From: a virus
Length of the DNA stretch: 64,000 bases
Reading direction: 5' to 3' (one strand)
IMG/VR virus record: IMGVR_UViG_3300027734_000048
Span: 52,567 to 116,566 of that record
Shown: in pieces, positions 1-64,000 of the stretch
Layout: every line of letters starts with the position of its first letter
Numbering within the stretch: the stretch's first letter is position 1
Position numbers and translations under genes: made by a program
Notes under the pieces: generated by a model
What the model was told of the DNA's origin: nothing
Databases searched by the model: none
Seen by the model: the letters and a program-made list of their open reading frames with translations, nothing else

Positions 1-2551
1 GTCCACCATCAGCACCTGGAGCCTTTCCTATTTCATTTAATCCTTCTTGTGTAAGTTTTCCAGTTTTTGCTTTAACTTCTGCAAGTAATTCTTCAAAGTT
101 TTTAAGGACTGCAGCACGAATTTCTTCCATTGTTTTTTCTGTGCCCATACCAGTAAGTTCTGCATAACGCTTAAGGTTTGCTTCATTTAATTTTGCAATT
201 CTGTCATATTCTTTTTGTAAAAATCCTGGTAAATCTTTAGAAGATGATACTGATTCTGCTTGTGATGTCGGCCCATTATCAAGACCAGACCTTCCCATAA
301 TTAGGTTATGGACTCCACGATAACTTGCACCACTTCTTGAATTATCTGCAGTGCCAGCCATGTACTTTCTAACACTTCCATTTTGCAATGCTGCAACAGT
401 CTCTGGGTTATCTTTAACTGTTTGCTTTGTTAAAACAACTTCACCAGGAGTTAGTACTGCTGGAACTGTATCCTTATTTCCAGTACCTGGTACTACTCCA
501 CCTGATGACATTCTAATTCCAGATACCGCTCCCTTAGCACCTGGGGCTGCATTAAATAGTCCTGGACTTGAGGCAGCAAGTGCTCTAGCCTGTGATCCTG
601 CATTTGCATATGCTGCTGCTAGTGCATTAACAGATCCTGCCTCAACATTAAATGTATCAATAAGTGTTTTGTGAGACATATGCAAAGCATTTGTTTCTGT
701 AAGATTTTCAATTTCCTGTTGTGTTAAATAATCAAATCCTCCACCAAGAACTGCATTTTGTCCATTAAGTTTTGCCATGCCACCACGAAGCATTGCAAAG
801 AATTTAATTAAGTTTGCAAGACCGTTTGCAAGCAAACCAAATGTCATCAGTGCAACTGGTGCTAAACCACCAACAACTCCAATAACAACCGCAATGGCTT
901 TTTTAGTGCCATCACTAAAGTTATTAAATCTTTCTAAAATTTTTCCAAAGAAATTAACAATTGGAGTTAATGCTTCTAGGAATGCCTTACCAACTGGAAC
1001 TAACTCTTGCTTTAATTGTTCAATTGATTTTTGAAATTTGACTCCAACTGCATTTTCTACTTTGCCTAATTCTCGCTCAGATAGAATTGCTAGTTCTTCA
1101 ACTGATGCCCCTGCTAATCCAAGTGCTCTTGCTGCTTGTGAAGAATCTTTTGTAACATTTTGAAAGAGTGTTGACAAACGAGCAAACTGGAACTTACCAA
1201 ATAGTTGCTCAATTGCTCTTGCACGGTTAAGTGGATCTAATGTATCAAGTGCTCTAGCAAATCCTACAACAGTTCCTTTTAGATCTCCCTTGTTTGCTTC
1301 AACAAGTCCTTTAATATTTATTCCAAGTCCCGCAAGAAATTCACTAGCCTTTTTTGAAGGATTGATCATAGAAGCAAGACCAGACTTGAGAGCATTAGCA
1401 CCTTCTGATGCATTAATTCCGCCCTCTTTCATTGCAGTCATAAAGAATGCAAGATCTTCTACACTTCCACCAAGTTGTTTAATAACTGGTCCAGCCTTTG
1501 GAACTGCAATAGTTAAGTCTTCAATAGAAAGTACTGTTTGGTTTTCTACTGCGTTAAGAAAGTTAATTTTTTGTGCAAGATCTGTTGCAGCAATACCAAA
1601 AGCATTTTGCAAAGAAATTGTTGTCTCAAGTGCTTGCTGTTGTTCAACTTGACCAAGTACAGAAAGTTTTGTTGCTGCAATCACCTGCTGATTTAGATCA
1701 TTTCCTGTAAGACCCATTGCTGCTGCTTTGGCTGCCATTTCAACTGTGTCTTTTACTGCTATTCCGTATTTTGTAAATTCTTTGCCAAGTCTTTGAATAT
1801 CTTGAACAGCCTTATTGGTTGCATCAGATGTTGTCGTCATATCACCATAGACTCTTGTAAACTTAACAACCGCCTCTTCCATATCACGGAATGTCTTCAT
1901 TGCAACAGAACCAAGCATTGTAAGTGGAATTGTCAAACCAACCATTAACTGGCGACCTGCCCACTGTGTATTTTTACCAAAATTTAAAAGTTGGGTAGAG
2001 CCTTGTTTAATTAACTGATTAAGAAGTTGTTGTCTTTGTGCAGCCATCTGGACTCTAGTTGCATAGTCTGCATATCGTCCATTGGTCATTTCAAGATGTT
2101 TTGGAACTACCTTCAAAACTTTTACAAGTTCACCGTTAGCACTTGTTAGTTGTATATATTGAGACTGAAGTGCCTTTACTCTATCTCTACGAGCACGGTT
2201 AATTATGTCTCTTTCAGCAGTAAAAGCACGACCCAAAACCTTTGTATTTGCAGTTGCTGCTGCAGCGGTGTACCTAAAGTACTCACGCATGCTGAGTTGA
2301 TTTTTTTCAAGTGCTGTTGTGAATGCACTTGTGCTTGTTGCTACTGTTTTTTGTGATGCAACAAATTTACCAGTAGAGTTGATTGCCTGAACTAATTGAT
2401 CATTAAGACCTTTTTGAGCATTTGCTGCTGCAACATTGCCCTGAGTTAGTGACTGATTGAATCGACTCAGACCAGCCTGTAATTGACGTAAACTAGCAAG
2501 TGCCTCTGTAGTATCAAAGACAATGCCAATATTAGCGTTTACATCAGACAA
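1..2551 (-). CDS. tape measure protein, N-terminal part (runs off the window start)
   Basis: Read by hand from TTG at 2551: (M)SDVNANIGIVFDTTEALASLRQLQAGLSRFNQ...; long Ala/Leu-rich helical ORF directly downstream of the tail chaperones; absent from the ORF track because it is truncated. Confidence 0.85.
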   Translation of the reverse strand, partial: MSDVNANIGIVFDTTEALASLRQLQAGLSRFNQSLTQGNVAAANAQKGLNDQLVQAINSTGKFVASQKTVATSTSAFTTALEKNQLSMREYFRYTAAAATANTKVLGRAFTAERDIINRARRDRVKALQSQYIQLTSANGELVKVLKVVPKHLEMTNGRYADYATRVQMAAQRQQLLNQLIKQGSTQLLNFGKNTQWAGRQLMVGLTIPLTMLGSVAMKTFRDMEEAVVKFTRVYGDMTTTSDATNKAVQDIQRLGKEFTKYGIAVKDTVEMAAKAAAMGLTGNDLNQQVIAATKLSVLGQVEQQQALETTISLQNAFGIAATDLAQKINFLNAVENQTVLSIEDLTIAVPKAGPVIKQLGGSVEDLAFFMTAMKEGGINASEGANALKSGLASMINPSKKASEFLAGLGINIKGLVEANKGDLKGTVVGFARALDTLDPLNRARAIEQLFGKFQFARLSTLFQNVTKDSSQAARALGLAGASVEELAILSERELGKVENAVGVKFQKSIEQLKQELVPVGKAFLEALTPIVNFFGKILERFNNFSDGTKKAIAVVIGVVGGLAPVALMTFGLLANGLANLIKFFAMLRGGMAKLNGQNAVLGGGFDYLTQQEIENLTETNALHMSHKTLIDTFNVEAGSVNALAAAYANAGSQARALAASSPGLFNAAPGAKGAVSGIRMSSGGVVPGTGNKDTVPAVLTPGEVVLTKQTVKDNPETVAALQNGSVRKYMAGTADNSRSGASYRGVHNLIMGRSGLDNGPTSQAESVSSSKDLPGFLQKEYDRIAKLNEANLKRYAELTGMGTEKTMEEIRAAVLKNFEELLAEVKAKTGKLTQEGLNEIGKAPGADGG

Positions 2552-2568
2552 TCATTACACCCTCTTTT

Positions 2569-2898
2569 TTATTTTGACATTTGACCAACGAGTGCTGTTG
2601 TATCTGAAAGTGAGAATCCAGATGCTGCATCGATGATCTTGTAGACCGTTGGAAGGTCTAGGCTTTCTTCAAGTTTTTCTCTATCTTCTGCAAGATCTGG
2701 ATAGAATTGCTTAAATGCAATTTGAACGCAGTCGAGCAGTAGATCCATTGACTTGTCATTATCATCCGCTACTTCTGTTAGACCAGTAAACTTCTTCATG
2801 AATGGTCGCAATAGTGAAATCTTTAGCGGTTTTACTTCAAACTCTGTACCGTCAACAAGTCTTAACTTTTGAACAGTATTTTCTACATTGTCAGTCAT
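2569..2898 (-). CDS. tail assembly chaperone, short (G-like) form
   Basis: 109 aa, lies between major tail and tape measure genes; GGAGG RBS; paralogous to the N-terminal half of 2949-3629. Confidence 0.75.
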   Translation of the reverse strand: MTDNVENTVQKLRLVDGTEFEVKPLKISLLRPFMKKFTGLTEVADDNDKSMDLLLDCVQIAFKQFYPDLAEDREKLEESLDLPTVYKIIDAASGFSLSDTTALVGQMSK

Positions 2899-2948
2899 TT
2901 TTCCTCCGTTAGGTTGATAGTTAATTATACCATAGCAGGTATTATTTT

Positions 2949-3629
2949 TTAATCAATTCTTTCATATGTCAGGCCCATTCCAATGCCAAATCCTGCATTT
3001 GCTGCATTTTGTCCTTGAAGGGCAACTATATCATTTGCATTGGCTGCTTTGCCTTTGCTAAACACTCTAGCCTTCATTTCTTCCCATTCGTTTGATTTAT
3101 TGTTTTTATCTAAATCAACTCCCTGCATGGCTGCTAGAAATTTTTTATGCGTGTAGTCTTCTTCTCTTTTAACATTCAAGACTGCAGTAAGTTCTGGCAT
3201 AGAGAGAGATTTTTCCAACTCGTTATAATCTTTCCATATGCCAAGAAGAAACACCTCTGATTCTAGTTGTGCTAAATCCAAATCATCCCAAGAAGATCCA
3301 CTCTCTACTGCTTGTTTCTTTACTGGTTCTTCTGAGTCTTTGTCTATTTTTATACCAGCCGAAAAATCAAGTAGTTTATAGATTGTCTTTAAATCTACAA
3401 ACTCCTCAAAACGATCAATGCTTGTTGCTATATCTGGCTTAAACTGTTTCATGCATTCCATAGCACAAATAGATAATGCCGTGATAGTTTCATAATCATT
3501 TTTGGCCTTTTTAACATCTTCAAATTTTTCCATAAAACGTCTTAGATATTTTATTTTTAATGGTGATATTTCTAACTCTTCACCATCTATTAAATATATA
3601 TAGTTTATTTTATAAATTTCAGTAGCCAT
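2949..3629 (-). CDS. tail assembly chaperone, long (GT-like) form
   Basis: 226 aa; N-half aligns with the 109-aa neighbour (DGxExE(I/V)xPLKIxxLRxFMxKF...DLxT(I/V)YK), plus a C-terminal extension; position between major tail and TMP. Confidence 0.7.
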   Translation of the reverse strand: MATEIYKINYIYLIDGEELEISPLKIKYLRRFMEKFEDVKKAKNDYETITALSICAMECMKQFKPDIATSIDRFEEFVDLKTIYKLLDFSAGIKIDKDSEEPVKKQAVESGSSWDDLDLAQLESEVFLLGIWKDYNELEKSLSMPELTAVLNVKREEDYTHKKFLAAMQGVDLDKNNKSNEWEEMKARVFSKGKAANANDIVALQGQNAANAGFGIGMGLTYERID

Positions 3630-3643
3630 CTATATAGTATACC

Positions 3644-3684
3644 AAAAACAAAATTGCCCCGCTCAAATTAATGAGAAGGGCAAT
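3644..3684 (-). terminator. probable intrinsic terminator after the major tail gene
   Basis: ATTGCCC...GGGCAAT stem followed on the minus strand by TTTTGTTTT. Confidence 0.55.
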
Positions 3685-3701
3685 AATGTTATTAAGTTGT
3701 A

Positions 3702-4355
3702 TTAGACTGCTGCTGGAATTGTACGATCTACGATCTTACCGTATGATGCATCATCATTTGGAAGAAGGCGGAAAGATACTTCAAACATTGTCGCTTCGTC
3801 ACGCTTTGCTGATACTGTTACATTTTCGATTGAAAGTGCACGGTATGCAACATAAATACGTTCGATTGAAGATCCTGCTGCACAGTCACCTGTACCTGGA
3901 CCAACTGCTACCAAACCACGCTCAACTGGGCATTCGCCTAGTTCGCCTGCAGAAAGGTTAAGTTCCATAGAACCTGTTGCAAGTCCTGTACCTGTTAGGT
4001 CAGACTTGTCTGTATCTTTTGCTGCTAATGCAACAAGAAGATTTTCGAGAGTTGCCTCTGCGAATGTTGTGTTCAAGTTTACTTGCATGCCTTGCTTGTA
4101 TAGTTTAGCAACGTCAAGCACCTGATCCACTGCAACCTCACCAAAATCTGGCTGGAACTGTAGTTCCAAACCATTCATTGTGTAACCAACATTGCGGAAG
4201 TCATCTTCATTTGCTGTCAAAGACAGTGTATCTTTAAATGATACTCCATTTGCGTATGCTGGAAGGTCTGAGTCTTGAAGTTGTCCACCTTCATATGTGA
4301 AAAGTGCTGCTGCACCCACGATGATTTGTGAACTGTTACCTCTTGTATATGCCAT
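3702..4355 (-). CDS. major tail (tube) protein
   Basis: Likely start MAYTRGNSSQIIVGAA after GAGGTG; VGYT.NGLEL.FQPDFGEV.VDQ motif typical of actinophage tail tube proteins; synteny. Confidence 0.8.
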   Translation of the reverse strand: MAYTRGNSSQIIVGAAALFTYEGGQLQDSDLPAYANGVSFKDTLSLTANEDDFRNVGYTMNGLELQFQPDFGEVAVDQVLDVAKLYKQGMQVNLNTTFAEATLENLLVALAAKDTDKSDLTGTGLATGSMELNLSAGELGECPVERGLVAVGPGTGDCAAGSSIERIYVAYRALSIENVTVSAKRDEATMFEVSFRLLPNDDASYGKIVDRTIPAAV

Positions 4356-4426
4356 AGTTTTCACCTCTTTTTTTCTTATAGAATAAAGGGCTTGTTTCCT
4401 CAAGTATAATTATACAGCCCTTTTTA

Positions 4427-4978
4427 TTAATTTATAGATTCAATTATGTCTGGCATTTGATGATAGTCATAGTCAATGATCATTTTATTACCGCCGTAGG
4501 TTCTGGCTGTTCCAAAGTCAATAATATCCCTGACCTCTTCTAGTTGGTATATCTTAAAATTGTGGAAATAAAATTGGCAGGTCATGCCATCAATAACTCT
4601 TCCTTTGGCCCAATCATTTATTTCTTGAGCAGTTTCATCTCCACGATCCATATACCTAAGAACTGCTTCTTGAACCCTTATCATATTTTCAATTACAGTA
4701 TTTTGAGTTGCATAAAAATAATACAATAGTTGCTCACATTTAATGTGTGGGAAAGGAGATCTTCTCATTCTAATTAGTCTGTCATATACAGCAAGAACAC
4801 CAGTATATGAGACTCTTTCCTCATTAATAACAATCCACTGTTCTGTAAGATCATCTAGGGTAGTTGGTGTTGTTGGAAAAAATGGAACTGGAACTCTTGA
4901 TATCTCAAAAATTTTTTCTTGAAGATATGAGTTTATCCATAGCCCTGGTGTGTTTAATGTTGATTTTGGTTCTTCCAT
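4427..4978 (-). CDS. putative tail terminator / tail completion protein
   Basis: 183 aa immediately upstream of the major tail gene; synteny only. Confidence 0.5.
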   Translation of the reverse strand: MEEPKSTLNTPGLWINSYLQEKIFEISRVPVPFFPTTPTTLDDLTEQWIVINEERVSYTGVLAVYDRLIRMRRSPFPHIKCEQLLYYFYATQNTVIENMIRVQEAVLRYMDRGDETAQEINDWAKGRVIDGMTCQFYFHNFKIYQLEEVRDIIDFGTARTYGGNKMIIDYDYHQMPDIIESIN

Positions 4979-5652
4979 TATGCCACCACCTTAGCATTTG
5001 CTACCCAACGATATCCTACTGCTTTACCAACACTCTTACCACCAGTTTTACCTCTACGCAAGTTTGCTTTATATACCGTTGGATTATTAAAGTATTGCGA
5101 TAGACCACTAGATCTTAAAAATGCTTGAGTAAAATATACATTAAAAAATGTATCGAATGTATTTGCAAACTGTCCCTGTACATTTCCTCCAGGATTTTGT
5201 ACAGTTACTGGCTTTTTTGTATATACTGCTTCTCCACCAACTTCAAATCTTAAAACATCAGAATTTTTTGGTGCTATTGTTACTGCTATTCCATTTTCCA
5301 TAATTCTTGCCTTATCCTGAAATGGAACATTTGATCCTGTCTGAATACTTGTAGACTGCTTAAAGTCAGAAGTGAATGATACGCCACGATTATTTATTGA
5401 GTATTTAATATCAAATAGTCTTGCATTTTGATTGCCTGCGTTATACCACTCATAAACATGATGAAGTGACTGTTCATCTACCCGTGCATTTGAGTCAATA
5501 AATAAACCTGCCTGCTCTGAAACAGCAGAACCAAGATTATTTAAAAACTCTGTTTTTGCAGCAACGGATCCTTCAACAAATCCGTATGAATAGTTGACTA
5601 TGTTATTTATCTCTTTATTAAACTTTCTTGCATCAAACTTAAGGGTTATCAT
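4978..5652 (-). CDS. putative neck / tail completion protein
   Basis: 224 aa in the head-tail connector block, overlapping stop/start codons. Confidence 0.45.
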   Translation of the reverse strand: MITLKFDARKFNKEINNIVNYSYGFVEGSVAAKTEFLNNLGSAVSEQAGLFIDSNARVDEQSLHHVYEWYNAGNQNARLFDIKYSINNRGVSFTSDFKQSTSIQTGSNVPFQDKARIMENGIAVTIAPKNSDVLRFEVGGEAVYTKKPVTVQNPGGNVQGQFANTFDTFFNVYFTQAFLRSSGLSQYFNNPTVYKANLRRGKTGGKSVGKAVGYRWVANAKVVA

Positions 5653-6095
5653 ATATCTACCGCCTGGTTTTCTGATCTGCGTAAAACTAACTTGTAGTAG
5701 TCTACTTTTCCAAATGGACCAAGGAATGGCTCCTGTGATGCAACTTCAAATATTGTAGACTTTCCCGCTCTAGGGCCAGCGGTTTCTACATAAACATTAT
5801 TGCAATTTCTATCTTGAATGTTTGTTAAAATTATGTTTGTTATAGATGTGCCAGAGTCAAGACTAGACACTCTTATATCTGATTTAACTCTGCCAATAAG
5901 TAAAGTATCTTGTGTGATATTTACATTTGGGACAATTTCTTCTTTTGTTTTTAAACCAGAAGTTGTAAAATGACAAGCAATAACTTTATCTAAAATCCAC
6001 TGCTTCTTAACATTTCCATAAGTACCCTGCTCAACAATTGGATAAAAAACATCCACCTGCATAGGGAACATAAAATCTTTTCCCTCGCACTGCAT
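5649..6095 (-). CDS. putative head-tail stopper
   Basis: 148 aa, beta-rich, follows the adaptor; synteny. Confidence 0.5.
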   Translation of the reverse strand: MQCEGKDFMFPMQVDVFYPIVEQGTYGNVKKQWILDKVIACHFTTSGLKTKEEIVPNVNITQDTLLIGRVKSDIRVSSLDSGTSITNIILTNIQDRNCNNVYVETAGPRAGKSTIFEVASQEPFLGPFGKVDYYKLVLRRSENQAVDI

Positions 6096-7006
6096 TAGAT
6101 CAATCCTGGCTTAGGTATTGTGACTGTATATTTATCTAAAATCTTATCAACAATCATATTGCCAGTTCCCTCAAATATTTTTTTATCGAACTGAATCTTG
6201 AACTGATCTGAATTATACGATGTTACGTAGCGTGTGTAATAATCTAACTTGCCACACTTTAGGTCTTCGATTAAAAGTTTAGTTGCATATTCAACATCAG
6301 GTGGTAGTGCTCTATAGCCAATATCAAGGACAAATGTATAGTCCCATCCCTTTGGAAAGGCTACTGCTGATGTTCCAAAAACATTTGCTAAATCTCCAAA
6401 CGCTCTTGGATATTGCTGTGCTCCAGTTTCAATTCTATTATATTGTTCTGCGATAACTCTTTGAATTGCTGAGTTGTCAAATGTGACCATAAAATCATAC
6501 ATATTTGTTTCTGGTGTTTCAACATCATAAACTAAAACATTGTTTTCATAAACCTTTAGAACCTTATTTAGGTCTTCCCAAATTGAAAAATAATCTGATC
6601 CATCTGCAACTTTTTGCACTATATGCTTGCTATTGTAAAAACCATCTACGATAACTGTATCAATAATAGATCTGGCAACCATTTCAAATGTTTTGTATTC
6701 TTCAATTTCTGAGGCAGTCGTTCCTAGTTTGTTTGGATCTGTATACGGTCTAACAATATCTAGGTTTTCTTCATATAGTGTATGGATATGCTCTGTGTCA
6801 TAAAACTTAATAAAAAATTTACGGTCATATTGGACCTGTGCCAAAGGTATTTCATAAATCAATTTTCCATTGGCATCTGAAAAAATATTAGTTTCAGTTA
6901 CTGAGTGATCCACCAAATCCTCAACATAGACAACATACTCATAATTGGGTATAGGCAAAGTCCATGTTGTTGTTAAAGGATATGGTGGAACTCTCAATAC
7001 TTCCAT
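6095..7006 (-). CDS. head-tail adaptor
   Basis: 303 aa; C-terminal GY..LPPDVEYAT.LLI...GTGN.IVDKIL.KY resembles actinophage adaptors; synteny. Confidence 0.6.
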   Translation of the reverse strand: MEVLRVPPYPLTTTWTLPIPNYEYVVYVEDLVDHSVTETNIFSDANGKLIYEIPLAQVQYDRKFFIKFYDTEHIHTLYEENLDIVRPYTDPNKLGTTASEIEEYKTFEMVARSIIDTVIVDGFYNSKHIVQKVADGSDYFSIWEDLNKVLKVYENNVLVYDVETPETNMYDFMVTFDNSAIQRVIAEQYNRIETGAQQYPRAFGDLANVFGTSAVAFPKGWDYTFVLDIGYRALPPDVEYATKLLIEDLKCGKLDYYTRYVTSYNSDQFKIQFDKKIFEGTGNMIVDKILDKYTVTIPKPGLI

Positions 7007-7009
7007 TAA

Positions 7010-7471
7010 TTATGCACCAAATTCCGATTTAACTTCTTCTGGTGTAACTAGTGTTACGTGATCACGAGTAAGCCATTGTTCTGCTTCTTTTTGAGAAACG
7101 ATATTGATTCCCTTTGAAACCTTACCAACGCCAACCCAAGAAACATTCTTAGTTGACTTAACAGCAACTGTCTTTTCATCCTTTGCAGGCTTTGCTACTG
7201 CTGCCTTGCGTGGTTCACGCTTTGCAGTAGTTGCACCAATTGCTCCATTGGCTACTGTTCCAACAGCCTGAACTGTATCTGATCCAGCATATGATGGTGC
7301 TGCGATTGCTGTTGGTTCTTCTGCTTTTTCTTCTTCCTGAGCAGGGGCTGCAGGTGCTTCTTCAACAACTGGTGTTTCTACAACTGGTGCCTCTTCGACA
7401 ACTGCTGTTTCTACAACTTCTGGTGTTTCTACAACTGCTTCTTCTGCAGGATTATTATTAAAATCTTCCAT
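7010..7471 (-). CDS. hypothetical virion-associated protein with acidic low-complexity N-terminus
   Basis: 153 aa, (VVE(T/E)xP)n N-terminus, GGAGG RBS, own extended -10. Confidence 0.55.
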   Translation of the reverse strand: MEDFNNNPAEEAVVETPEVVETAVVEEAPVVETPVVEEAPAAPAQEEEKAEEPTAIAAPSYAGSDTVQAVGTVANGAIGATTAKREPRKAAVAKPAKDEKTVAVKSTKNVSWVGVGKVSKGINIVSQKEAEQWLTRDHVTLVTPEEVKSEFGA

Positions 7472-7510
7472 TATTTCCTCCTGAATAGTATTATATCATT
7501 ATAAATGATA

Positions 7511-7543
7511 AGGGGAGCAGGAGCGTTAACTCCTACTCCCCCT
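7511..7543 (-). terminator. hairpin terminator after the capsid gene
   Basis: AGGGGAGCAGGAG...CTCCTACTCCCCCT inverted repeat about 20 nt past the MCP stop. Confidence 0.6.
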
Positions 7544-7562
7544 AAAGTTTTACTGTTACAGA

Positions 7563-8711
7563 TTATGCATCTGCTGCAGCGTCAGCCCATGCGATTGCAT
7601 CTTGTTCTTCCCACTGAATACCGAAGCGAACGAAGACTGTATATTCTACAGTGTCCTTCTTTGGCTTGTATTCACGGTTAACTGTGATGTCACGCTGGAA
7701 TCCCCATACACGGTTCTGTGGGAATGTCAAGTCGACATATCCTGCAGGGTAGTAAGGAACTTCTTGTACGTCAATTCCGAGAACACGAGTTGTACGTGCT
7801 CCACCGAATGTCTGTGCTGTACCATCAAGGTATGCTTGACGGTTTGCAGGTGTACCTGCTGGTGTACCAGCAAATGCTTCTGCGATTGCGTCTGCAAGAG
7901 TACCATTATTCTTAATGATTCCCTGGAACGCATCTGTACCAGCATAGAACTTCAAGTTAGACTTGATTGCACGGTACTTACGTGGCATTGCAAGAATGAT
8001 CTTCTGCATTGCATCTGTTGTCCAGTTATTATTTGTAACTGTAACAACTGCTTCGTGAGCATCTCCATCAGTCTTAACATGAGGTACGAAACCTTCCATG
8101 ATTGAAAGAAATGCGTCTGATCCTGTTCCTGTTCCGTTGATTGCAAGGTCTTCGATATCATTACCGAAAGCATTTGTCATCAAACGTACAATGTGATCTT
8201 CTAGTTGTGCACCTTCGATATTATCTTCTAGTGCTTCTGCAGAAACTTCCCAGTCAAGACGAATCTTCTTTGTAGTCAATTCAACCTTTGAGAATGTTGC
8301 TCCTGCGTTTGTGTAGTCGCCAACTGCTTGCGCTGCTGCACGAATTACACGCTCTCCGACGTTTACCTTTTCGAGTTCCATTGTATTGGCTCTCATAGTA
8401 ACACGACGGCCATCTTGGGCGAGAGTGGTTGCATCCCACACGTAGTCAATAAAACGACGTGCTTGCTCTGGGCGTAGGATACCTGATCCAGCCTCACCTG
8501 AAGGGTTTACTGCGTTTGGTCCTGTTGTTAGACCGTTATTTGATGTAGGGATGTTTCCAAGTACTCCACCGTCTGTGTAGTTACCTGGTACGTTTACTCC
8601 TGCATCTGAACCTGATGCGAATGCTCCCTGACCCTGATAGAGTCCTGGTGCTGTTCCACCTAGATTACCTGAAGTTCCAGGTTGGTTCTTGATTATTTCT
8701 TGTTCCGACAT
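7563..8711 (-). CDS. major capsid protein (HK97-like fold)
   Basis: 382 aa; GIL.PEQARRFIDYVWD...VELTTKKIRLDWEVS.E.LEDNIEG motif; follows protease/scaffold; strongly biased codon usage. Confidence 0.9.
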   Translation of the reverse strand: MSEQEIIKNQPGTSGNLGGTAPGLYQGQGAFASGSDAGVNVPGNYTDGGVLGNIPTSNNGLTTGPNAVNPSGEAGSGILRPEQARRFIDYVWDATTLAQDGRRVTMRANTMELEKVNVGERVIRAAAQAVGDYTNAGATFSKVELTTKKIRLDWEVSAEALEDNIEGAQLEDHIVRLMTNAFGNDIEDLAINGTGTGSDAFLSIMEGFVPHVKTDGDAHEAVVTVTNNNWTTDAMQKIILAMPRKYRAIKSNLKFYAGTDAFQGIIKNNGTLADAIAEAFAGTPAGTPANRQAYLDGTAQTFGGARTTRVLGIDVQEVPYYPAGYVDLTFPQNRVWGFQRDITVNREYKPKKDTVEYTVFVRFGIQWEEQDAIAWADAAADA

Positions 8712-8747
8712 ATTGTCACCTCCTGTGATTTTTACTTATTTTATTTT

Positions 8748-10172
8748 TTAATTGAATAAGTCGGCTGTTTTGAGGAAACTACCGCCCCATAGGGATTTTT
8801 CAACCATTTCAGGTTGATCCTGTACAATCTCGCCGAGATCGCCAGACTTTCGGAAAGCGGTGTCTGCTTCTACAGCATCTACACGCTTACCAAATTCATT
8901 GAATTCTTTTGAAACTGATGCAATATCTTTTGCAACTGCTTCAAATGAACTTTTTGCTGTATCAACATCGACCTTTGAAACCTTAAGTGCTTCCACTTCG
9001 GCTTGCAATGATTTAACTGTTGATACTAGATCGCTAAAGGCTGATGTTAGAGTGTTCTTGATTTCTGCAATTGACTCTGCAATTACTTCATCTGACTTTG
9101 GAGCCATTGGCTTCTTGTCTTCTTCTGCCTCAACATCTGTTGACTCAGTTCCTTCATGAGCAGCAGATTCTTCAGCATCAGTCGGCTTTGCAGCCTTTTC
9201 TGTTGAATCTTCTGTATTTGTATCAGACTTTGAATCGCACATGCATGCATCCATAGCCTTTCCACAATCTGGACATGTTGAAGCCTTTGTAACTTCATGT
9301 GTATTAGCATCTGCCTCTGGAGCAACCTCTGTTGATTTAACTACTTCTGTTGCTGTTGCCTCTGTTGCTTCTGCAACTGTGGTTTCAACAACTGTTGTTG
9401 TTTCTTCTGTCATAGGATTTACCTCCTTGGTAATCTTAGAAGTATTAATGCCTTTAGCACTATCAACTAAGAACTTTATCATGTTTGTTTTTTCGTTATC
9501 CGTTTTTTCGACGAATCCTATATTTTTCATTTCATTACCAGTTACTGGGCTTGTAACTGATTCTTCTTCAGACAACAAAACAATGCCTGATTCGTTGTCG
9601 TAGAAAACATTTTCAAGGACTGTGTTTGATCCATCGCCCTTAATAACATCAATGCCATCAACCTTTTCTACTGACATAATATTTGCAAATTGATTAGCAG
9701 GGGAATCTACAAGACTCAACTCTACTAAATCATATTCTTTAATAATTCTAATTTGTGTGTCTGACTTCTCATCATAAGCGTCATCCCACTTATTCATTCT
9801 TCCGCCAATTGAAAAACCAGTATATGTTCCATCCAAAACTTTTTCCCATGCATCTTGTGCACCCTTAGAAATGTATGCAGAAACAAAAACACCAGAATAA
9901 AATTTCTTAGATTCTGGATCAAAGTACTTATCTTCTTTAAATGATACCATCTTTCCTACTGCTGATGGTGTATGCATTTCTCTAATGTTCCCACGGAATT
10001 TTGCAAATGCATCCATCGATGCTTCTGATGTTACAATATCATTTTGTTTGTCTAAATTGTCAAGGGACGCAAAACCTGAGACTATGCGTCTTTCCTTATC
10101 GACTTTAGCAAATGGAAGGGAGAGGCGAACACTTTCGCCCTCAGTATCCCAATGGGCTTTAGATATGATCAT
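8748..10172 (-). CDS. prohead maturation protease fused to scaffold
   Basis: RIVSGFAS.D..D.Q.D, REMH, GFSIGG, ELSLVDSPAN motifs of HK97-type protease; acidic/coiled C-terminal half. Confidence 0.85.
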   Translation of the reverse strand: MIISKAHWDTEGESVRLSLPFAKVDKERRIVSGFASLDNLDKQNDIVTSEASMDAFAKFRGNIREMHTPSAVGKMVSFKEDKYFDPESKKFYSGVFVSAYISKGAQDAWEKVLDGTYTGFSIGGRMNKWDDAYDEKSDTQIRIIKEYDLVELSLVDSPANQFANIMSVEKVDGIDVIKGDGSNTVLENVFYDNESGIVLLSEEESVTSPVTGNEMKNIGFVEKTDNEKTNMIKFLVDSAKGINTSKITKEVNPMTEETTTVVETTVAEATEATATEVVKSTEVAPEADANTHEVTKASTCPDCGKAMDACMCDSKSDTNTEDSTEKAAKPTDAEESAAHEGTESTDVEAEEDKKPMAPKSDEVIAESIAEIKNTLTSAFSDLVSTVKSLQAEVEALKVSKVDVDTAKSSFEAVAKDIASVSKEFNEFGKRVDAVEADTAFRKSGDLGEIVQDQPEMVEKSLWGGSFLKTADLFN

Positions 10173-10210
10173 GGTTATTATATTATATACCCTTTTTTAC
10201 AGAAGTATCA

Positions 10211-11830
10211 CTATTCGGACATTTCAGCAATTGCATCAATATCGTCAAATTTTCTGCCCTCACCCTTTGGATTTCGTCCTGCAACTGTTGCAGATCCATC
10301 AGACTGATTATTTGTTCGTTGGGCATCTCTGGCTCTATTTGTAGTTGCATCTGCTGACTGTTGTGGCTTAAGGTCTAGTGGCTGATCCCCACCATCTCTT
10401 TGTGGCATTCTCAAAATAGTTCTTGCCTCATTAGGAAGCATGATTTGATTTTTTACATAACGCTCAAGGATTTGTGATTGTGCAATTTCATCAGTTAATG
10501 TGAGTTCATTAAACTTAAACTGAAGAATATCTGTTTTTTCACGAATAATCTTATTGATTGGCTTTTCAAGTTCTCTTTGTGCTGGTCTTGCAACCTGTTC
10601 CTTAAATGTTCTATCTTGTGCAAGTGCTGCAGCGATAGCAGATGAATCGGATCCGCCAAGTTTTGAAAGTGGCACCTGATGTGCTACCAAAATATCATCA
10701 CGATTTTGCTTACGATACTTTTCAAAAGATCCCTCTTGAACACCATTTTCAATTGGCTCCATCTTAAACTCAACCTTATTTGTATCAGAGTCTCCTGGGA
10801 GTGGTATATAAAGAGTTCTATGATTTTGCCCCTTCATTCCAGTCTGCAAGAATCTAAACATCTTATCTTCTGCTTCACCAGAAAGTTTTGCACCCTTAAG
10901 AGTTACAACATATCGTGGTACTGCCTTGTTGCTAAAATAGTCAATATTGTATTGTGATGCAAGCATATCTCCTTGAAGTGCTGTGATTGCTGAAATAATA
11001 TCTGGAACACCGTAAAAAGTATTTAGTGGAGAGTATTCTTTAAAGTGAATAATTTCATTTGGTCTAGCATCTGCAGTTACTGGATTTGGGTTTGTTGCTC
11101 CAAAGTTACGGAAATAAACAACTTTATTTGCAATAACCTGAACAAATCCATCACGCAGTCTTCTTGCTCTCATTGTTACTGATGGGATGTGACCAATGTA
11201 TCCTATTTCTCCTTTTACCGTACGTCCAACTTCAATGTATCCGTTTCCAGTTGCTTGAACATCTGTATAAACCTTTTCCATAATAGTAGTAAACGAGTCT
11301 TCGCTATTTAGACTTTCAAGCCAATCTGTTAACTCTATCTTTGCTCTTTCAATTCTTTTTCTAGCACGACCAACTGCTTCTGAATCTGAAGAAGATTCTA
11401 ACTTCAACATTGTCCTTGAAGAAACCTCAAAGTCATAGCCAAGACCAACAATGTTTTCTACCTTTGCATCAATGGCTGCATGGTTAGCAAAAGAGGTATC
11501 ATAATAACTTGCAAGTTCATAAAGATTCCATGGTGGAGTAATAACATCAAATAAGCCATATCCATTTCTAAAAATAGTACCTGGATTAATCTCTTTAGAC
11601 TTAGCACCATCTTTACCGCTTCTAACTGCTAAAGCACTATCCATATATTGTGGAGTTGCCTCACCCTTAGCGATTCTTGACGCTCTTCTTTTAAAGTTAT
11701 TATCTAAACCAGATAAAGTTTTTAATTCATCCCAAGTCTTATTAAATGGATCTTGCTCTTTAAAAACATCTGCTTCTTGTGGAAAATTATCCATAGATGC
11801 ACGAACTATATATTCATTTTCTTCTGACAT
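10211..11830 (-). CDS. portal protein
   Basis: 539 aa; TGNGYIEV.R, EIIHFKEYSP...YGVP, YF.N.AVP motifs of phage portals; upstream of protease. Confidence 0.88.
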   Translation of the reverse strand: MSEENEYIVRASMDNFPQEADVFKEQDPFNKTWDELKTLSGLDNNFKRRASRIAKGEATPQYMDSALAVRSGKDGAKSKEINPGTIFRNGYGLFDVITPPWNLYELASYYDTSFANHAAIDAKVENIVGLGYDFEVSSRTMLKLESSSDSEAVGRARKRIERAKIELTDWLESLNSEDSFTTIMEKVYTDVQATGNGYIEVGRTVKGEIGYIGHIPSVTMRARRLRDGFVQVIANKVVYFRNFGATNPNPVTADARPNEIIHFKEYSPLNTFYGVPDIISAITALQGDMLASQYNIDYFSNKAVPRYVVTLKGAKLSGEAEDKMFRFLQTGMKGQNHRTLYIPLPGDSDTNKVEFKMEPIENGVQEGSFEKYRKQNRDDILVAHQVPLSKLGGSDSSAIAAALAQDRTFKEQVARPAQRELEKPINKIIREKTDILQFKFNELTLTDEIAQSQILERYVKNQIMLPNEARTILRMPQRDGGDQPLDLKPQQSADATTNRARDAQRTNNQSDGSATVAGRNPKGEGRKFDDIDAIAEMSE

Positions 11831-12234
11831 TAGTCATCACTTCCATATTTAGCAATAGTGTCCTTAGCAGCCTGAACAGCACCCAGGTCGTTCATAGATG
11901 GAATTAATCCTTCTGATAATCTTTGCTTTTGCTCAGAGTACTCTTCTTCTGAAATTCTAGTTAATCCTGGAACAAAGATACACTGCCCATTGCCTTCATC
12001 TCCGTAATATTTTGCTGCATCACGTAGTTTTGCAATTTGGGTTATGTCGCCCTTCATTGATTCAATGTTAAGAACAGATCCAGAACCATCAGTAAACCAC
12101 TTTCCGTCTGCCTTCTTGTAAACATAAAGTCCCCAGTCATAATGCTTTTCAATAATCTTTGCACGAGACTCACCAATTTGCCCTTTCATTTTGGGCAATG
12201 CTTTACGCTTTTTCTTTGGATTTTCAATATTCAT
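11830..12234 (-). CDS. hypothetical protein upstream of portal
   Basis: About 134 aa, coupled to the portal start; TGGTATACT 7 nt before ATG. Confidence 0.6.
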   Translation of the reverse strand: MNIENPKKKRKALPKMKGQIGESRAKIIEKHYDWGLYVYKKADGKWFTDGSGSVLNIESMKGDITQIAKLRDAAKYYGDEGNGQCIFVPGLTRISEEEYSEQKQRLSEGLIPSMNDLGAVQAAKDTIAKYGSDD

Positions 12235-12252
12235 AACCACAAGTATACCATA

Positions 12253-15200
12253 TTATACTGGATCTGATGTCTGAGATTGCCACACTATATCTGTATAAAG
12301 TTCATATTGATATGAGTTTAGCCTAAATTTTCTTGTATCGTCTACAATTATCTTATTTGTACCAACATAACTCTTATACACATCAGAAGGATCTACTCCA
12401 TAATAAGACTTTGTGGACAAAACAAGTACCCCATTCCAAACATATGCTGAATTCCAGTAATCCCACTCTAACTCTAAAGGCCCCAGATACTTAACCTTAA
12501 ACCAAGGTCTTTCTGTAATATTTTGAACTTCCTGTAAGTTTGTGGACTTGTAATGAGAAACAAGATTAACAAGCAAAGGACCATTAATTTTAATTGATCC
12601 AACATAGTTATCAAAGTTAACAATACTGGAAAATGATACCCCCAGCATTCCCCATTCCCTTATGGTTATGTTTGGCTCTTTTACAAGATTACCATTCCAA
12701 TAAAATCCAATACCGTTTTCAATTTGTCCAGTTCTTGCATTAACAGCATATATTTTTGCTCTTTTGCCATCTGGATGATTTGCTACCATATAAAACTTTA
12801 TAAGATCATTTTTGCCCTCAACCTCAAAAATTTGTGTTGGAGCATATGGGAAAAAGTCTTGATCATATCTAATTGCTGCCTGCATAGCCATAACTTTATA
12901 ATTAGAAGATTTGTTTGAATTTACTGGAATTGATAGTCCACGATTTACTAATGGGTCATACGAACCCTTCACCTGTATTCCAGAATTTTTTGTAAGATAT
13001 AAGTATGGAGAACTACCCTTATAAATTGTGTATGGATTTGGCTTTTTATAATCATAGTAAATACCAGTTTTTGTATATGGATAAATCTGAACACCAAACC
13101 TGCTTCCAATTGGATTTGGAGCCACATCATTATAAGCCTGTGATGCTAGTTGCAAACTTTTAACTCTAACTGGATTATTAAGAATTCCACGCACTTTAAA
13201 ATTTAAATGAACAACTACCGCAAGATCATTGAAATTAGTTCCTCTTGGTGGGTATAGTAGCATTCCATCTACTACCTCATATTTTGTATTTATAAAATTA
13301 TCGTAGATAGGTTTATTATTATCATCATAACCCAAAAGATATGTTCCTGGCTCAACAATTCCATTTTGCAATGGTGACTCTATATTTGTAAAATAAGAGT
13401 CTTTGGCATTTGCACCTGTTGAGACATACTGAAAACTGACATAAGATTTTACTAATGAGTTTGATGTATCATACTTATATGTTTTTGAAGATTTATTTTT
13501 TAAGTCTGAATAATCCATGTACCCAGTAAAAAGGTGATTGTCAAGTGATTCATAAGTTCTTTGAATTGGATTTTGGTACTCAGATTGCAGTTCTTCATAA
13601 TTCCAAGAGCCAACCTGAGATTCTTCTACAAACTTTGAGGGTGCTGGATAATTTATATTAAACTGCATAAAATCTAAATCATAGTACGATTCATTTTTTG
13701 CATCTGTAACATATTTTGCAAAATATGACAATGGTATGTGATCTTCCCAATAACCATCTATATCTATATCTAATGCAAAAGTATCAAAGTAGTTATTTGG
13801 GCTTAAGGTATAACTTGCTATATGATTTATTAATTTTTGAGTTGGATATGAGTTAATGTTTCCACCATCTAAAATATAGTCCCAAAAATAAGAAGTTGCA
13901 CCAACATATTGGCCAGCATCATAATCAATATACTGATTATAAGTATTAAAAACATTTTCAAAATTAGTAGGTGTTCCAAAATCATTAAAGCATTCAGAAA
14001 TAAAAGAGTGGTTTCTTTCTGTTGCAAAACCTATTTTATATATATTTCCTAAAAACATTTTAGATAGAGTTTTATCTCCACCAACATATAATTTAAGCCC
14101 TGACCTATTTCCAAAAAAACTAGAGACATCTTGGCCGTAATGAGAAGCAAAAGTATCTATATCTAACCCAGAGATAAAATCTTCTCCAACTTGTACTGGC
14201 ACTGTTTCATATATGAATTTTTCCCCAGAAGATTTAACAATTTTATACTCTAACTCTAATGTATGTTGCAACTCAATAATAAATGAATTTCCAGTTATTT
14301 GGTCATCTATCCTAAATAAAACTTGTGGTGAATCTGGCACTGATAAAACTTTAAAAATTCCATAAAAAGATCTAATTGGAGTATTTGTAACATCTAAACT
14401 ATCAAACAAAATATATCCGCTTGTATCGTTCCAGTCAGAATTTGGCCTTAATCTAAAGAGCATATCTGATTCATTCTGTATGTTCTTACATGCAGTGTTC
14501 CACTCTTGATTTGTTTTATTATTAAAAAATACCGTTGGCAAATTATACTCTGGAAGAGATAGTGCATTATTTGATGCAACTAGATTATCTATAGATGCTT
14601 GAGACCAAATACCTATATCTGGATAAGAATAATTATTTGAATAGTTTGAAAATGGATAATCAATAAATAGGGATGTTCCACTATAAGATGCATTAATATT
14701 TTCTGGTACCTCAACACCTTGACCGTAAACAAACCTTCGTTTTGCAACAATTGATGGAACCTGATAAGGATAAATTGCAACACAGTCTACTTCAATTGGA
14801 GATACATCTTCGTATGCATAAAATCCAATCCAGTCTTGATTTTTACCTTCAGAATTATATTTATCTGGTAAAGCAAGTTCTGAAGTTATCATGTTTAATG
14901 AAATTACCTGCTCTCCATTAATAAGAAGGTTTGCTGAGTTATTTGTTAATCTAACATGAACAATCATTGGCCTTACCCATTCACCAATATAGTGAGATCC
15001 ATAATAATTATCAATCTTTAAAATTATGAAAGGGCCATCTACATAAATTCCATCTAAAGATGAGATTGGTCCACAAATTCTTTTCTTAACACTTGTATCT
15101 GAATTAATTCTGAGCCACATCTCTAGCGTTTGTTCTTTAAATTTACCACCCTCATTTAAAAAACCATTTCCAGGAATTATTAAAGATGGCAGATCTCCAT

Positions 15201-15987
15201 TTTCTTTTAATATTGTTGTACTTGTAGATCCATAAACTAGAGGAATCCCAGAATTTTTTGCAACAAGTGCATTGTCAGAGACCATATAGTATCCAGGAGA
15301 ATCTGACAAACCATAAGATTTTGCCTCAATCGCATATGATGAATCAATTGCTATATCGGAAGGAACTAAAACTTTTTGAGCACCCAAAGATGTTGAATTA
15401 AACTCTTCTGACCATTGACCAAGAGTTATTCCATTAACAAGAAATTCATAATCATTTTGTGAAATAGAACCACTAATATACTTTATCTTCAACACAATTC
15501 TAAAGGTTGTATTTTTATTTGGAATCTCAAAGGTTTCTGAGACAAACATCCATTTTCCATAAATAGATGTATTATAATTTTTTAGATTTTGAATTACTTT
15601 ACCACTTAGTGGATCGTAGTACTCATACCCTATTTCGATTCCAGCAATATAAGAACTTAATGAATTTATATAACCACCAATAGAAAATGTAGACATATAT
15701 GAATTTAGTGTCGTAAAATTACTTAAGTTATCGCTTATGCAAACTATCTCACCAAAACTTTCAGTGCTTAACTCTCCAGTAAGTTTAGTAACTGAACTAT
15801 CTGTAAAAGGCTCATCGTATACGGAGTCAAACTCTTGCGAAGACCCACCAGTTACTGACCAATTGAAAACAGATCTTTCTTCTTCATTAATCAAAGAAAT
15901 ATAGTCTGCTTTATCATCCAATGCCCACAAAACCGTTGGGTGTTCAGCAAACACTTTTTCTGCATATAGATTTGATGGAATAGACAT
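12253..15987 (-). CDS. large virion structural protein with LamG/concanavalin-like domains (putative)
   Basis: 1244 aa; N-terminal YAEKVFAEHP..LWALDD and TLEMWLR...LLINGEQV...VDCVAIYPY are LamG-like signatures. Confidence 0.55.
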   Translation of the reverse strand: MSIPSNLYAEKVFAEHPTVLWALDDKADYISLINEEERSVFNWSVTGGSSQEFDSVYDEPFTDSSVTKLTGELSTESFGEIVCISDNLSNFTTLNSYMSTFSIGGYINSLSSYIAGIEIGYEYYDPLSGKVIQNLKNYNTSIYGKWMFVSETFEIPNKNTTFRIVLKIKYISGSISQNDYEFLVNGITLGQWSEEFNSTSLGAQKVLVPSDIAIDSSYAIEAKSYGLSDSPGYYMVSDNALVAKNSGIPLVYGSTSTTILKENGDLPSLIIPGNGFLNEGGKFKEQTLEMWLRINSDTSVKKRICGPISSLDGIYVDGPFIILKIDNYYGSHYIGEWVRPMIVHVRLTNNSANLLINGEQVISLNMITSELALPDKYNSEGKNQDWIGFYAYEDVSPIEVDCVAIYPYQVPSIVAKRRFVYGQGVEVPENINASYSGTSLFIDYPFSNYSNNYSYPDIGIWSQASIDNLVASNNALSLPEYNLPTVFFNNKTNQEWNTACKNIQNESDMLFRLRPNSDWNDTSGYILFDSLDVTNTPIRSFYGIFKVLSVPDSPQVLFRIDDQITGNSFIIELQHTLELEYKIVKSSGEKFIYETVPVQVGEDFISGLDIDTFASHYGQDVSSFFGNRSGLKLYVGGDKTLSKMFLGNIYKIGFATERNHSFISECFNDFGTPTNFENVFNTYNQYIDYDAGQYVGATSYFWDYILDGGNINSYPTQKLINHIASYTLSPNNYFDTFALDIDIDGYWEDHIPLSYFAKYVTDAKNESYYDLDFMQFNINYPAPSKFVEESQVGSWNYEELQSEYQNPIQRTYESLDNHLFTGYMDYSDLKNKSSKTYKYDTSNSLVKSYVSFQYVSTGANAKDSYFTNIESPLQNGIVEPGTYLLGYDDNNKPIYDNFINTKYEVVDGMLLYPPRGTNFNDLAVVVHLNFKVRGILNNPVRVKSLQLASQAYNDVAPNPIGSRFGVQIYPYTKTGIYYDYKKPNPYTIYKGSSPYLYLTKNSGIQVKGSYDPLVNRGLSIPVNSNKSSNYKVMAMQAAIRYDQDFFPYAPTQIFEVEGKNDLIKFYMVANHPDGKRAKIYAVNARTGQIENGIGFYWNGNLVKEPNITIREWGMLGVSFSSIVNFDNYVGSIKINGPLLVNLVSHYKSTNLQEVQNITERPWFKVKYLGPLELEWDYWNSAYVWNGVLVLSTKSYYGVDPSDVYKSYVGTNKIIVDDTRKFRLNSYQYELYTDIVWQSQTSDPV

Positions 15988-16002
15988 TATAGGTCTATTT
16001 TA

Positions 16003-16524
16003 TCATACTATGCGGGTAAACCATCTTGGAAGTGCATATCTATTTGAGCCAGTAATTTTTTTTACACCGTGCATAAAAGAGGGATTATCTGGAAAAGCAA
16101 TCATATCTCCAGTCTTGGGTTTAATCTCTATATCATGGTCTGGGAAATAAATTTCTCCACCACCATAATTATCATTTAAATATATTAGTGTTGCAATATC
16201 ATTTGGTCTAGATGTATCAAAATGTGCTGGCATATCTGCATCTATATCAAATTTTGAAATATGTGTCTTTCTTTCTAAAAAATCTTGAAATGGTCCTTCA
16301 TAATCTTCAAGTATTTGACTGTATGCTTTTTTTGCAACATTTTGTAATAAACTTATTACATTTACATCATTTTTTGAAATTTCCTGAAAGGTCTGTATTT
16401 TAAAATAATCTATATGCTCATATTTAAAAAAAGAACTATCTGTTTTTTTGGAATAATCATATATGATTTCTGCAAGTTCTGAACTAATAAAGTTTGGATA
16501 AATTTTTATTAAATCTGAACTCAT
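16003..16524 (-). CDS. 2OG-Fe(II) oxygenase, prolyl-4-hydroxylase-like
   Basis: HFD...IYLNDNYGGGEI.F...H.V..I..S.RY facial triad and 2OG-binding Arg. Confidence 0.85.
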   Translation of the reverse strand: MSSDLIKIYPNFISSELAEIIYDYSKKTDSSFFKYEHIDYFKIQTFQEISKNDVNVISLLQNVAKKAYSQILEDYEGPFQDFLERKTHISKFDIDADMPAHFDTSRPNDIATLIYLNDNYGGGEIYFPDHDIEIKPKTGDMIAFPDNPSFMHGVKKITGSNRYALPRWFTRIV

Positions 16525-18551
16525 GATATTTTTATTTCACAATAATCTGTTGTACAGTATGCCTCACCCATTGCTTCTAGGTTATCTACACCGTCGTAAA
16601 TTGCACCAAAATCAATATGCTTTAACTTACCTACATAACTATTATACTCCTCTTCAGAAATCTGAGTATATGGCTGTTGAGGATAAACAGTATTTCCCAT
16701 TGGCAAGAATGATACTGCCTTTAACTGTCCCTCGTACATATGCAATGCTGGAACAACATGCTTTGATTCTGTTTCCTTGTCAAAAGACAAAGTTACAGAA
16801 ACCCCATTATCTGACCAATACTTTTGAGCAGTTGCTGCAAGTGCAATTTTTTCAAATAGCGTTACATCTTTTTCAGATCTTGGATGACCTGACTTGATTG
16901 GGAAGTAAACTACTGATGTATTTGCTGATACTACGTCGTCTTCAATTGTGTACCCTGCTGCTTTGAACAAGTGCGTCATTGGATCTGTGTTTCCAAATCG
17001 AACTGCACGAAGGAAGAAGTTTCCTCCAGGTCCCCAGTGAACTCCAGGAGTTGCACCAGAAAGAATTGAAACTGATCCTGATGGCTTAACTGTTGTTACA
17101 CGAATTGATTCACGAACACAAAGCCATTCTGAATACTGATGATCGTAGTGACGAATCTTGTTGTATCCTTCATCCATCCACTCACGAACGATTGGCAAAC
17201 CCTTTTGATCTGCAAAGGAAGCAATACCAGTAAGTGATGTACCAATACGACGATTGCGTTGCATGATACCGTTTGTTTGTGGCCAGTGTGTTGGAACAAG
17301 TGTAACAGTCTTTCCATAAAGGTATGCAAACTTCAGGGTACGCAGGAAGTCCTCCTTAGATTCATGACGATTCAGGTGCACTTCTACAAGTGTACATAGT
17401 TCGTATGACTCCAATGGCTGCTCCGCACATGGGTTAAACCCCATCACACGATAATCTTTACCGTCTGGCGCATCCTTTAGTCGTCCATAATTACGAGCAA
17501 CATCAAGCCAAATAAAACCTGGCTCTCCATTTTCCGTAATTAAATCTACATAATCTTCATACTTTGTTCCTACTTCTGCTGAAATAGAGTTATTAGACAT
17601 CCAAGCCCAACCTGGATTTTCTGGGTCAAATGAGTTACGCTCTGGGAACATCTCTGAGTTCTTTAAGTTCATAAATGTATCATCGCCAGCGTTACCCAAA
17701 GCAAGTGTTGCTGATCTACGAACATTTCCTGATACAACGCATGTACCAATAAGGTTTACCAAATCTACAATAGCACGAGAATCCAGTGTTTCTCCACCTC
17801 TGGAGCCGATTACACGGTCTATTTGGTCGTGCAACTTGATAAGAGGTGCAGGCCCTGACGCAACGCCTCCAAAGCCCTTAATGGGTGCTCCAAGAGGTCT
17901 GATCAAATCATAATTAAACTTCTGAATACTTTGGTTTGCTCTAAGGTATGAGTTGATTAGAAGTCTAACTGACTCTACCCATCCTTCACGAGTGTCTGGA
18001 ATTTCAAAGATCTCTTCTGGCTCTGTTGGGGTATAGATTAAGAAATTCTTATCCTGTCCCACTGTATCAAATCCTACACCAATGCCAAGCATTAATGCAT
18101 CCATAACCCAAGCAAACAAGGCTCCTGGATCATTCTTATCAAGATCCTTGGTTGATACCATTGCACAGTTTTGTAGTGCTGCTGAGTTCTTCTTCTCCAT
18201 AGTCATAGGAGTTCCAAATGCCCACATTCCTCGACCTGGTGGAGTCCACTTCAATTCAAACATTCTTTGGAATGCTTCTTGTGCAGATTTTTGAGCCTTG
18301 TAGTCATTCCATGGTAAGCGGTTTTCTTTAGCATGATTCTTCTGAACTGAATACATACCTTCAATTACACGACGACAAACCTCATGCCATCTTTCTTTAG
18401 TTCCATCTTCCTTCATGCGAGAATAAGTACGAATAAAAGTAATTTCTCCAAGTGAATTTTCTGCTGCATCTTTAAAACCAAATGGACTTTCTGTATTCTT
18501 GTACTTTTCTACAAAATCTTCTGGAAGTCTAAAACTAAAAAAATCGGTCAT
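16521..18551 (-). CDS. nrdJ: class II (B12-dependent) ribonucleotide reductase
   Basis: PPGRG, NCAMV, NPCAEQ.L...ELC.L, TVKPSG and C-terminal CTTDYC motifs of monomeric RTPR; no intein seen. Confidence 0.92.
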   Translation of the reverse strand: MTDFFSFRLPEDFVEKYKNTESPFGFKDAAENSLGEITFIRTYSRMKEDGTKERWHEVCRRVIEGMYSVQKNHAKENRLPWNDYKAQKSAQEAFQRMFELKWTPPGRGMWAFGTPMTMEKKNSAALQNCAMVSTKDLDKNDPGALFAWVMDALMLGIGVGFDTVGQDKNFLIYTPTEPEEIFEIPDTREGWVESVRLLINSYLRANQSIQKFNYDLIRPLGAPIKGFGGVASGPAPLIKLHDQIDRVIGSRGGETLDSRAIVDLVNLIGTCVVSGNVRRSATLALGNAGDDTFMNLKNSEMFPERNSFDPENPGWAWMSNNSISAEVGTKYEDYVDLITENGEPGFIWLDVARNYGRLKDAPDGKDYRVMGFNPCAEQPLESYELCTLVEVHLNRHESKEDFLRTLKFAYLYGKTVTLVPTHWPQTNGIMQRNRRIGTSLTGIASFADQKGLPIVREWMDEGYNKIRHYDHQYSEWLCVRESIRVTTVKPSGSVSILSGATPGVHWGPGGNFFLRAVRFGNTDPMTHLFKAAGYTIEDDVVSANTSVVYFPIKSGHPRSEKDVTLFEKIALAATAQKYWSDNGVSVTLSFDKETESKHVVPALHMYEGQLKAVSFLPMGNTVYPQQPYTQISEEEYNSYVGKLKHIDFGAIYDGVDNLEAMGEAYCTTDYCEIKIS

Positions 18552-18654
18552 GTGTATCGTCCTTTCAAAAACGGAATAGTGTTAAGTATAGCAGAGTTTT
18601 ATAAAAGTTAAAACTGTAAGTAAATCTTTACTTTAGAGTTAACAAAAACTAAAA

Positions 18655-19299
18655 TTATCCAATTGGAATCCAGTGTTGTTGTTGCGATCCAAGCATTTGT
18701 GATAATGGTGATAAATCATATGCAATTGTAATTCTTGGAGTTGTTTCGCTCCAACCACCTATTCCGTGTGGGTGACCAGTTTCTGAAAGGATAGCACGAT
18801 TGTTTTTGTTTATATTATCAAAAAGATCTTCCCCATTGATTCTGTATCTAGTATATGATGGTTCTGCATTTACACAATAATATCCATGAAATATTGGTGC
18901 TCCAGTTCCATTCATATGATCATGCAATCCGTCTTTTGTTTTATCATTAAGTTTTGGATCAAAGTTGTAGTTTATATTAAACCACCCCTGAATCATATAC
19001 TGTTCTTTTTTAATATCTATTTCATAATAATATGTTGCTTCTTTTAACATGTCTTCAATGTTTGAATATAAGTTATAAATCATGTGATTATGAAATTGAA
19101 AAATGTTATATTTTTGAGCAAGCATGCTTGTAAAATTTGGATATTTTGATTTTATATCATTAAATTCTTCTTTAGATAGTCCAGGTAGTTCTCCATTTTT
19201 CAAGGATGTCTCTAGTTTTAAAACATAGTCTACTAATTCAACTAAGTTGTTATCTAGTGATCTTTCAAAAAATCTATGACCTTTATTATTTGTGTTCAT
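18655..19299 (-). CDS. putative 2OG-Fe(II) oxygenase (cupin fold)
   Basis: GWFNIN...HDH...FHGYYCV...HPH.....RITIAYD; ATGA overlap with the upstream gene. Confidence 0.7.
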   Translation of the reverse strand: MNTNNKGHRFFERSLDNNLVELVDYVLKLETSLKNGELPGLSKEEFNDIKSKYPNFTSMLAQKYNIFQFHNHMIYNLYSNIEDMLKEATYYYEIDIKKEQYMIQGWFNINYNFDPKLNDKTKDGLHDHMNGTGAPIFHGYYCVNAEPSYTRYRINGEDLFDNINKNNRAILSETGHPHGIGGWSETTPRITIAYDLSPLSQMLGSQQQHWIPIG

Positions 19300-20030
19300 T
19301 TGTATACCTTTTTCTTCCAAAAGTGTTTCTTATAACCAGAATTAAATACACTTCGAATTATATTCCTTTGCTTATTTATTTTTTTAACTTCATCTATACT
19401 TCTTACTATTTTTGAAACAAAGGTTGTTCTTTTAAATGGAATTACCTGAACCAGTGGAGTTCCTTGTTTAATAAAACCTTTAAAGTTGTCTTTTACCAAA
19501 AATGAAAAAAGTCCGTCTGAGGCAAAACTATCCGTATCTATTATTGCAGAAATAGCAAATAGGGGTGAATCCTCACGATGTTGTGGGTTAATGAATATAC
19601 TACTATATCCTGGAGTTGTTTTTACTAGCCAAACTAGATTAACTCTAAATATATGATCAATGTATTCATCTTTATTTATTGGGTATCCAGAAATCTGTCT
19701 CATATCATGCATACCAGTCATTGGTGTAGAAACAAATTGCTTCATAGATTGTGGAACATCAAAGATTTGTTTTCCTTCTGTTGTATCTATATATATATCA
19801 AATGGTGCTTTTAATATATACCCGCTTGTTAAAATATCTAAAAATGCCATACATTTTTTAACAGTTAATTTTTGTACACCATTTGAAGGTGATTGATCAT
19901 TATCATAAAATCCTGGAATTTTTCTAAACCATTCTGGCATATTTTTTGAAGATGGTTCTGGCTCTGGAAAAGCATCCACCATTTGTGGAAATAAAGTAAT
20001 AAAACTTATTTCTTGATTTTCAGACTTCAT
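19296..20030 (-). CDS. conserved phage protein (possibly dUTPase-like fold) accompanying oxygenases
   Basis: PEWF...TVKKCMAFLD..TSGY...GTPLVQVIPFKR; paralog at 39931-40656. Confidence 0.55.
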   Translation of the reverse strand: MKSENQEISFITLFPQMVDAFPEPEPSSKNMPEWFRKIPGFYDNDQSPSNGVQKLTVKKCMAFLDILTSGYILKAPFDIYIDTTEGKQIFDVPQSMKQFVSTPMTGMHDMRQISGYPINKDEYIDHIFRVNLVWLVKTTPGYSSIFINPQHREDSPLFAISAIIDTDSFASDGLFSFLVKDNFKGFIKQGTPLVQVIPFKRTTFVSKIVRSIDEVKKINKQRNIIRSVFNSGYKKHFWKKKVYK

Positions 20031-20042
20031 CTAACAATTATA

Positions 20043-21263
20043 TCAGACTGTATCTGGTCTGTCAAATGCTAGTGATTTTTCTGTAAAGAAGTTGTCATAA
20101 GGTTCACAGTTAATAGAAAGTTTTTCCATTTCCATGTCAATTGCTTCAACTACTAAAATATCAACAAATCCACTATGTTCGTGTGAATATCTCTGATATG
20201 TTGTATCTACTTGTGCAACATTAAGGTACTTGATAACTCCATCTTTTTTAACCAAAATATTGTGTGTATTAACAAACATATCTCCATCAATAAATACAAA
20301 GTTTTGTGCTACACCTGGGGTCAAAGAAACAATTGTTGTTTCAACTACTGGTAGATTTGACAAATCTTCTGTTGTTGACCAAGAAAGCCAATCATTATTT
20401 TCTCCAAGATCTACAGCAAGAACTTTGTCTCCTACATTAAGGTTTTTTGCCTCAACATAGCCATTAGTTGTAAGAACTTTTGTTTCAATTGATATTGAGT
20501 CACGCCATCCTGGTGAGAATCCAAACACACCGAATGGTGAGAATCCAAACACACCGAATGGTGAGAATCCAAACACACCGAATGGTGAGAATCCAAACAC
20601 ACCGAATGGTGAGAATCCAAACACACCGAATGGTGAGAATCCGAATACTGAGAATGGTGTAAATGAGAATGTTGTAACATTTGAAGAGTATCCAGAATAG
20701 TCAGAATTACCATTTGCATTTGTTGCATAGACTCTGTAAGCCTGTGTTTGTCCACCACCCTGTGAAATATTAATAGATGTTCCAGAAGTGTCTCCCGCTG
20801 TTCCATCATTTCCTTCGACATGGTAGTTTGAAATTGCTTTTCCACCGTTTGCTGGAGCAGACCATGTTACTGTATCATAAGATGCTCCAGAGGGAGATGA
20901 TCCGCTTGGAGCAGATGGTGCACCTGGAACTGTTGTTGCAGTTACTGGAGATGTTGCTGAAGATTCTCCACTAGTTCCATAAGAGTTTGTAGCAGTTACC
21001 TTAAATGTATAAGATGTGCCTGATGCTAAATTTTGTACTACGATAGGAGAAGAAGCCCCAGATGCAGTTTTTGATGCATCCTCAACAGCCGTAACTGTAT
21101 AGGATGTTGCTGCATATGGGCCTGCTGCTGTGAATGTTACAGAGATTGCGCCATTGTTATATGCACGACCAGTTCCAACATCTGTCCCCGTTCCGATTGT
21201 TGGTGTATATGGTGCCAAGAAGTCATTTGCTCCCTGGCTCATTCTGCCTGCTTGTTTTGACAT
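20043..21263 (-). CDS. Fn3-Fn3-(FGVFGFSP)n-Hint domain protein, putative fibre-tip adhesin
   Basis: Two Fn3 repeats (L.SGTSYTFKVTATN.YG; W.AP.NGG..I.NY), aromatic octapeptide repeat, then SI...TKV.T.NG...AKNL.VGDKV Hint-like block. Confidence 0.75.
   Translation of the reverse strand: MSKQAGRMSQGANDFLAPYTPTIGTGTDVGTGRAYNNGAISVTFTAAGPYAATSYTVTAVEDASKTASGASSPIVVQNLASGTSYTFKVTATNSYGTSGESSATSPVTATTVPGAPSAPSGSSPSGASYDTVTWSAPANGGKAISNYHVEGNDGTAGDTSGTSINISQGGGQTQAYRVYATNANGNSDYSGYSSNVTTFSFTPFSVFGFSPFGVFGFSPFGVFGFSPFGVFGFSPFGVFGFSPFGVFGFSPGWRDSISIETKVLTTNGYVEAKNLNVGDKVLAVDLGENNDWLSWSTTEDLSNLPVVETTIVSLTPGVAQNFVFIDGDMFVNTHNILVKKDGVIKYLNVAQVDTTYQRYSHEHSGFVDILVVEAIDMEMEKLSINCEPYDNFFTEKSLAFDRPDTV
20511..20669. 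repeat. 24-bp in-frame tandem repeat, 5 exact copies plus 1-2 degenerate
   Basis: TGGTGAGAATCCAAACACACCGAA x5 at 20511-20630, degenerate to 20669; encodes FGVFGFSP on the minus strand. Confidence 0.95.
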
Positions 21264-21285
21264 AGTTAATCTCCTTTAATTCGTA

Positions 21286-23334
21286 TTATGCTGATAGGTC
21301 TCCGAAGACCAACCATCCGCCTGAAATCTTCATTGCTGTTACAACTGAGTATGTTGTTCTGAACTTGAGTCCAGGTGTACCAACTACACCGTTTGTTGAA
21401 GCAAATGATGCACCTGTACCTGATGCCTGGTAGAAGTCAATTGACTGTCCAGTTGAGTACCCTGTTGCAGGAAGTGTGATTTGTACTGCTCCAGTTAGTG
21501 GAACAAACTTATCTGCTTCTCCAGCAGCAAGTGTTGCTGATGATGAAATTGCTGTTGCAATTGTTGTAATAGATGGTACGCCAACCTTTGTTTGTGTACC
21601 GTCTGAGAATGTAACACCAGATGATGCTGTAACAGCACCAGAGAATGTTGGAGCATCTGCGACTGCAATTGTTGAACCAGTCTTTGTGATATTTGTACCA
21701 GCAGTTACTGCTTCAGAAGCATTAAACTGTGTGTAGTTAACATTTGTTGTTCCAATTGTAATTGTTCCTGTTGTGGTAAGAATAAATCCCTTAGAACCAT
21801 TTGTTGTTCCAGAAGTTACAAAACAGAAATCTCCTGTTGCAAGTTCTCCTGATGGGTTGTTATCGGCATCGGCTGCACGAGTTAATACCCATGCTGCTGA
21901 ACCTGATCCAACCGTAGTTAATGTATAAATACCATTTTGTGTTGCAGTTGTTTGATCTTTAACAAGAACTCTATCTCCAACAGACCATGATGAAACTCCA
22001 TCTAACGTAGTAAATGAACGGTTGGTATCAGCAGTAAGTGTTGCACCAAGACCATTTGTACCATTGCTATAGTTAGCAGATAAATTTGTTGTAGTTGTTG
22101 CTTTTACTGCTTGGTGAAAGTTAATTCCAGCAGCAATACCATCAACATATAACTTAGTTGCTGCATGAAGGTCTGATGTAGGTGCACCTGAAAGTGTAAG
22201 TGCTCCTGTCATTGTTCCTCCAGCAAGTGCCAACTTAGCATTAAGTGCTGTCTGTGTAGCAGTTGAAACAGGCTTATTGGCATCTGAAGTATTATCAACA
22301 TTTGCAAGGCCTACTGAAGACTTTGTAAGTGCTGCTACTGCAGTTGAAACCTTTGTATCTGCTGCTGTTCCTGCTGCTGCAATAGCCTCAGACTTAGCGG
22401 TAGCAACTGTTGTTGCTGTTGCAAGAACTGAAGTATCTGCAATTCCATGTACAGAAGTTGTTGCTGAATTATGTGTTGTTACCTGACCATCAGCATATGT
22501 TTTTGTTGCTAATAGTGTAGTATCTGCAATTCCATGAACATCTGTTGTGTCTGCCCCATGAGTAGAAACTGCTGAATCTACGTATGACTTAAGAGCAAGA
22601 TCTGCAGTATTTAAAATACCATGAACACTTGTTGTATCTTCAGTGTGTGTATTTATTAATGTATTTACTGAAGCAGTTGTTGCTAGTGCAGCAGTATTTG
22701 CAATTCCGTGAACATCAGTTGTTCTAGCATTGAAGTCAGTAATATAAGTTTCAATATCTGGCCACTTGGCAAGAACTGTTGTATCTGAAATTCCGTGAAC
22801 ATTTGTTGTATCAGCCTCGTGAGCAACCACAACACCATTTACATAATCTTTGTTTGCTGCATCTTGTCCACCTGTTGGTGCTGGAAGATTTGTAATTTTA
22901 TTATTATCCATATTTATGTTTCCAGTCATCTGTGTTCCTGACTTTGAAACTTTTGCATTAACTGCATTTAAAATTGTTGTTGCAAATGATCCATCATTAT
23001 CAAGTGCTGCTGCAATTTCGCTAAGTGTATCTAATGCTTCTGGTGCTCCAGCAATAAGATTTCCTAGTTGACCTAGTGGGATTTTTCCATTTGAATCAAG
23101 TGTTGCAACACCATTAGATGCTGCTTTTTGAGTTAAAAGAATATAATCATCTAGTGATCCACCAAGATCTTCTAGATTCTTAAAGTATGATAGGTCAGAC
23201 CATTCAGTCGTACCATCACCTAGTTTAAATTGGTTTGTGTCTGTTTCTACACCAATTTCACCCGCAGCAAGTACTGGGTTTGCATTTGTCCATTGAGAGG
23301 CTGTTCCTCTTCTTTGTTGCATTCTTGTTGACAT
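21286..23334 (-). CDS. tail fibre protein (Mtd_N-like N-terminus, H..DTT.VHGI repeats, adaptor C-terminus)
   Basis: RRGTASQW..ANPVLAAGEIG.ETDT..FK.GDG N-terminus; APEALDTL and VDNTSDANKPVSTA fibre motifs. Confidence 0.8.
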   Translation of the reverse strand: MSTRMQQRRGTASQWTNANPVLAAGEIGVETDTNQFKLGDGTTEWSDLSYFKNLEDLGGSLDDYILLTQKAASNGVATLDSNGKIPLGQLGNLIAGAPEALDTLSEIAAALDNDGSFATTILNAVNAKVSKSGTQMTGNINMDNNKITNLPAPTGGQDAANKDYVNGVVVAHEADTTNVHGISDTTVLAKWPDIETYITDFNARTTDVHGIANTAALATTASVNTLINTHTEDTTSVHGILNTADLALKSYVDSAVSTHGADTTDVHGIADTTLLATKTYADGQVTTHNSATTSVHGIADTSVLATATTVATAKSEAIAAAGTAADTKVSTAVAALTKSSVGLANVDNTSDANKPVSTATQTALNAKLALAGGTMTGALTLSGAPTSDLHAATKLYVDGIAAGINFHQAVKATTTTNLSANYSNGTNGLGATLTADTNRSFTTLDGVSSWSVGDRVLVKDQTTATQNGIYTLTTVGSGSAAWVLTRAADADNNPSGELATGDFCFVTSGTTNGSKGFILTTTGTITIGTTNVNYTQFNASEAVTAGTNITKTGSTIAVADAPTFSGAVTASSGVTFSDGTQTKVGVPSITTIATAISSSATLAAGEADKFVPLTGAVQITLPATGYSTGQSIDFYQASGTGASFASTNGVVGTPGLKFRTTYSVVTAMKISGGWLVFGDLSA

Positions 23335-23383
23335 TATTATCTCTCCTCTGTACGGGCTGCGTACTCTTTATTATTTAAATTTT

Positions 23384-24667
23384 TCATTGACTAACTCCCC
23401 CGCCATCAAGAACGAGATTGAGTGAACCAATATTGTTTAAAACAGATTTTACAAAAGCAGTTGTTGCTATTTGTGTGCTATCTGTTGAAAATGATGCTGT
23501 TGGTGCTGATGGTGTTCCAGTAAGTGCTGGTGAAGCCAAAGCAGCCTTAAGATCAAGTGCTGTTTGTGTTGCAGTTGATACTGGTTTTGCAGAGTCTGCT
23601 GTATTGTCTACTGAACCAAGTCCAACCATAGATTTTGTAATACCAGAAACTGTACCAGTAAAGGTTGGTGAAACAATTGGTGCGTATGTTGATGATGCAG
23701 TTGCAGAAGCAAGTTTAGCATCTAGTGCTGTTTGTGTTGCAGTTGATACTGGCTTATTTGCGTCTGAAGTATTATCAACATCTGAAAGTCCAACTGATGA
23801 TTTTGTCAATCCAGAAACTGCAGTTGAAACTGCTGAGTCTGCATAAGTTTTTGTAGCAAGTTGTGCTGTGTTAGCAATGCCATGGATATTAGTTGTGTCT
23901 GCTTCATGTGAAGCAAGGTCAGCACTTGAAGCCTTTGTTCCAACAAGAGTAGCAAGTGTTGCTGCTGTTGATTCGTCTGCTGTTAGAGCATCTGCAAGTT
24001 CTTTTAGTGTATTTAGTGCTTCTGGTGCTGAGTTTACAACTGCTGCTACTGCAGTAGATGCTGCGTTATCAGCATATGTTTTTGTAGCAAGAGCAGATGT
24101 ATCTGCAATACCGTGAATATTTGTTGTATCTGATTCATGTGAAGCAAGAGCAGTTGCTGCTGTTGTTTCTGCACCTGACTTGGCATTATTAGCCTTAGTA
24201 GTTGCATCAGATGAAGCAGTTGAAATTGCTTCTGATTTAGCAGTTGAAATTGCTGTAGCCTGTGCTGTAGAGACTGGCTTTGCTGAATCTGCTGTATTAT
24301 CAACCGATCCAAGTCCTACCATAGACTTTGTTACACCAGATACAGTTCCTGTAAATGTTGGTGATGCTATTGGAGCCTTGGCTGCAAGATTTGTTGTCAT
24401 TGTGCCAATAAAGTCTGGGTTATCTCCAATAGATGCTGCTAATTCATTAAGTGTATCAAGTAGGTCTGGTGCTCCATCAATTAGGTCTTGGATGGCTGCT
24501 GCAGCGTCTGCAGTAAAGTAGACAAGGTCTTCCCAGCGATTAGTGCCGTCACCAATTTTAAATTTATTTGTGTCAACTTCAAATCCGATTTCGCCTGCTG
24601 CGAGAATTGGGTTTGCTGATACCCACTGAGAGGCTGTTCCTCTGCGTTGCTGTTGTCTAACTGCCAT
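23384..24667 (-). CDS. tail fibre protein, paralog of 21286-23334
   Basis: Same N-terminal domain; three VDNT.D..KPVSTA repeats; SPALTGTPSAPT...TQIATTAFV. Confidence 0.8.
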   Translation of the reverse strand: MAVRQQQRRGTASQWVSANPILAAGEIGFEVDTNKFKIGDGTNRWEDLVYFTADAAAAIQDLIDGAPDLLDTLNELAASIGDNPDFIGTMTTNLAAKAPIASPTFTGTVSGVTKSMVGLGSVDNTADSAKPVSTAQATAISTAKSEAISTASSDATTKANNAKSGAETTAATALASHESDTTNIHGIADTSALATKTYADNAASTAVAAVVNSAPEALNTLKELADALTADESTAATLATLVGTKASSADLASHEADTTNIHGIANTAQLATKTYADSAVSTAVSGLTKSSVGLSDVDNTSDANKPVSTATQTALDAKLASATASSTYAPIVSPTFTGTVSGITKSMVGLGSVDNTADSAKPVSTATQTALDLKAALASPALTGTPSAPTASFSTDSTQIATTAFVKSVLNNIGSLNLVLDGGGVSQ

Positions 24668-24721
24668 TTATTTCCTCCTTATGGGTGCTGCCCATATGTA
24701 TCTTATTATAACATCAATTTA

Positions 24722-25171
24722 TTAATTGAAATTATCTATTGCAATTCCGCCATCATGTGTTGATGAGAATACTGTATCTAATGCACTGCCAGAGTCTGTG
24801 CTGGCAGTCATTGGACTGTTAAAAAATCCAGAATCTACAAACATTGTAACAATAAGGCCATTGCCATCAATTGAAGTGTCATGAATGTGATCTGGAATAT
24901 TGGTTGTGTCTTCAATAGTTGCTTGTGTATACCAAGAACCATTATAATAAAAATTAACTCTATTTGTCAGAGTGTCTAACCACTGTGTACCATTAGTTGG
25001 TGAAGAAGGAGCAGTATCGCCGACAGCCATTGATTTTGAATCAACATACTCTTTAGTTGCTGCATGTGTATTAAGAGTTGGGACTCCTACTGTTACTGCA
25101 TCTCCAAATGTACCGCCGTTTGCTACGACTAATCCATTTTTGACTTTGAAGTCTTTATCGACTGTTGCCAT
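24722..25171 (-). CDS. short fibre/connector protein
   Basis: MATVDKDFKVKNGL N-terminus shared with 25238-27109; AATKEYVD and APSSP.NG.QW.DT motifs. Confidence 0.65.
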   Translation of the reverse strand: MATVDKDFKVKNGLVVANGGTFGDAVTVGVPTLNTHAATKEYVDSKSMAVGDTAPSSPTNGTQWLDTLTNRVNFYYNGSWYTQATIEDTTNIPDHIHDTSIDGNGLIVTMFVDSGFFNSPMTASTDSGSALDTVFSSTHDGGIAIDNFN

Positions 25172-25237
25172 TTATTTCTCCCCTGTACCACATTTTTTGT
25201 GGGGGATTTTGAAAGGATCCCCCTAACCTTTAATTAA

Positions 25238-27109
25238 TTACTTAAGTAGTGTTCCCATAACAGTAACTGTTGAGTTATTGTTAGCAGTTGTTACTAGAAG
25301 TTGTACGTTTGATCCTGAAATACCTGCTGAAATTGATGATGCTGAACCATTAGTTCCAACAATTCCGTATTCAGTGATTGCAATATTGTCTGAAGTATCA
25401 AGTGTCAAAAGAACCTTTGAAATTTCAGTGTGTGTTCCATAGGCAACCTTTACAAGGTATTCTGCTGAACGGTAGTCAGCCTTTGCAAAAGCATGTGCTG
25501 TCTGAACTCCAGCAGTTGGTGCTGAAAGAGTTGCAGCAACTTGCTTGGCAACTGAATTCAAATCAACTGATGTGAAGTTTGGAACAACTGCTTGTACAGC
25601 AGATACTGCACGAGCATTTGTAAAGTAAAGGTTTGTGCCTTCTGCAAGATCAGATGTTGTAGAATCTGCTACACCGTTTTCTGCGGTAATAGTAAGTCCT
25701 GCACCTGTTCCTGTGATTGTGATATTTGTAAGTGATGCACCAGTCAAAAGATCTGCTGCTGAAGACTTAGCACGAGAATCTGTAAAGTATTCATTTGTAC
25801 CCTCTTCAATATCAGATGTTGTAAGTGCGTTTACTGCTGATGTAATTGCAGAGTTACGATCTGAAACTTCTGTAGAAATTGCTGAATTTGTGTAATCATT
25901 AGCATCAGTAATTGCTTCGCCCTTAGCGTTTGAAATTGCTGAATTACGGTTTGAAACTTCAAGTGAGATTGCAGAATCTGTGTACCCATTTGAAGATGAG
26001 ATTGCTTCGCCCTTAGCAGTTGAAATTGCAGAGTTGCGGTTTGTAACTTCGGTTGAGATTGCAGAATCTGTGTACCCATTTGCAGCAATCTCTGCAGCAT
26101 CTGCATATCCTTGTGCTGCTGTATCAAGGCCAGAAATTTCTGAATCTACATATGTTGTGTCAGCCTTTGTTGCAACCAAGTTAGCAACATCTGTTGCATA
26201 ATTTGGATTATCAGCAATTGCAGCAGCCAATTCATTAAGTGTATCAAGAAGTGCTGGTGCTGAATCTACAAGAGCAGCGATCTCTCCATCTGTGTATGAA
26301 TTAGCAGAAGAAATTGCCTCTGATTTAGCAGTTGAGATAGCACTATTTCTATTTGTAACTTCTGTTGAAATTGCAGAAGAAATTGCTGAGTTGCGGTTTG
26401 TAACTTCAGAAGAAATTGCAGAATCTGTATATCCCTCAGATGTTGAAATTGCTTCACTCTTAGCAGTTGAAATTGCTGAGTTGCGATTTGTAACTTCAGT
26501 TGAGATTGCTGAATCTGTATATCCATTTGAAGATGATATTGCCTCACCCTTAGCGGTTGAAATTGCAGAGTTACGATTAGTAACTTCGGTTGAGATTTCA
26601 GAATCTGTATAGCCATTTGCAGCAATTTCTGCAGCATCTGCATATCCTTGTGCTGCTGTATCTAGAGTAGAAATTTCTCCATTTACATATCCACGAGTTG
26701 CAATTTCATTATTTGATGATTTTCCGCCATAGTAGGCTGATCCATCTGGATTAAGAACAATGTCTCCATTGCCTGAATTAAGTGCAATGTCATCTGATGC
26801 AGAAAGAAGGATTCCATTATTAGAACCAATTTCTGTATCTCCATTAACAACATCAATACCGTTGTTTGTTGAACCACCAACATAGAGCGTATTTACTGTT
26901 ACATTTTCAGCAGCAAAGTCTCCGTTAGCGTCACGCTTTACAACCTTGTTTGCTTCGTTAGCAGATGTGGCTGTTCCACCAATAAGACTAACTATGTAGT
27001 CTTGATCATCTTGTTTCTTTGTAAGAATGTCAAATCCATTAACTGTCGCTGTTGTACCTTCAACGATAAGTCCACTCTTAATTTTAAAATCTTTATTTAC
27101 TGTTGCCAT
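25238..27109 (-). CDS. long coiled fibre protein with internal repeats
   Basis: 623 aa; repeated SAISTEVTNRNSAISTAKGEAI.S.NGYTD; EG(T/S)N.YFT.AR motifs. Confidence 0.8.
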   Translation of the reverse strand: MATVNKDFKIKSGLIVEGTTATVNGFDILTKKQDDQDYIVSLIGGTATSANEANKVVKRDANGDFAAENVTVNTLYVGGSTNNGIDVVNGDTEIGSNNGILLSASDDIALNSGNGDIVLNPDGSAYYGGKSSNNEIATRGYVNGEISTLDTAAQGYADAAEIAANGYTDSEISTEVTNRNSAISTAKGEAISSSNGYTDSAISTEVTNRNSAISTAKSEAISTSEGYTDSAISSEVTNRNSAISSAISTEVTNRNSAISTAKSEAISSANSYTDGEIAALVDSAPALLDTLNELAAAIADNPNYATDVANLVATKADTTYVDSEISGLDTAAQGYADAAEIAANGYTDSAISTEVTNRNSAISTAKGEAISSSNGYTDSAISLEVSNRNSAISNAKGEAITDANDYTNSAISTEVSDRNSAITSAVNALTTSDIEEGTNEYFTDSRAKSSAADLLTGASLTNITITGTGAGLTITAENGVADSTTSDLAEGTNLYFTNARAVSAVQAVVPNFTSVDLNSVAKQVAATLSAPTAGVQTAHAFAKADYRSAEYLVKVAYGTHTEISKVLLTLDTSDNIAITEYGIVGTNGSASSISAGISGSNVQLLVTTANNNSTVTVMGTLLK

Positions 27110-27128
27110 TTTTTATATCTCCTTTTAT

Positions 27129-27575
27129 TTATGCCTTAAGTCCCATACGTGCAAAACGTACAGTGACTGGCTTGATCGCAGGATCTGGAGTGACTGTTAA
27201 AGCCACGGTATTTCCAGTGCGAGAGACATCAATGGTGCCAATATTCCCATCATTGTCGATAGTGCCATATTCGCTGACAGACACATTTTGTCCATCAACT
27301 AAAATTGTTAATTCGGTTGCATAGAACTTATTGTCCCCTGCAGAGGTTTTTGATATTGAAACAATATACTTGACCATTCGCCAAACTGTGGCATCAAAAT
27401 TATCAACTACAGTTACATTCTCAATACCATTGATTGTATTTTCATTATTACCCGCTGATCCCAAATCTGTTGATTGAGCAACAAGGGTATCAATTAAATC
27501 TACATAATTTTCTTGAGTTGGTCTATCACCTGTTTGAAATAGACTCTTTACTCCTGGAACTGATATTTTAGCCAT
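27129..27575 (-). CDS. virion protein homologous to the C-terminal domain of 25238-27109
   Basis: FQTGDRPTQE.Y.DLID N-terminus; WRMVKY...SEYG matches YRSAEY...TEYG of the neighbour. Confidence 0.6.
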   Translation of the reverse strand: MAKISVPGVKSLFQTGDRPTQENYVDLIDTLVAQSTDLGSAGNNENTINGIENVTVVDNFDATVWRMVKYIVSISKTSAGDNKFYATELTILVDGQNVSVSEYGTIDNDGNIGTIDVSRTGNTVALTVTPDPAIKPVTVRFARMGLKA

Positions 27576-27609
27576 GTGGTAATTATAACACCCCTTTTTA
27601 TTTATTTAA

Positions 27610-27831
27610 TTAGAGGATATAGTTGCTATATCCAATAACTTGCAATGGGATTGCTGGAATCATCCCACGAACATCTTGAATTTGAACTGATGAGAATTTA
27701 ACACGGAATGGAAGAATTTCTTTTATTTCAACAAATCTTTGAAGATCTTTGATTGTTGTTATTGAATAGTCAAATGATTTTATTAACTTAGTTTTATGAT
27801 TTAGTTCATCTATTATTATTGCTGTTGCCAT
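27610..27831 (-). CDS. hypothetical protein
   Basis: 73 aa, coupled to upstream gene. Confidence 0.5.
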   Translation of the reverse strand: MATAIIIDELNHKTKLIKSFDYSITTIKDLQRFVEIKEILPFRVKFSSVQIQDVRGMIPAIPLQVIGYSNYIL

Positions 27832-28229
27832 TAATCTGTTACATCTTCAAGGATCTTCATGCTACCCTGGCAAACAGTCCAAACTCTTGTTGAGTCAGAT
27901 AACTGGATGTCAAAAATGTCTCCTGTTTGAAGTTGTACAGATTCTGCTGCTGTTAGCCAAACTGTGAATTCTCCTATTAGATCATCATCATCTTTTCTTG
28001 GGTGCAAATGCATTACAACTGTAGCATCATCTGTAATAATTCCAGGGGTTGAGTTTGGTCTTTTAATTTTCATAGCAATTTCCCAATCAGGGATATTTAA
28101 TGGTTGTTTTGCATCATCTGTTGCGTATACTTTAAAACCAGACGTATCTCCACGAACTACAGTCCAAATAACAGTAGGTGGTTTATTTCCTATATCGTAT
28201 GATGATTGAGATCCCCTTGTAGTTGCCAT
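27831..28229 (-). CDS. baseplate/fibre-attachment-like beta protein (family of 3 paralogs)
   Basis: VVRGD...FDIQL...T...G...I..DVT, also seen at 34189-34563 and 37845-38222. Confidence 0.55.
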   Translation of the reverse strand: MATTRGSQSSYDIGNKPPTVIWTVVRGDTSGFKVYATDDAKQPLNIPDWEIAMKIKRPNSTPGIITDDATVVMHLHPRKDDDDLIGEFTVWLTAAESVQLQTGDIFDIQLSDSTRVWTVCQGSMKILEDVTD

Positions 28230-28247
28230 TATTTTATTATATCACTA

Positions 28248-28751
28248 TTAGGCTAATCCAGCCTTTAGTGCCCCCCATGTACCGTTGCCTTTTGCCTCAA
28301 CAATAATAATTCCACTTACATCTTTTTTTGCAACTATGCCTACTGCTCCGCCTGATTGTGTTTTAGTCAACCAGCCATCGGTGCCAACATATAAAACATC
28401 TCCATTTTCAAAATTACGAGTATCAATATTTTTTAATACACCTGCAACTACACAAACTCCTTGAGAATTACTTGTTAGGTCCTGTTTTAATAATCCTAGG
28501 ATTGGATTGGTGGTTGAAGGAACTGCTTTATTTACCTTGGTTGCTGTTGAATAATCAGTTACATAAACTGGAGTACCAGCGGGAAGAGTTTGACCAGAAG
28601 CATTTATTACACTAACCTGAATTACAGATAAGTCTAATCCAGATAGAGCATCTTGAACATCTTCAGCAAGATTGGCAATATCTCCATGCACATTTACTGC
28701 ATCTGATGCCTGTGGATAACGTAATGAAAAATCTCCAGATGTTTGTGCCAT
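28248..28751 (-). CDS. virion structural/decoration-like protein
   Basis: LRYP..SD.VNV.GDI..LA N-terminus; N.SG.T..AGTPVY...GDVLYV. Confidence 0.55.
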   Translation of the reverse strand: MAQTSGDFSLRYPQASDAVNVHGDIANLAEDVQDALSGLDLSVIQVSVINASGQTLPAGTPVYVTDYSTATKVNKAVPSTTNPILGLLKQDLTSNSQGVCVVAGVLKNIDTRNFENGDVLYVGTDGWLTKTQSGGAVGIVAKKDVSGIIIVEAKGNGTWGALKAGLA

Positions 28752-28784
28752 AATATTTCATTATACCATATTTGATTTAACAAC

Positions 28785-28814
28785 TTGACAACATTAAGTA
28801 AAAACTGTTATAAT
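28785..28814 (+). promoter_or_regulatory. consensus sigmaA/sigma70-type promoter for the transglycosylase
   Basis: TTGACA (28785-90), 18 nt, TGtTATAAT (to 28814). Confidence 0.7.
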
Positions 28815-28862
28815 TATACATAGACACCTACCAGGGTGTTATTGTTTTCTAAGGAGGAAACT

Positions 28863-29417
28863 ATGATTAAATTTATCGAAAGAAACAAAGAGATCATTAG
28901 CACACTCAGTATTGTGGCATTATTTGCTGTATTTTCTAACAGTGCTAATGCTGCAACAATTAATAACCATTTAAGTCCCGAACAGGCTCAGATCTCGCAA
29001 ACCACCTCGCAAGAGGTTTTTTTGGTTTCTAAGGAAGAAAAATTAAAGAGTTTTGAAAATAAAGGAACTCTTACCGATCTAGAACTAAAGGAACTACTTT
29101 ACCTTGTTGGATTCAGAGGATCAAACCTTGTTGAGGCTTGGGCAGTAGCAAAGAAAGAGTCTAATGGTCAGCCAATTAGATTTAATGGAAACTCCAAGAC
29201 TGGGGACAGTTCTTATGGTATGTTTCAAATCAATATGATTAATGATTTAGGTCCTGAGCGTCGTGACAAGTTTGAACTTGTTACAAACTCTGACCTTTTA
29301 AACCCAGTAATAAATGCACAGATTGCATTTCATATGTCAGATGGTGGCAAAGATTGGTCTTCTTGGCATGGACTGACTCCACGTACAAAGTACTGGATGG
29401 CTCAATTTCCAAACTAA
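28863..29417 (+). CDS. secreted lytic transglycosylase / lysozyme-like protein
   Basis: Signal-peptide-like N-terminus (...SANA); AWAVA..ES.G...D.SYGMFQIN...NAQIA..MS.GG..WSSW; AGGAGG RBS. Confidence 0.8.
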   Translation: MIKFIERNKEIISTLSIVALFAVFSNSANAATINNHLSPEQAQISQTTSQEVFLVSKEEKLKSFENKGTLTDLELKELLYLVGFRGSNLVEAWAVAKKESNGQPIRFNGNSKTGDSSYGMFQINMINDLGPERRDKFELVTNSDLLNPVINAQIAFHMSDGGKDWSSWHGLTPRTKYWMAQFPN

Positions 29418-29430
29418 ATTATAAACAACT

Positions 29431-29467
29431 AAAAGCACCTATGGGATAAAACCTATGGGTGCTTTTT
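29431..29467. terminator. bidirectional terminator between convergent genes
   Basis: AAAAGCACCTAT-GG...CC-TATGGGTGCTTTT, with A/T tracts on both sides. Confidence 0.7.
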
Positions 29468-30128
29468 AGTTTCTCAATATTAAATTGACTGCTACTCTAG
29501 GTGCCACTAAAGTCTCAACCTCATGGGTAAGGTTTTTAGGTATAAACACAAAATCTCCTTCTACAAGATGATATTCATTTTGCAGGTTTTCTCCAGTACG
29601 CCAAATCATTTCACCTTTAACTACCCACTGAAATTGATCTACATGATCACTGTGTTTTTTTCCAACAACCCCACGATTTTTCATAAGAGAAACTAAAGCA
29701 AAGTTACCATCATAAACATCTGAAGAGTATTCAGAAAGACCCCATTTAGTTACCTGATCAAGTTCTGGAATTATGGACATATATTTATCATTTTGATCAT
29801 AAAGTTGAAAAGCCATTCTTGACCAAAATCTACATTTTAGTCTCATGTCAGAGGACTCGCCTTCAACAAAATCATTTAAAAGGTATGATCTTTCTGGAAA
29901 CTTTTCCAAGTCTTCATCAACATATTGAGAGACCATTGACATAATTGTATCTAAAGATGGAAGATCTGTAAAAACATCTTTAAATATATGAATTCTGTTT
30001 TCTTTACGGGCTTGATCTACTAATGACATATTAATTTTAGTATTTTTTGGTTCTAAACTATTTATTTTTATAGAACTATTTTTATATTTTTCCCAAGGAG
30101 ATATTTCATTCTTTTTCATTTTAGCCAA
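29466..30128 (-). CDS. JmjC/cupin-family hydroxylase
   Basis: HSDHVD.F.W.VKG...W...L.EGDFVFIPK...HEV...PR motif. Confidence 0.75.
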   Translation of the reverse strand: MAKMKKNEISPWEKYKNSSIKINSLEPKNTKINMSLVDQARKENRIHIFKDVFTDLPSLDTIMSMVSQYVDEDLEKFPERSYLLNDFVEGESSDMRLKCRFWSRMAFQLYDQNDKYMSIIPELDQVTKWGLSEYSSDVYDGNFALVSLMKNRGVVGKKHSDHVDQFQWVVKGEMIWRTGENLQNEYHLVEGDFVFIPKNLTHEVETLVAPRVAVNLILRN

Positions 30129-30712
30129 CTAACTACTGAATACCTAGTTCCTTCCAAAACTGGAAGAACCGAATGATTATAAACATAGGTTGACGGAAAC
30201 AGTAAAAGTTCATTTGAATTTGGCTTATATGTTATATTAAATCTTGGAAAAACAATCTCTCCGCCCTCATAGTTGTCATTAATATAATAAACAAGAGAAA
30301 GCCTTCTATGAAAGTCTTTGTGATCATCTATATGATTAACAAATTTTTGACCTTTACCATATTTTAAAATACTATAGGAATCATGCCATGTGGTCTCAAG
30401 TTGGTGCTCTGACTTATAATCTACCTCTGCAGGTCCAAAGCCAACTAAAAAAATATTTGATAGTATTGCATTAAAGGCTTGATCTAAATTTATAAAATCA
30501 TCAATGATTGACTTTGAATATGGCACAACAGTTGTAAGAGTATCTCTATAATCAGTGTCTATCTTTACTGTATCATCACTTTTAATAGATGATGGAGTCC
30601 AATCCCTTCTTGCACTAATCATTCCTTCTTCAATATCTGCAATAAGGCTTGTGTGATTTTCAACTACATCTGAGTATATAAAAATTCCTGGTGCTAGTTC
30701 TTTTTTATTCAT
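30116..30712 (-). CDS. prolyl-4-hydroxylase-like 2OG-Fe(II) oxygenase
   Basis: ILKY..GQKF..HID...R.LSLVYY.ND.YEGGEI.F...FPS...H.V.PV..GTRY. Confidence 0.88.
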   Translation of the reverse strand: MNKKELAPGIFIYSDVVENHTSLIADIEEGMISARRDWTPSSIKSDDTVKIDTDYRDTLTTVVPYSKSIIDDFINLDQAFNAILSNIFLVGFGPAEVDYKSEHQLETTWHDSYSILKYGKGQKFVNHIDDHKDFHRRLSLVYYINDNYEGGEIVFPRFNITYKPNSNELLLFPSTYVYNHSVLPVLEGTRYSVVSWLK

Positions 30713-30951
30713 TACCATTTTCCAATTGGACAAGATGCTTTTTCAAGTTTTGATTTAACCTTCATAAAACATCCACATTTTTTACATTGAGTTGTTAATT
30801 TTATAAGTTCTGGACATGTTTTACAAATTTCAAATCTTCTATTTGATTCTTCTTCACTGGCCCATTCTACATTTGGATTTACAATATCCCAAGGCCTTGT
30901 TTCGCCTAAATTTTGTTTATACTTTTCCCATGCTGAAAGTTGTTCTTCCAT
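30712..30951 (-). CDS. small Cys-rich (CxxC...CxxCGC...CP) protein
   Basis: R..ICKTCPEL...QCKKCGCFM..K.KL..A.CPIGKW; paralog at 38947-39147. Confidence 0.7.
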   Translation of the reverse strand: MEEQLSAWEKYKQNLGETRPWDIVNPNVEWASEEESNRRFEICKTCPELIKLTTQCKKCGCFMKVKSKLEKASCPIGKW

Positions 30952-30952
30952 T

Positions 30953-31150
30953 TTATTCTGGTGCCTTAAACTCTTTACCGTCCCAAACTGAAAAATCAGA
31001 AACAACTTGATCTTTATCAACAATCACAATTGTAGGGTTTGAGGCTAATCCAGCACGAACTTGAGGACCTTTATTGTATGTTTCATCATCAATATCTAGC
31101 ACCCAAAATACCTCATTGTTTGCTAAGAATACAAATCTTTCTTTTGCCAT
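30953..31150 (-). CDS. small hypothetical protein downstream of the adhesin
   Basis: 65 aa, AAGGAG RBS, ends WDGKEF..P like fibre-assembly helpers. Confidence 0.6.
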   Translation of the reverse strand: MAKERFVFLANNEVFWVLDIDDETYNKGPQVRAGLASNPTIVIVDKDQVVSDFSVWDGKEFKAPE

Positions 31151-31195
31151 TTTTTATCTCCTTTCTTTTAAGTATAGCATAATATGATTTTTTAA

Positions 31196-32431
31196 TCAAC
31201 AACTTTCATAGGATGTACTGCAGTCTGAGTTAGTACATATTTGAACATCTCCAGAACATGGAGTACAGTTAGGTGTACATCCAGGGGTTACAGAAGGAGT
31301 TACAGAAGGAGTTACAGCAGGTGTAACTTCTGGTGTAACAGATGGCGTAACGGCAGGTGTTACTGAAGGTGTAACTGCTGGGGTAACGGCTGGTGTTACT
31401 GCTGGTACTCCACAAAAAGTATACCCTAAGTTCATATCTGGACATCCAGCCGTCCATGATCTTTGATATGCTGTTCCGTAACCTTGAGCATTAACATTTA
31501 AACAATATACTGTTCCATCTTCATAATCACATACTGGTGCTGGAGTAACGGCTGGAGTAACGGCTGGTGTTACTGCTGGGGTAACGGCTGGTGTTACAGA
31601 TTGTGACACACATGATATAAAAGTAATAGAAACTGCAGGACCACTAAAGTCTGCATTGTTATAACAGACATTTCCGTAGGCCTCATCTCCTGGACAACTT
31701 TCATTTCCATAAACTTCGGTTCTACAATAAGGGCCTGCTGGTGTTACTGCAGGAGTTACAGGTGTTACTGCAGGAGTTACAGGTGTTACTGCAGGAGTAA
31801 CTGGTGTTACTGCAGGAGTTACGCTTGGGCAACACTCATTATTGTCAGGATTAAATGTACCTGGGCATTGCTCTTCATTTGAAGCATAGTAACATCCTGG
31901 TCCATAAGGTGTAACTGGGGTAACTGGGGTTACAGGGGTAACTGCAGGTGTAACTGGAGGTACCCAAGGTCTTCCATCGCTGTCACAACATCTTGTTGGA
32001 TCAAAACCACATGGATCAGAATAACTTCCAGATGTATCTCCTGGTGGTGGGCAAACTAGTGGAGTTACAGGTGTTACAGGGGTAACTGGGGTTACAGGTG
32101 TAACTGGTGTTACAGGTGTAACTGGGGTTACAGGTGTAACTGGGGTTACAGGTGTAACTGGAGTTACTGGGGTTACAGGGGTGACTCCAACATATGTGTA
32201 ATATCTTATGCTGATTATAGTTTCATAATTAACCAGCGTACCTGCTTGAACTGATTGTGATTCAACTTTATTATCTAGATTTTGATCTGATGTAGAAACT
32301 GGAGTACTTATAACAGCATAATTAAGATGAGATGATGAAAATGCACTTAAAGCATCTGATGATGTCATTCCAACTACATTTGGTACTAAAACCATACCTT
32401 TTGAAGATGCCCAGGATCCAAAGTTTAGCAT
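31196..32431 (-). CDS. PASTA-domain protein with (VTP)n/(AVTP)n linkers and Cys-rich modules, putative adhesin
   Basis: VPNVVGMT...A......L...V.SQS..AGT.V PASTA-like motif; 15 tandem VTP then further blocks separating small Cys-rich domains. Confidence 0.7.
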
Positions 32432-32438
32432 CTTTTAC

Positions 32439-33068
32439 CTACGCCGTTAAATCGCCTATTAAGAGCCAAGTGTTTGTATCAATTTTTACCAATATTGCAC
32501 CAGAGTATTGTGCTGCAATCTTTTTATTCATAAACTTGCTATTAATTGTTACTCCGTTTGCTCCTTGAAAAATAACATTGCCAGAACCATTGCGAACAAT
32601 CTCAACTTTTTGACCCTTAATAAATGGAACAGAACTATTTAGTGGAACTGTAATTGTTACATCAGAAGATGAGTCAACATTTAATGTTTTCCCAGCATCT
32701 GTTTTTGCAATTGTATAATTAGATAGGGTTGTCACTAAATCTGTAGCATCTCCATAATAACGCCATTCACCATTATGGTAATACTGAATTTGATTAATTA
32801 CATCACCGTTATTATTTTGTCTTACAAAACAAACTACTCCATTGCTTGGAGAAGTAATTGCTGCATCTCTTGCAGTAAGGTTTTGAAAATTATTAACTCC
32901 AGCCTTTGCATTTGCAACGGTATCAAAAGTTACTACAGAACCAAATCTTTGATCTGCTGTCCATGTATATTGAGCGTTAGTATTAACTGCTCCACCCAAC
33001 GCATACCAAGTCTGATTTGATGCATTATAGATATATGCTACTTTTCCATCTGAATTAATTGTTGCCAT
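32439..33068 (-). CDS. fibre-tip adaptor protein
   Basis: C-terminus ...AAQYSGA.LVK...NTWLLIGDLTA homologous to the C-terminus of 21286-23334. Confidence 0.65.
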   Translation of the reverse strand: MATINSDGKVAYIYNASNQTWYALGGAVNTNAQYTWTADQRFGSVVTFDTVANAKAGVNNFQNLTARDAAITSPSNGVVCFVRQNNNGDVINQIQYYHNGEWRYYGDATDLVTTLSNYTIAKTDAGKTLNVDSSSDVTITVPLNSSVPFIKGQKVEIVRNGSGNVIFQGANGVTINSKFMNKKIAAQYSGAILVKIDTNTWLLIGDLTA

Positions 33069-33180
33069 CTGATGTGATCCCCAATGCTCTTAATTCTGCT
33101 TCTGTGATTCCAGTTGATGCAACTAATTTTGCAATTCCAATTTCACGAAGTTGTTGCTCTGTAGTTTTTTCTTTAGCCAT
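33055..33180 (-). CDS. 41-aa hypothetical protein
   Basis: MAKEKTTEQQLREIGIAKL...GITEAELRALGI; coupled to neighbours; below the ORF-track cutoff. Confidence 0.45.
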   Translation of the reverse strand: MAKEKTTEQQLREIGIAKLVASTGITEAELRALGITSDGNN

Positions 33181-33605
33181 TATGCACCAATCTCTCTCCA
33201 TGCAGAACCTGACCATACATACATTTTAAGCGGTGTGGTATCTGAATCTACCCATAGGGCACCAGTTGATGGATTTGAAGGTTGTGATGTTTGATATGAT
33301 GCCGTAGCATATTGAATATTTGTTGTAACTGCAGTTGTTGAATCAACCCAAATATATCCATTATCAATACCAGTTGGCATTGATGCTAATACAGCAGATC
33401 CAAGTCCATCTGCCTCAATATTATCAATTCTTGTATCTAATGCTTTTATGTGTCCAACTACTGAGTTTGCAACTATGTCTGCTTCTGTAGATACCGTGGC
33501 AGATGTGCCATAATGATACAACTTAAACGCTGCTTGAATATCCGCTGCCTCATCAAGACCTGGGATTTTTGTGGGATAAACTGATCCAATATTTTCAGAA
33601 GCCAT
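33180..33605 (-). CDS. short fibre/connector protein
   Basis: PSNPSTGALWVDSD...YVWSGSAW motif; leaderless promoter. Confidence 0.6.
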   Translation of the reverse strand: MASENIGSVYPTKIPGLDEAADIQAAFKLYHYGTSATVSTEADIVANSVVGHIKALDTRIDNIEADGLGSAVLASMPTGIDNGYIWVDSTTAVTTNIQYATASYQTSQPSNPSTGALWVDSDTTPLKMYVWSGSAWREIGA

Positions 33606-33613
33606 ACCTTAGA

Positions 33614-34189
33614 TTATACCACAGTAATGAATAAATGTACTGTTTGTGCTCCAGTTAAATTTGACCAAGAATTGTCAGAGTATTTGATTGCCTTTATTGT
33701 CAATGGGAGTGCTAGGTTATCACCGTCTGTAATAATTTCACCAATACTAATTGACGAAGATATTGGGTTTTGATTTAAAATGCTATATTGAATATTAAAG
33801 TTTTCTGCAGTAACAGATCCAATAAGTTCTGCGGGAACCACACTAATAAGAGGCACATTTATTTGTCTTACCCCACTTGAATTAAATGTTCCAGTATTAT
33901 TTAGGCTATGGGTATTTGGAATTAATTTAAATAGTTTTACCCACTCATTAGTTCCAGCATTATTGATATATTGATAGTAGGCCAGATAGTCTTCATGGGA
34001 TTTAAGATTGTTTATGCATAGGTCAAAAACTTTTGGTGTTTGTCCAATTGCAGTTTCGTTTGGATCTCCATTACAAATAAAAATTTGACTTCCACGATCA
34101 CCTTGTGGACCAAAATCAACTTCTAGATTTATAGTTGCTGGACCACCTAAAACTGTTATTTCATCATTAGACAATAAAACATCAGGCAT
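33614..34189 (-). CDS. virion structural protein
   Basis: 191 aa, GPQGDRGS..F...G.P motif, in the tail operon. Confidence 0.55.
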   Translation of the reverse strand: MPDVLLSNDEITVLGGPATINLEVDFGPQGDRGSQIFICNGDPNETAIGQTPKVFDLCINNLKSHEDYLAYYQYINNAGTNEWVKLFKLIPNTHSLNNTGTFNSSGVRQINVPLISVVPAELIGSVTAENFNIQYSILNQNPISSSISIGEIITDGDNLALPLTIKAIKYSDNSWSNLTGAQTVHLFITVV

Positions 34190-34563
34190 TAGGATGTTGC
34201 TCCAGTAATTTGATCTGTAACATTTAATGTTCCAGTCAACAATGTATGAACATAGTTATATGGTGTTGCATTCTTTGTAATTTCAACATCGTAGACATAG
34301 GTTGTAGAAGAACTCATAGTAGTTGAATCTCCTGGACGAATTGTACAAGTAATATAGTTTCCAACATTACCACTTGTAATAACTGCAAGGGCTTCAATTT
34401 TTGAAGAAACTCCAGCAGATCCACGGGCAGTTGAAATAGTAAATTTGGGGTTTGTATATTGAGTTAAATCAAATGTTGCACCATTAGAATCTTTAGGATA
34501 AATACGAAATTCGTAAGTGTCACCCTTATAGTATGAAATATTATATGTACCTGGAAATGCCAT
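34189..34563 (-). CDS. baseplate/fibre-attachment-like beta protein (paralog family)
   Basis: YYKGDT...YVYDVEI...T.L.GT..VTDQIT. Confidence 0.55.
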   Translation of the reverse strand: MAFPGTYNISYYKGDTYEFRIYPKDSNGATFDLTQYTNPKFTISTARGSAGVSSKIEALAVITSGNVGNYITCTIRPGDSTTMSSSTTYVYDVEITKNATPYNYVHTLLTGTLNVTDQITGATS

Positions 34564-34570
34564 AGTTTTA

Positions 34571-35308
34571 TTATACCACGCTGACGTATATTGATTTCAT
34601 AATTACTGATGAATCATAGTCAGTTCTAATTTGTGGATATGCTCCATTACCCCACATCTTTTGATCCTCAATAAATATCTGCTGAGTAACAGAAATTGGA
34701 TATGTATGCTGATATTTAAGCGATGCTACAAACTGAGATATCTCTCTATTAGAGTTTGCAAAAAATGTTCTAATCCAAACCTCAGTATTACTTGTATAAG
34801 TTGTCAACTCAAAGTTGTAGGTAATAAAAACCTGAGCACCTTCTTTAAGTCCTTTAAAGTTTAACATTCTTGCATGATTGTTCCATAGACTTACTGTATC
34901 TTTTGGTAAATAGGTTTCATTTTGAGATTCCTCGGAATTTATGTAAACTGTAACCCATCCATCATCACCTTGAGTTACTCCAAGTCTATGCATATTTGTT
35001 AAATTATTAAAATATGCTGCCCATCCTGCTTGCTGACCAGATGAAGATAGTGAACTAACTCCATCTTTACCATTTGCCCCTTTTTCGCCTTTAGGACCCT
35101 GTTTACCCTCTGGTCCTTGCTTTCCCTCTGGACCAGGGCTTCCGTCCTTTCCATCCCGTCCTGCAGGCCCTTGTGGACCTACTGGGCCAGGAACTGGTAA
35201 AAAGGAAAGTGTATTTTCTTGAGAAGCACCAGGTTGGCTTTGTTGCACTTGTGCTGCATAACTTGATTTTTGAGCACCAGGAAAATCCATAGATTTAGAA
35301 ACAGCCAT
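34571..35308 (-). CDS. collagen-like repeat virion protein
   Basis: GPVGPQGPAGRDGKDGSPGPEGKQGPEGKQGPKGEKG Gly-X-Y run. Confidence 0.75.
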   Translation of the reverse strand: MAVSKSMDFPGAQKSSYAAQVQQSQPGASQENTLSFLPVPGPVGPQGPAGRDGKDGSPGPEGKQGPEGKQGPKGEKGANGKDGVSSLSSSGQQAGWAAYFNNLTNMHRLGVTQGDDGWVTVYINSEESQNETYLPKDTVSLWNNHARMLNFKGLKEGAQVFITYNFELTTYTSNTEVWIRTFFANSNREISQFVASLKYQHTYPISVTQQIFIEDQKMWGNGAYPQIRTDYDSSVIMKSIYVSVV

Positions 35309-35335
35309 GGTTAGATTATCTCATGGTTTTAAAAA

Positions 35336-37462
35336 TTATTGACTAATATACATTCCGTTTAAACGGAAAGTTGTTGATGTTGTCATATTTGCTGGATGTT
35401 GTTTTGTTAATGGTTCCCAAGTATTTGGTGTTCCATTTCCATTAGATAAACAATACATAACTCCAATTGAATTTGATCCAGCAGTTACCTTACCACCAAT
35501 TTCATATATAGTTCCAGCGATTGTACATTGACCGAAAAGGAATCCATCATATGCTGCATTTACTGGCAATGTCAAAAAGTATTGAATTCCATTTTGACCA
35601 AAGTTAGTAACTGTTGCTAAGTTAACATCAATACTTACATTAATCATTTTTCCATTTGGAATATACCGTGCAGTTGTTGGTGTTCCTGAGTATGCAAGGT
35701 TGGTTGATGAAAGAGTTGAGGTATATGATGTTACCGCTCCTGCAAGACCTGCAGGCCCTGTATCTCCAGTATCACCTTTTACTCCTTGAGGTCCTTGTGT
35801 TCCCGTGTCACCTTTTGGTCCTGTTAAACCTGTATCACCTTTGTCACCTTTTGCACCATTAGTACCATTTGTTCCATTAGTACCTGCTGCACCAGTTAAA
35901 CCTGTGTCACCTTTAAGACCTGTTAATCCAGTATCACCCTTATCACCTTTTAATCCTTGTGGACCTTGAATTCCTTGCGGTCCTTGCAAATCTCCAGAAT
36001 CAAACCATCCTGATGAACCATATACCATTAAAGATCCATCACTTAAAAGTATGTAGGCATCTCCTAATGTTCCAGCACTTGATCCTGCTCCTGCATTGAA
36101 TGCAGTTAGGTTTGCATAACTTCCAAGAACTGTAAATGAATTTCCTGCTGGTCCTTGAACCCCTTGTGGACCTTGAATTCCTTGCTCACCCTGAAGTAGT
36201 TCTGGTTTATTAAGAATTTCAGAAAGACCAGATGTTGAATTCCAGTCAGCATTAACTTGTGGAACTGCAGCGGTAGTCTGAGTTGTATTATCACTAAAAG
36301 TTAAGTTAGTAACTTCAAGATTAGGCAACTGTGCTTGTGCAATACCGTTGATAAAGAAAACACCATTATCAATTCCCATAGTTGCATTTGTTCCTAAACT
36401 CTGGTCAATAATATTAATTGTATTTGGGCCTAAATAAACATCTGCCCAACGATGGTCAACTGTTCCAAGTGTATAAAAATTTGTTGTAGTTGGAACAATG
36501 TTACTTGCTACATTTAAAAAGTCTAGTGGATCTCCATTAAGACCTGGCTCACCCTGAATTCCTTGATCACCTTTTTCTGCAATAGGTGTCCATGATGCAT
36601 TTACAGAGCCTACTGTTGGAGGGTATCCAGGATTAAGTGGATTACCAGTTCTTACATATGTTCCGCCGTTATAATAAACAGCAATTCCTAAGTTATATGA
36701 AACACCATTGTCGTATGCACCTACAAGAGTAAATGGACTTGCTCCATTTTCCCCTGCTGGTCCTTGAGGTAAAACAAAATGTTCGTTATCATCAATTACC
36801 CATCCAGTTAAAGAAGCAGGGTTTTCACGAACTACATAAATTTTATTTGGGTTTTCATTATCCTTTACAAAAGCCCACCAATCTCCTACTGCTAATCCCA
36901 TTGGACCACCTTGATATACTGCAAGAAATTCATCTACACTATTCCATGTACCAAGAAAATATGAAGATGCTCCATTTGTACCATCTGCACCTTTAGGAAT
37001 CCATACTTCCCATTGTCCATTAACTTCATAATTAATTGGATCACCAAGTTGTCCACTTGCTTTTGCAAGATATAGTTGTCCATCTGATCCTCTAACTACT
37101 GCAATGTTTGGAAGATATCCAGACTGTGAATTGTAATTTCCTAAATAGTAAATACCAAATGGATCTCCAGCAGCACCTTGTGCACCAGAATCTCCAGGTT
37201 CTCCCTTTGCTGCTAATATATTCCAGTAGTTAGAATCAGTTGGAAGTGGAAAACTTCCACCATTTGCAACTTTAATATATGAAGAACCTTCATATGAAAC
37301 TACATAGTTTAATGGATATGTTGTTCCTGCATCAAACTCTGCAGACCATAAAAAAGAAATACCATCTTCTCCATTGGCACCTGCTGGTCCCTGTGGACCA
37401 GTTGCTCCTGGTGCTCCTGGTGTACCGTCTCCGCTACCACCTATTGTAGTAAAACGTGCCAC
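35336..37462 (-). CDS. collagen-like fibre protein with putative carbohydrate-binding modules
   Basis: Multiple Gly-X-Y runs alternating with Y..G..V.Y.G..Y...W modules. Confidence 0.8.
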   Translation of the reverse strand: MARFTTIGGSGDGTPGAPGATGPQGPAGANGEDGISFLWSAEFDAGTTYPLNYVVSYEGSSYIKVANGGSFPLPTDSNYWNILAAKGEPGDSGAQGAAGDPFGIYYLGNYNSQSGYLPNIAVVRGSDGQLYLAKASGQLGDPINYEVNGQWEVWIPKGADGTNGASSYFLGTWNSVDEFLAVYQGGPMGLAVGDWWAFVKDNENPNKIYVVRENPASLTGWVIDDNEHFVLPQGPAGENGASPFTLVGAYDNGVSYNLGIAVYYNGGTYVRTGNPLNPGYPPTVGSVNASWTPIAEKGDQGIQGEPGLNGDPLDFLNVASNIVPTTTNFYTLGTVDHRWADVYLGPNTINIIDQSLGTNATMGIDNGVFFINGIAQAQLPNLEVTNLTFSDNTTQTTAAVPQVNADWNSTSGLSEILNKPELLQGEQGIQGPQGVQGPAGNSFTVLGSYANLTAFNAGAGSSAGTLGDAYILLSDGSLMVYGSSGWFDSGDLQGPQGIQGPQGLKGDKGDTGLTGLKGDTGLTGAAGTNGTNGTNGAKGDKGDTGLTGPKGDTGTQGPQGVKGDTGDTGPAGLAGAVTSYTSTLSSTNLAYSGTPTTARYIPNGKMINVSIDVNLATVTNFGQNGIQYFLTLPVNAAYDGFLFGQCTIAGTIYEIGGKVTAGSNSIGVMYCLSNGNGTPNTWEPLTKQHPANMTTSTTFRLNGMYISQ

Positions 37463-37743
37463 TAGTTACCTGTCTCTAGTCCAGTTTTTAAAACTGAAAC
37501 TTTTGAAGTATCAATATTTGAAATTGCATAAAGTGCATCTTGTCCAGGTAGTTCAATTGAAAATGCAGAACCTGGAGCAATTCTAAATCCATAATCAGAT
37601 GATGTTACACCTTCTCCACCAATATAAACATATGCTGATTCATCTGTATTTTGAATAGTAATATCCATGCCAGAGTGCACTCCGTTTGGAGTTAGGCGGG
37701 TAGCAGAAGTGCTGCTAAGTGTTGTAAGGGCGTGAGTTGTCAT
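37462..37743 (-). CDS. small virion protein
   Basis: 93 aa; IQN....VYIGG..VT...G.RI.PG motif; leaderless promoter. Confidence 0.55.
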   Translation of the reverse strand: MTTHALTTLSSTSATRLTPNGVHSGMDITIQNTDESAYVYIGGEGVTSSDYGFRIAPGSAFSIELPGQDALYAISNIDTSKVSVLKTGLETGN

Positions 37744-37844
37744 GTATAGATTATATCACTACTTATTTACTTTAAAAGATTTACCATCTACACGTATTAC
37801 AGGCGGAAGTTCTGGTCTTGGTATACTGACTTTAACAACTGCCA

Positions 37845-38222
37845 TTAAAGTGCTCCAGAGACATCACCAATGACCTTTATGGTTCCAATTACGGGAGTCC
37901 ATACGACGGTATCAATTGTAACTTCTAGATCAAATGTTAATTCTGCAATAGCAGAGCCATAACCAGTTCCCCAGTATTGAGTTACATCAGAAGATGCTTT
38001 AACATCTACATAACCACTATGTGTCACTACCTCTAGTTCATCAATAATGTCACCCTTTGGATCATAGGCACTTGCCCTATATGTCCAAGTAGAGGTGTTA
38101 AAATATGTTTCTTCGTCATTATCTAAAAATTCAACTCTAAGGGAAGCAGAGTCTCCTCTAACAACATTCCACTTGATCTTTACTGGATCAGCACCAAAAA
38201 TATCAGGTCCACACATAGTCAT
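37845..38222 (-). CDS. baseplate/fibre-attachment-like beta protein (paralog family)
   Basis: W.VVRGD...FDLEV....VWT.VIGTI.V.GDV. Confidence 0.55.
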   Translation of the reverse strand: MTMCGPDIFGADPVKIKWNVVRGDSASLRVEFLDNDEETYFNTSTWTYRASAYDPKGDIIDELEVVTHSGYVDVKASSDVTQYWGTGYGSAIAELTFDLEVTIDTVVWTPVIGTIKVIGDVSGAL

Positions 38223-38518
38223 AAGTTTGATTATACCATTAAATTAAAAAAGATACTCAGGATAGGTGGGTATGAAGAGACTATCCTAAGTATCTTTATA
38301 AAATTATATCATATCAGTATAAGTTGGACATATAAAATATCATGTTATAAAAGTTATCAAATCGTTATAATTAAGAATGTCCATTTTGTCAGGTTATAGA
38401 ATAGTTTGTCAGGAATAGCGATAGTGTATACTTTAATATATATAAGAGAAAAGAACTATCTTTAAAGTTTAATATTTATATATCTTATATATTATATATA
38501 GCAAATAGGCAAATTAGG

Positions 38519-38806
38519 TTAATTGGATTTTTTAGCAATATAGTCTAACAATATATCATACATATGATCAAGTTTCTGCTTTTGCTCTTCACGAATTTTA
38601 CAATCTGCTTCTTGTTGTTTTTTGATTGATTTTATTTCGTCACGCATTGAAGATCCGCCGTTAGTTTTAGTTTCGGAGCGAATATCATTTACTGCTTCTT
38701 GTATTGGGGAGATTTGGATTTTAATATACCATCGTATTCCGCCGAGAACAACTCCGCCGATGCTAAGTATTGTAAGTATAAATCCAGCCCAGTCTTGAGT
38801 GCTCAT
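38519..38806 (-). CDS. membrane protein, holin-like
   Basis: One N-terminal TM helix, then coiled segment with NGGSSMRD, a pattern common in actinophage lysis-associated membrane proteins. Confidence 0.5.
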   Translation of the reverse strand: MSTQDWAGFILTILSIGGVVLGGIRWYIKIQISPIQEAVNDIRSETKTNGGSSMRDEIKSIKKQQEADCKIREEQKQKLDHMYDILLDYIAKKSN

Positions 38807-38946
38807 AACTATATTATTATACATAGCGTTTTTTATTTTTTGAAACGGTATTTAAGTCGTCGGCGAAATAGAAGTACTCCAAACCACCTTATGCTTAACA
38901 ATGCTAAACATTGGCAACTATAAGCAAGTTATGGTATTATAGACAT

Positions 38947-39147
38947 ATGTCTGACGATGTAAAATTTACTGATTTATTTAATCCTAACCAACCTAGAAGT
39001 GATAAAGAGTTAATTGAGTTTAGACTTGAAATTTGTAACACATGTGTATATTTTAATAAAAAAATGGTAAAATGTAAGAAGTGCGGATGTTTTATGAAAT
39101 TAAAGTCAACTTTAAAACAAGCAAAATGTCCAATAGGAAAGTGGTGA
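38947..39147 (+). CDS. small Cys-rich protein, paralog of 30712-30951
   Basis: R.EICNTC....CKKCGCFM.LK.TL..A.CPIGKW; TGGTATTAT 6 nt before ATG. Confidence 0.7.
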   Translation: MSDDVKFTDLFNPNQPRSDKELIEFRLEICNTCVYFNKKMVKCKKCGCFMKLKSTLKQAKCPIGKW

Positions 39148-39150
39148 TTT

Positions 39151-39750
39151 ATGAAATGGTTAGATGATGTAGTTCCAAGACGCCTGGATAATTTTTTCAC
39201 CCAAGAACAAATGGATCAAGCCTATAGGTATGTTAGACAAATGGAAAAACCAAAAGCATCTGAACATACTGGATATTTTTCATCTTATATTTTTTATCCA
39301 GAAAACATACAAAAAGAATTATTTGCAATTGTTGATAAATATGCTGAAGATGAAGGTGTTGATTTTAAATCAACTAGTCTTCAAACCCATATAGGTAGAT
39401 ATACGCTAGATACTGGGTTTAAACCAAAGTTAACACCACACACCGACTATGGTCTTGAGTTTCATAGTATTACTATAAGTGTTTTGTTAAAAAAGAATAT
39501 TGAATGGCCTATTGGAGTTAATTTAGATAGTTGGCTTTTGAATCCTGGAGATGCCGTGATTTTTTCTGGCACAACCCAAGTTCATTGGAGACCTGCAATT
39601 GATTTTAAAGAAGGTGATTTTGTAGAATCTTTGATCATTCAAGTTACAGATCAAAGACAAAGAAAAACCAATGAAGATCAAGGCCTACAACAGAAAAAAT
39701 TGCTAAACTTTTATAACCAACTATTTGCTGATGGAAGATTGGTTATATGA
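39151..39750 (+). CDS. 2OG-Fe(II) oxygenase
   Basis: RY......L.PHTD....T.SV.L....WPI...L.PGDAVIFSG....HWR. Confidence 0.75.
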   Translation: MKWLDDVVPRRLDNFFTQEQMDQAYRYVRQMEKPKASEHTGYFSSYIFYPENIQKELFAIVDKYAEDEGVDFKSTSLQTHIGRYTLDTGFKPKLTPHTDYGLEFHSITISVLLKKNIEWPIGVNLDSWLLNPGDAVIFSGTTQVHWRPAIDFKEGDFVESLIIQVTDQRQRKTNEDQGLQQKKLLNFYNQLFADGRLVI

Positions 39751-39938
39751 GTAAAGAAGATGTAATAAAGTTGATGTCTGATGTAGTTGAAAAAGAAAAC
39801 ATTAAGATGGCTCAACATAGTAATGTCTCAGCCGAAATGATTGATGAGTATGTCAAACAATCTAGGCCAATGTTAGATCATTTAAATGAAAAAATATATG
39901 ATGTACTTTTAAATGTTGGAATTATTAACAATGGCTGA
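39747..39938 (+). CDS. hypothetical protein
   Basis: 63 aa, overlapping stop/start codons with neighbours. Confidence 0.55.
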   Translation: MSKEDVIKLMSDVVEKENIKMAQHSNVSAEMIDEYVKQSRPMLDHLNEKIYDVLLNVGIINNG

Positions 39939-40656
39939 TGACTTTATTACAATTTACTATTGCACGGATCTTTATGTTAAAAATGAAAAGTCTTATATAC
40001 TAAGCAAAATGTTTTCAGATTTAATTAATGAAAAAGATCAGAATAAAAATACTGGTTCATTTTTGTCATGTCCTGCTGTAGGACCACATTTTAAAAAGAC
40101 AATTGTTGCAAATAGTACAAAATACTCAGAGCATATGATTGAAGGAGATAGGATACGTCCTTTAGGTCATGATCCATATCATGTAAAAAATGTAAGACCA
40201 AGAACACTTGGTATGGGGGCTACGTTTGAGTATCAAAGCCTTAGTATATTTTTTGCAGATTCACCACTAGAGACATTGTTTACATCTCCGTATTTTCATA
40301 AGGCTGGATATACTCAGTATGCAAGTTTAGTCCCTGGAAAATTTGACATAGGTAGATGGTTTAGACCTTTTAATTTTGAAGTCCAGTCTTGGATAGAAGA
40401 AGGAAAGATTATTATAAAAAAGGGTGAGCCACTTTTCTATATAAATTTTCTTACCGATAAAAAAATTGTTATGAAAGAGTTTAAGTACAATCACAAGTTT
40501 GCTGATTTTGCAGAATCACTTATCAAAACATCTTCTTTTCTTAAAGGAGAAGGTTTAGAAGGTCGATATGAGATTTTTAGCAAAAGTGATATTAGAACTA
40601 AGATTATGGAAGAGATCAAGAATAATTTATTGGATACGCCAGATATAATACTATAA
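39931..40656 (+). CDS. conserved phage protein, distant paralog of 19296-20030
   Basis: FLSCPAV...PG.FDIGRWFRP...KGEPLFYINF. Confidence 0.55.
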   Translation: MADDFITIYYCTDLYVKNEKSYILSKMFSDLINEKDQNKNTGSFLSCPAVGPHFKKTIVANSTKYSEHMIEGDRIRPLGHDPYHVKNVRPRTLGMGATFEYQSLSIFFADSPLETLFTSPYFHKAGYTQYASLVPGKFDIGRWFRPFNFEVQSWIEEGKIIIKKGEPLFYINFLTDKKIVMKEFKYNHKFADFAESLIKTSSFLKGEGLEGRYEIFSKSDIRTKIMEEIKNNLLDTPDIIL

Positions 40657-40829
40657 TGAAGAAACATGAAGATAAGGCTTGGCTTGAAGAACAATATGTG
40701 GATCATGAGAAATCCTTAGATACCCTCGCACAAATGTGTAATGTAGATAAGAAAGTTATTATTCAAGCATTAAACGATTTTAGGATATACCGTAAATATG
40801 ATCATACCAAACACCCTAAGCGTTGGTAG
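40656..40829 (+). CDS. small helix-turn-helix protein
   Basis: MKKHEDKAWLEEQYVDHEKSLDTLAQMCNVDKKVIIQALNDFRI (57 aa, read by hand), HTH pattern. Confidence 0.5.
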   Translation: MKKHEDKAWLEEQYVDHEKSLDTLAQMCNVDKKVIIQALNDFRIYRKYDHTKHPKRW

Positions 40830-41010
40830 AGCAAGTACAGTTATCGCAGCACTCTTCTTTAAACATTTTTAGTGCCAAACCATCATTTTCTGGTCTTCCC
40901 AAATCATTCCAAAATATTTCCCTACCCATGTTATCTGTATCAGATATAGGTTTTGACTCAAACTGAAACTCTGGATCCCAGGCGTTTTCCAAATTGTCTA
41001 ATATTCCCAT
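40816..41010 (-). CDS. hypothetical protein
   Basis: MGILDNLENAWD...CCDNCTC; GGTATAAT 6 nt before ATG. Confidence 0.55.
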   Translation of the reverse strand: MGILDNLENAWDPEFQFESKPISDTDNMGREIFWNDLGRPENDGLALKMFKEECCDNCTCSTNA

Positions 41011-41285
41011 GTTTTTATTATACCGCAAATCTGAAAAATTTTAAAAATTGACTTTTACCAAAATCTGAATATTTTTACCAAATGTATGATACATGATCTA
41101 AAAAAAAACACACCAAAAATATAGTGTGCACATAATAAGAGTGCTAACTATACTAGTGGGTGCTTAGTATTTTATAGTACTACCCGCTTAGTTTTTAATG
41201 CAAGCACATGATTGAATTTTAATCTCTGTACCATTGAAATTAACGATTGCTAATGTATCGCATGAATCACATAAAAAGAGTTGCA

Positions 41286-41501
41286 TTAGTTGCACTCCTC
41301 ACATGGACACCATGGGAACTCTCGTTCCTGCTTAATGCGATTAGCAAGAGCCTGAACCTTTTGATAAGTTTCAGCACTAGCACCTCTAAAAGAGATGAGA
41401 TGACCATCAGCCATCATTTGTGCAGCGACTTGAATTCGCTCATCTAGTGTTAGATGTCCGTACTTAGCGGACTTGATTGTATTTTTATCTAGTGTATTCA
41501 T
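41286..41501 (-). CDS. hypothetical early protein
   Basis: 71 aa, AGAAAGG RBS, leftward TTGACT-17-TAGTAT promoter at 41690-41662. Confidence 0.6.
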   Translation of the reverse strand: MNTLDKNTIKSAKYGHLTLDERIQVAAQMMADGHLISFRGASAETYQKVQALANRIKQEREFPWCPCEECN

Positions 41502-41661
41502 TTAATGAGTACCTTTCTTTTAATGTGTTAGCACTTTGCTAACGCTTTCCTTGCCTAGTGTTATTTGCTCTTATTTGCTACGCTCACCCGATAATCGGTT
41601 TATTTGGTAGGCTCAGAGGCTCAACTAGGATTTACCTTTATTTAATTTTTCTTATAGTAGA

Positions 41662-41889
41662 ATACTATCACACAATACCCCAAAAGTCAAGTCCTAACAC
41701 GGCGTGTCGTATGTGATTTAGACCACAGTACATATAGGACAAATCGGACATTGTGACGTCGAGTTATCCACATGACGCACATCACATTCATAATTGAGCG
41801 TAAGTTATCCACATGACCTACATCACAATCCCAAATGTCCGTTTTATGCGTTTTGTACACCCATAAATGTCAGACCCCCCTGCTATACT
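41662..41889. promoter_or_regulatory. divergent early control region
   Basis: Leftward TTGACT-17-TAGTAT; GGCGTGTCG 41701; CRP-like sites 41712, 41771, 41812; TTATCCACA 41764, 41805; rightward TGTCAG-N10-TATACT 41868-41889. Confidence 0.8.
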
Positions 41890-41939
41890 TACAGTATAAA
41901 GAAAGTCAATCAAGGTGATTGAACTAGAAAGGAATTCAA

Positions 41940-42357
41940 ATGAATTCAAATGTAATAAACACAGTATGTGTGTCACATACCCCTAATAAGTCTGCTATCT
42001 CAGACCATAATGATGAGCAATTCACATTTTGTGAAGTTTGCGAAACTAACATTGAGCGTTGGTATAACGATACCGACCCTGAGCGTCTACCTATGTGGAC
42101 AGATTGGAAAGTGTCTAAATAATGAATAACATAATTTGTTGCTTTTGCGAAAACACTTATTCCGAAGGAACGCTATTCTGCGTTTCCTGTAATGAGTATA
42201 AAGGTCTAATGACTATAAAAGAATTCAATTCTTACTATGGAGAAAGGATTTATTCATAATGAATTTCTATGAAACATTCTTTGTAAGTGGTAACGCACTA
42301 TTCTGGTTCTCTATGATCTGTTTAATAAGTGGATTTTATTTATTCGTAAAAGAATAA
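41940..42357 (+). CDS. operon of three tiny early ORFs (41940-42122, 42122-42259, 42259-42357)
   Basis: AGAAAGG RBS, TAATG coupling; two ORFs carry CxxC, one is hydrophobic. Confidence 0.5.
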
Positions 42358-42378
42358 ATTTAATTCCCTGCAAAAAAT

Positions 42379-42489
42379 GGGACGTCGCCTGTGGATAACT
42401 TGTGGATAACTTGTGTGATATTTATCACAAAAATACTTTCCCGACACGCCCGAAAAAGGGGTCAAAATGTCAGTGGTAGGTGTTACACT
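42379..42489 (+). promoter_or_regulatory. early promoter module
   Basis: GGGACGTC 42379; TGTGGATAA 42390 and 42401; TGTGA-N6-TCACA 42414; CGACACGCC 42442; TGTCAG-N10-TACACT 42468-42489. Confidence 0.8.
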
Positions 42490-42539
42490 AATAGTATAAA
42501 GAAAGTTGAGAAAGGTTCTCAAACTAGAAAGGTCAGATA

Positions 42540-43512
42540 ATGACAAATAGAATATGGGAAAGTCGTAATGACTACCAAGTTGAAAGTGACGCACAGCGTC
42601 TTGGATATGTAGCCTGTTCAGCAGGTTGTGGCAGAGTAACCGCTTGGTCGCTCTGTGTAATGTGTGGCGGTAACTATACCGAACACAATCTACTAGGAAA
42701 GGTGGTCAAATAATGACTACACTAAATGAAACACTATTCAGCACAATCGTGCACGAATACCATAATGGTGGTGTTCAATCCTCTTATGGATTAGACGCTT
42801 ACACTAGAAAAGAATTGCTAAAATTCTTATTCAGTAGCAAAGGTTGCTATTGCATAAATTGTATCTCTAAGGAGTCTAAATAATGAGTCTCTCTCTTGCT
42901 AATAAATTGGCACAAGATAAATTCTTTCTGCCCCCTTCAAAATATATCAACCACAAAGTCGTGGAAATTATTTCGCTAAATGACGAAACTGAAACTGTGT
43001 CAGTTACACTTCAAAAATATGGAATTAGCCGTAGTGCTAATGCCGTAAAAGGTAATCTAATAACTATTGAATTACCTTATGCTGAATTCAAAAATCTAAA
43101 TGGTTGGGGAAATAATAAATGAGCACTTTCATAAATCTTGATTCCGTTTGCGGAAAATCATCTGCCTCTGTTGATGTCTATGACTTAGACCTCAATCCTC
43201 ATGGCGTTATCTGTTGCGATAACTGCCGTTCAATTTTAATCTGCCGTAAGGCATGGGACTTTTTATATAAGGAGAAAAACTAATGCGAGTATTTGAATTC
43301 ACTACATTTATTGACATCGTTGCTAATAACTATGATGAAGCAATAGATATCTTTGATCATAAATTAAAATATGGAAACATAGATAGAAGCACTGTCTATG
43401 TTGCAGACATTGAGGAGAAAGAATGAAAACACTTCAAGAAAAATTAGATTTAGTTTCTAAAGAATTAGAACCAATACTTTGGGAATTACTAAATGAAATT
43501 GAAAATGAATAA
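42540..43512 (+). CDS. operon of about 6 small early ORFs (includes 42883-43122)
   Basis: Chained TAATG/ATGA overlaps with AAGGAG/GAAAGG RBSs; several CxxC motifs; hairpin plus T-tract at 43524-43552. Confidence 0.5.
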
Positions 43513-43552
43513 ATAAAAAACAAGATCGCAGAAATAAAACTCTGCGATTTTT

Positions 43553-43758
43553 GAACGTCCCCGTGTGACGAGAATCACATCAAAAATGTCCGATTTGTGC
43601 GTGTCTAAACTTGACTTTTTGACATTTATCTGCTAGTATTCTACTATAACAATTAAATAATGACTAATAAGGTAATGAGCCTAGCAAATAAATGTGACCA
43701 GTATCACAGTGAGCCTAGCGAATAAATGCCCTAAAATGTCAGCCCCTAATGGTAAGAT
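43553..43758 (+). promoter_or_regulatory. early promoter module with tandem promoters
   Basis: TGTGA-N6-TCACA 43564 and 43693; TTGACT-17-TAGTAT 43611-43639; TGAGCCTAGC(A/G)AATAAATG x2; TGTCAG-N10-TAAGAT 43737-43758. Confidence 0.8.
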
Positions 43759-43791
43759 AGTCTTATCAACTAAACGAAAGGAAGTCTAAAA

Positions 43792-44556
43792 ATGACTTAC
43801 ACTATAACACTAGAAACCTTTTCAGGTTCTACAAAAAAAATCGCTATGCCCTCAAAAGGTGCGGTTGCTCAATTCATCTCAACTTATCCAACTCAATTAC
43901 CTGTTGGCGTATCTGTCAAGGTTGCTTGCGATACTCTCGGAATTAGTGGCACACTTCGTGGCACTCTTACACCCTCAAACTCAAACTAAGAATAGGAAAA
44001 CTAAAATAATGGTAAAAGTAAATCACTCTCTAAATTTCGTTACAGAATTTGACGAAACACATCCAATCGCTAAACAAGCACTTTCAATTCCTGAATCAGA
44101 TTTGATTGCTATGCTTGAAGGAATGCTAAAAGAATTATTAGTGCCTGCACTAACTTCAACCCTTGATGAAATAAATGCTCGTGGCACTTACGCAATTCTA
44201 AAGGTGGCAGAATAATGATGACCCGTAAAGACTATGTAGCAACTGCTGAAATTCTTAGCAATTACTTTGCTACCTCTGTTTTTGATGAGCAAGGAGAAAT
44301 GCTATTTGCTGATTTAGTAGATGAATTTTCTCTAATGTTTGAAACAGATAATCCAAGATTTGACGCAACTAAATTTGCTATTGCTTGCTATGAAAAATTG
44401 GAGATGGCTAAATGATTTTAGATACTGGAACACTTCTTGCAATCATAATTGCACTTGGTGGATCAATAACAGTTATGTGTTTATTCTGGAAACAGAACGC
44501 AGAACTAACAAGAGAAAACTATCGACTGCGTAATGAATTGCGTAAATCAAAACTAA
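43792..44556 (+). CDS. operon of four small early ORFs (43792-43989, 44009-44215, 44215-44415, 44412-44556)
   Basis: RBSs and coupled stop/start codons; MTRKDY...A......F..DNPRFD..KF motif in 44215-44415. Confidence 0.55.
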
Positions 44557-44602
44557 TCTAAAATAAAATCCTAAGCATGATTTAAAACTGCTCTCAATTT
44601 TT

Positions 44603-44816
44603 GGGACGTCGGGGTCGGGCGTGTCGTCCACAGACTTATCCACAGGACTATTTGTGTGAGATTTATCACACGGCTTGAGCGTCTCACTATTTGGATTTAC
44701 TGGCTAGTAAGTTGATAATTTGTGTCTAATAGGCTAGACTTACATAGTAAGAAAAAATAAATAGTTTAGCAATTACGGCGTGTCGTTTAGAAAATGTCAG
44801 TCTAATATGCTAAGAT
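44603..44816 (+). promoter_or_regulatory. early promoter module
   Basis: GGGACGTC 44603; GGCGTGTCG 44618 and 44777; TTATCCACA 44636; TGTGA-N6-TCACA 44655; TGTCAG-N10-TAAGAT 44795-44816. Confidence 0.8.
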
Positions 44817-44850
44817 ATTTATATCAACAAAAAAAGAAAGAGGTTGGCAA

Positions 44851-45956
44851 ATGTCAGCAAATGTCTATACAATAGAAAACCTACTTGTAGGAAAGTCCTA
44901 TCGCTCACGCACCCTAACAGGTGAAATTATCTCAGCAGAGATACACCCTAAAGCAGTTTGGTATGAAAATTGTGAAACTTATCTTGTAGAAATTGCACCT
45001 AATAGCGGAAGCAATACTTGGGGTCGCAGAACTTATCGCACAGTTGCAGTAAAGACAGGTGAATAAGTAATGGGATATGTAGAAATTTTTAGAATTGACG
45101 AAAATGGTGCAGGTTGGGTAGACTTAGAGTCTGCAACACCCGATGAACTATTTACTTTGGAAGTGGGCTTACTAAATGAAGGTGCATTATTCACAACGAA
45201 AGAGGCAGACTAATGGAATATAACTACTCTCTAACTATTGCCTATGACGGCGAATTGGTATCAACAACACGAAGTGCAGATATGCTTGAGATGGTATCTG
45301 AATGGAATAAGTGTGTAGACTTTGGAGACGCTAAAGAATACGCAACCTATAATCTGTCAGACCCTACTGGCAAGATGTATACTAAGACTTTCTACCGCAA
45401 CGGAAATGTGAGCGTGAAATAATATGGGTTCAGTTACAGCATTAGGAATTAAAGATGAAGTCTTAGACCTAGAGACTCAGATTCTCTATCACTTAAAGGG
45501 TAATCACTATCCCCCTGTCCCCGCAGAAATGGTTGCCCCTTGCATAGAGGCTATTGACGCATACTACGAAGAAGATTACAATCGAGAAATTTCTATGCCC
45601 AAAGTTGGAGACTTTCAGATTATGTATAAAAATTCCATTACGGCACCTGCTTGGGCTATCGTGGAACAGCACCACCTGCAATTCTGGCTGCCAGAGGAGG
45701 AATACTAAAAATGTCTGCTACAATAAAAACTATGCAATTAATTTACGCAGACCTACTTACTCCAGATCAGTTGATGGAGGAAGATTTGATTAAGGTAGAT
45801 GGTGAAATAGTCACTGTCATAGGAATTGAATCTAATCCTAGTGGTGATATTTATTATGTAGGTTATGAAGATGACTTTGGTGATAAAGATGTAGTTGAAT
45901 TTAACTACGATCAAAAAGTTGAACTTTATGTATTCCGTGAAGATTTAGAAGATTAA
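44851..45956 (+). CDS. operon of five small early ORFs (44851-45066, 45069-45213, 45213-45422, 45424-45708, 45711-45956)
   Basis: Tightly packed ORFs; HL.GNHYPPVP motif in 45424-45708; acidic products. Confidence 0.55.
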
Positions 45957-45974
45957 CTAAAACCCCTAAAAAAT

Positions 45975-46184
45975 GGGACGTCCCGCAGTCGGGCGTGTCG
46001 CATGTGAGATTAATCACAATTTATGATTTGACATTTTTACTTTATCTCTGCTAGTATTAAGTTATGAAGAAGTCATCTGAGGAATTACGCAAACTAATGG
46101 AATTACGCCGTAGTAATGCTGCTTCCGCTGTGCCTTCTAAAAAGGCTTACAATCGCAAGAAATGTCAGTCTGAACTGCTACAAT
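45975..46184 (+). promoter_or_regulatory. early promoter module
   Basis: GGGACGTCCC 45975; GGCGTGTCG 45992; TGTGA-N6-TCACA 46003; TTGACA-18-TAGTAT 46028-46057; TGTCAG-N10-TACAAT 46163-46184. Confidence 0.8.
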
Positions 46185-46375
46185 TAAAATATCAACAAAA
46201 AGGAGAATAGCCCCTATGGGAAATATCGCAGATGAATTCTATGATGAATACTACGCAACTGTCTGTCCGTCTTGTCAAGAAAATTCGGTAGACGCATATG
46301 AAGAAAAATGCACTCATTGCTTACTAGAAGAAATGTCCACTACTTATAACGAAGACATCGCTCTAGAAATGAGTC

Positions 46376-47107
46376 TTGGTCTTGACTACTAAACTACTTC
46401 GCTCTAAAGATAGGAAAGTTACTAATGCTGTATCCCCTAATGGCAAGACTGCAACAATTGCTAACACTTTCGGATTACCCGCAGGAAAAGAATACTCATG
46501 CCCTGGAGCAACCTCAGTGTGTGAGTCAGTCTGCTACGCAGGAAAGTTAGAGAAACTCTTCAAAGGCGTTAAGGTTAACCTATTACATAACTGGGACCTG
46601 CTCAAAGACGCAGATCTAGAAACTATGCAGGACCTGCTCACTGAAATGATAAATGATTTCAAGAAAGACTGTATCAAGAAAGACGCCCCTATGCTATTTC
46701 GCATTCACTGGGACGGAGATTTCTTTAATGATACATACACGCAAGCCTGGAAGAATGTCATCCTAAATAATACTGATATTCAATTCTGGGTATATACACG
46801 AGTACAATCTGCAGCACTTATGCTTAAGGATATTGCTAATCTATCTTTATATTATTCTACAGATAGCGAGAATAAAGAAACTGGAATTAGCCTTAAGACT
46901 GTTCATGGAATTAAGTTAGCATATCTTGCTAAGAATTTTGCAGACGGTCAAGCAGATATGAAAGCGTTAACTTCAAAACCTGGTGCTAAGTGTCCTGAAA
47001 ATGCAAAACGCATTCCACTTATTTCAACTACTGGTAGTGCTTGTGTTTCTTGCAGATTATGTGTATACTCTAAGAGTGATATTGTATTCAGTGCGAGTAA
47101 AAAATAA
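46376..47107 (+). CDS. phage Gp88-like Cys-cluster (radical-SAM-like) protein
   Basis: FGLPAG...SCPGAT..C...CYA, FRIH..GDF, FW.YTR, terminal C..C.LC. Confidence 0.65.
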   Translation: MVLTTKLLRSKDRKVTNAVSPNGKTATIANTFGLPAGKEYSCPGATSVCESVCYAGKLEKLFKGVKVNLLHNWDLLKDADLETMQDLLTEMINDFKKDCIKKDAPMLFRIHWDGDFFNDTYTQAWKNVILNNTDIQFWVYTRVQSAALMLKDIANLSLYYSTDSENKETGISLKTVHGIKLAYLAKNFADGQADMKALTSKPGAKCPENAKRIPLISTTGSACVSCRLCVYSKSDIVFSASKK

Positions 47108-47197
47108 ATGATGAGTTTATTTTATTTATTAATGATAACACTAGTAATGTGTGCACTCCTTGGTTCTAGTGGGTTCTAGCGGATCCCCTGGAATTTT

Positions 47198-47408
47198 GGG
47201 ACGTCCCGCCCACCCCCATTTGTCAAGTTACGACACGCACGATTTTTGTGAGGTTTATCACAATTTAATGTCCGATTTATGACATTTTCGATTTGTATTT
47301 ATGACATTTATTTGCTATTATTAAGTTATGAACAAAACAACACCCGTAGTCCAAGATGTGAGATTTTTCTTGGCTGACTTGCGAAATGTCAGTAGGAAAT
47401 GTTATACT
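47198..47408 (+). promoter_or_regulatory. early promoter module
   Basis: GGGACGTCCC 47198; CGACACGC 47231; TGTGA-N6-TCACA 47247; AATGTCCGATTT 47268; TGTCAG-N10-TATACT 47387-47408. Confidence 0.8.
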
Positions 47409-47441
47409 TGGATTATCAACCAAACAAAAGGAGAAACAAAA

Positions 47442-47606
47442 ATGGCAGTAGCAACAGCAACATACAAGGTAGGCGACCTCTACACAACACAGAAGTCAAA
47501 GGTTACAGGAACAATTCAGGAGATTACTCCACAGGCAAATGGAAATGTTCGTGTAAAGTTAGATGTAAATGGCACACCTCGTTACACAACTTGGACAGCA
47601 AAGTAA
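47442..47606 (+). CDS. small SH3-like beta-barrel protein
   Basis: MAVATATYKVGDLY...VTGTIQEI...VRVKLDV.G..RYTTW; AAGGAG RBS. Confidence 0.6.
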   Translation: MAVATATYKVGDLYTTQKSKVTGTIQEITPQANGNVRVKLDVNGTPRYTTWTAK

Positions 47607-47680
47607 TCTAATTACACTTTCCTGAGTATGAAATAAAACTGCTCAACACCCCCAACTAACAGAAAAGGAAACAGACCCAA

Positions 47681-48103
47681 ATGGCACAACGCAAAGCAAT
47701 CTCAGTAAAGATAGCAACAGAAAAGGTAATCAAGGCACTAGAAGGCTCACTCGCTAAACTAGAACTTGACTACACATCACAAGAAGCAAGCGAAGCAAAG
47801 TATCAGAAAGCACACGAAGCGTGGAAAAAGCAAATTGGTGAGTGGGCTATTGCCAACTTCTCAAAGGCTGAGAACCTTCGCACTAACTATCGTTCTTGGA
47901 ACAACAACCTCAATGTTGATTTTGACATTGTAGTAAAGCAAGGCGACTTCCCAACTGAACCTGAAAAGGATTTTGAGGTTATCCATCAGCACACTTATCG
48001 TGAGCAGAAAGAGGAAATTGCTAACGCAATTCGTATTCTCAAGATGACAGATGAGGAAACAGTAAGCACAAGCACTTACAATGCTATTGCTCGTTACCTA
48101 TAA
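47681..48103 (+). CDS. hypothetical early protein
   Basis: 140 aa, AAAGGA RBS, highly biased codon usage. Confidence 0.7.
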   Translation: MAQRKAISVKIATEKVIKALEGSLAKLELDYTSQEASEAKYQKAHEAWKKQIGEWAIANFSKAENLRTNYRSWNNNLNVDFDIVVKQGDFPTEPEKDFEVIHQHTYREQKEEIANAIRILKMTDEETVSTSTYNAIARYL

Positions 48104-48300
48104 CTAAATAACGAAACAGGGGCAGTTTAGAGAGTGTTCTCGCCCAATGTCGTAAGTAAGAACTCTCATTATTAGGGCAAGGGGTTCAGAGCCTCTCCTA
48201 TGTTCGCCAGGCTGATTAGGGCGACAATAGAAATACTATAGAGCAAGGTTCCTGCAGACCTAAAGAAGCAGACATCCTGAGCACGATCCAAAAAGGCTCC
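48104..48300 (+). ncRNA. candidate structured non-coding RNA (tandem pseudoknots and hairpins)
   Basis: About 200-nt gap with pairings GGGC/GCCC plus GAGAG..TTCT/AGAACTCTC, TAGGG/CCCTA, TCGCC/GGCGA, AGGTT/GACCT plus CTGC/GCAG, ATC/GAT plus GAGC/GCTC. Confidence 0.45.
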
Positions 48301-48374
48301 CCGCAAGGGTCTTTGACAAATGTCAGTGGCCACTAGTACAATTAATATAAACAAACTAACAGAAAGAGGCCCCC

Positions 48375-48815
48375 ATGGACCAGCAATACCCAACAATAAT
48401 CAATGCAACTGATGAATTTAATCAGAAGCAGGCTGCAGCACTACAAGAAGCAATTGAAAAAAAGGATGCATTAATTGTATCTCTTCAAGACCGTATGTCT
48501 GCAATGTCTCAGCGCTCATATGCTGATTCAGCGGAGCGTAACCGTATGGTTGAATCAATGCAAGAGTGGACTCTAGAAGAGTTAAGCAATGAAACAATTA
48601 CAGAATCACAGGCCCAAGAAATTGCAGAAATTATGGGCTTTGACCTTACCAAGGAAGTTGAAGTTGAGGTTACCGTTACGTACAACCTAACACTGCAGGT
48701 ACCTCATGATGAGGACGCCGAATCAATTGTTAACGATATCGATTTTGAATCTGTATCTTATAATTCTGATAACATCACATGGCTATCGGCCAGTGTTGAC
48801 AGAATTGATTTTTAG
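48375..48815 (+). CDS. hypothetical acidic early protein
   Basis: 146 aa; preceded by TGTCAG-N10-TACAAT 48321-48342 and TTGACA 48313. Confidence 0.7.
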   Translation: MDQQYPTIINATDEFNQKQAAALQEAIEKKDALIVSLQDRMSAMSQRSYADSAERNRMVESMQEWTLEELSNETITESQAQEIAEIMGFDLTKEVEVEVTVTYNLTLQVPHDEDAESIVNDIDFESVSYNSDNITWLSASVDRIDF

Positions 48816-48918
48816 TAGGGGGCTACTAAATATAGACATGTCGAATGTCTTTAAACTAGGCAAGGGACCTGAGCATTGTCCATGTAAACGGCTCACTTTA
48901 AATTCTTTCAAAATTTTT

Positions 48919-49046
48919 GACGTCCCGCCTGTGGATAACTTTGTCAAATCGACACGCCGTTACGACTATATGATCTTTCCCACAATGTCCGATTTATCCA
49001 TGTTTAACTATCTGGATTTGCATATGTCAGTCAGTCCTGCTATACT
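48919..49046 (+). promoter_or_regulatory. early promoter module
   Basis: GACGTCCC 48919; TGTGGATAA 48930; CGACACGCC 48950; AATGTCCGATTT 48984; TGTCAG-N10-TATACT 49025-49046. Confidence 0.8.
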
Positions 49047-49078
49047 TAAATTTCAACAAACAAAAAGGAGAAAAACTC

Positions 49079-50101
49079 ATGGCACATGACCTAGAAACAC
49101 AAAACGGCGTTGCATCTTTTGCATCATTCCGTGAACCCGCTTGGCATGGATTGGGTACCGTATTTACAGAAGAGAAAACAACTAGCGAGATGCTATCAGC
49201 AGCAAATCTCAATGGTTGGAATGTTCGTCTGGAAGATTTGGAAACCCCATCGCATCTATCAAGCGACAAGTCGTACCAATATGTATTGCGTACAAACCCT
49301 ACAGACAACACACAAACCGATATTCTTGGAATCGTTGGTGAGCGTTATGTCCCTCTACAGAATGAAGATTTATTCTCATTCGGTGATAACATTCTAGATG
49401 GTGGTGGTCGTTGGGAGACTGCTGGTGCTATCAAGGGTGGTCGTGTAGTATTCGGCTCTCTTGCTCTTGAGCGTGAGACTGTACTAGACCCAAATGGTGT
49501 TGCAGATAAGGTAAAGACTTATTTGCTCATTAACACATCACACGATGGCTCTATTGCAATTCAAGCATCTATTACACCTGTTCGTGTTGTATGTGCTAAC
49601 ACTCTTAACCTTGCTCTTGGTGGCGTAGGTCGTAAGAAGAATAAGGGCATCAAGCAATCATTCAAGATTCGCCACACGCAAACAGCAGAAGGCAAAATCC
49701 AAATTGCTCGTGAGACTCTTGGTCTTGCTAATGCTTACATGGACGAATTCGACATCATGGCTAAGGCAATGATTGAGAAGGAAGTCAATGCTAAATCGTT
49801 TAACGATATTATTCTCGCTGCTTATCCTAAGCCAGAAAAAGATGCTAAGGGTGCAATCAAGAAGTGGGAAAACAAGGTCGATATTATTAACGACATCTAC
49901 ACAGGTGAATTTAATGGTATGATTGCTGGCAATGCGTGGGGTGCGTTTAATGCACTTACAGAACGCCTTGACTGGTACCGCTCTGCTCGTGGTGGTTCTA
50001 ACGAATCTATCCTTGCATCAGCATCAGGATTTGACCCTGCAATTAACGCAGAGAAAAATCGTTTGCTAAAAGTTGTACAAAATGTAATGCAACTTTCATA
50101 A
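49079..50101 (+). CDS. DUF932/TIGR03299-family phage protein
   Basis: MAH.LE...REPAWHGLG, ETAG...GG..VF, YLL..TSHDGS, TPVRVVCANTL, RHT, G.AWG.FNA.TE..D. Confidence 0.8.
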   Translation: MAHDLETQNGVASFASFREPAWHGLGTVFTEEKTTSEMLSAANLNGWNVRLEDLETPSHLSSDKSYQYVLRTNPTDNTQTDILGIVGERYVPLQNEDLFSFGDNILDGGGRWETAGAIKGGRVVFGSLALERETVLDPNGVADKVKTYLLINTSHDGSIAIQASITPVRVVCANTLNLALGGVGRKKNKGIKQSFKIRHTQTAEGKIQIARETLGLANAYMDEFDIMAKAMIEKEVNAKSFNDIILAAYPKPEKDAKGAIKKWENKVDIINDIYTGEFNGMIAGNAWGAFNALTERLDWYRSARGGSNESILASASGFDPAINAEKNRLLKVVQNVMQLS

Positions 50102-50139
50102 CAAAAAAATCCTGAGCACGATTTAAAACTGCTCAACAT

Positions 50140-50213
50140 GGTCCGTTAGAATAGTTGGTTAGTTCGCTACCCTGTCACGGTAGAGGTCACGGGTTCAAGT
50201 CCCGTACGGATCG
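50140..50213 (+). tRNA. tRNA-Asp(GTC)
   Basis: Acceptor GGTCCGT/ACGGATC; anticodon arm CTACC-CTGTCAC-GGTAG; GGTTCAAGTCC T-arm. Confidence 0.9.
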
Positions 50214-50343
50214 CAAGTAATAAATATGCAAGTGAATGCATAAAAATGCGGGACGTCGGCTGTGACCTAAATCACATGACATTTTTAATAAAAAACAATT
50301 ACGAAGACTTGATTTTTTCCCCAGTCCATGAGATAATTAATAT

Positions 50344-53173
50344 ATGACCCAAACAACCAAACCATACACAATAGATGAACTAATGCAAAAAATATATGAT
50401 GAGAATTTTTCTCATTTTGATTTCATGGACAACATGAATGGTGGAGAATGTGATTGTAAATTACATATAGCAATGGATTTGATGTATGAATATGGGGGTG
50501 GATTATGTTAGGCTATAATAAAACAGATCTAGATGATATGACAGAAGGTTTGTCAGTGGTCTTGGATACAATTAAGGATAACCCATATGTTTACAATAGC
50601 GTATGGAAAGCAAGAGACCTACTTGAGGGTCTATGGGCAGAAGGGTACTTTGACTACAAATGAAAGTTAAAATCAGTCTTGAACAAACCATAGATATTGA
50701 TGAAGCAATGTCTAATGATATAGGGTTTGAACTCTATGGTCCCTCTGATATGAGCACGGAAGATAAAGTAGATTATCTAATGGCTAGATTTGCTGAAGAC
50801 ATAGATACTATGGTAAAGTATGATGAAGTGTTGGGCAACATCTCAGTAGAATATATAGAGGACTAATATGTGGACTAAGTATAGTTATGTTTGTACAGAC
50901 TGTGATTCTTTAATTGAGGTTACTACAAATACCGTGCCAGTTATGGATCCAGGCTGTGTATGTGGCTTAGATACCTTCGTTACTCGTACTGCCATGGAGC
51001 CAACGGTACAGCCTAATGTGACGAGTATCACACCCACAGGGCTTGTAAAAATCAACTCAAACCCCTATAATTAATATATGGACCTAAATACATTTAGAGA
51101 ATATATCAGACTACACGCCATATCCCTTGAACAGGATTTGGAAAACGAGGACGGTGCTGATAGCATTGTTCCTTACCTAGAAGGAGCCATTCATGTATCC
51201 AAACACTACTTGGAGGTTTTAAATGGATAAGATGACATTAGACCCATACCTAATGAAACAGGTAGACATGGGTATGGACGGAGCAGACATTCTGCACGGA
51301 CACCTAAAGACTATGATGTATGAGGCTGAACAACAGTTAGACCTATGCATTGAGGCAGAGGAGTACTCAGAGGAAGCCATGGACTCTATGGCTCGTACGG
51401 AGGCTTCAGGATACCTTGACGCACTATCTGAGGTTTATGCCTTGACCTATGCCATTGCTTTTGCCAAAGAAGATATTAAGAACCGTAAGGAGATTCTTGG
51501 TGAATAACTTTGTTGAGTTAGATTATGATGAATGGGTTGATACGTATAAGCCTATTCTTAATCATATAGAGACAAATGCTTCCTTTGACGGTATGATGTT
51601 TGAGACCTATGGCGATGAGGTAGAGTTTGTCAAGGCAACTGATGAGAATCGTATCTGGATGTATGGAGACGGAGACGACGGTGGGTCTTACATATGGTCT
51701 GGCTGGGGCTTTGTTAATAGAATAGGATACTTTATCACTGAGGTACCTTTTCCTGATAATACTACTATTCAAGTTCAAGTCTCACTACCTTGGTTTTTCT
51801 GTGAGAACTGTAACGAAGAAATGGAAGACCCTGATAATACTATTAGAGATGCCTTTGATGAGGCAGACTTGCAAAAATGCCCTGAGTGTGCTACCCTTGA
51901 AGAAATGACCCTAGTAGGATTGGAAAATAAAATGGATAAAGACCCAATAAATGAAGTAGAACAAGATGAGGAAGAAACCGTGTTTCACTCATTCACAGAA
52001 CGGACGGTACAAATCTAATGCCTAAGTACACAGTAACAGCCACACGAGAGACTTACTATGAGTTTGAGATTGAGGCAGAGGATGAACTATCTGCTGAAGA
52101 TCAAGTAAGACAATTAGAACTTGAAGGTGACATTGAAACATATGCCTATGACTGGTATCCTTTAGAAGTACAATCAATCGAAGAGGAAGAGGAAGAGTAA
52201 TGGGAGCACGAATTAATTACGTATTCAAAGACAGTGAGTCAGGGCCTATGGTTGTACTCTATAGCCACTGGGGTCAGACTGAATGGGAGCGGGACCTAGC
52301 AATGGCCCTGCAACACGCAAAACCTCGTCTAGGTGATTCATCATATGGTACCCGTATGATTATTAGTTATCTTATTCAAGATAGCATTCTGGAAGAGACA
52401 GGGTTTGGTATCTATGCTATCGACAATGATGGCTATGACCTAGGAGAGCAAACCGTGCTCATCGACTTCACTAACAATACTATTACTGATAATGTATCAG
52501 TAGACTTTGATAAATTTGTGGCTGCGTATTCGCCACTAACTGTCTAAGGAGTGGGTCCCTTAGACTAATGGGGATGGGGTAAGTCCTGCAGATTTGCCCC
52601 TCCCCTTCTTTTGCGGTACAATAGATAAGAGAGGAGTATCATGCCTAGAAGTAGTATATATGCCAAGCCCTCGCATAATAAAGAATCAAGAAAAGCAGAG
52701 CAAATAGCAAAACTACTCACGGAAGATTTCTCTATTGACCTAGAGCGAGTTGGCTATTATTTGGTTAGAAATCTACCTATGATTGTTTTTCATAGGTTTG
52801 ATGTCCTTGCCTTGACAGCACAGGAAGAGCATGGTAAACTTATGGAAGAGATGAAAACAGGAGGCCCATCATGGCGGTAGAGTTTGCAGATAAAGCAGGT
52901 ATCTTAGGAACACTCTGGATCGAGTTCAGAGCAGATGAAGATTTTTCAGATTTTATTGAATACAATGACCTTGGATTACCAATGGCATATATGATTGCAG
53001 AAGGTTTGGTTAAAGAACTTACAGCAACAGGTGAATCATTAATCGATGAAACATTTAATATGTTTTGTGAATTGCTAGAAATCACAGAAGAAGATTTTGA
53101 TGCTCTTGATGATATTAACCTTGGTTCGGTTTTGATGTTTGCTTATAATAAAAAGCAGAACACAGCAGAATAA
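50344..53173 (+). CDS. run of about 11 small acidic early ORFs (includes 50660-50866, 50868-51074, 51223-51507, 51500-52018, 52018-52200, 52200-52547, 52641-52880, 52871-53173)
   Basis: Contiguous, coupled ORFs with RBSs; no function assignable from sequence alone. Confidence 0.55.
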
Positions 53174-53473
53174 TTAAACATTGCGAGGGGCCTTGCGCCC
53201 CTTGCTTTGTGCTGCCTGGACGGGACGTCAAACCATATCAAATCGGACATATTACCCAAACCACATTTTCTTATATAAACATTACGAAGATCAAATTCTT
53301 TTCCCCAAACGTGGAACTTTTATTTTTTAAAACAAAGATTACGAAGGACAAATATTTTTCCCCGTACCAAACCTTATATCAGACAAACCTTTATTTGTCA
53401 AGTATTCAAATAATATATCCAAACCCCTATATCATACAAACATTTGTTTGTCAAATAGGTGTATAATAATTTT

Positions 53474-53686
53474 ATGAGTCCAAGACATTTTTCTAGAACA
53501 ATGAATCCACAAATGGCAAGACAAGAAGATAAAGGTTTGGAACAAGTCTTTACTTCCTTTACTGTTCTTATAGGGTTGGGTAGATACTTTTCTCCAGATC
53601 CCGTCGTGGCAATGTCTAATAAGACTATCGAAGATCCAGAAGCGGGACGGGATCAAAAGATAAACCACTCTTCCCTATATAACTAA
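53474..53686 (+). CDS. possible small protein within the repeat-rich boundary
   Basis: TATAAT 6 nt before ATG 53474; otherwise low-information. Confidence 0.3.
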   Translation: MSPRHFSRTMNPQMARQEDKGLEQVFTSFTVLIGLGRYFSPDPVVAMSNKTIEDPEAGRDQKINHSSLYN

Positions 53687-54424
53687 TACCTGATATACAA
53701 ACACTTTTATCCAAACAATTTTTTGATTTGTTTTGGATATTTTTTATATCTTTTCAAATAAAATATTACGATAATCAAACATTTTTCCCCAAATTTGGAT
53801 ATTTTTGTCATACAATTTTGGTACAAAATGAAGTTGACAAACATAAGGTTTGGGTATATAATGCCATGTTTGGATATATGGATTTGACAAAGGTTTGGAT
53901 ATGTGATAGGGGGTTTGGCCCGTAAGATTACGACGCCCTTCTTATAAATGCTCTATACTCCACTATCCTCCACTTTACTCCACTTCTAGAATGTCAAACA
54001 ACATAATCAGTAATATTTATTTGTGGATAAACCTGTGGATAACTAACATTTTTATGACCTATATCTGTTAACCTTCATGTGATACTATAGGGTTATGGAA
54101 TGCAAACACTACTATGAAATTGATCTAGATGGCAAGGTTTCTTGCTCTAATTGTCATGCTGCAGTAGATGAAATTGAAACAAAAAATAACGATTTCTGGT
54201 CATCACAAATGAGTTTTGAGGAATAGGTTTTATATCTTATACTAGGGGTTATTGGGTCTTTCTTGACTTACCCGCTCCAAATTGCTATACTAGATACATG
54301 AATAAAGAATATCGAATTAAAGACAGATACTGGGTACAGGTGGGCTATTCAAAAGGCTTTGGTCTAGGCTTTCGTATTGATCGCTATTCAACAAATATAG
54401 ATTTCCTATGGTTTTGGATTAGCA

Positions 54425-54637
54425 TTGAGTACTAAGACATATGAAATCCCTGATCCATTCCAAACCTTTGTAGCCAAGAAATATGCCAATGCTAAAGGCT
54501 ATGTACATGACTGGTTTACTGGTGAATGGTCTTATACTTGCTCTACTTGTAAGGAAGATCTTTCTGGTCCATCCCGCAAAATTTTGACAAAGATCAGGTT
54601 ATATCATACAAGAAATGAGTGCCTTGGTGGATACTAA
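54425..54637 (+). CDS. small zinc-finger-like protein
   Basis: CSTC...H....C pattern, 70 aa. Confidence 0.45.
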   Translation: MSTKTYEIPDPFQTFVAKKYANAKGYVHDWFTGEWSYTCSTCKEDLSGPSRKILTKIRLYHTRNECLGGY

Positions 54638-54791
54638 TTGCTGCACAATTGATAAAGACAGTGAGTCCTTCTGGTATACCCATCAAACCATGCCTGATGG
54701 CCATATCTGGTGTCTCACCAAGTCTATGGTCGATAAGGCTAAGGCTGATATTAAGGCTAAGTATGGAAATAAGAAAAGACACAGACAGTAA

Positions 54792-55157
54792 ATGCCAATT
54801 AAATCTAAGGAAGAGCGTAATCGTGTCCAACGCCTATGGTATCAGCGCAATAAAGAAGCAAGACTAATCCAGATCAAATCTAAGGTATCTTGGATAAGAA
54901 AATATGTGTCTGACCATAAGGCTAATAACCCTATCTGTGTTGACTGTGGAATTGATTATCCTCCACATGTGTTAGATTTTGATCACTTACCAGAGTTTGA
55001 AAAATCTTTTGCTCTATCATCATCTGGTGTTAAGGGCAGAGGCTTAGACTCAGTTAATTCTGAGATAGCAAAATGTGAGATAGTCTGTGCCAATTGCCAT
55101 AGACATAGAACCTTTATGAGAAAAGCAGAAGCAAGGGCTAAAAGCAATGATAGTTAA
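54792..55157 (+). CDS. HNH endonuclease
   Basis: CVDCG...LDFDHL...EIAKCEIVCANCHRHRT. Confidence 0.85.
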   Translation: MPIKSKEERNRVQRLWYQRNKEARLIQIKSKVSWIRKYVSDHKANNPICVDCGIDYPPHVLDFDHLPEFEKSFALSSSGVKGRGLDSVNSEIAKCEIVCANCHRHRTFMRKAEARAKSNDS

Positions 55158-55190
55158 TTACCTAGACTGGCTTACTATTAATAATATAGA

Positions 55191-55430
55191 TTGGGAATAA
55201 TGACATACGACGAAATCTCTACTCAGATAGAGTCTTTGAAGACTGCTAGAGGTGGTTGGACTAAAGCCTCTCTTGCATCTCTTGGTGTACCCTGGCCTCC
55301 TCCTGCAGGTTGGAAGCAAAGACTACTAGATAAGGCAACAGATAGAACATGTGAACATAAGTGGTATATGAGATCACCTGGAATTCAGTGTGTAAATTGT
55401 TTTATAGTCTGGGAAAAGAGTATGGGATGA
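55191..55430 (+). CDS. hypothetical protein
   Basis: T.RGGWTK.SLA.LGVPWPPP.GWK motif plus C-terminal C.H...C..C. Confidence 0.55.
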   Translation: MGIMTYDEISTQIESLKTARGGWTKASLASLGVPWPPPAGWKQRLLDKATDRTCEHKWYMRSPGIQCVNCFIVWEKSMG

Positions 55431-55604
55431 GAATATTAATCTGTCCAGTCTGTAAAAAGGAATGGGATTTAAGATGGGGTATATTTGGACACGACTCCCT
55501 ATCTAGGCATATGAAGGCTAATCACCGATAGTGCCCGTGTAGGGCATGGGATGGTTTTATAATTCCTATTTTTGCCGAACTTTAAAAAATGCTATAATTA
55601 AAAT

Positions 55605-56489
55605 ATGCAAAAAGATTCAAACATAATAAATATGCTTCGCTTGGAAATGTATAGTACTTTTGTACTAAATGGGTATGGAATGCCATTTGGTTCAAGCATC
55701 ACTATTGATCCTAATACAAAGTACATCACAAATTCCCTTGGATTTCGCACACAAGAATTTGGTAAAACACCAGATTTTATTTTTGCTGGATGTTCTCACA
55801 CTTGGGGATGGGGTATTGACGAGTCTTTGATTTGGGGCAATCGTATTGCAAAAACCAAGCAGATCGAGACACGAAACCTTGGAATTAGTAATGGTTCTAT
55901 AACAACAATAATAGATAATCTAATCGCATATTTTGACAAATTTGGTAAGCCAAAAGTATTATTTTGTTTATTTCCAAGTTTAGCAAGAATGAATGTTTGG
56001 ACAGATAGAAGTGTATTTATTGGAAGACACGGATTTGATTCTTTAAGAGATACAGCCGTTCCAGTTAAGGGTGATCTTCCAAAATATTCACAAAAACCAC
56101 ACAAGTTAGAAGAGGTTTTAACTTCAGAACTACCAACCCTATTATCATTAAAATATATTTTAAATTTTGAGCAATACTGTATATCTAATAATATTATTTT
56201 TAAATATGCATTTTGGGATCCAACAGATGACCGAATGATGAATGGCTTACCCCACAATAATAGTTATCAGGGTTATGTTAAGTCTGACTCTGATCTATGG
56301 GTTAGAGATGGTATTGTTGAGGTTTTTAATGGATCTAAGGATTGTCACACACCATCTAACGAATTAGAGCAGTACGCATGGCTTCATGGTATGGATATAG
56401 AGTTATCAAGTTTGCCCCATATTGGCGCACATAGACAAATTCATTACTACGAACTATTTCTTAATGAATATGATAAGATTTATTCATGA
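55605..56489 (+). CDS. SGNH/GDSL-like hydrolase or acyltransferase
   Basis: NSLGFR...FAGCSHTWG.G...W...NLGI.NGS...H.G; paralog at 61483-62373. Confidence 0.6.
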   Translation: MQKDSNIINMLRLEMYSTFVLNGYGMPFGSSITIDPNTKYITNSLGFRTQEFGKTPDFIFAGCSHTWGWGIDESLIWGNRIAKTKQIETRNLGISNGSITTIIDNLIAYFDKFGKPKVLFCLFPSLARMNVWTDRSVFIGRHGFDSLRDTAVPVKGDLPKYSQKPHKLEEVLTSELPTLLSLKYILNFEQYCISNNIIFKYAFWDPTDDRMMNGLPHNNSYQGYVKSDSDLWVRDGIVEVFNGSKDCHTPSNELEQYAWLHGMDIELSSLPHIGAHRQIHYYELFLNEYDKIYS

Positions 56490-56604
56490 AATTTATACTA
56501 TTTTATTTAGAAAGACTTGTTAGGTCCATATTAAAGAAAAATAAAAAGAAAAAAGACTATACTTATTAGTCCAACATGTCTGTAGTATCTGGTATACTGT
56601 AATA

Positions 56605-56796
56605 ATGATTACAACACTATTAATTTTACTGACTTGGTATATTACAAAACTCTACTATACCCGAAGCATAAAATTTTATATGCCAGAACTACAAGAGCAC
56701 GGCCTGATCAATGCAAGATGCTCAAGATGTTCACAACACATCATCATTTCTGAAGAAGAAATGCGTACGCCATACTATTGCGTTGTGTGCAAGTAA
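56605..56796 (+). CDS. small membrane-anchored Zn-ribbon protein
   Basis: Hydrophobic N-terminus, CSRC...CVVC; leaderless promoter 56577-56598. Confidence 0.5.
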   Translation: MITTLLILLTWYITKLYYTRSIKFYMPELQEHGLINARCSRCSQHIIISEEEMRTPYYCVVCK

Positions 56797-57022
56797 AATA
56801 GGAGAAAAATGAAAACAACATATAAGTGTACAGAATGCAAGACAACTATTGCTATTACCACGAAAGTTCACGAATTGCCTGATTCAATCATATGCCCATG
56901 TGAAATGGTAATGCCAAAGGTATGATTCTTTATGTTTATTGGATATATGCTATGATAGGTATATCTGCAGTAGCAATAATAGAATCAATGTATCAATATT
57001 TTAAATCATTTAAGGAGAAATA

Positions 57023-57556
57023 ATGCACGTAATAATTTCACAACCAAGATCTGGATCAAACTTCATAATTGAAAATGTAAGAAAATTTTCAGATATTACA
57101 ATAGACAAACATCCATATACTCATCTATGGAATAAAGATTTTATAGAAAAAAGGTTTGAAAATAAATACATTTTGGTTATTAGAAAACCAATAGATGTTG
57201 TTGTTTCATCATTAATACATAGTTTTGCAAATAAAGAAGAAGAAGTTCAAATAAATGAAGATGTCTTAATAAAGTCTGCTGCAAGGTATTCAAGACACAT
57301 TGTGCCGTGTTCAATTGACGAAGTGCTTAAGTTTGATTTTAATGATCTAGTATCTCAACCTCATAGAGTTATATCAGCGATTACAGATTTAGACTTCAGT
57401 GATAAAGAGTTAATAGAGCCAGAAGGTCTACATGGATCTTTAAAAATGCACAAAGGCTATGAAGATTCATATAATTTTGCACTAAAACATTCTAGTATTT
57501 TTGATGAAGCAAATATTTTATATGAAGAAGCACTTTTAAAAACTATAAAGTTTTAA
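57023..57556 (+). CDS. sulfotransferase-like protein
   Basis: S.PRSGSNF (5'-PSB-like loop), IRKPIDVVVS (3'-PB-like), F.F.DL...P. Confidence 0.6.
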   Translation: MHVIISQPRSGSNFIIENVRKFSDITIDKHPYTHLWNKDFIEKRFENKYILVIRKPIDVVVSSLIHSFANKEEEVQINEDVLIKSAARYSRHIVPCSIDEVLKFDFNDLVSQPHRVISAITDLDFSDKELIEPEGLHGSLKMHKGYEDSYNFALKHSSIFDEANILYEEALLKTIKF

Positions 57557-57860
57557 TAGTTTTATTTACTAATCGAATCAATGATTTTTTCTTAATTTGT
57601 TTTGATGAGAATGTTTCAGTGTATCCATTTTGAGGCATATCTTCTTTACTAAGGAATACTGCATGTTTCTTTCTTAGCGTTTGTATTACTAGAGATTCTA
57701 CTGCTCTTGCCTTATCCCGCTCAAAAAAATGCCAATAACAAACCAGTTTCCATCCTTTGGCCCTATGGGATGCAAACCTTTTTCCAGATATATCCGATAT
57801 TCCTATTTTAATTGCACACATACCCTTATGATAAATAATATAAAGAATAGTTTCATCCAC
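57543..57860 (-). CDS. GIY-YIG-like nuclease
   Basis: LYII.H....IKIGIS....R...H...GW...A..VE...GYTETF. Confidence 0.6.
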   Translation of the reverse strand: MDETILYIIYHKGMCAIKIGISDISGKRFASHRAKGWKLVCYWHFFERDKARAVESLVIQTLRKKHAVFLSKEDMPQNGYTETFSSKQIKKKSLIRLVNKTIKTL

Positions 57861-58010
57861 GACTTTATGGTATCATATAAGTATGGAAAATCAAGAAAAA
57901 TGCAATCGTTGCGATCTGCCTGCCAAATATAACGATATTGATGAGGTATCAGACGGACAATACGAAGTTGTTGGTTTTTGTCAATGCCATATAACTAACT
58001 ATCTTGTTTC

Positions 58011-58196
58011 TTAATCTATAGCAACTGCTATATCTGATCCTTCAAAACATGTATTGCAATATGATTTAGGTTGATTGCTGTATCTTTCTCTGTATCCTAC
58101 CAAAACAATCTTACCATCACGATGTAGGTTTAAATATCTGTCATCAATATGACCATAAACAACTGGTATTAACTTATCATTACAAATAGGACACAT
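58011..58196 (-). CDS. small CxxC protein
   Basis: MCPIC...L.PVVYG...C..C; TGGTACACT 6 nt before ATG. Confidence 0.5.
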   Translation of the reverse strand: MCPICNDKLIPVVYGHIDDRYLNLHRDGKIVLVGYRERYSNQPKSYCNTCFEGSDIAVAID

Positions 58197-58475
58197 AGTA
58201 ATAGTGTACCATATTGACTTCTTGTACGCTTTAGTATATAATAGATATAAAGGAGGTAAGTTATGATTCATTCATTATTTTTGATTCCCGCTTTTATTAT
58301 GGGATATGTAGCATGCTATATTGCTATGACATATAGGGTTGATCAAGATTAAAGAGCCAAAGATCTTTCAAATGGACTGGCGTAGTCTTGGTTATTGGCC
58401 TGTCTGGAAAGATGGGAAGAAAGTTTGGGTCCCCAAAGACGATAAACCATCAGATGAATAGGGTATACTGATTAC

Positions 58476-58889
58476 ATGATTAACGAAAAGAGCAATTACT
58501 TTCAATCTGAATCTAAAAGAATTGGGGATGAATTTGAAGAACTTGTTTACCAAGACCTACTTGGTCGTGGATTTAATACTATTGATCGAGATTATTATTT
58601 TGCTGGTTCTGGGTGCGAAGTAGATTTTAGAGTACATTCAGATACTCGTTTTGAATATATAGAGGCAAAGGGCGGAAAAACAGGGGAAGGCAAAAGACCT
58701 GGGGCGCAAAGAACAGATAATGTAAAAAAAGCAATTGCCAATGGTGCTTTAATAAAAACATTTAACGACATATATTATGTTGTTTATTTTTCTGCAAAAC
58801 CTGAAGTTGGAAGTTATTCTGATGAAATGATTAATATTGCACTTAAATATAAAATCATTGATGAGGTTAGGTATCTACAAGATGCATGA
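58476..58889 (+). CDS. PD-(D/E)XK nuclease-like protein
   Basis: GDEFE.LV...L...GF...EVDF...IEAKGG...RTDNVKKA. Confidence 0.7.
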   Translation: MINEKSNYFQSESKRIGDEFEELVYQDLLGRGFNTIDRDYYFAGSGCEVDFRVHSDTRFEYIEAKGGKTGEGKRPGAQRTDNVKKAIANGALIKTFNDIYYVVYFSAKPEVGSYSDEMINIALKYKIIDEVRYLQDA

Positions 58890-59454
58890 CATTAAAATTA
58901 GTGGAACAGATAACAAAAATATAGTTATTGCAAAAAATTGTTTTTCAAAAGAAGATCTAACAAATGAGTCTGCTGTTTTGCAAGTAATCATTGGATCTCT
59001 AACTGCTAAATATAAAGATTTTTCTTTTAGTCTTGAAAGTTCTGATGATTTACCAAACTGGGTAAATGTATTGTTGCCACTAAAAGGATTTAGAATAAAC
59101 TTCAACTCTACTCCCAAGGTATCTCATGATGCAGACGAGGGAGATTTTTTAACTTTTCCATCTGAAATTGGTTTTATGATATCGGATCAATATAATACTA
59201 ATCAATTAACTAAACAATATAAAATATACTATTACCCTAAAATTAAAAAACAAGATGGTAAAAATAAATATAGCATTAAGGCAACCCTTCAAGATAACTA
59301 CAATATAGATATTTATGCAGACAGTGAAGAAGAAGCATTGCAAAAAGCATACAATATACCGCTGCCAGAATGGAATCATGAAGAGATAAACGATAAACCA
59401 GAAAAAATGAAAATAATTAGATGGTCACGATGGGGAAACTTTAAAATAATATGA
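58882..59454 (+). CDS. hypothetical protein
   Basis: About 190 aa, overlapping neighbours. Confidence 0.5.
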   Translation: MHDIKISGTDNKNIVIAKNCFSKEDLTNESAVLQVIIGSLTAKYKDFSFSLESSDDLPNWVNVLLPLKGFRINFNSTPKVSHDADEGDFLTFPSEIGFMISDQYNTNQLTKQYKIYYYPKIKKQDGKNKYSIKATLQDNYNIDIYADSEEEALQKAYNIPLPEWNHEEINDKPEKMKIIRWSRWGNFKII

Positions 59455-60017
59455 AATCAAAACAAATTCATCTAAGTTATTATCCAAGATCTGGAACAAC
59501 ATTTTTTATAAAAAATTCTAAGATATTATTTCCAAGCAGCCTTATTGTTTCATATGCAACAGGAAATGGTATTCAAAAATTTTTAAATAATAAAAGTTTG
59601 TTTCATTTTTCAATAATTAGAAATCCAATTGATTTGATATCTTCTGAAGTAACATTAGAGATGATGAAAAATGTAGAAAGTGTAAATAGAATTGAATATA
59701 GATCAATAAAGCGTATAGACTTGCTGGAAAATTTTTATAATTCAATAAAAGAAAACGAACATGTAAGTATATTTGATTTTAATGATTTAGTTTTAAAACC
59801 CAAAGAACTTTTTAGTTATTTGGCAAAAAATAATGATGTTCAATTAAACAATAAAGATATTGTAAAGGTTAGTCCCATGCCAAATGTTTTTTTTGCATCT
59901 GCAAAAGAAGTTGAAAGTTATGAAAAGGTAAGGGATGTCATTTTAAACAATGTAGACTTATACAAAATTAATAAAATGTATGATGAATTAATTAATAAAA
60001 AATTTGCTATAAGTTGA
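59451..60017 (+). CDS. sulfotransferase-like protein, paralog of 57023-57556
   Basis: YPRSGTTF, IIRNPIDLISS, FDFNDLV..P. Confidence 0.6.
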   Translation: MKSKQIHLSYYPRSGTTFFIKNSKILFPSSLIVSYATGNGIQKFLNNKSLFHFSIIRNPIDLISSEVTLEMMKNVESVNRIEYRSIKRIDLLENFYNSIKENEHVSIFDFNDLVLKPKELFSYLAKNNDVQLNNKDIVKVSPMPNVFFASAKEVESYEKVRDVILNNVDLYKINKMYDELINKKFAIS

Positions 60018-60198
60018 CTTAACAACTGATTTGATGTATACTAATTACATGGTAAAAGAAATCAATATTGAAGATATTCCAGATAACATTAAAGACAAAA
60101 TAATTAAAAATTATTTAATTAGATATTATCATTGGACAATTGGATGCTTTTCTTTTCTTGTTGGCATATTGCTTGGCATACTAATATCTTAATTACAG

Positions 60199-60272
60199 GC
60201 ACCAGTAGCCAAGTTGGTTAAGGCCCCGAACTCATAATTCGGTTATCGTAGGTTCGAGTCCTACCTGGTGTA
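60199..60272 (+). tRNA. tRNA with CAT anticodon (Met or lysidine-type Ile)
   Basis: GCACCAG/CTGGTGT acceptor; CCGAA-CTCATAA-TTCGG; GGTTCGAGTCC. Confidence 0.88.
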
Positions 60273-60276
60273 CTAC

Positions 60277-60350
60277 ACATCTGTAACTCAGTTGGTTAGA
60301 GTACCTGCCTTATATGCAGAGAGCCGAAGGTTCAAGTCCTTCCAGATGTA
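60277..60350 (+). tRNA. tRNA-Ile(TAT)
   Basis: ACATCTG/CAGATGT; CTGC-CTTATAT-GCAG; GGTTCAAGTCC. Confidence 0.85.
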
Positions 60351-60372
60351 CGATACAATTAAATAGAGTATT

Positions 60373-60446
60373 GCGGATGTTGCATATTGGTAGTGCCTCT
60401 GCCTTCCAAGCAGAAGGGGTGAGTTCGATTCTCATCATCCGCTCCA
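60373..60446 (+). tRNA. tRNA-Gly(TCC)
   Basis: GCGGATG/CATCCGC-T-CCA; TCTGC-CTTCCAA-GCAGA. Confidence 0.92.
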
Positions 60447-60447
60447 A

Positions 60448-60520
60448 GTCCCCATGGTCTAGAGGCCTAGGACTCCACCCTTTCACGGTGGCAACACGGG
60501 TTCGAATCCCGTTGGGGATA
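60448..60520 (+). tRNA. tRNA-Glu(TTC)
   Basis: GTCCCCA/TGGGGAT; CCACC-CTTTCAC-GGTGG; GGTTCGAATCC. Confidence 0.92.
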
Positions 60521-60529
60521 CAATATCAT

Positions 60530-60603
60530 TCCTAGATCGTCTAACGGCAGGACAGGGGCCTTTGAAGCCCTTAATCGTGGTTCGAATCCATGTCTGGGAG
60601 CCA
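60530..60603 (+). tRNA. tRNA-Gln(TTG)
   Basis: TCCTAGA/TCTGGGA-G-CCA; GGGGC-CTTTGAA-GCCCT. Confidence 0.9.
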
Positions 60604-60604
60604 G

Positions 60605-60675
60605 GGGCCTAAAGCATTAAAGTGATGCTCAGGACTTTTAATCCTGAGAAGAAGGAGCATTACCTTCTAGGCCTA
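60605..60675 (+). tRNA. atypical tRNA-Lys(TTT)
   Basis: GGGCCTA/TAGGCCT; CAGGA-CTTTTAA-TCCTG; T-arm GAAGG-AGCATTA-CCTTC lacks TTC. Confidence 0.7.
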
Positions 60676-60679
60676 CTAC

Positions 60680-60752
60680 ACCTCTGTAGTTCAGTGGACA
60701 GAACGATGGACTTCTAAGCCATGCGTCGCAGGTTCGATTCCTGCCAGGGGTA
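60680..60752 (+). tRNA. tRNA-Arg(TCT)
   Basis: ACCTCTG/CAGGGGT; ATGG(A)-CTTCTAA-(G)CCAT; GGTTCGATTCC. Confidence 0.88.
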
Positions 60753-60781
60753 CAACATGGTATACTTTTAATGGAGGGCAT

Positions 60782-61483
60782 ATGCCAAAAATACCAGTAA
60801 ATGGATTTAATAATGATGGAAGTCTTAAAAAATTACAAGATGATCAAATTGAGCATACCCCATTAATATCTCAGAATCAGTTAAATAATGCAAAAATATT
60901 TTCTTCTAGAGAAGAATACATAAAGCATTTACCTAAAAATATTAAATATATGGAGATTGGTGTTTCTTGGGGATATTATTCAAAACTAATAGCCGATATA
61001 TGTGAACCAAATGAGATATGGCTTTTAGATAGATATTCAATTGACTCAAGATGTTGGAGTTGGATTAGAACTGGATCCTGTCAATGCGAGCCAACAAAGC
61101 ATACAATTCTTTTTACACCAGAAACCCATGAAAAATATATTAAAGATGAATTTTCTAAATATAAAAATGTCTACATTATTAAGGGAGAAGCAGAAAATAC
61201 TTTGCCAAACCAAGATAAAGATTTTGATTATATATATTTTGATACACACAACGATAGAGAACATACAAAGATAATGCTTGATGAAATATCAAAGCATGTC
61301 AAAGTTGGTGGAATAATTGGAATAAATGACTATTTAATTTATGACGGAATGAATTGGGATGATTTTTATGGAACTTATTTTTCTGTTAATTGGTTCTTAA
61401 ATAATAATAAAAATTGGTCTGTTAAAGCATTGGCTTTACAAAACTATAGTTTTAATGATATATATCTTACAAAGGATTTTTAA
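60782..61483 (+). CDS. class I SAM-dependent methyltransferase (Methyltransf_24-like)
   Basis: MEIGVSWGYYS, FDYIYFDT.., VK.GG.I..NDY. Confidence 0.75.
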   Translation: MPKIPVNGFNNDGSLKKLQDDQIEHTPLISQNQLNNAKIFSSREEYIKHLPKNIKYMEIGVSWGYYSKLIADICEPNEIWLLDRYSIDSRCWSWIRTGSCQCEPTKHTILFTPETHEKYIKDEFSKYKNVYIIKGEAENTLPNQDKDFDYIYFDTHNDREHTKIMLDEISKHVKVGGIIGINDYLIYDGMNWDDFYGTYFSVNWFLNNNKNWSVKALALQNYSFNDIYLTKDF

Positions 61484-62373
61484 TGATAGAAAACTATGAT
61501 TTAAAAAATAAAGTTTATTTAAATGCAAACGACATATTTAATTATGAGTTTGATATAACTTGGATGAATATGCAGGAGCATCAAGGTAACAGGAATTATA
61601 CACTTCTGCCAATAGAAAGAGCCGAAGATGATTTTACTATACAATATAATTTTAATAAAGATGGTTTTAGATCAGATGATTTTACAGATAAACATACCCC
61701 AGGCAAGCACATACTTTTTGCTGGTTGCTCACAAACTGAAGGGGTTGGAAGTTCATTAGATACTGTTTGGTCAAAGATGCTTCATGATAAACTTCAATTA
61801 AATAACTTAACAGATGGCTTTTATTCTATTGCTAGATCTGGCTATGGGTGGCAAAAAATAATTGCAAACTTTATGGCATATTCAAAAAAATATGGATTTC
61901 CAGACTATCTTTTTGTTTTAATGCCTAATATAACCAGACATTTTATTTGGCACAATAATGATTATCTATATATTCAAAGATATAAAGATGATGGAAATAT
62001 AAATGAACCTGAACCAAAAAGTATTGTAGATGATCAACCAGCAACAATTGAAGATTATCACGAAGAGTTTTTAAATTTTTCATTAGGTTGGAAAATTTTT
62101 ATAGAATATTGCAAAAAAAACAATGTTAAAATTTTATGGTCTACATGGGATTATTCAGATAATCATAACATAAAATTATTTAATCAGCATGAAGATTTTT
62201 TTGAAATGAATCATGAAGAGTATATGAAGATGATAAAAGATAAAAGACCAAACGGAATTTTAGAAAGATATGATATTAAAAGAAGGGACGGTCATGCTGG
62301 TGTTTTATCTCACGAGTATTGGTTGAATTCTTTTGTAAAAGAATTAAGGAGGTTTGGCATTGAAATTAATTAA
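61483..62373 (+). CDS. SGNH/GDSL-like protein, paralog of 55605-56489
   Basis: N.DGFRSD.F...ILFAGCSQTEG.G...W...RDGHAG. Confidence 0.6.
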   Translation: MIENYDLKNKVYLNANDIFNYEFDITWMNMQEHQGNRNYTLLPIERAEDDFTIQYNFNKDGFRSDDFTDKHTPGKHILFAGCSQTEGVGSSLDTVWSKMLHDKLQLNNLTDGFYSIARSGYGWQKIIANFMAYSKKYGFPDYLFVLMPNITRHFIWHNNDYLYIQRYKDDGNINEPEPKSIVDDQPATIEDYHEEFLNFSLGWKIFIEYCKKNNVKILWSTWDYSDNHNIKLFNQHEDFFEMNHEEYMKMIKDKRPNGILERYDIKRRDGHAGVLSHEYWLNSFVKELRRFGIEIN

Positions 62374-62446
62374 TAAAATAATTGTTTGGTACAGATTTAA
62401 AAAAATAGAAAAACAGATCAAAAAACAAGAAAAATATATATATTAA

Positions 62447-62593
62447 TTATCTTTCAGATTTTGGTTTTAACTGTGTTGTTCGATCAAAATAGCGTTCAAT
62501 CTTTGATTTGATAGTTCCATCTTTACGCATCTTAACAATCCAACCATCTTTGATTTGAGTATCATTAAATGATCCAGCCTTTTTCTTTGGCAT
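62447..62593 (-). CDS. 48-aa basic protein
   Basis: MPKKKAGSFNDTQIKDGWIVKMRKDGTIKS..., coupled to the upstream stop. Confidence 0.45.
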   Translation of the reverse strand: MPKKKAGSFNDTQIKDGWIVKMRKDGTIKSKIERYFDRTTQLKPKSER

Positions 62594-63840
62594 TATATGA
62601 AGTACCTTTCACTTGTATGTTTAGTATAATCTTTTCCAAAATCAGCAAACAATGCTTTATCTTTTTCACGATTAACAATTGATCTTGACCATGAAAATCC
62701 TGAGTCTCCACCCCATGCTAACCACATTATGTATCCATTAGAAGGATTGGCAGTGTTTCCCCAATCCTTACCCTTCTTGTCTACTTCATGGCGTGAGAAG
62801 TATGAATACATTCTCTTAACAGTACTAAGAGATAATGATTCTCCTCTTGCTAACTGCCCTGCACGAGTCCAGCCAACTGCAGTTCCTGCACCGTTAGCCT
62901 TTCCATCTTCCTTAAACTTAATTGCTCTACGAGCAGCAGATCTTGCTCCTGCTGGTGGTGAGTATCCTTCAGCCTTAGACATCTTTTCTGTATCTTCATA
63001 GTCTTCTAAACTAATGTTTGGCATGTTAATTCTACTTATATCAGACATCAAAGCACCAATAGAGTAAGGTGTGTAGTAGTATGTTCCATCTTCTTCTTCA
63101 AGCATTCTAACTGCAACTGCTGGATTATCTGGAGTAGACTCAACAGAATAAGGATTTCCTGGCTGACCATATGTTCCGCCTTCAATCATGACATGCTCTA
63201 CTTGACCAACAACTGGACCTTCAGTTGTCATTGCAATAACAAAATCTCCTTCAACTATTGGTGCATCCATTTTTGTTACTGGAATACAATTAGGAACCAT
63301 TCTGCCATTATCTCCTGGCTTCATACCTCTTTGTGTATACCCTTCCCAACAAGGATCTGCTTTACCAATTTGTGCATCATACATAGCCATTTGTGTTTCT
63401 GCATCTGTTCCATTTTGACAATCTGGACAATTTGAACATTGAATATTTTGTTCTAGACATGTTTCACATTCGCAGTGCTCATATGTTGGTGTAGGCATAA
63501 TAGGGTTTGTTGCTATTTCTGAATCAGACTTAATAGTCCAAATATCAACAACACGCTTATCGTGTATTCCGCCACCAATCTGTCTTCCAAAACTATATCC
63601 AATTTGTGGCTTTTTCATTCCTACAGATGAATTAATTGATGAAGATGGATTTTCTTGAGTTGTTGATGTTTCAATTGAAGCCTCACCTTTATTTGCATCT
63701 GCAACATTTGCATATAATGCACCAAGTTGCTCTTTTGCATTTGCTTCTGTTGGATGACAGCCTGCAACATGCCCAGCATCACTTACTACTGGATATCCAG
63801 AACAGCCGTTAGATCCTTTATCGCCAATATGATAAGGCAT
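62593..63840 (-). CDS. multi-module protein, probably head/virion-associated
   Basis: Modules MPYHI...C.GY.VV...GCH.T..A; DPCWEGY..GMK...VPNC; G..GQVEH; PP.G.R..A.R...GT.VG..RA.QL...WGGD. Confidence 0.55.
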   Translation of the reverse strand: MPYHIGDKGSNGCSGYPVVSDAGHVAGCHPTEANAKEQLGALYANVADANKGEASIETSTTQENPSSSINSSVGMKKPQIGYSFGRQIGGGIHDKRVVDIWTIKSDSEIATNPIMPTPTYEHCECETCLEQNIQCSNCPDCQNGTDAETQMAMYDAQIGKADPCWEGYTQRGMKPGDNGRMVPNCIPVTKMDAPIVEGDFVIAMTTEGPVVGQVEHVMIEGGTYGQPGNPYSVESTPDNPAVAVRMLEEEDGTYYYTPYSIGALMSDISRINMPNISLEDYEDTEKMSKAEGYSPPAGARSAARRAIKFKEDGKANGAGTAVGWTRAGQLARGESLSLSTVKRMYSYFSRHEVDKKGKDWGNTANPSNGYIMWLAWGGDSGFSWSRSIVNREKDKALFADFGKDYTKHTSERYFI

Positions 63841-64000
63841 TAGTTTATCTCATTTTCTTTTAGTGATGCAGAAAGCATCCAGTGCCATCTTTGGTGCATA
63901 TCCATTCTTTCTGCAAAGAAGTTTGCAAGTGCATGTTGTCTTCCTGCTGTAGCCATATCAACTGCATCCATAAGTTTGGCAAGAACCATATCATTTGCCA
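63840..64000 (-). CDS. Dps/ferritin-like protein, C-terminal end (partial)
   Basis: Hand translation ...DAVDMATAGRQHALANFFAERMDMHQRWHWMLSASL..., matching the Dps C-terminal H...W.L motif. Confidence 0.65.
   Translation of the reverse strand, partial: ANDMVLAKLMDAVDMATAGRQHALANFFAERMDMHQRWHWMLSASLKENEIN

What the first reader, a model, noticed from the sequence alone, without database searches (positions are those of the whole stretch)
41868..50572. Early operons carry PafBC/RecA-NDp-type promoters (TGTCAG-N10-TAnnnT): possible hijack of the host ssDNA/DNA-damage activator
Seen: TGTCAG followed after exactly 10 nt by a -10 hexamer at 41868 (TATACT), 42468 (TACACT), 43737 (TAAGAT), 44795 (TAAGAT), 44852 (TACAAT), 46163 (TACAAT), 47387 (TATACT), 48321 (TACAAT), 49025 (TATACT) and 50551 (TACAAT), plus TGTCTG-N10-TATACT at 56577. 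All are on the + strand and most sit just before an RBS. The spacer sequence varies but its length does not. Established: the actinobacterial LexA-independent DNA-damage promoter (RecA-NDp, TGTC(G/A)G-N10-TAnnnT) is read by the WYL-domain activator PafBC, which uses this -26 element in place of -35 and is activated by nucleic-acid (ssDNA) binding. Inference: the phage wires its early genes to the host PafBC regulon, so entry of phage DNA or host damage (UV in surface water) would switch on the lytic programme. Several modules also have an ordinary TTGAC-17/18-TA promoter upstream (43611, 46028, 48313), suggesting two-tier control. I know of no description of this for a phage.
Basis: partly seen in the sequence, partly recalled or inferred. 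Interest (0 to 1): 0.88.

Follow-up and report, generated by a model that had tools for sequence, protein, structure and literature searches.

The report
Lake phage promoters shaped like PafBC promoters
An uncultured 116-kb lake phage of actinobacteria starts its block of small genes from about eight promoters built like the host promoters that PafBC, the single-stranded-DNA alarm activator, switches on, so it probably borrows that host switch, but nothing has been tested at the bench.

Summary
TGTCAG-N10-TAnnnT occurs 10 times in the window, all on the + strand within 8.7 kb; shuffles give 1.09. Other spacings give 0-2, N16 gives 6. Eight sites sit 30-51 nt before an RBS and start codon. Two (44852, 50551) lie inside ORFs and are doubtful.

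The genome is a 116,566-bp virus record with a WhiB gene and no WYL, sigma or MotA-type domain. In 80 related loci N10 gives 600 sites, against 6-176 for other spacings.

The layout equals the published PafBC motif tGTCgg(N10)tA(N3)T (PMC8635444).

New here: in a large order of small rhodopsin-bearing actinobacterial genomes, 81 of 81 carry paired WYL genes. In 25 of 30, recA is preceded by TGTCAG-N10-TAnnnT.

Against: the host is not proven. Three Streptomyces relatives lack the motif. RNA contigs do not fix start sites. A phage-made factor is not excluded.

Verdict: real promoters, probably PafBC-type (0.55). This scan found the same thing before on other DNA: 122 notes in at least 99 genomes. 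I found no paper on it.

The parts
41868..41889 (+). TGTCAG-N10-TATACT promoter, first of the block; TGC extended -10; serves genes 41940-42357
   Evidence: one RNA contig (X2) begins at 41909, 13 nt after the predicted start (weak)
42468..42489 (+). TGTCAGTG-N8-TACACT promoter; TGT extended -10; serves genes 42540-43512
   Evidence: one RNA contig (X3) begins at 42512 (weak)
43611..43647 (+). canonical -35/-10 promoters (TTGACT-17-TAGTAT and TTGACA-17-TACTAT), about 100 nt upstream of the next TGTCAG promoter
   Evidence: RNA contigs of two runs begin at 43660 and 43661 (weak)
43737..43758 (+). TGTCAG-N10-TAAGAT promoter; TGG extended -10; serves genes 43792-44561
44795..44816 (+). TGTCAG-N10-TAAGAT promoter; TGC extended -10; serves genes 44851-45956
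44852..44873 (+). doubtful site: overlaps the start codon of gene 44851; no TGn, no RBS after it
   Evidence: one RNA contig (X3) begins at 44882 (weak)
46028..46057 (+). canonical promoter TTGACA-18-TAGTAT with TG, upstream of the TGTCAG promoter at 46163
   Evidence: RNA contigs begin at 46096 and 46103 (weak)
46163..46184 (+). TGTCAG-N10-TACAAT promoter; TGC extended -10; serves 46216-47107, including the GP88-family gene
47387..47408 (+). TGTCAG-N10-TATACT promoter; TGT extended -10; serves 47442-48103
   Evidence: against it, RNA contigs of two runs begin upstream, at 47343 and 47349
48313..48342 (+). promoter with both TTGACA (-35, 18-nt spacing) and TGTCAGTG (-26 position) before TACAAT; serves 48375-48815
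49025..49046 (+). TGTCAG-N10-TATACT promoter; TGC extended -10; serves the DUF932 gene 49079-50101
   Evidence: RNA contigs begin at 49092 and 49108 (weak)
50551..50572 (+). doubtful site inside ORF 50505-50663; no TGn, no in-frame start after it
56577..56598 (+). variant TGTCTG-N10-TATACT with TGG extended -10; ATG of ORF 56605-56796 lies 6 nt after the -10, so the transcript may be leaderless
41868..50101 (+). block of about 30 small + strand genes driven by these promoters; none of the 40 ORFs of 39-57 kb searched has a named function (families hit: GP88, DUF932, a sulfotransferase domain)

Best explanation
About eight of the ten sites are real promoters of the phage's small-gene block. Each has a -10 hexamer, usually with a TGn extension. 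In place of a -35 box each has TGTCAG at -28 to -23.

This is the layout of actinobacterial PafBC-dependent promoters (RecA-NDp, recA P1 type). In that system PafB reads the GTC of the -26 element, PafC touches region 4 of SigA, and the complex is active only when PafBC has bound single-stranded DNA ('sigma adaptation').

Most likely the host RNA polymerase with SigA, adapted by host PafBC, transcribes this block. Expression would then follow the appearance of single-stranded DNA in the infected or damaged cell.

Shown: the motif, its strict spacing and orientation, its place before genes, its conservation in the phage family, and the same box plus pafBC-like genes in a candidate host order.

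Inferred: that PafBC binds the sites, who the host is, and when the block is expressed.
For: 1. Enrichment and spacing. The window has 10 sites against 1.09 expected, only at N10, all on one strand within 8.7 kb.

2. Position. Eight sites lie 30-51 nt before an RBS and start codon.

3. Family conservation. In 80 related loci (1.34 Mb), N10 gives 600 + strand sites against 6-176 at other spacings, and 79 of 80 loci have at least one. Among nGTCnn-N7-TGn-TAnnnT sites, 390 of 437 are TGTCAG.

4. Published motif. tGTCgg(N10)tA(N3)T, -26 element at -23 to -28, GTC read by R46/R50 of PafB (PMC8635444 passages).

5. No factor of its own found. The phage has no WYL, sigma region 2 or 4, or MotA C-terminal domain. 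40 ORFs of 39-57 kb gave no DNA-binding family in Pfam, and 10 conserved ones gave none in PHROGs.

6. Candidate hosts. In a large order of small rhodopsin-bearing genomes, 81 of 81 have WYL genes, seen as adjacent pairs. One pair is PafC (HTH_PafC 104.7 bits) next to a PafB-like protein. That protein aligns with M. smegmatis PafB (7p5x, 115 bits) and keeps the equivalents of K5, R8, E42, A43, R46, R50, K52 and R56.

7. Same box at recA. 25 of 30 recA upstream regions of that order carry TGTCAG-N10-TAnnnT; 21 of the 25 have TGn by my reading. A LexA-like box follows the -10.

8. Habitat. The phage block is present in four lake-water RNA libraries.

9. Other host-type boxes. The same spacers are rich in them: TGTGA-N6-TCACA 8 against 0.14 expected, TTATCCACA 9 against 0.85.
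Against: - The host is not identified. tRNA identity gives no link: 88-90% in the candidate order, up to 94% elsewhere in the phylum. The WhiB search found only phage contigs mis-binned into MAGs. Phage G+C is 36%, against 44-52% around recA in the candidate order.
- PafBC is not universal in small actinobacterial genomes: 3 of 10 sampled had WYL.
- The closest cultured relatives lack the motif. Streptomyces phages Karp, LukeCage and TunaTartare have 1, 1 and 2 sites against 1, 1 and 5 for the control.
- All six letters of TGTCAG are more than 95% fixed in the phage family. In M. smegmatis only GTC is strongly conserved. After TGTCAG the phage family prefers T then C, whereas the candidate hosts prefer TG.
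- A TGn extended -10 may work without any activator. The phage's - strand genes use TGGTATAAT-type promoters with no upstream box.
- RNA contigs of two runs begin upstream of the 47387 promoter, and others begin after the canonical promoters at 43619 and 46028.
A factor inherited within the phage lineage therefore stays possible.
Confidence: 0.55

Rival explanations
1. A phage-made activator reads TGTCAG and recruits host RNA polymerase, as MotA with AsiA does at T4 middle promoters (box at -30 plus a -10). The likeness to PafBC promoters would then be convergence.
For: - The layout, an upstream box with fixed spacing to a -10 and no -35, is also that of T4 middle promoters. PMC8635444 itself draws this comparison.
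- Canonical promoters lie upstream of two modules, as early promoters do in T4.
- Arrays occur only in relatives of this phage in the sample scanned, and the Streptomyces relatives lack them.
- The whole hexamer is fixed, more than in the mycobacterial regulon.
- Most block genes have no known function.
Against: - No MotA C-terminal, WYL or sigma domain in the genome.
- No DNA-binding family in 40 ORFs.
- The one HTH-like neighbour, as judged by eye (41286-41501, - strand), is found in only 10 of 80 family loci.
- The first two promoters of the block have no canonical promoter before them.
- Hexamer, spacing and TGn match the recA promoter of candidate hosts letter for letter, which chance convergence makes unlikely.
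Confidence: 0.2
2. The promoters are self-sufficient extended -10 promoters, and TGTCAG is an operator for a repressor, from phage or host, that shuts the block off at a set time.
For: - Seven of the eight strong sites have TGn plus a fair -10.
- The phage's other genes run from TGGTATAAT-type promoters without any upstream element.
- One-orientation asymmetric repressor sites are known from cluster A mycobacteriophages (recalled, not checked in a call).
Against: - A repressor site need not keep one exact spacing to the -10. Here N10 gives 600 sites, against 14 at N9 and 10 at N11.
- No repressor candidate is conserved in the family.
Confidence: 0.1
3. Another host factor that adapts SigA, not PafBC, reads the box.
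For: PMC8635444 proposes that sigma adaptation may be widespread in actinobacteria, because many promoters lack a -35.
Against: The box, its spacing and its presence at recA next to a LexA-like box in candidate hosts are those of the PafBC regulon.
Confidence: 0.07
4. The sites act mainly as a sponge that draws PafBC away from host promoters, blunting the host's damage and defence response, rather than as the phage's own switch.
For: - About ten sites per genome copy would outnumber the host's. The five host-candidate genomes have 5-14 exact sites each.
- In one of them, 8 of 11 sites lie in an island with methylase, protease and TPR genes.
Against: The sites sit at promoter distance before genes, with -10 boxes and RBS. 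Transcription is therefore the simpler reading, and the two are not exclusive.
Confidence: 0.05

Closest known systems
PafBC-dependent promoters (RecA-NDp, recA P1 type) of Mycobacterium and other Actinobacteria, read by sigma adaptation
   Same: An upstream element containing GTC at -28 to -23, exactly 10 nt before TAnnnT, with no -35. Candidate host genomes use the same TGTCAG hexamer at recA.
   Different: - Found on a phage, as an array of about eight per genome in one orientation.
- All six letters are fixed, not just GTC.
- A TGn extended -10 and an A-rich stretch upstream are usual.
- The letters after the hexamer differ from the host preference TG.
- Dependence on PafBC is untested.
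T4 middle promoters (MotA box at -30 plus -10; MotA/AsiA sigma appropriation)
   Same: A phage promoter class with an upstream box in place of -35, lying downstream of ordinary promoters in the same region (comparison in PMC8635444).
   Different: No MotA C-terminal domain in this phage. The box sequence differs. Here the likely reader is a host protein.
Phage control through the host SOS system (LexA or RecA-triggered repressor cleavage)
   Same: Ties phage gene expression to host DNA damage or single-stranded DNA (recalled general knowledge).
   Different: That route works by removing a repressor, mostly in temperate phages. Here a host activator would be used directly at many promoters of an apparently lytic phage. 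No integrase or repressor was looked for systematically.
WYL-domain regulators that control both DNA-damage and anti-phage genes (BrxR, CapW, and the Moraxellaceae activator)
   Same: A host WYL sensor of single-stranded DNA linked to phage infection (search listings and abstracts only).
   Different: Those regulate host defence genes. Here the phage's own genes carry the target sites.

Membership tests
PafBC-dependent (RecA-NDp) promoter class | Upstream element tGTCgg with invariant GTC at -28 to -23 | tested here: met
   TGTCAG at that position in 10 window sites. In the family, 390 of 437 nGTCnn sites with an extended -10 are TGTCAG. Definition from PMC8635444.
PafBC-dependent (RecA-NDp) promoter class | Exactly 10 nt between the element and a TAnnnT -10 | tested here: met
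   In the window N10 = 10, against 0-2 elsewhere and 6 at N16. In the family 600 at N10, against 14 at N9 and 10 at N11.
PafBC-dependent (RecA-NDp) promoter class | No canonical -35 element | tested here: met
   Positions -8 to -3 before TGTCAG carry little information in 460 family sites. Exception: 48321 has TTGACA at 18-nt spacing.
PafBC-dependent (RecA-NDp) promoter class | The host encodes PafB and PafC | tested here: inconclusive
   The host is unknown. In a candidate order, 81 of 81 genomes have WYL genes in adjacent pairs, and one pair was confirmed as PafB-like plus PafC. Only 3 of 10 other small actinobacterial genomes had WYL.
PafBC-dependent (RecA-NDp) promoter class | The same box drives recA or repair genes in the host | tested here: inconclusive
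   25 of 30 recA upstream regions of the candidate order have TGTCAG-N10-TAnnnT. Whether that order is the host is not shown.
PafBC-dependent (RecA-NDp) promoter class | Transcription starts 6-8 nt after the -10 | tested here: inconclusive
   Only assembled RNA contigs were available. Some begin 13-16 nt after the predicted start (41909, 42512); others begin upstream of the box (47343, 47349).
PafBC-dependent (RecA-NDp) promoter class | Activity depends on PafBC bound to single-stranded DNA | not testable with these tools
   Needs a reporter or in vitro transcription.
T4-type middle promoter with a phage-made activator | Phage encodes a MotA-like DNA-binding activator | tested here: not met
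   No MotCF domain at E <= 1 in the whole genome. No DNA-binding family in 40 ORFs. An unrecognisable factor is not excluded. The AsiA and MotA N-terminal families were not searched.

The most novel reading that the evidence does not exclude
A whole family of abundant lake phages has wired a gene block to the host's single-stranded-DNA alarm, PafBC, through sigma adaptation. This would be the first phage promoter class that depends on a host WYL activator. In a candidate host the same box also stands before a cluster of methylase, protease and TPR genes. The phage may therefore ride the very alarm that the cell raises against infection, or soak it up.
Probability: 0.4. Interest if true: 0.8.

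Novelty: new variant of a known kind. Interest (0 to 1): 0.66.

Why it matters
PafBC promoters are known only from bacterial chromosomes, as the LexA-independent arm of the actinobacterial DNA-damage response.

If phages of the most abundant lake actinobacteria use them, three things follow:
- Phage gene timing would be set by a host sensor of single-stranded DNA. That would be a new way for a lytic phage to time or condition its programme.
- Sunlight damage and infection would be coupled in surface waters.
- The phage sites would give a set of natural, strong PafBC targets for studying sigma adaptation.

It is directly testable with reporters in M. smegmatis wild type and pafBC deletion strains, and with the published RNAP-PafBC pull-down.

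Tried and rejected
Host hunt that led nowhere:
- Scanning genome contigs with the phage WhiB found only four loci. Their G+C is 33-39%; two of them sit in a MAG whose own contigs have 70-72% G+C. I read them as phage contigs mis-binned into MAGs.
- The tRNA array against 401 genomes of the phylum and 41 of the candidate order gave 82-96% identity everywhere, so no host signal.
- WhiB against 401 genomes at E <= 1e-12 matched only the mis-binned contigs. My threshold was too strict to be informative.
- The protein atlas returned only viral WhiB clusters.
- Guessing small genomes from the phylum sample (G008, G016, G022, G023, G031, G049, G050, G056, G071, G316, G328, G383) reached only small orders or high-G+C genomes. 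Still, the five-genome low-G+C order of G023 has paired WYL genes in G023, and TGTCG(G/C)-N10-TAT(A/T)AT before recA in 3 of 4 genomes.

RNA. Four lake metatranscriptome runs hold the block, but only as assembled contigs. No table of starts was given, so start sites stay open. Parts without cover are not interpreted.

Megablast of 10 kb of the block against cultured phages found no match.

Chance was rejected by the shuffles and the spacing scan.

A phage sigma factor was rejected: no region 2 or region 4 domain.

P0002 (41286-41501, - strand) was considered as a regulator. It is present in only 10 of 80 family loci.

A weak Pfam hit of ORF 47681-48103 to 'Anthrax-tox_M' (16.2 bits, cut-off 25) and one to CdvA are below threshold. 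I take them as chance.

Papers:
- PMC8635444, PMC6789036, PMC12848934 and PMC11804915 were read as found passages only.
- All other papers named were seen as search listings and abstracts.
- Rafique et al. 2025 (pafBC and mycobacteriophage resistance) is known to me only by its title, in the reference list of PMC12848934, and is not held. It may bear on this claim.
- Supplements, such as PafBC regulon tables, were not opened.
- 'Not in print' rests on searches of the held library only.

Full report
WHAT IS THERE

All sites are on the + strand, between 41868 and 50572. A hundred dinucleotide-preserving shuffles give 1.09 on average and never more than 4. Allowing TGTCRG adds nothing.

A scan of spacings from 4 to 21 nt gives 10 sites at N10, 6 at N16, and 0-2 at every other spacing. 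The - strand has 0-1 throughout. The N16 peak comes from a second TAnnnT six bases on in four of the same sites.

The window is bases 52567-116566 of a 116,566-bp IMG/VR virus record that CheckV rates complete. The rest of the genome adds one site, on the - strand, against one hit for a backwards control. One-mismatch variants show no strand bias (12 and 10).

ANATOMY

Eight sites are alike: 41868, 42468, 43737, 44795, 46163, 47387, 48321 and 49025. Each has an A-rich stretch just before TGTCAG. Seven of the eight have TGn before the -10. Each is followed by an RBS and start codon 30-51 nt after the -10.

Two sites are doubtful. 44852 overlaps the start codon of its gene, and 50551 lies inside an ORF. 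Neither has TGn or a following start.

The 56577 variant has its ATG 6 nt after the -10, which would give a leaderless message.

Ordinary -35/-10 promoters stand about 100-130 nt upstream of two of the sites (43611/43619 and 46028). The 'ordinary' promoter at 48313 shares its -10 with the TGTCAG site at 48321, so that is one promoter with both elements.

The long - strand of the genome carries the structural and nucleotide-metabolism genes. It uses TGGTATAAT-type extended -10 promoters with no upstream box.

THE PHAGE

- The major capsid protein is about 40% identical to those of large Streptomyces phages of the Stanwilliamsviridae.
- There is a WhiB gene scoring 43.5 bits.
- G+C is 35.8%.
- Four lake-water RNA libraries from four studies hold the block.

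So this is an actinophage of lakes.

It has no WYL domain, no sigma region 2 or 4, and no MotA C-terminal domain. Forty ORFs of 39-57 kb gave only GP88, DUF932 and a sulfotransferase domain in Pfam. Ten conserved ones gave only two unknown-function families in PHROGs.

THE FAMILY

A search with the GP88-family protein found 225 relatives in IMG/VR, of which 80 loci were kept. In these 1.34 Mb the N10 pattern occurs 600 times on the gene strand. Other spacings give 6-176, and N10 on the opposite strand gives 53. Of the 80 loci, 79 have at least one site.

The consensus from 460 distinct sites is A-W-W-TGTCAG-t-S-S-c-n-n-m-T-G-n-TAnAMT. There is little information where a -35 would lie.

With an extended -10 required, 390 of 437 nGTCnn sites are TGTCAG. 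Single mismatches spread over all six positions: 8, 12, 6, 5, 15 and 18.

The genes behind the promoters vary far more than the promoters do.

COMPARISON WITH THE KNOWN CLASS

From the passages I read, Müller et al. 2021 (PMC8635444) state the following:
- The PafBC motif is tGTCgg(N10)tA(N3)T.
- The upstream element lies at -23 to -28 and resembles no -35.
- PafB reads the GTC triplet through R46 and R50.
- PafC touches SigA region 4.
- A 12-nt single-stranded DNA strengthens complex formation.

The phage sites fit this geometry exactly.

A sample of 35 recA upstream regions across the phylum shows an nGTCnn-N10-TAnnnT box in 21, of which six are TGTCAG.

I looked for rhodopsin genes in 401 genomes of the class and found 50, many in 1.3-1.5 Mb genomes. 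The order of one of these, G528, is large. Its names are not told; I infer Nanopelagicales from size, rhodopsin and number.

Results for that order:
- All 81 sampled genomes have WYL genes, listed as adjacent pairs about 940 nt apart.
- In G806 the pair is a PafC (HTH_PafC 104.7 bits, WYL, WCX) preceded by a PafB-like protein.
- That PafB-like protein aligns over its length with M. smegmatis PafB of entry 7p5x (115 bits). It keeps the residues the paper names as DNA contacts.
- All 30 recA upstream regions read have a GTC box at N10.
- 25 of them are TGTCAG, mostly TTGTCAGTGGCGCCTGCTACCTT, with a LexA-like box directly after the -10.

In five complete genomes of the order the exact pattern is only mildly enriched: 46 sites against 32 for the control. 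However, 21 of the 46 read TGTCAGTG.

WHAT SPEAKS AGAINST THE PafBC READING

- The host is not shown.
- Phage G+C is 8-16 points below that around recA in the candidate order.
- Three Streptomyces relatives have no enrichment.
- The phage hexamer is stricter than the mycobacterial consensus, and the two letters after it differ from the host preference.
- An extended -10 might not need an activator.
- RNA contigs of two runs begin upstream of the 47387 site. Others begin just after the canonical promoters at 43619 and 46028. Two begin 13-16 nt after the predicted starts of the first two TGTCAG promoters. Contigs cannot settle this.
The same pattern sent by mistake with N11 found no arrays in 120 loci. 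The array is thus a trait of one broad phage lineage, which a phage-made factor could also explain.

VERDICT

The sites are real promoters; I put that at about 0.9.

That host PafBC reads them is the best-supported mechanism, at 0.55. It rests on an exact match of hexamer, spacing and -10 context to the recA promoter of PafBC-bearing lake actinobacteria, and on the lack of any recognisable phage factor.

Rivals:
- a phage-made activator (0.2);
- a repressor site on self-sufficient promoters (0.1);
- another host adaptor (0.07);
- a PafBC sponge (0.05, and not exclusive of the main reading).

'Early' timing and the UV trigger are conjecture. If PafBC needs single-stranded DNA, the block may fire only once replication or damage begins, with the canonical promoters firing first.

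This scan noted the same thing before on other DNA, in 122 notes from at least 99 genomes, and earlier follow-ups reached the same reading. I found no paper that describes it in the held library. One paper on pafBC and mycobacteriophage resistance could not be read.

Noticed in passing
window 41760-41815, 42390-42430, 43560-43710, 44636-44670, 46003-46018, 47247-47262, 50261-50276, 51017-51032, 54022-54042: The spacers of the small-gene block are rich in boxes of host-regulator type. TGTGA-N6-TCACA (CRP/GlxR-like) occurs 8 times against 0.14 expected. TTATCCACA (DnaA-box-like) occurs 9 times against 0.85. Several lie 40-160 nt upstream of TGTCAG promoters. GGCGTGTCG and ATGTCCGATTT-like repeats are also visible by eye.
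   Followed up: partly
The seven read stand just before a gene. Those genes include a trypsin-like protease, two TPR proteins, a type II C5 methyltransferase and an OGG-like glycosylase. Similar clusters of sites appear in G468, G546 and G609. It may be a PafBC-controlled defence-like island.
   Followed up: partly
recA upstream regions of the order of G528 (L164-L193): 18 of 30 have a second box (CGTCGG, CGTCAG or CGTCGT, then N10, then TACCTT) about 110 nt nearer to recA than the TGTCAG box. It may be a second GTC-type promoter.
   Followed up: no
whole genome, - strand intergenic gaps, e.g. window 2899-2948, 3630-3701, 24668-24721, 37744-37844: Structural and other - strand genes are preceded by TGGTATAAT or TGnTATACT extended -10 boxes with no -35 and no TGTCAG. 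This is a second promoter class in the same phage.
   Followed up: partly
window 56577-56607: The TGTCTG variant promoter has the ATG of ORF 56605-56796 only 6 nt after its -10, which suggests a leaderless message.
   Followed up: no
window 48167 joined to 41865 in RNA contigs of runs X3 and X4: Contigs join the end of gene 47681-48103, through a short G+C hairpin, to a copy of the 41868-type promoter. Related strains seem to carry the promoter-led cassettes in another order.
   Followed up: no
L091, L092 (in G001), L093, L094: Four loci (33-39% G+C) with a close WhiB homologue (59-76% identical) sit in MAGs labelled Acidimicrobiaceae (own contigs 70-72% G+C), Saccharibacteria and Chitinophaga; I read them as phage contigs and likely binning errors.
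   Followed up: partly
window 50140-50214 and 60199-60753: Eight tRNA genes: Asp alone, and an array of Met, Ile, Gly, Glu, Gln, Lys and Arg.
   Followed up: partly
window 41940-43283, 46216-46392, 50344-50511: Many of the small block proteins carry paired CxxC motifs, which suggests zinc ribbons. None matches a family.
   Followed up: no

Follow-up and report, generated by a model that had tools for sequence, protein, structure and literature searches.

Pseudoknots among the early genes

The window, that is, the whole stretch of 64,000 nucleotides of viral DNA that was analysed, carries on its + strand a DUF932 gene (49079-50101; Pfam PF06067, E 6.6e-44) followed by a tRNA-Asp (GUC) gene (50140-50214). 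Between the two lies a compact repeat, PK5 (50107-50135), which starts 5 nt past the TAA of the DUF932 gene and ends 4 nt before the 5' end of the tRNA, an RNase P site. PK5, the reference copy, is written as an H-type pseudoknot with a P1 at 50107-50111/50120-50124 (AAATC/GATTT), a P2 at 50113-50118/50130-50135 (TGAGCA/TGCTCA), and three loops: L1 (50112, C), L2 (50119, C) and L3 (50125-50129, AAAAC).

A preliminary description had listed five such sites, and all of them lie where it placed them, every one on the + strand. PK1 (44566-44594) starts 4 nt past the TAA of the ORF 44412-44561. Its P1 (44566-44570/44579-44583) again reads AAATC/GATTT, its loops are at 44571 (L1), 44578 (L2) and 44584-44588 (L3), and P2 (44572-44577/44589-44594) forms only four of its six pairs. 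PK2 (47618-47645) starts 11 nt past the TAA of a 54-aa ORF (47442-47606), whose unit has the top contig depth in the RNA libraries, and ends 35 nt ahead of the ATG at 47681; lying between this stop and this start, it is therefore within an operon. Its P1 (47618-47621/47630-47633) is TTTC/GAAA, L1, L2 and L3 are at 47622, 47629 and 47634-47639, and P2 (47623-47628/47640-47645) includes one G.U pair. PK3 (48274-48299), with a P1 of 3 bp, a P2 of 4 bp and an L3 lacking the AAAC end, is 170 nt past the nearest stop (ORF 47681-48103), and the best promoter-like site (48313-48342) begins 13 nt beyond it. PK4 (48865-48895) starts 49 nt past the TAG of the ORF 48375-48815; it has a P1 of GGAC/GTCC (48865-48868/48878-48881), L1 at 48869, a P2 of 5 bp (48870-48874/48891-48895), an L2 of 2 nt or more, and a long L3 whose AAAC end is followed by a G. 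These distances bear out the claims that four copies come soon after a stop codon (PK1, PK2, PK4 and PK5) and that one directly precedes tRNA-Asp.

The covariance-model check, run with a model built from relatives, gave 49.1 bits for PK5 (E 8e-12), 43.6 for PK2, 38.1 for PK1 (E 9e-9), 17.4 for PK4 (E 0.005) and 12.7 for PK3 (E 0.11), the last match covering the 5' half only (model positions 4-17). The window holds three canonical copies (44566, 47618 and 50107), one divergent copy (48865) and one decayed half-copy (48274); three of the supposed five members are thus clean. The P1 and L3 of PK4 type recur in four relatives (L011, L047, L096 and L113). A sixth copy (43.8 bits) is found beyond the window, on the minus strand (G000:C1:1533-1567). 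The model also matched the antisense of a tRNA-Lys at 60617-60637.

A widespread pseudoknot family

The repeats are members of a widespread family of H-type RNA pseudoknots of ~28 nt, read on the coding strand. In the consensus, P1 has 4-5 bp of free sequence closed by an invariant C-G, L1 is a single C, P2 has 5-6 bp (UGAGCA/UGCUCA), L2 is 1 nt long and L3 is A-rich with an AAAC end. The proposal that P1 is kept by compensatory change holds for the family: among 111 unique matches of a pattern that leaves P1 unconstrained, P1 is paired over at least 4 bp in 94, whereas a control in which the upstream halves were swapped gave 13.4 on average and 22 at most. All four Watson-Crick types occur at the three pairs beside the C-G of P1 (for example AU 43, GC 31, UA 26, CG 10 and 1 unpaired). 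P2 was assessed in 228 sites picked without any P2 rule and is paired in 195 of them (6/6 in 163, 5/6 in 32), whereas sites from shuffled controls (n=28) never showed more than 4 pairs; compensatory P2 variants also occur. At least 118 IMG/VR loci were matched by the P1-free pattern, against one by the reversed pattern. The covariation score is 0.398 in an alignment itself selected for pairing, compared to 0.109 when shuffled and at most 0.058 when slid. Conservation peaks at the pairs flanking the junction of the helices, and covariation is seen in the P2 pairs farther out. Nested folding of single copies is weak, from -1.7 to -6.5 kcal/mol, with a z-score below -2 in only two of six. By analogy with luteovirus-type pseudoknots, we infer that P1 and P2 are stacked, with L1 occupying the deep groove of P2 and the adenines of L3 lying along the minor groove of P1. 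This stacked fold would be a very compact, stiff knot with the conserved letters at the helical junction.

The placement first described was among early genes, but the family reaches well outside the early genes of this phage, into many unrelated phages and some bacteria. It is found in cultured Autographiviridae, Kyanoviridae and Microviridae phages, one carrier being a ssDNA Microviridae genome, and in bacterial contigs; cyanophage S-RIM4 and the Paracoccus phages ParKuw1 and ParMal1 are among the cultured carriers. The carriers span two virus realms and several bacterial phyla, the loci range from 30 to 69% G+C, and over all of them P2, the C of L1, the C-G that closes P1 and the terminal AAAC hardly change. 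One Saccharibacteria type stands in a 5' leader, 11 nt ahead of an SD, and a conserved bacterial 20-aa ORF has as its own stop codon the UGA inside P2.

Comparison with known RNA elements

The knot family matches no Rfam 15 family, and the statement that it could not be assigned to a named one stands. At gathering thresholds the whole window yielded eight tRNAs only; in the region 44000-51000, searched at E<=10, only tRNA-Asp and a chance match to snoR60 appeared; and among 46 related loci (20, 14 and 8 at gathering, four again at E<=0.1) nothing matched on the knot itself. The preQ1-I riboswitch (RF00522) folds its 34 nt into an H-type pseudoknot, in which P1 is free in sequence and an A-rich L3 runs out in …AAAAC before P2. 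The knot resembles it in its H-type fold, its free-sequence P1 and the AAAC-type end of its A-rich L3. Unlike preQ1-I, it has a P2 of 6 bp, follows genes and their stop codons instead of occupying 5' leaders, and sequesters no SD; its L2 of 1 nt therefore leaves no ligand pocket of the preQ1-I type, and RF00522 gave no match even at E<=10. As for tRNA-like structures with a pseudoknotted acceptor arm, in which the 3' strand runs into NCCA, CCA stands at +1..+3 in only 14 of 187 members.

The luteovirus knots (BWYV, PLRV) are compact H-type pseudoknots that stimulate -1 frameshifting. The structural description of the luteovirus type in PMC10321173 resembles the phage knot in its length of ~28 nt, a stem 1 of 4-5 bp, an L1 of 1-2 nt with a C bound as a triple on the deep-groove side of stem 2, a junction of one base, and a loop rich in A that occupies the minor groove of stem 1. 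Against this, the phage knot follows stop codons, has no overlapping downstream frame, and has a stem 2 of 6 bp, compared to 3. Its spacing from the decoding site resembles that of frameshift or read-through signals, and the distance to the stop (8-12 nt) would suit a stimulator of either, which is expected 5-9 nt past a slippery site or leaky stop, inside or ahead of an overlapping frame. Yet none of the three frames leading up to the knot's UGA is preferred (a median of 6-7 open codons in each), and the knot is succeeded by a tRNA, by a promoter or by the SD and start of a new gene, not by an overlapping frame.

The coremin motif (xrRNA-C) and its Watson-Crick variant xrRNA-WCC are described in RNA viruses of plants and other eukaryotes, where knots of the coremin and luteoviral types stop Xrn1 and scanning ribosomes and promote frameshifting, the coremin block being a mechanical one (PMC10520033, PMC10321173). 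As defined in the accounts of the motif given there, coremin is, like the knot, a tiny element of 3'-UTRs or intergenic regions in many unrelated viruses, made of a 4-bp hairpin closed by C-G, a first loop base (C/Y) acting as a one-base L1, and an A-rich spacer (…UUAAAC…) followed by a short loop pairing. By the same accounts, though, the coremin hp1 of 4 bp carries a YGAD or YGNNAD loop (PMC10520033), whereas the knot has one of 8 nt, C-UGAGCA-N; the second coremin stem has 3 bp, mostly non-canonical, compared to 5-6 Watson-Crick pairs; and a second downstream hairpin (hp2) is required, of which the knot has no consistent counterpart. With the conserved coremin spacer, GUUAAACUAC, the knot has …AAAC alone in common. 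The coremin target is a eukaryotic 5'-to-3' enzyme, whereas the position of the knot argues for protection of upstream RNA in bacteria. The likeness shown is one of architecture, not of sequence homology.

According to the account of phage and prophage operons in Perreault et al. 2011 (PMC3088659), hammerheads in single-gene gaps are thought to convert long transcripts into mRNAs of gene length. Like these, the knot is a small RNA element of gene gaps, and it is found directly upstream of hammerheads, but it has no hammerhead core. Among self-cleaving ribozymes (hammerhead, twister, pistol, hatchet, HDV-like) no Rfam model matches the knot; the hammerheads are separate elements, downstream of it.

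Placement after stop codons and possible functions

The knot comes after the end of an ORF of at least 40 aa in 180 of 188 unique contexts, and all copies point the same way as the genes around them. Measured from the stop codon to where the P1 5' strand ends, distances of 0-7 nt were never seen, while 8-12 nt occur in 73 contexts and 8-14 nt in 85. This upstream spacing is sharp, whereas the distance to the next start varies widely and has two peaks, with 41 of 188 copies 25-39 nt ahead of the next SD and start codon. On the 3' side, a same-strand tRNA follows within 3-13 nt in 34 of 195 members, the arrangement of PK5, and none lies within 100 nt before; in 14 multi-copy loci, six of six tRNAs have a knot copy directly before them. 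A hammerhead has its cleavage site 6-12 nt past the knot in L085 (RF00008, E 0.001, below gathering) and likewise, by stem check, in L005, L171 and L211; one hammerhead lies 2 nt from the knot. In six of six cases, the DUF2800 RNA starts at the nucleotide right after the knot. Being upstream of the cutting sites, the knot stays with the upstream RNA. Both flanks are G-poor, and the 3' flank is pyrimidine-rich, variable and devoid of a conserved hairpin. Knots also recur between small accessory genes with repeated promoters and a GGGACGTCCC palindrome.

The view that the copies are not ordinary terminators agrees with the absence of any hairpin-plus-T-run site on the + strand of 43500-51500, and with the 129 of 187 members that have fewer than 5 T in +1..+9; the G+C-rich nested hairpin with an immediate U-tract that marks an intrinsic (Rho-independent) terminator was not found at the knot. 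The accompanying remark that no copy has a U-tract applies to PK2, PK3 and PK5 but fails for PK1 (TTTTT at +4..+8) and PK4 (5 T in +1..+9). It is quite unlikely that the knot nonetheless acts as a pause signal or a leaky intrinsic terminator, in which P2, with P1 as a brace, would serve the host polymerase as terminator hairpin. At least 5 T occur in +1..+9 in 58 of 187 members (31%, vs 11% random) and at least 6 in 30, the copies are situated at ends of transcription units, and the hairpin-plus-T-run sites of the early region, six against a chance expectation of 5.3, are all on the - strand. Most copies, however, have no T-run; PK2 is internal to an operon; contigs from the RNA libraries span PK1 in 2/4 runs, PK2 in 4/4 and PK3 in 3/4; bacterial copies have their own canonical hairpin-plus-T-run terminator 20-40 nt further on (by eye, four loci); and sequence conservation is not a trait of terminators.

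Among the three functions offered in the preliminary description, the positional evidence favours a nuclease block at the 3' end, the knot may also be a processing signal, and a decoy for protein binding receives no support. We tentatively regard the knot as putatively capping the upstream mRNA at its 3' end, a reading drawn entirely from position. The knot would be placed as near the stop codon as a terminating ribosome permits and would therefore stay folded. The transcript would be cut just past it, by RNase P at a tRNA, by a hammerhead or by another nuclease, or would end in a U-run; 3'-to-5' exonucleases would then meet a tail of few nucleotides and stall, so that the upstream mRNA would outlast what follows. 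In the window, mRNAs capped in this manner would be at least those ending at 44561, 47606, 48815 and 50101, the last being the DUF932 mRNA under PK5. Bacteria and phages possess 3' stabiliser hairpins, namely terminator hairpins, REP and intercistronic stem-loops, and the phiX174 terminators. Like the knot, these stand right after a cistron, also between cistrons of one operon, and the exonuclease stall and longer-lived upstream segments proposed for them are what we suggest here; they are, however, simple hairpins without conserved sequence, whereas the knot is a pseudoknot conserved in sequence across virus realms.

A 3' cap would account for the tie to the upstream stop codon and for a place shortly before the sites cut by RNase P or hammerheads, and the separate terminators of bacterial copies argue that the knot is not simply one itself. 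On the other hand, in ~80% of copies nothing recognisable as a cutting site comes next, no knot precedes the window's 7-tRNA cluster at 60199, and single copies fold weakly as nested structures. The copies close ahead of an SD and start, together with the Saccharibacteria leader type, are compatible as well with a function that serves the downstream gene. A cap seems superfluous at the bacterial 20-aa ORF, where each ribosome that translates it has to open the knot and where an ordinary terminator comes next. Moreover, it is not obvious why a plain roadblock should require P2, L1 and L3 to be kept so alike between Microviridae and tailed phages. Such near-invariance over two realms, several phyla and the whole range of G+C is what a specific recognition element would show, an aptamer-like tag whose function is to be bound by a conserved factor (an RNase, an RNA-binding protein, the ribosome or RNA polymerase) or a small ligand, for instance to mark a cut site or recruit; the DUF2800 RNA, beginning at the very next nucleotide, is consistent with this. 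We consider it not very probable: conservation centred on the junction with covarying distal P2 pairs is what a self-contained tertiary fold predicts, and, unlike known riboswitches, the knot stands after genes and matches no Rfam riboswitch model.

A roadblock of the opposite polarity is unlikely; like the eukaryotic viral xrRNAs, it would halt RNase J, Rho, or a ribosome in scanning or read-through on its way from 5' to 3', and so protect or insulate the RNA beyond. It would fit the architecture shared with coremin xrRNA and luteoviral knots as these are described (PMC10520033, PMC10321173), the location of the knot at the leading edge of a ribosome on the stop codon, and the 41 copies just ahead of a start. 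But a tRNA or hammerhead comes next in at least 38 cases, and cleavage there severs the knot from the downstream RNA, which it therefore cannot protect; the sharp spacing is, besides, that to the stop and not to the start. Equally doubtful as a leaky terminator is a folding insulator, or punctuation, that locks the message end against mispairing with a tRNA, ribozyme, DUF2800 RNA or ribosome-binding site. Structured RNAs do adjoin the knot (tRNAs at 3-13 nt, a hammerhead at 2 nt, the DUF2800 RNA at 0 nt) and the flanks are poor in G, but most copies have no structured RNA after them, insulation needs no conserved sequence, and P2, in its 5' half, can itself pair with the common tRNA D-arm sequence, as in the antisense tRNA-Lys match. 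An element acting in DNA, be it a cassette boundary, a recombination site or a structure for ssDNA replication, is highly improbable. Recurrence between accessory genes with repeated promoters and the palindrome, and presence in a ssDNA Microviridae genome, would suit it; yet copies in one genome differ in P1 and are therefore not copy-paste insertions, their orientation always follows the flanking genes, to whose stop codons they are tied, and both stems covary with G.U pairs included, a pair that forms only on the transcribed-sense strand.

Pseudoknot copies in the early region of the phage

The window is taken from an IMG/VR phage record of 116,566 bp (36% G+C), of which it makes up the right-hand 64 kb. 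The phage is present in freshwater and lake metagenomes, nine runs of which contain half or more of the words sampled. A search for a close relative among deposited phages with a 7-kb query (region 44000-51000) gave 0 INPHARED records with a coverage of 80% or more. The early-type block at 43.5-51.5 kb contains small + strand ORFs, a DUF932 gene and a GP88-family gene, along with a family of repeated promoters and several copies of a GGGACGTCCC palindrome; no hairpin-plus-T-run terminator was found on its + strand. The early-promoter-like repeats (43734-43775, 44792-44833, 46160-46201, 47384-47425, 48318-48349, 49022-49053 and 50551-50575) are laid out as (TTGnnA)AATGTCAG, a spacer and TAnnAT, then a common leader (ATCAAC...AAAGGAG), and contigs from four lake metatranscriptome libraries start just 3' of several promoter-like sites of the block. 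Palindromic GGGACGTCCC-type elements (44603-44612, 45975-45984, 47198-47207, 48918-48927 and 50252-50259) occupy gaps between transcription units, often with a CGACACGC/GCGTGTCG word close by; RNA-library contigs of three runs end at 45973-45977, at one such site that carries no knot, which is a weak hint only. Operator-like inverted repeats of two families, TGTGAGnTTnATCACA and AATGTGACnAGTATCACA, lie upstream of the promoters, at 44655-44670, 46003-46018 and 47247-47262 and also at 43562-43579, 43691-43708 and 51015-51032.

The preliminary description had placed five H-type pseudoknots (PK1 to PK5) on the + strand, and all five are there as described. The canonical knot, of about 28 nt, consists of a first stem P1, a one-base loop L1 (C), a second stem P2, a 1-nt L2 and a loop L3 ending in AAAC. 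A covariance model built from relatives ranks the copies: PK5 (start 50107, 49.1 bits) and PK2 (start 47618, 43.6 bits) are canonical, PK1 (start 44566, 38.1 bits) has its P2 reduced to 4 pairs, PK4 (start 48865, 17.4 bits, E 0.005) has a P1 and L3 type seen again in relatives, and PK3 (start 48274, 12.7 bits, E 0.11), matched in its 5' half only, is a decayed copy. A strict pattern recovers PK5 alone in the window, and a loose anchored scan with G.U pairs is too noisy for use. A sixth copy lies on the minus strand at the opposite end of the genome, 3' of an ORF and ahead of the next gene.

A non-coding stretch of 170 nt (48104-48273) separates ORF 47681-48103 from the decayed PK3. In two relatives (L048 and L192), a canonical knot stands immediately 3' of the gene homologous to this ORF, so that 48104-48273 looks like an insertion. 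That region 48104-48300 encodes a structured sRNA is unsupported (predicted fold z = -1.12).

Comparative evidence for the fold and its distribution

IMG/VR was searched with a pattern in which L1, P2 and the end of L3 were fixed and P1 was left unconstrained. At least 118 loci matched, versus one for the same pattern read backwards, and the matches listed hold 138 instances. In 94 of the 111 unique instances, the bases before CC and those after L2 form a P1 of at least 4 bp; with the upstream halves swapped, such pairing arises in a mean of 13.4 and a maximum of 22 instances. The junction-adjacent pair is always C-G, and the next two, paired in 111/111 and 110/111 instances, use all four Watson-Crick types. 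The earlier claim that P1 stays complementary while its sequence changes is thus borne out well beyond the window. For P2, sites were picked by P1, CC, G and AAAC alone (n=228): all six pairs form in 163 of them and five of six in 32, while none of 28 shuffled-sequence sites exceeds four. P2 is mostly UGAGCA/UGCUCA, with compensated variants at four of its six positions and an outermost U-A pair that is frequently open. The covariation score is 0.398, versus 0.109 after shuffling and at most 0.058 after sliding (142 distinct copies, in an alignment selected for pairing). On this comparison of sequences both stems are supported, and the order of their strands gives the H-type topology. Nested folding of single copies, a method blind to the knot, returns a weak P2 hairpin only; the evidence for the fold is comparative and not thermodynamic.

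No Rfam 15 model matches the knot, whether at E<=10 in the window or in any of 46 related loci, and the preliminary description's failure to assign it to a named family therefore stands. No published description was found in the literature searched; one of the two hairpins may be among the 10,006 candidate RNAs of viruses catalogued in PMC10690425, in its supplements. We regard the knot as a new, widespread RNA family, of a known fold type and with a plausible, putative job. The IMG/VR loci that carry it range from 30% to 69% G+C. Five deposited phages have one copy each (35-46 bits): the Paracoccus phages ParKuw1 and ParMal1 (Autographiviridae), where it lies in the early region, cyanophage S-RIM4 (Kyanoviridae), a freshwater Microviridae genome, where it lies between the DNA-binding protein gene and the capsid gene, and a gut Acutalibacteraceae phage. 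A match in Javan252 was rejected as chance, being inside RecT and without the 3' strand of P2.

The P1-free pattern also matched at least 118 contigs of a species-representative genome collection. Among the matches listed, 79 contigs form a P1 of 3 bp or more, and the other 39 are chance-like, about the number expected. Many Saccharibacteria, Aminicenantes, Acidimicrobiia and Firmicutes are among the carriers of real copies, and prophages or mis-binned phages may account for some of them. A 37-nt query was unmatched in complete E. coli genomes, a result limited to that collection and sensitivity. No conserved neighbour was found among the flanking genes in bacterial contigs, which leaves no guilt-by-association. 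In a set of bacterial contigs (L130, L135, L139, L142, L154, L165, L179, L187, L191, L219, L227 and L235; for example L187:5301-5363), a 20-aa ORF of the pattern M-K-[RK]-[FY]-x-[VIM]-P-R-x-A-H-C-x-x-G-C-x3-S takes the UGA within P2 as its stop codon. It has its own SD and synonymous-site variation, its neighbours vary between genomes, and it belongs to no Pfam or NCBIfam family. This conserved ORF hints at a cellular role for the knot too. Selenocysteine incorporation or read-through at the UGA was rejected, as no conserved frame follows it and phages show no frame preference.

Placement relative to genes and processing elements

The copies share the orientation of the neighbouring genes, and 180 of 188 unique contexts have an ORF of 40 aa or more that terminates upstream of the knot. 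Measured from the stop codon of this ORF to the final base of the 5' strand of P1, spacings of 0-7 nt never occur; there are 18 cases at 8 nt, 73 within 8-12 nt and 85 within 8-14 nt. By established ribosome geometry, with a ribosome on the stop codon, the first P1 pair would lie about 10-14 nt from the first P-site codon base and hence at the channel mouth, so that the knot would be as close as possible without being melted. Spacing to the downstream gene is loose and bimodal: an SD-preceded start lies 25-39 nt 3' of the knot in 41 of 188 contexts, the others being at least 45 nt away or having none within 300 nt. The 3' flank has few G, with C at +1 and +2, and is then T-rich, at least five T occurring in the nine bases 3' of the knot in 31% of cases versus 11% at random. 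A tRNA-like CCA end was considered and rejected.

A same-strand tRNA follows 3-13 nt after the knot in 34 of 195 copies, PK5 being one case, and precedes it in none. These tRNAs are 31 for Asp, plus Gln, Ser and Leu; all six tRNAs in 14 multi-copy loci have a copy directly ahead. In the window, the solitary tRNA-Asp differs in this from the cluster of seven tRNAs at 60199-60753 (Met, Ile, Gly, Glu, Gln, Lys, Arg), which lacks a knot ahead of it. Self-cleaving elements also follow some copies. A type III hammerhead starts 2 nt 3' of the copy in L085 (34.2 bits, E 0.001, under the Rfam gathering score), and a stem check gave the full hammerhead core with three stems in L005, L171 and L211; the cleavage site falls 6-12 nt 3' of the knot. 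The DUF2800 RNA (RF02960) starts at the nucleotide immediately 3' of the knot in 6/6 cases (L016:285-445, L137:5432-5592, L146:5051-5208(-), L176:912-1071, L190:1-137(-) and L244:427-584). This RNA may include the knot as a 5' module that has gone unrecognised, or the knot may mark the place where the RNA is processed at its 5' end. After most copies, no cutter can be recognised. A permuted tmRNA (RF04321, 66.8 bits, L022:11778-12019) occurs on a phage contig with several knots.

Possible functions of the knot

The conserved letters are the closing C-G pair, the C of L1, the two junction-side pairs of P2 and the AAAC end of L3, while the distal P2 pairs and all P1 pairs except the closing one vary. 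In the stacked P1-P2 model that we propose, these letters would all sit at the helical junction. The same pattern is found in luteovirus-type triplex pseudoknots (PMC10321173) and in coremin xrRNA (PMC10520033), both of which are mechanical blocks. The knot would be a self-contained, stiff structure, and a transcript cut or ending just 3' of it would have its upstream mRNA capped against 3'-to-5' exonucleases. In its putative role, the knot comes closest to an xrRNA or to a stabiliser hairpin at a 3' end. The features that define coremin, frameshift signals, terminators, preQ1-I, ribozymes or tRNA-like ends are not those of the knot. That it caps the upstream message in this way we regard as a real possibility, at a little under even probability. 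Several observations stand against it: a recognisable cutter is absent after most copies, in one Saccharibacteria type the knot is placed in a 5' leader, 11 nt ahead of an SD, the 20-aa ORF, conserved across phyla, stops at P2's UGA and has its own terminator, and the sequence is conserved more strongly than a simple roadblock seems to require.

Other readings meet the same body of data. A specific tag for a protein or ligand, which would put the weight on the near-fixed letters, seems to us unlikely. A 5'-to-3' block benefiting the downstream RNA is slightly less probable still: once RNase P or a ribozyme has cut, the upstream RNA would carry the knot at its 3' tip, severed from the downstream RNA, so in the tRNA and ribozyme cases the knot can serve the upstream message only. 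That the knots are not ordinary terminators, as proposed initially, agrees with the position of PK2 within an operon, with RNA-library contigs that cross PK1 to PK3, and with a bacterial subgroup in which a separate ordinary terminator lies 20-40 nt 3' of the knot. In lake metatranscriptomes, contigs cross PK2 in 4/4 runs, PK3 in 3/4 and PK1 in 2/4, although such contigs are no proof of single transcripts, do not reveal RNA ends and come from RNA libraries that may contain DNA; the bins with PK4 (48840-49106) and PK5 (49908-50174) have almost no contig cover, which proves nothing. Canonical terminators within 100 nt 3' of the knot number 9/186 versus 49/1158 after other crude ORF ends, and show neither enrichment nor depletion. 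The knot is improbable as a leaky terminator or pause signal, and equally improbable as a folding insulator. A DNA-level element is very improbable; the pairing is kept in both stems, and the copies follow the strand of the genes.

The capping role can be put in a bolder form, possible though rather doubtful. The knot would be the first prokaryotic counterpart of viral exoribonuclease-resistant RNAs, a self-sufficient 28-nt triplex pseudoknot serving as a universal 'full stop' in phages of at least two realms and in some bacteria. Acting jointly with RNase P, hammerheads and other cutters, it would divide long transcripts into separately stabilised messages, and in its near-invariant junction it would have a minimal means of stalling the 3'-to-5' exonucleases of bacteria. 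If this is true, the knot is among the smallest structured RNA families known and also among the most widespread in phages, yet it is uncatalogued. It would explain how mRNA ends are set and protected in phages without ordinary terminators in their early regions, and would connect mRNA stability with the processing of tRNAs and ribozymes. Annotators would gain a 28-nt marker for gene ends and strand, and synthetic biology a very compact 3' stabiliser or insulator. The cultured carriers, cyanophage S-RIM4 and the Paracoccus phages ParKuw1 and ParMal1, make direct testing possible.

A resemblance to tRNA may be added. L1 and the P2 5' strand together (CUGAGC) are exactly complementary to GCUCAG, common in tRNA D-arms, P2 and a typical tRNA D-stem have four identical pairs, and the knot model gives a weak match antisense to tRNA-Lys (60605-60676), at 60617-60637 (-). 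This may be a coincidence or a hint of the origin of the knot.
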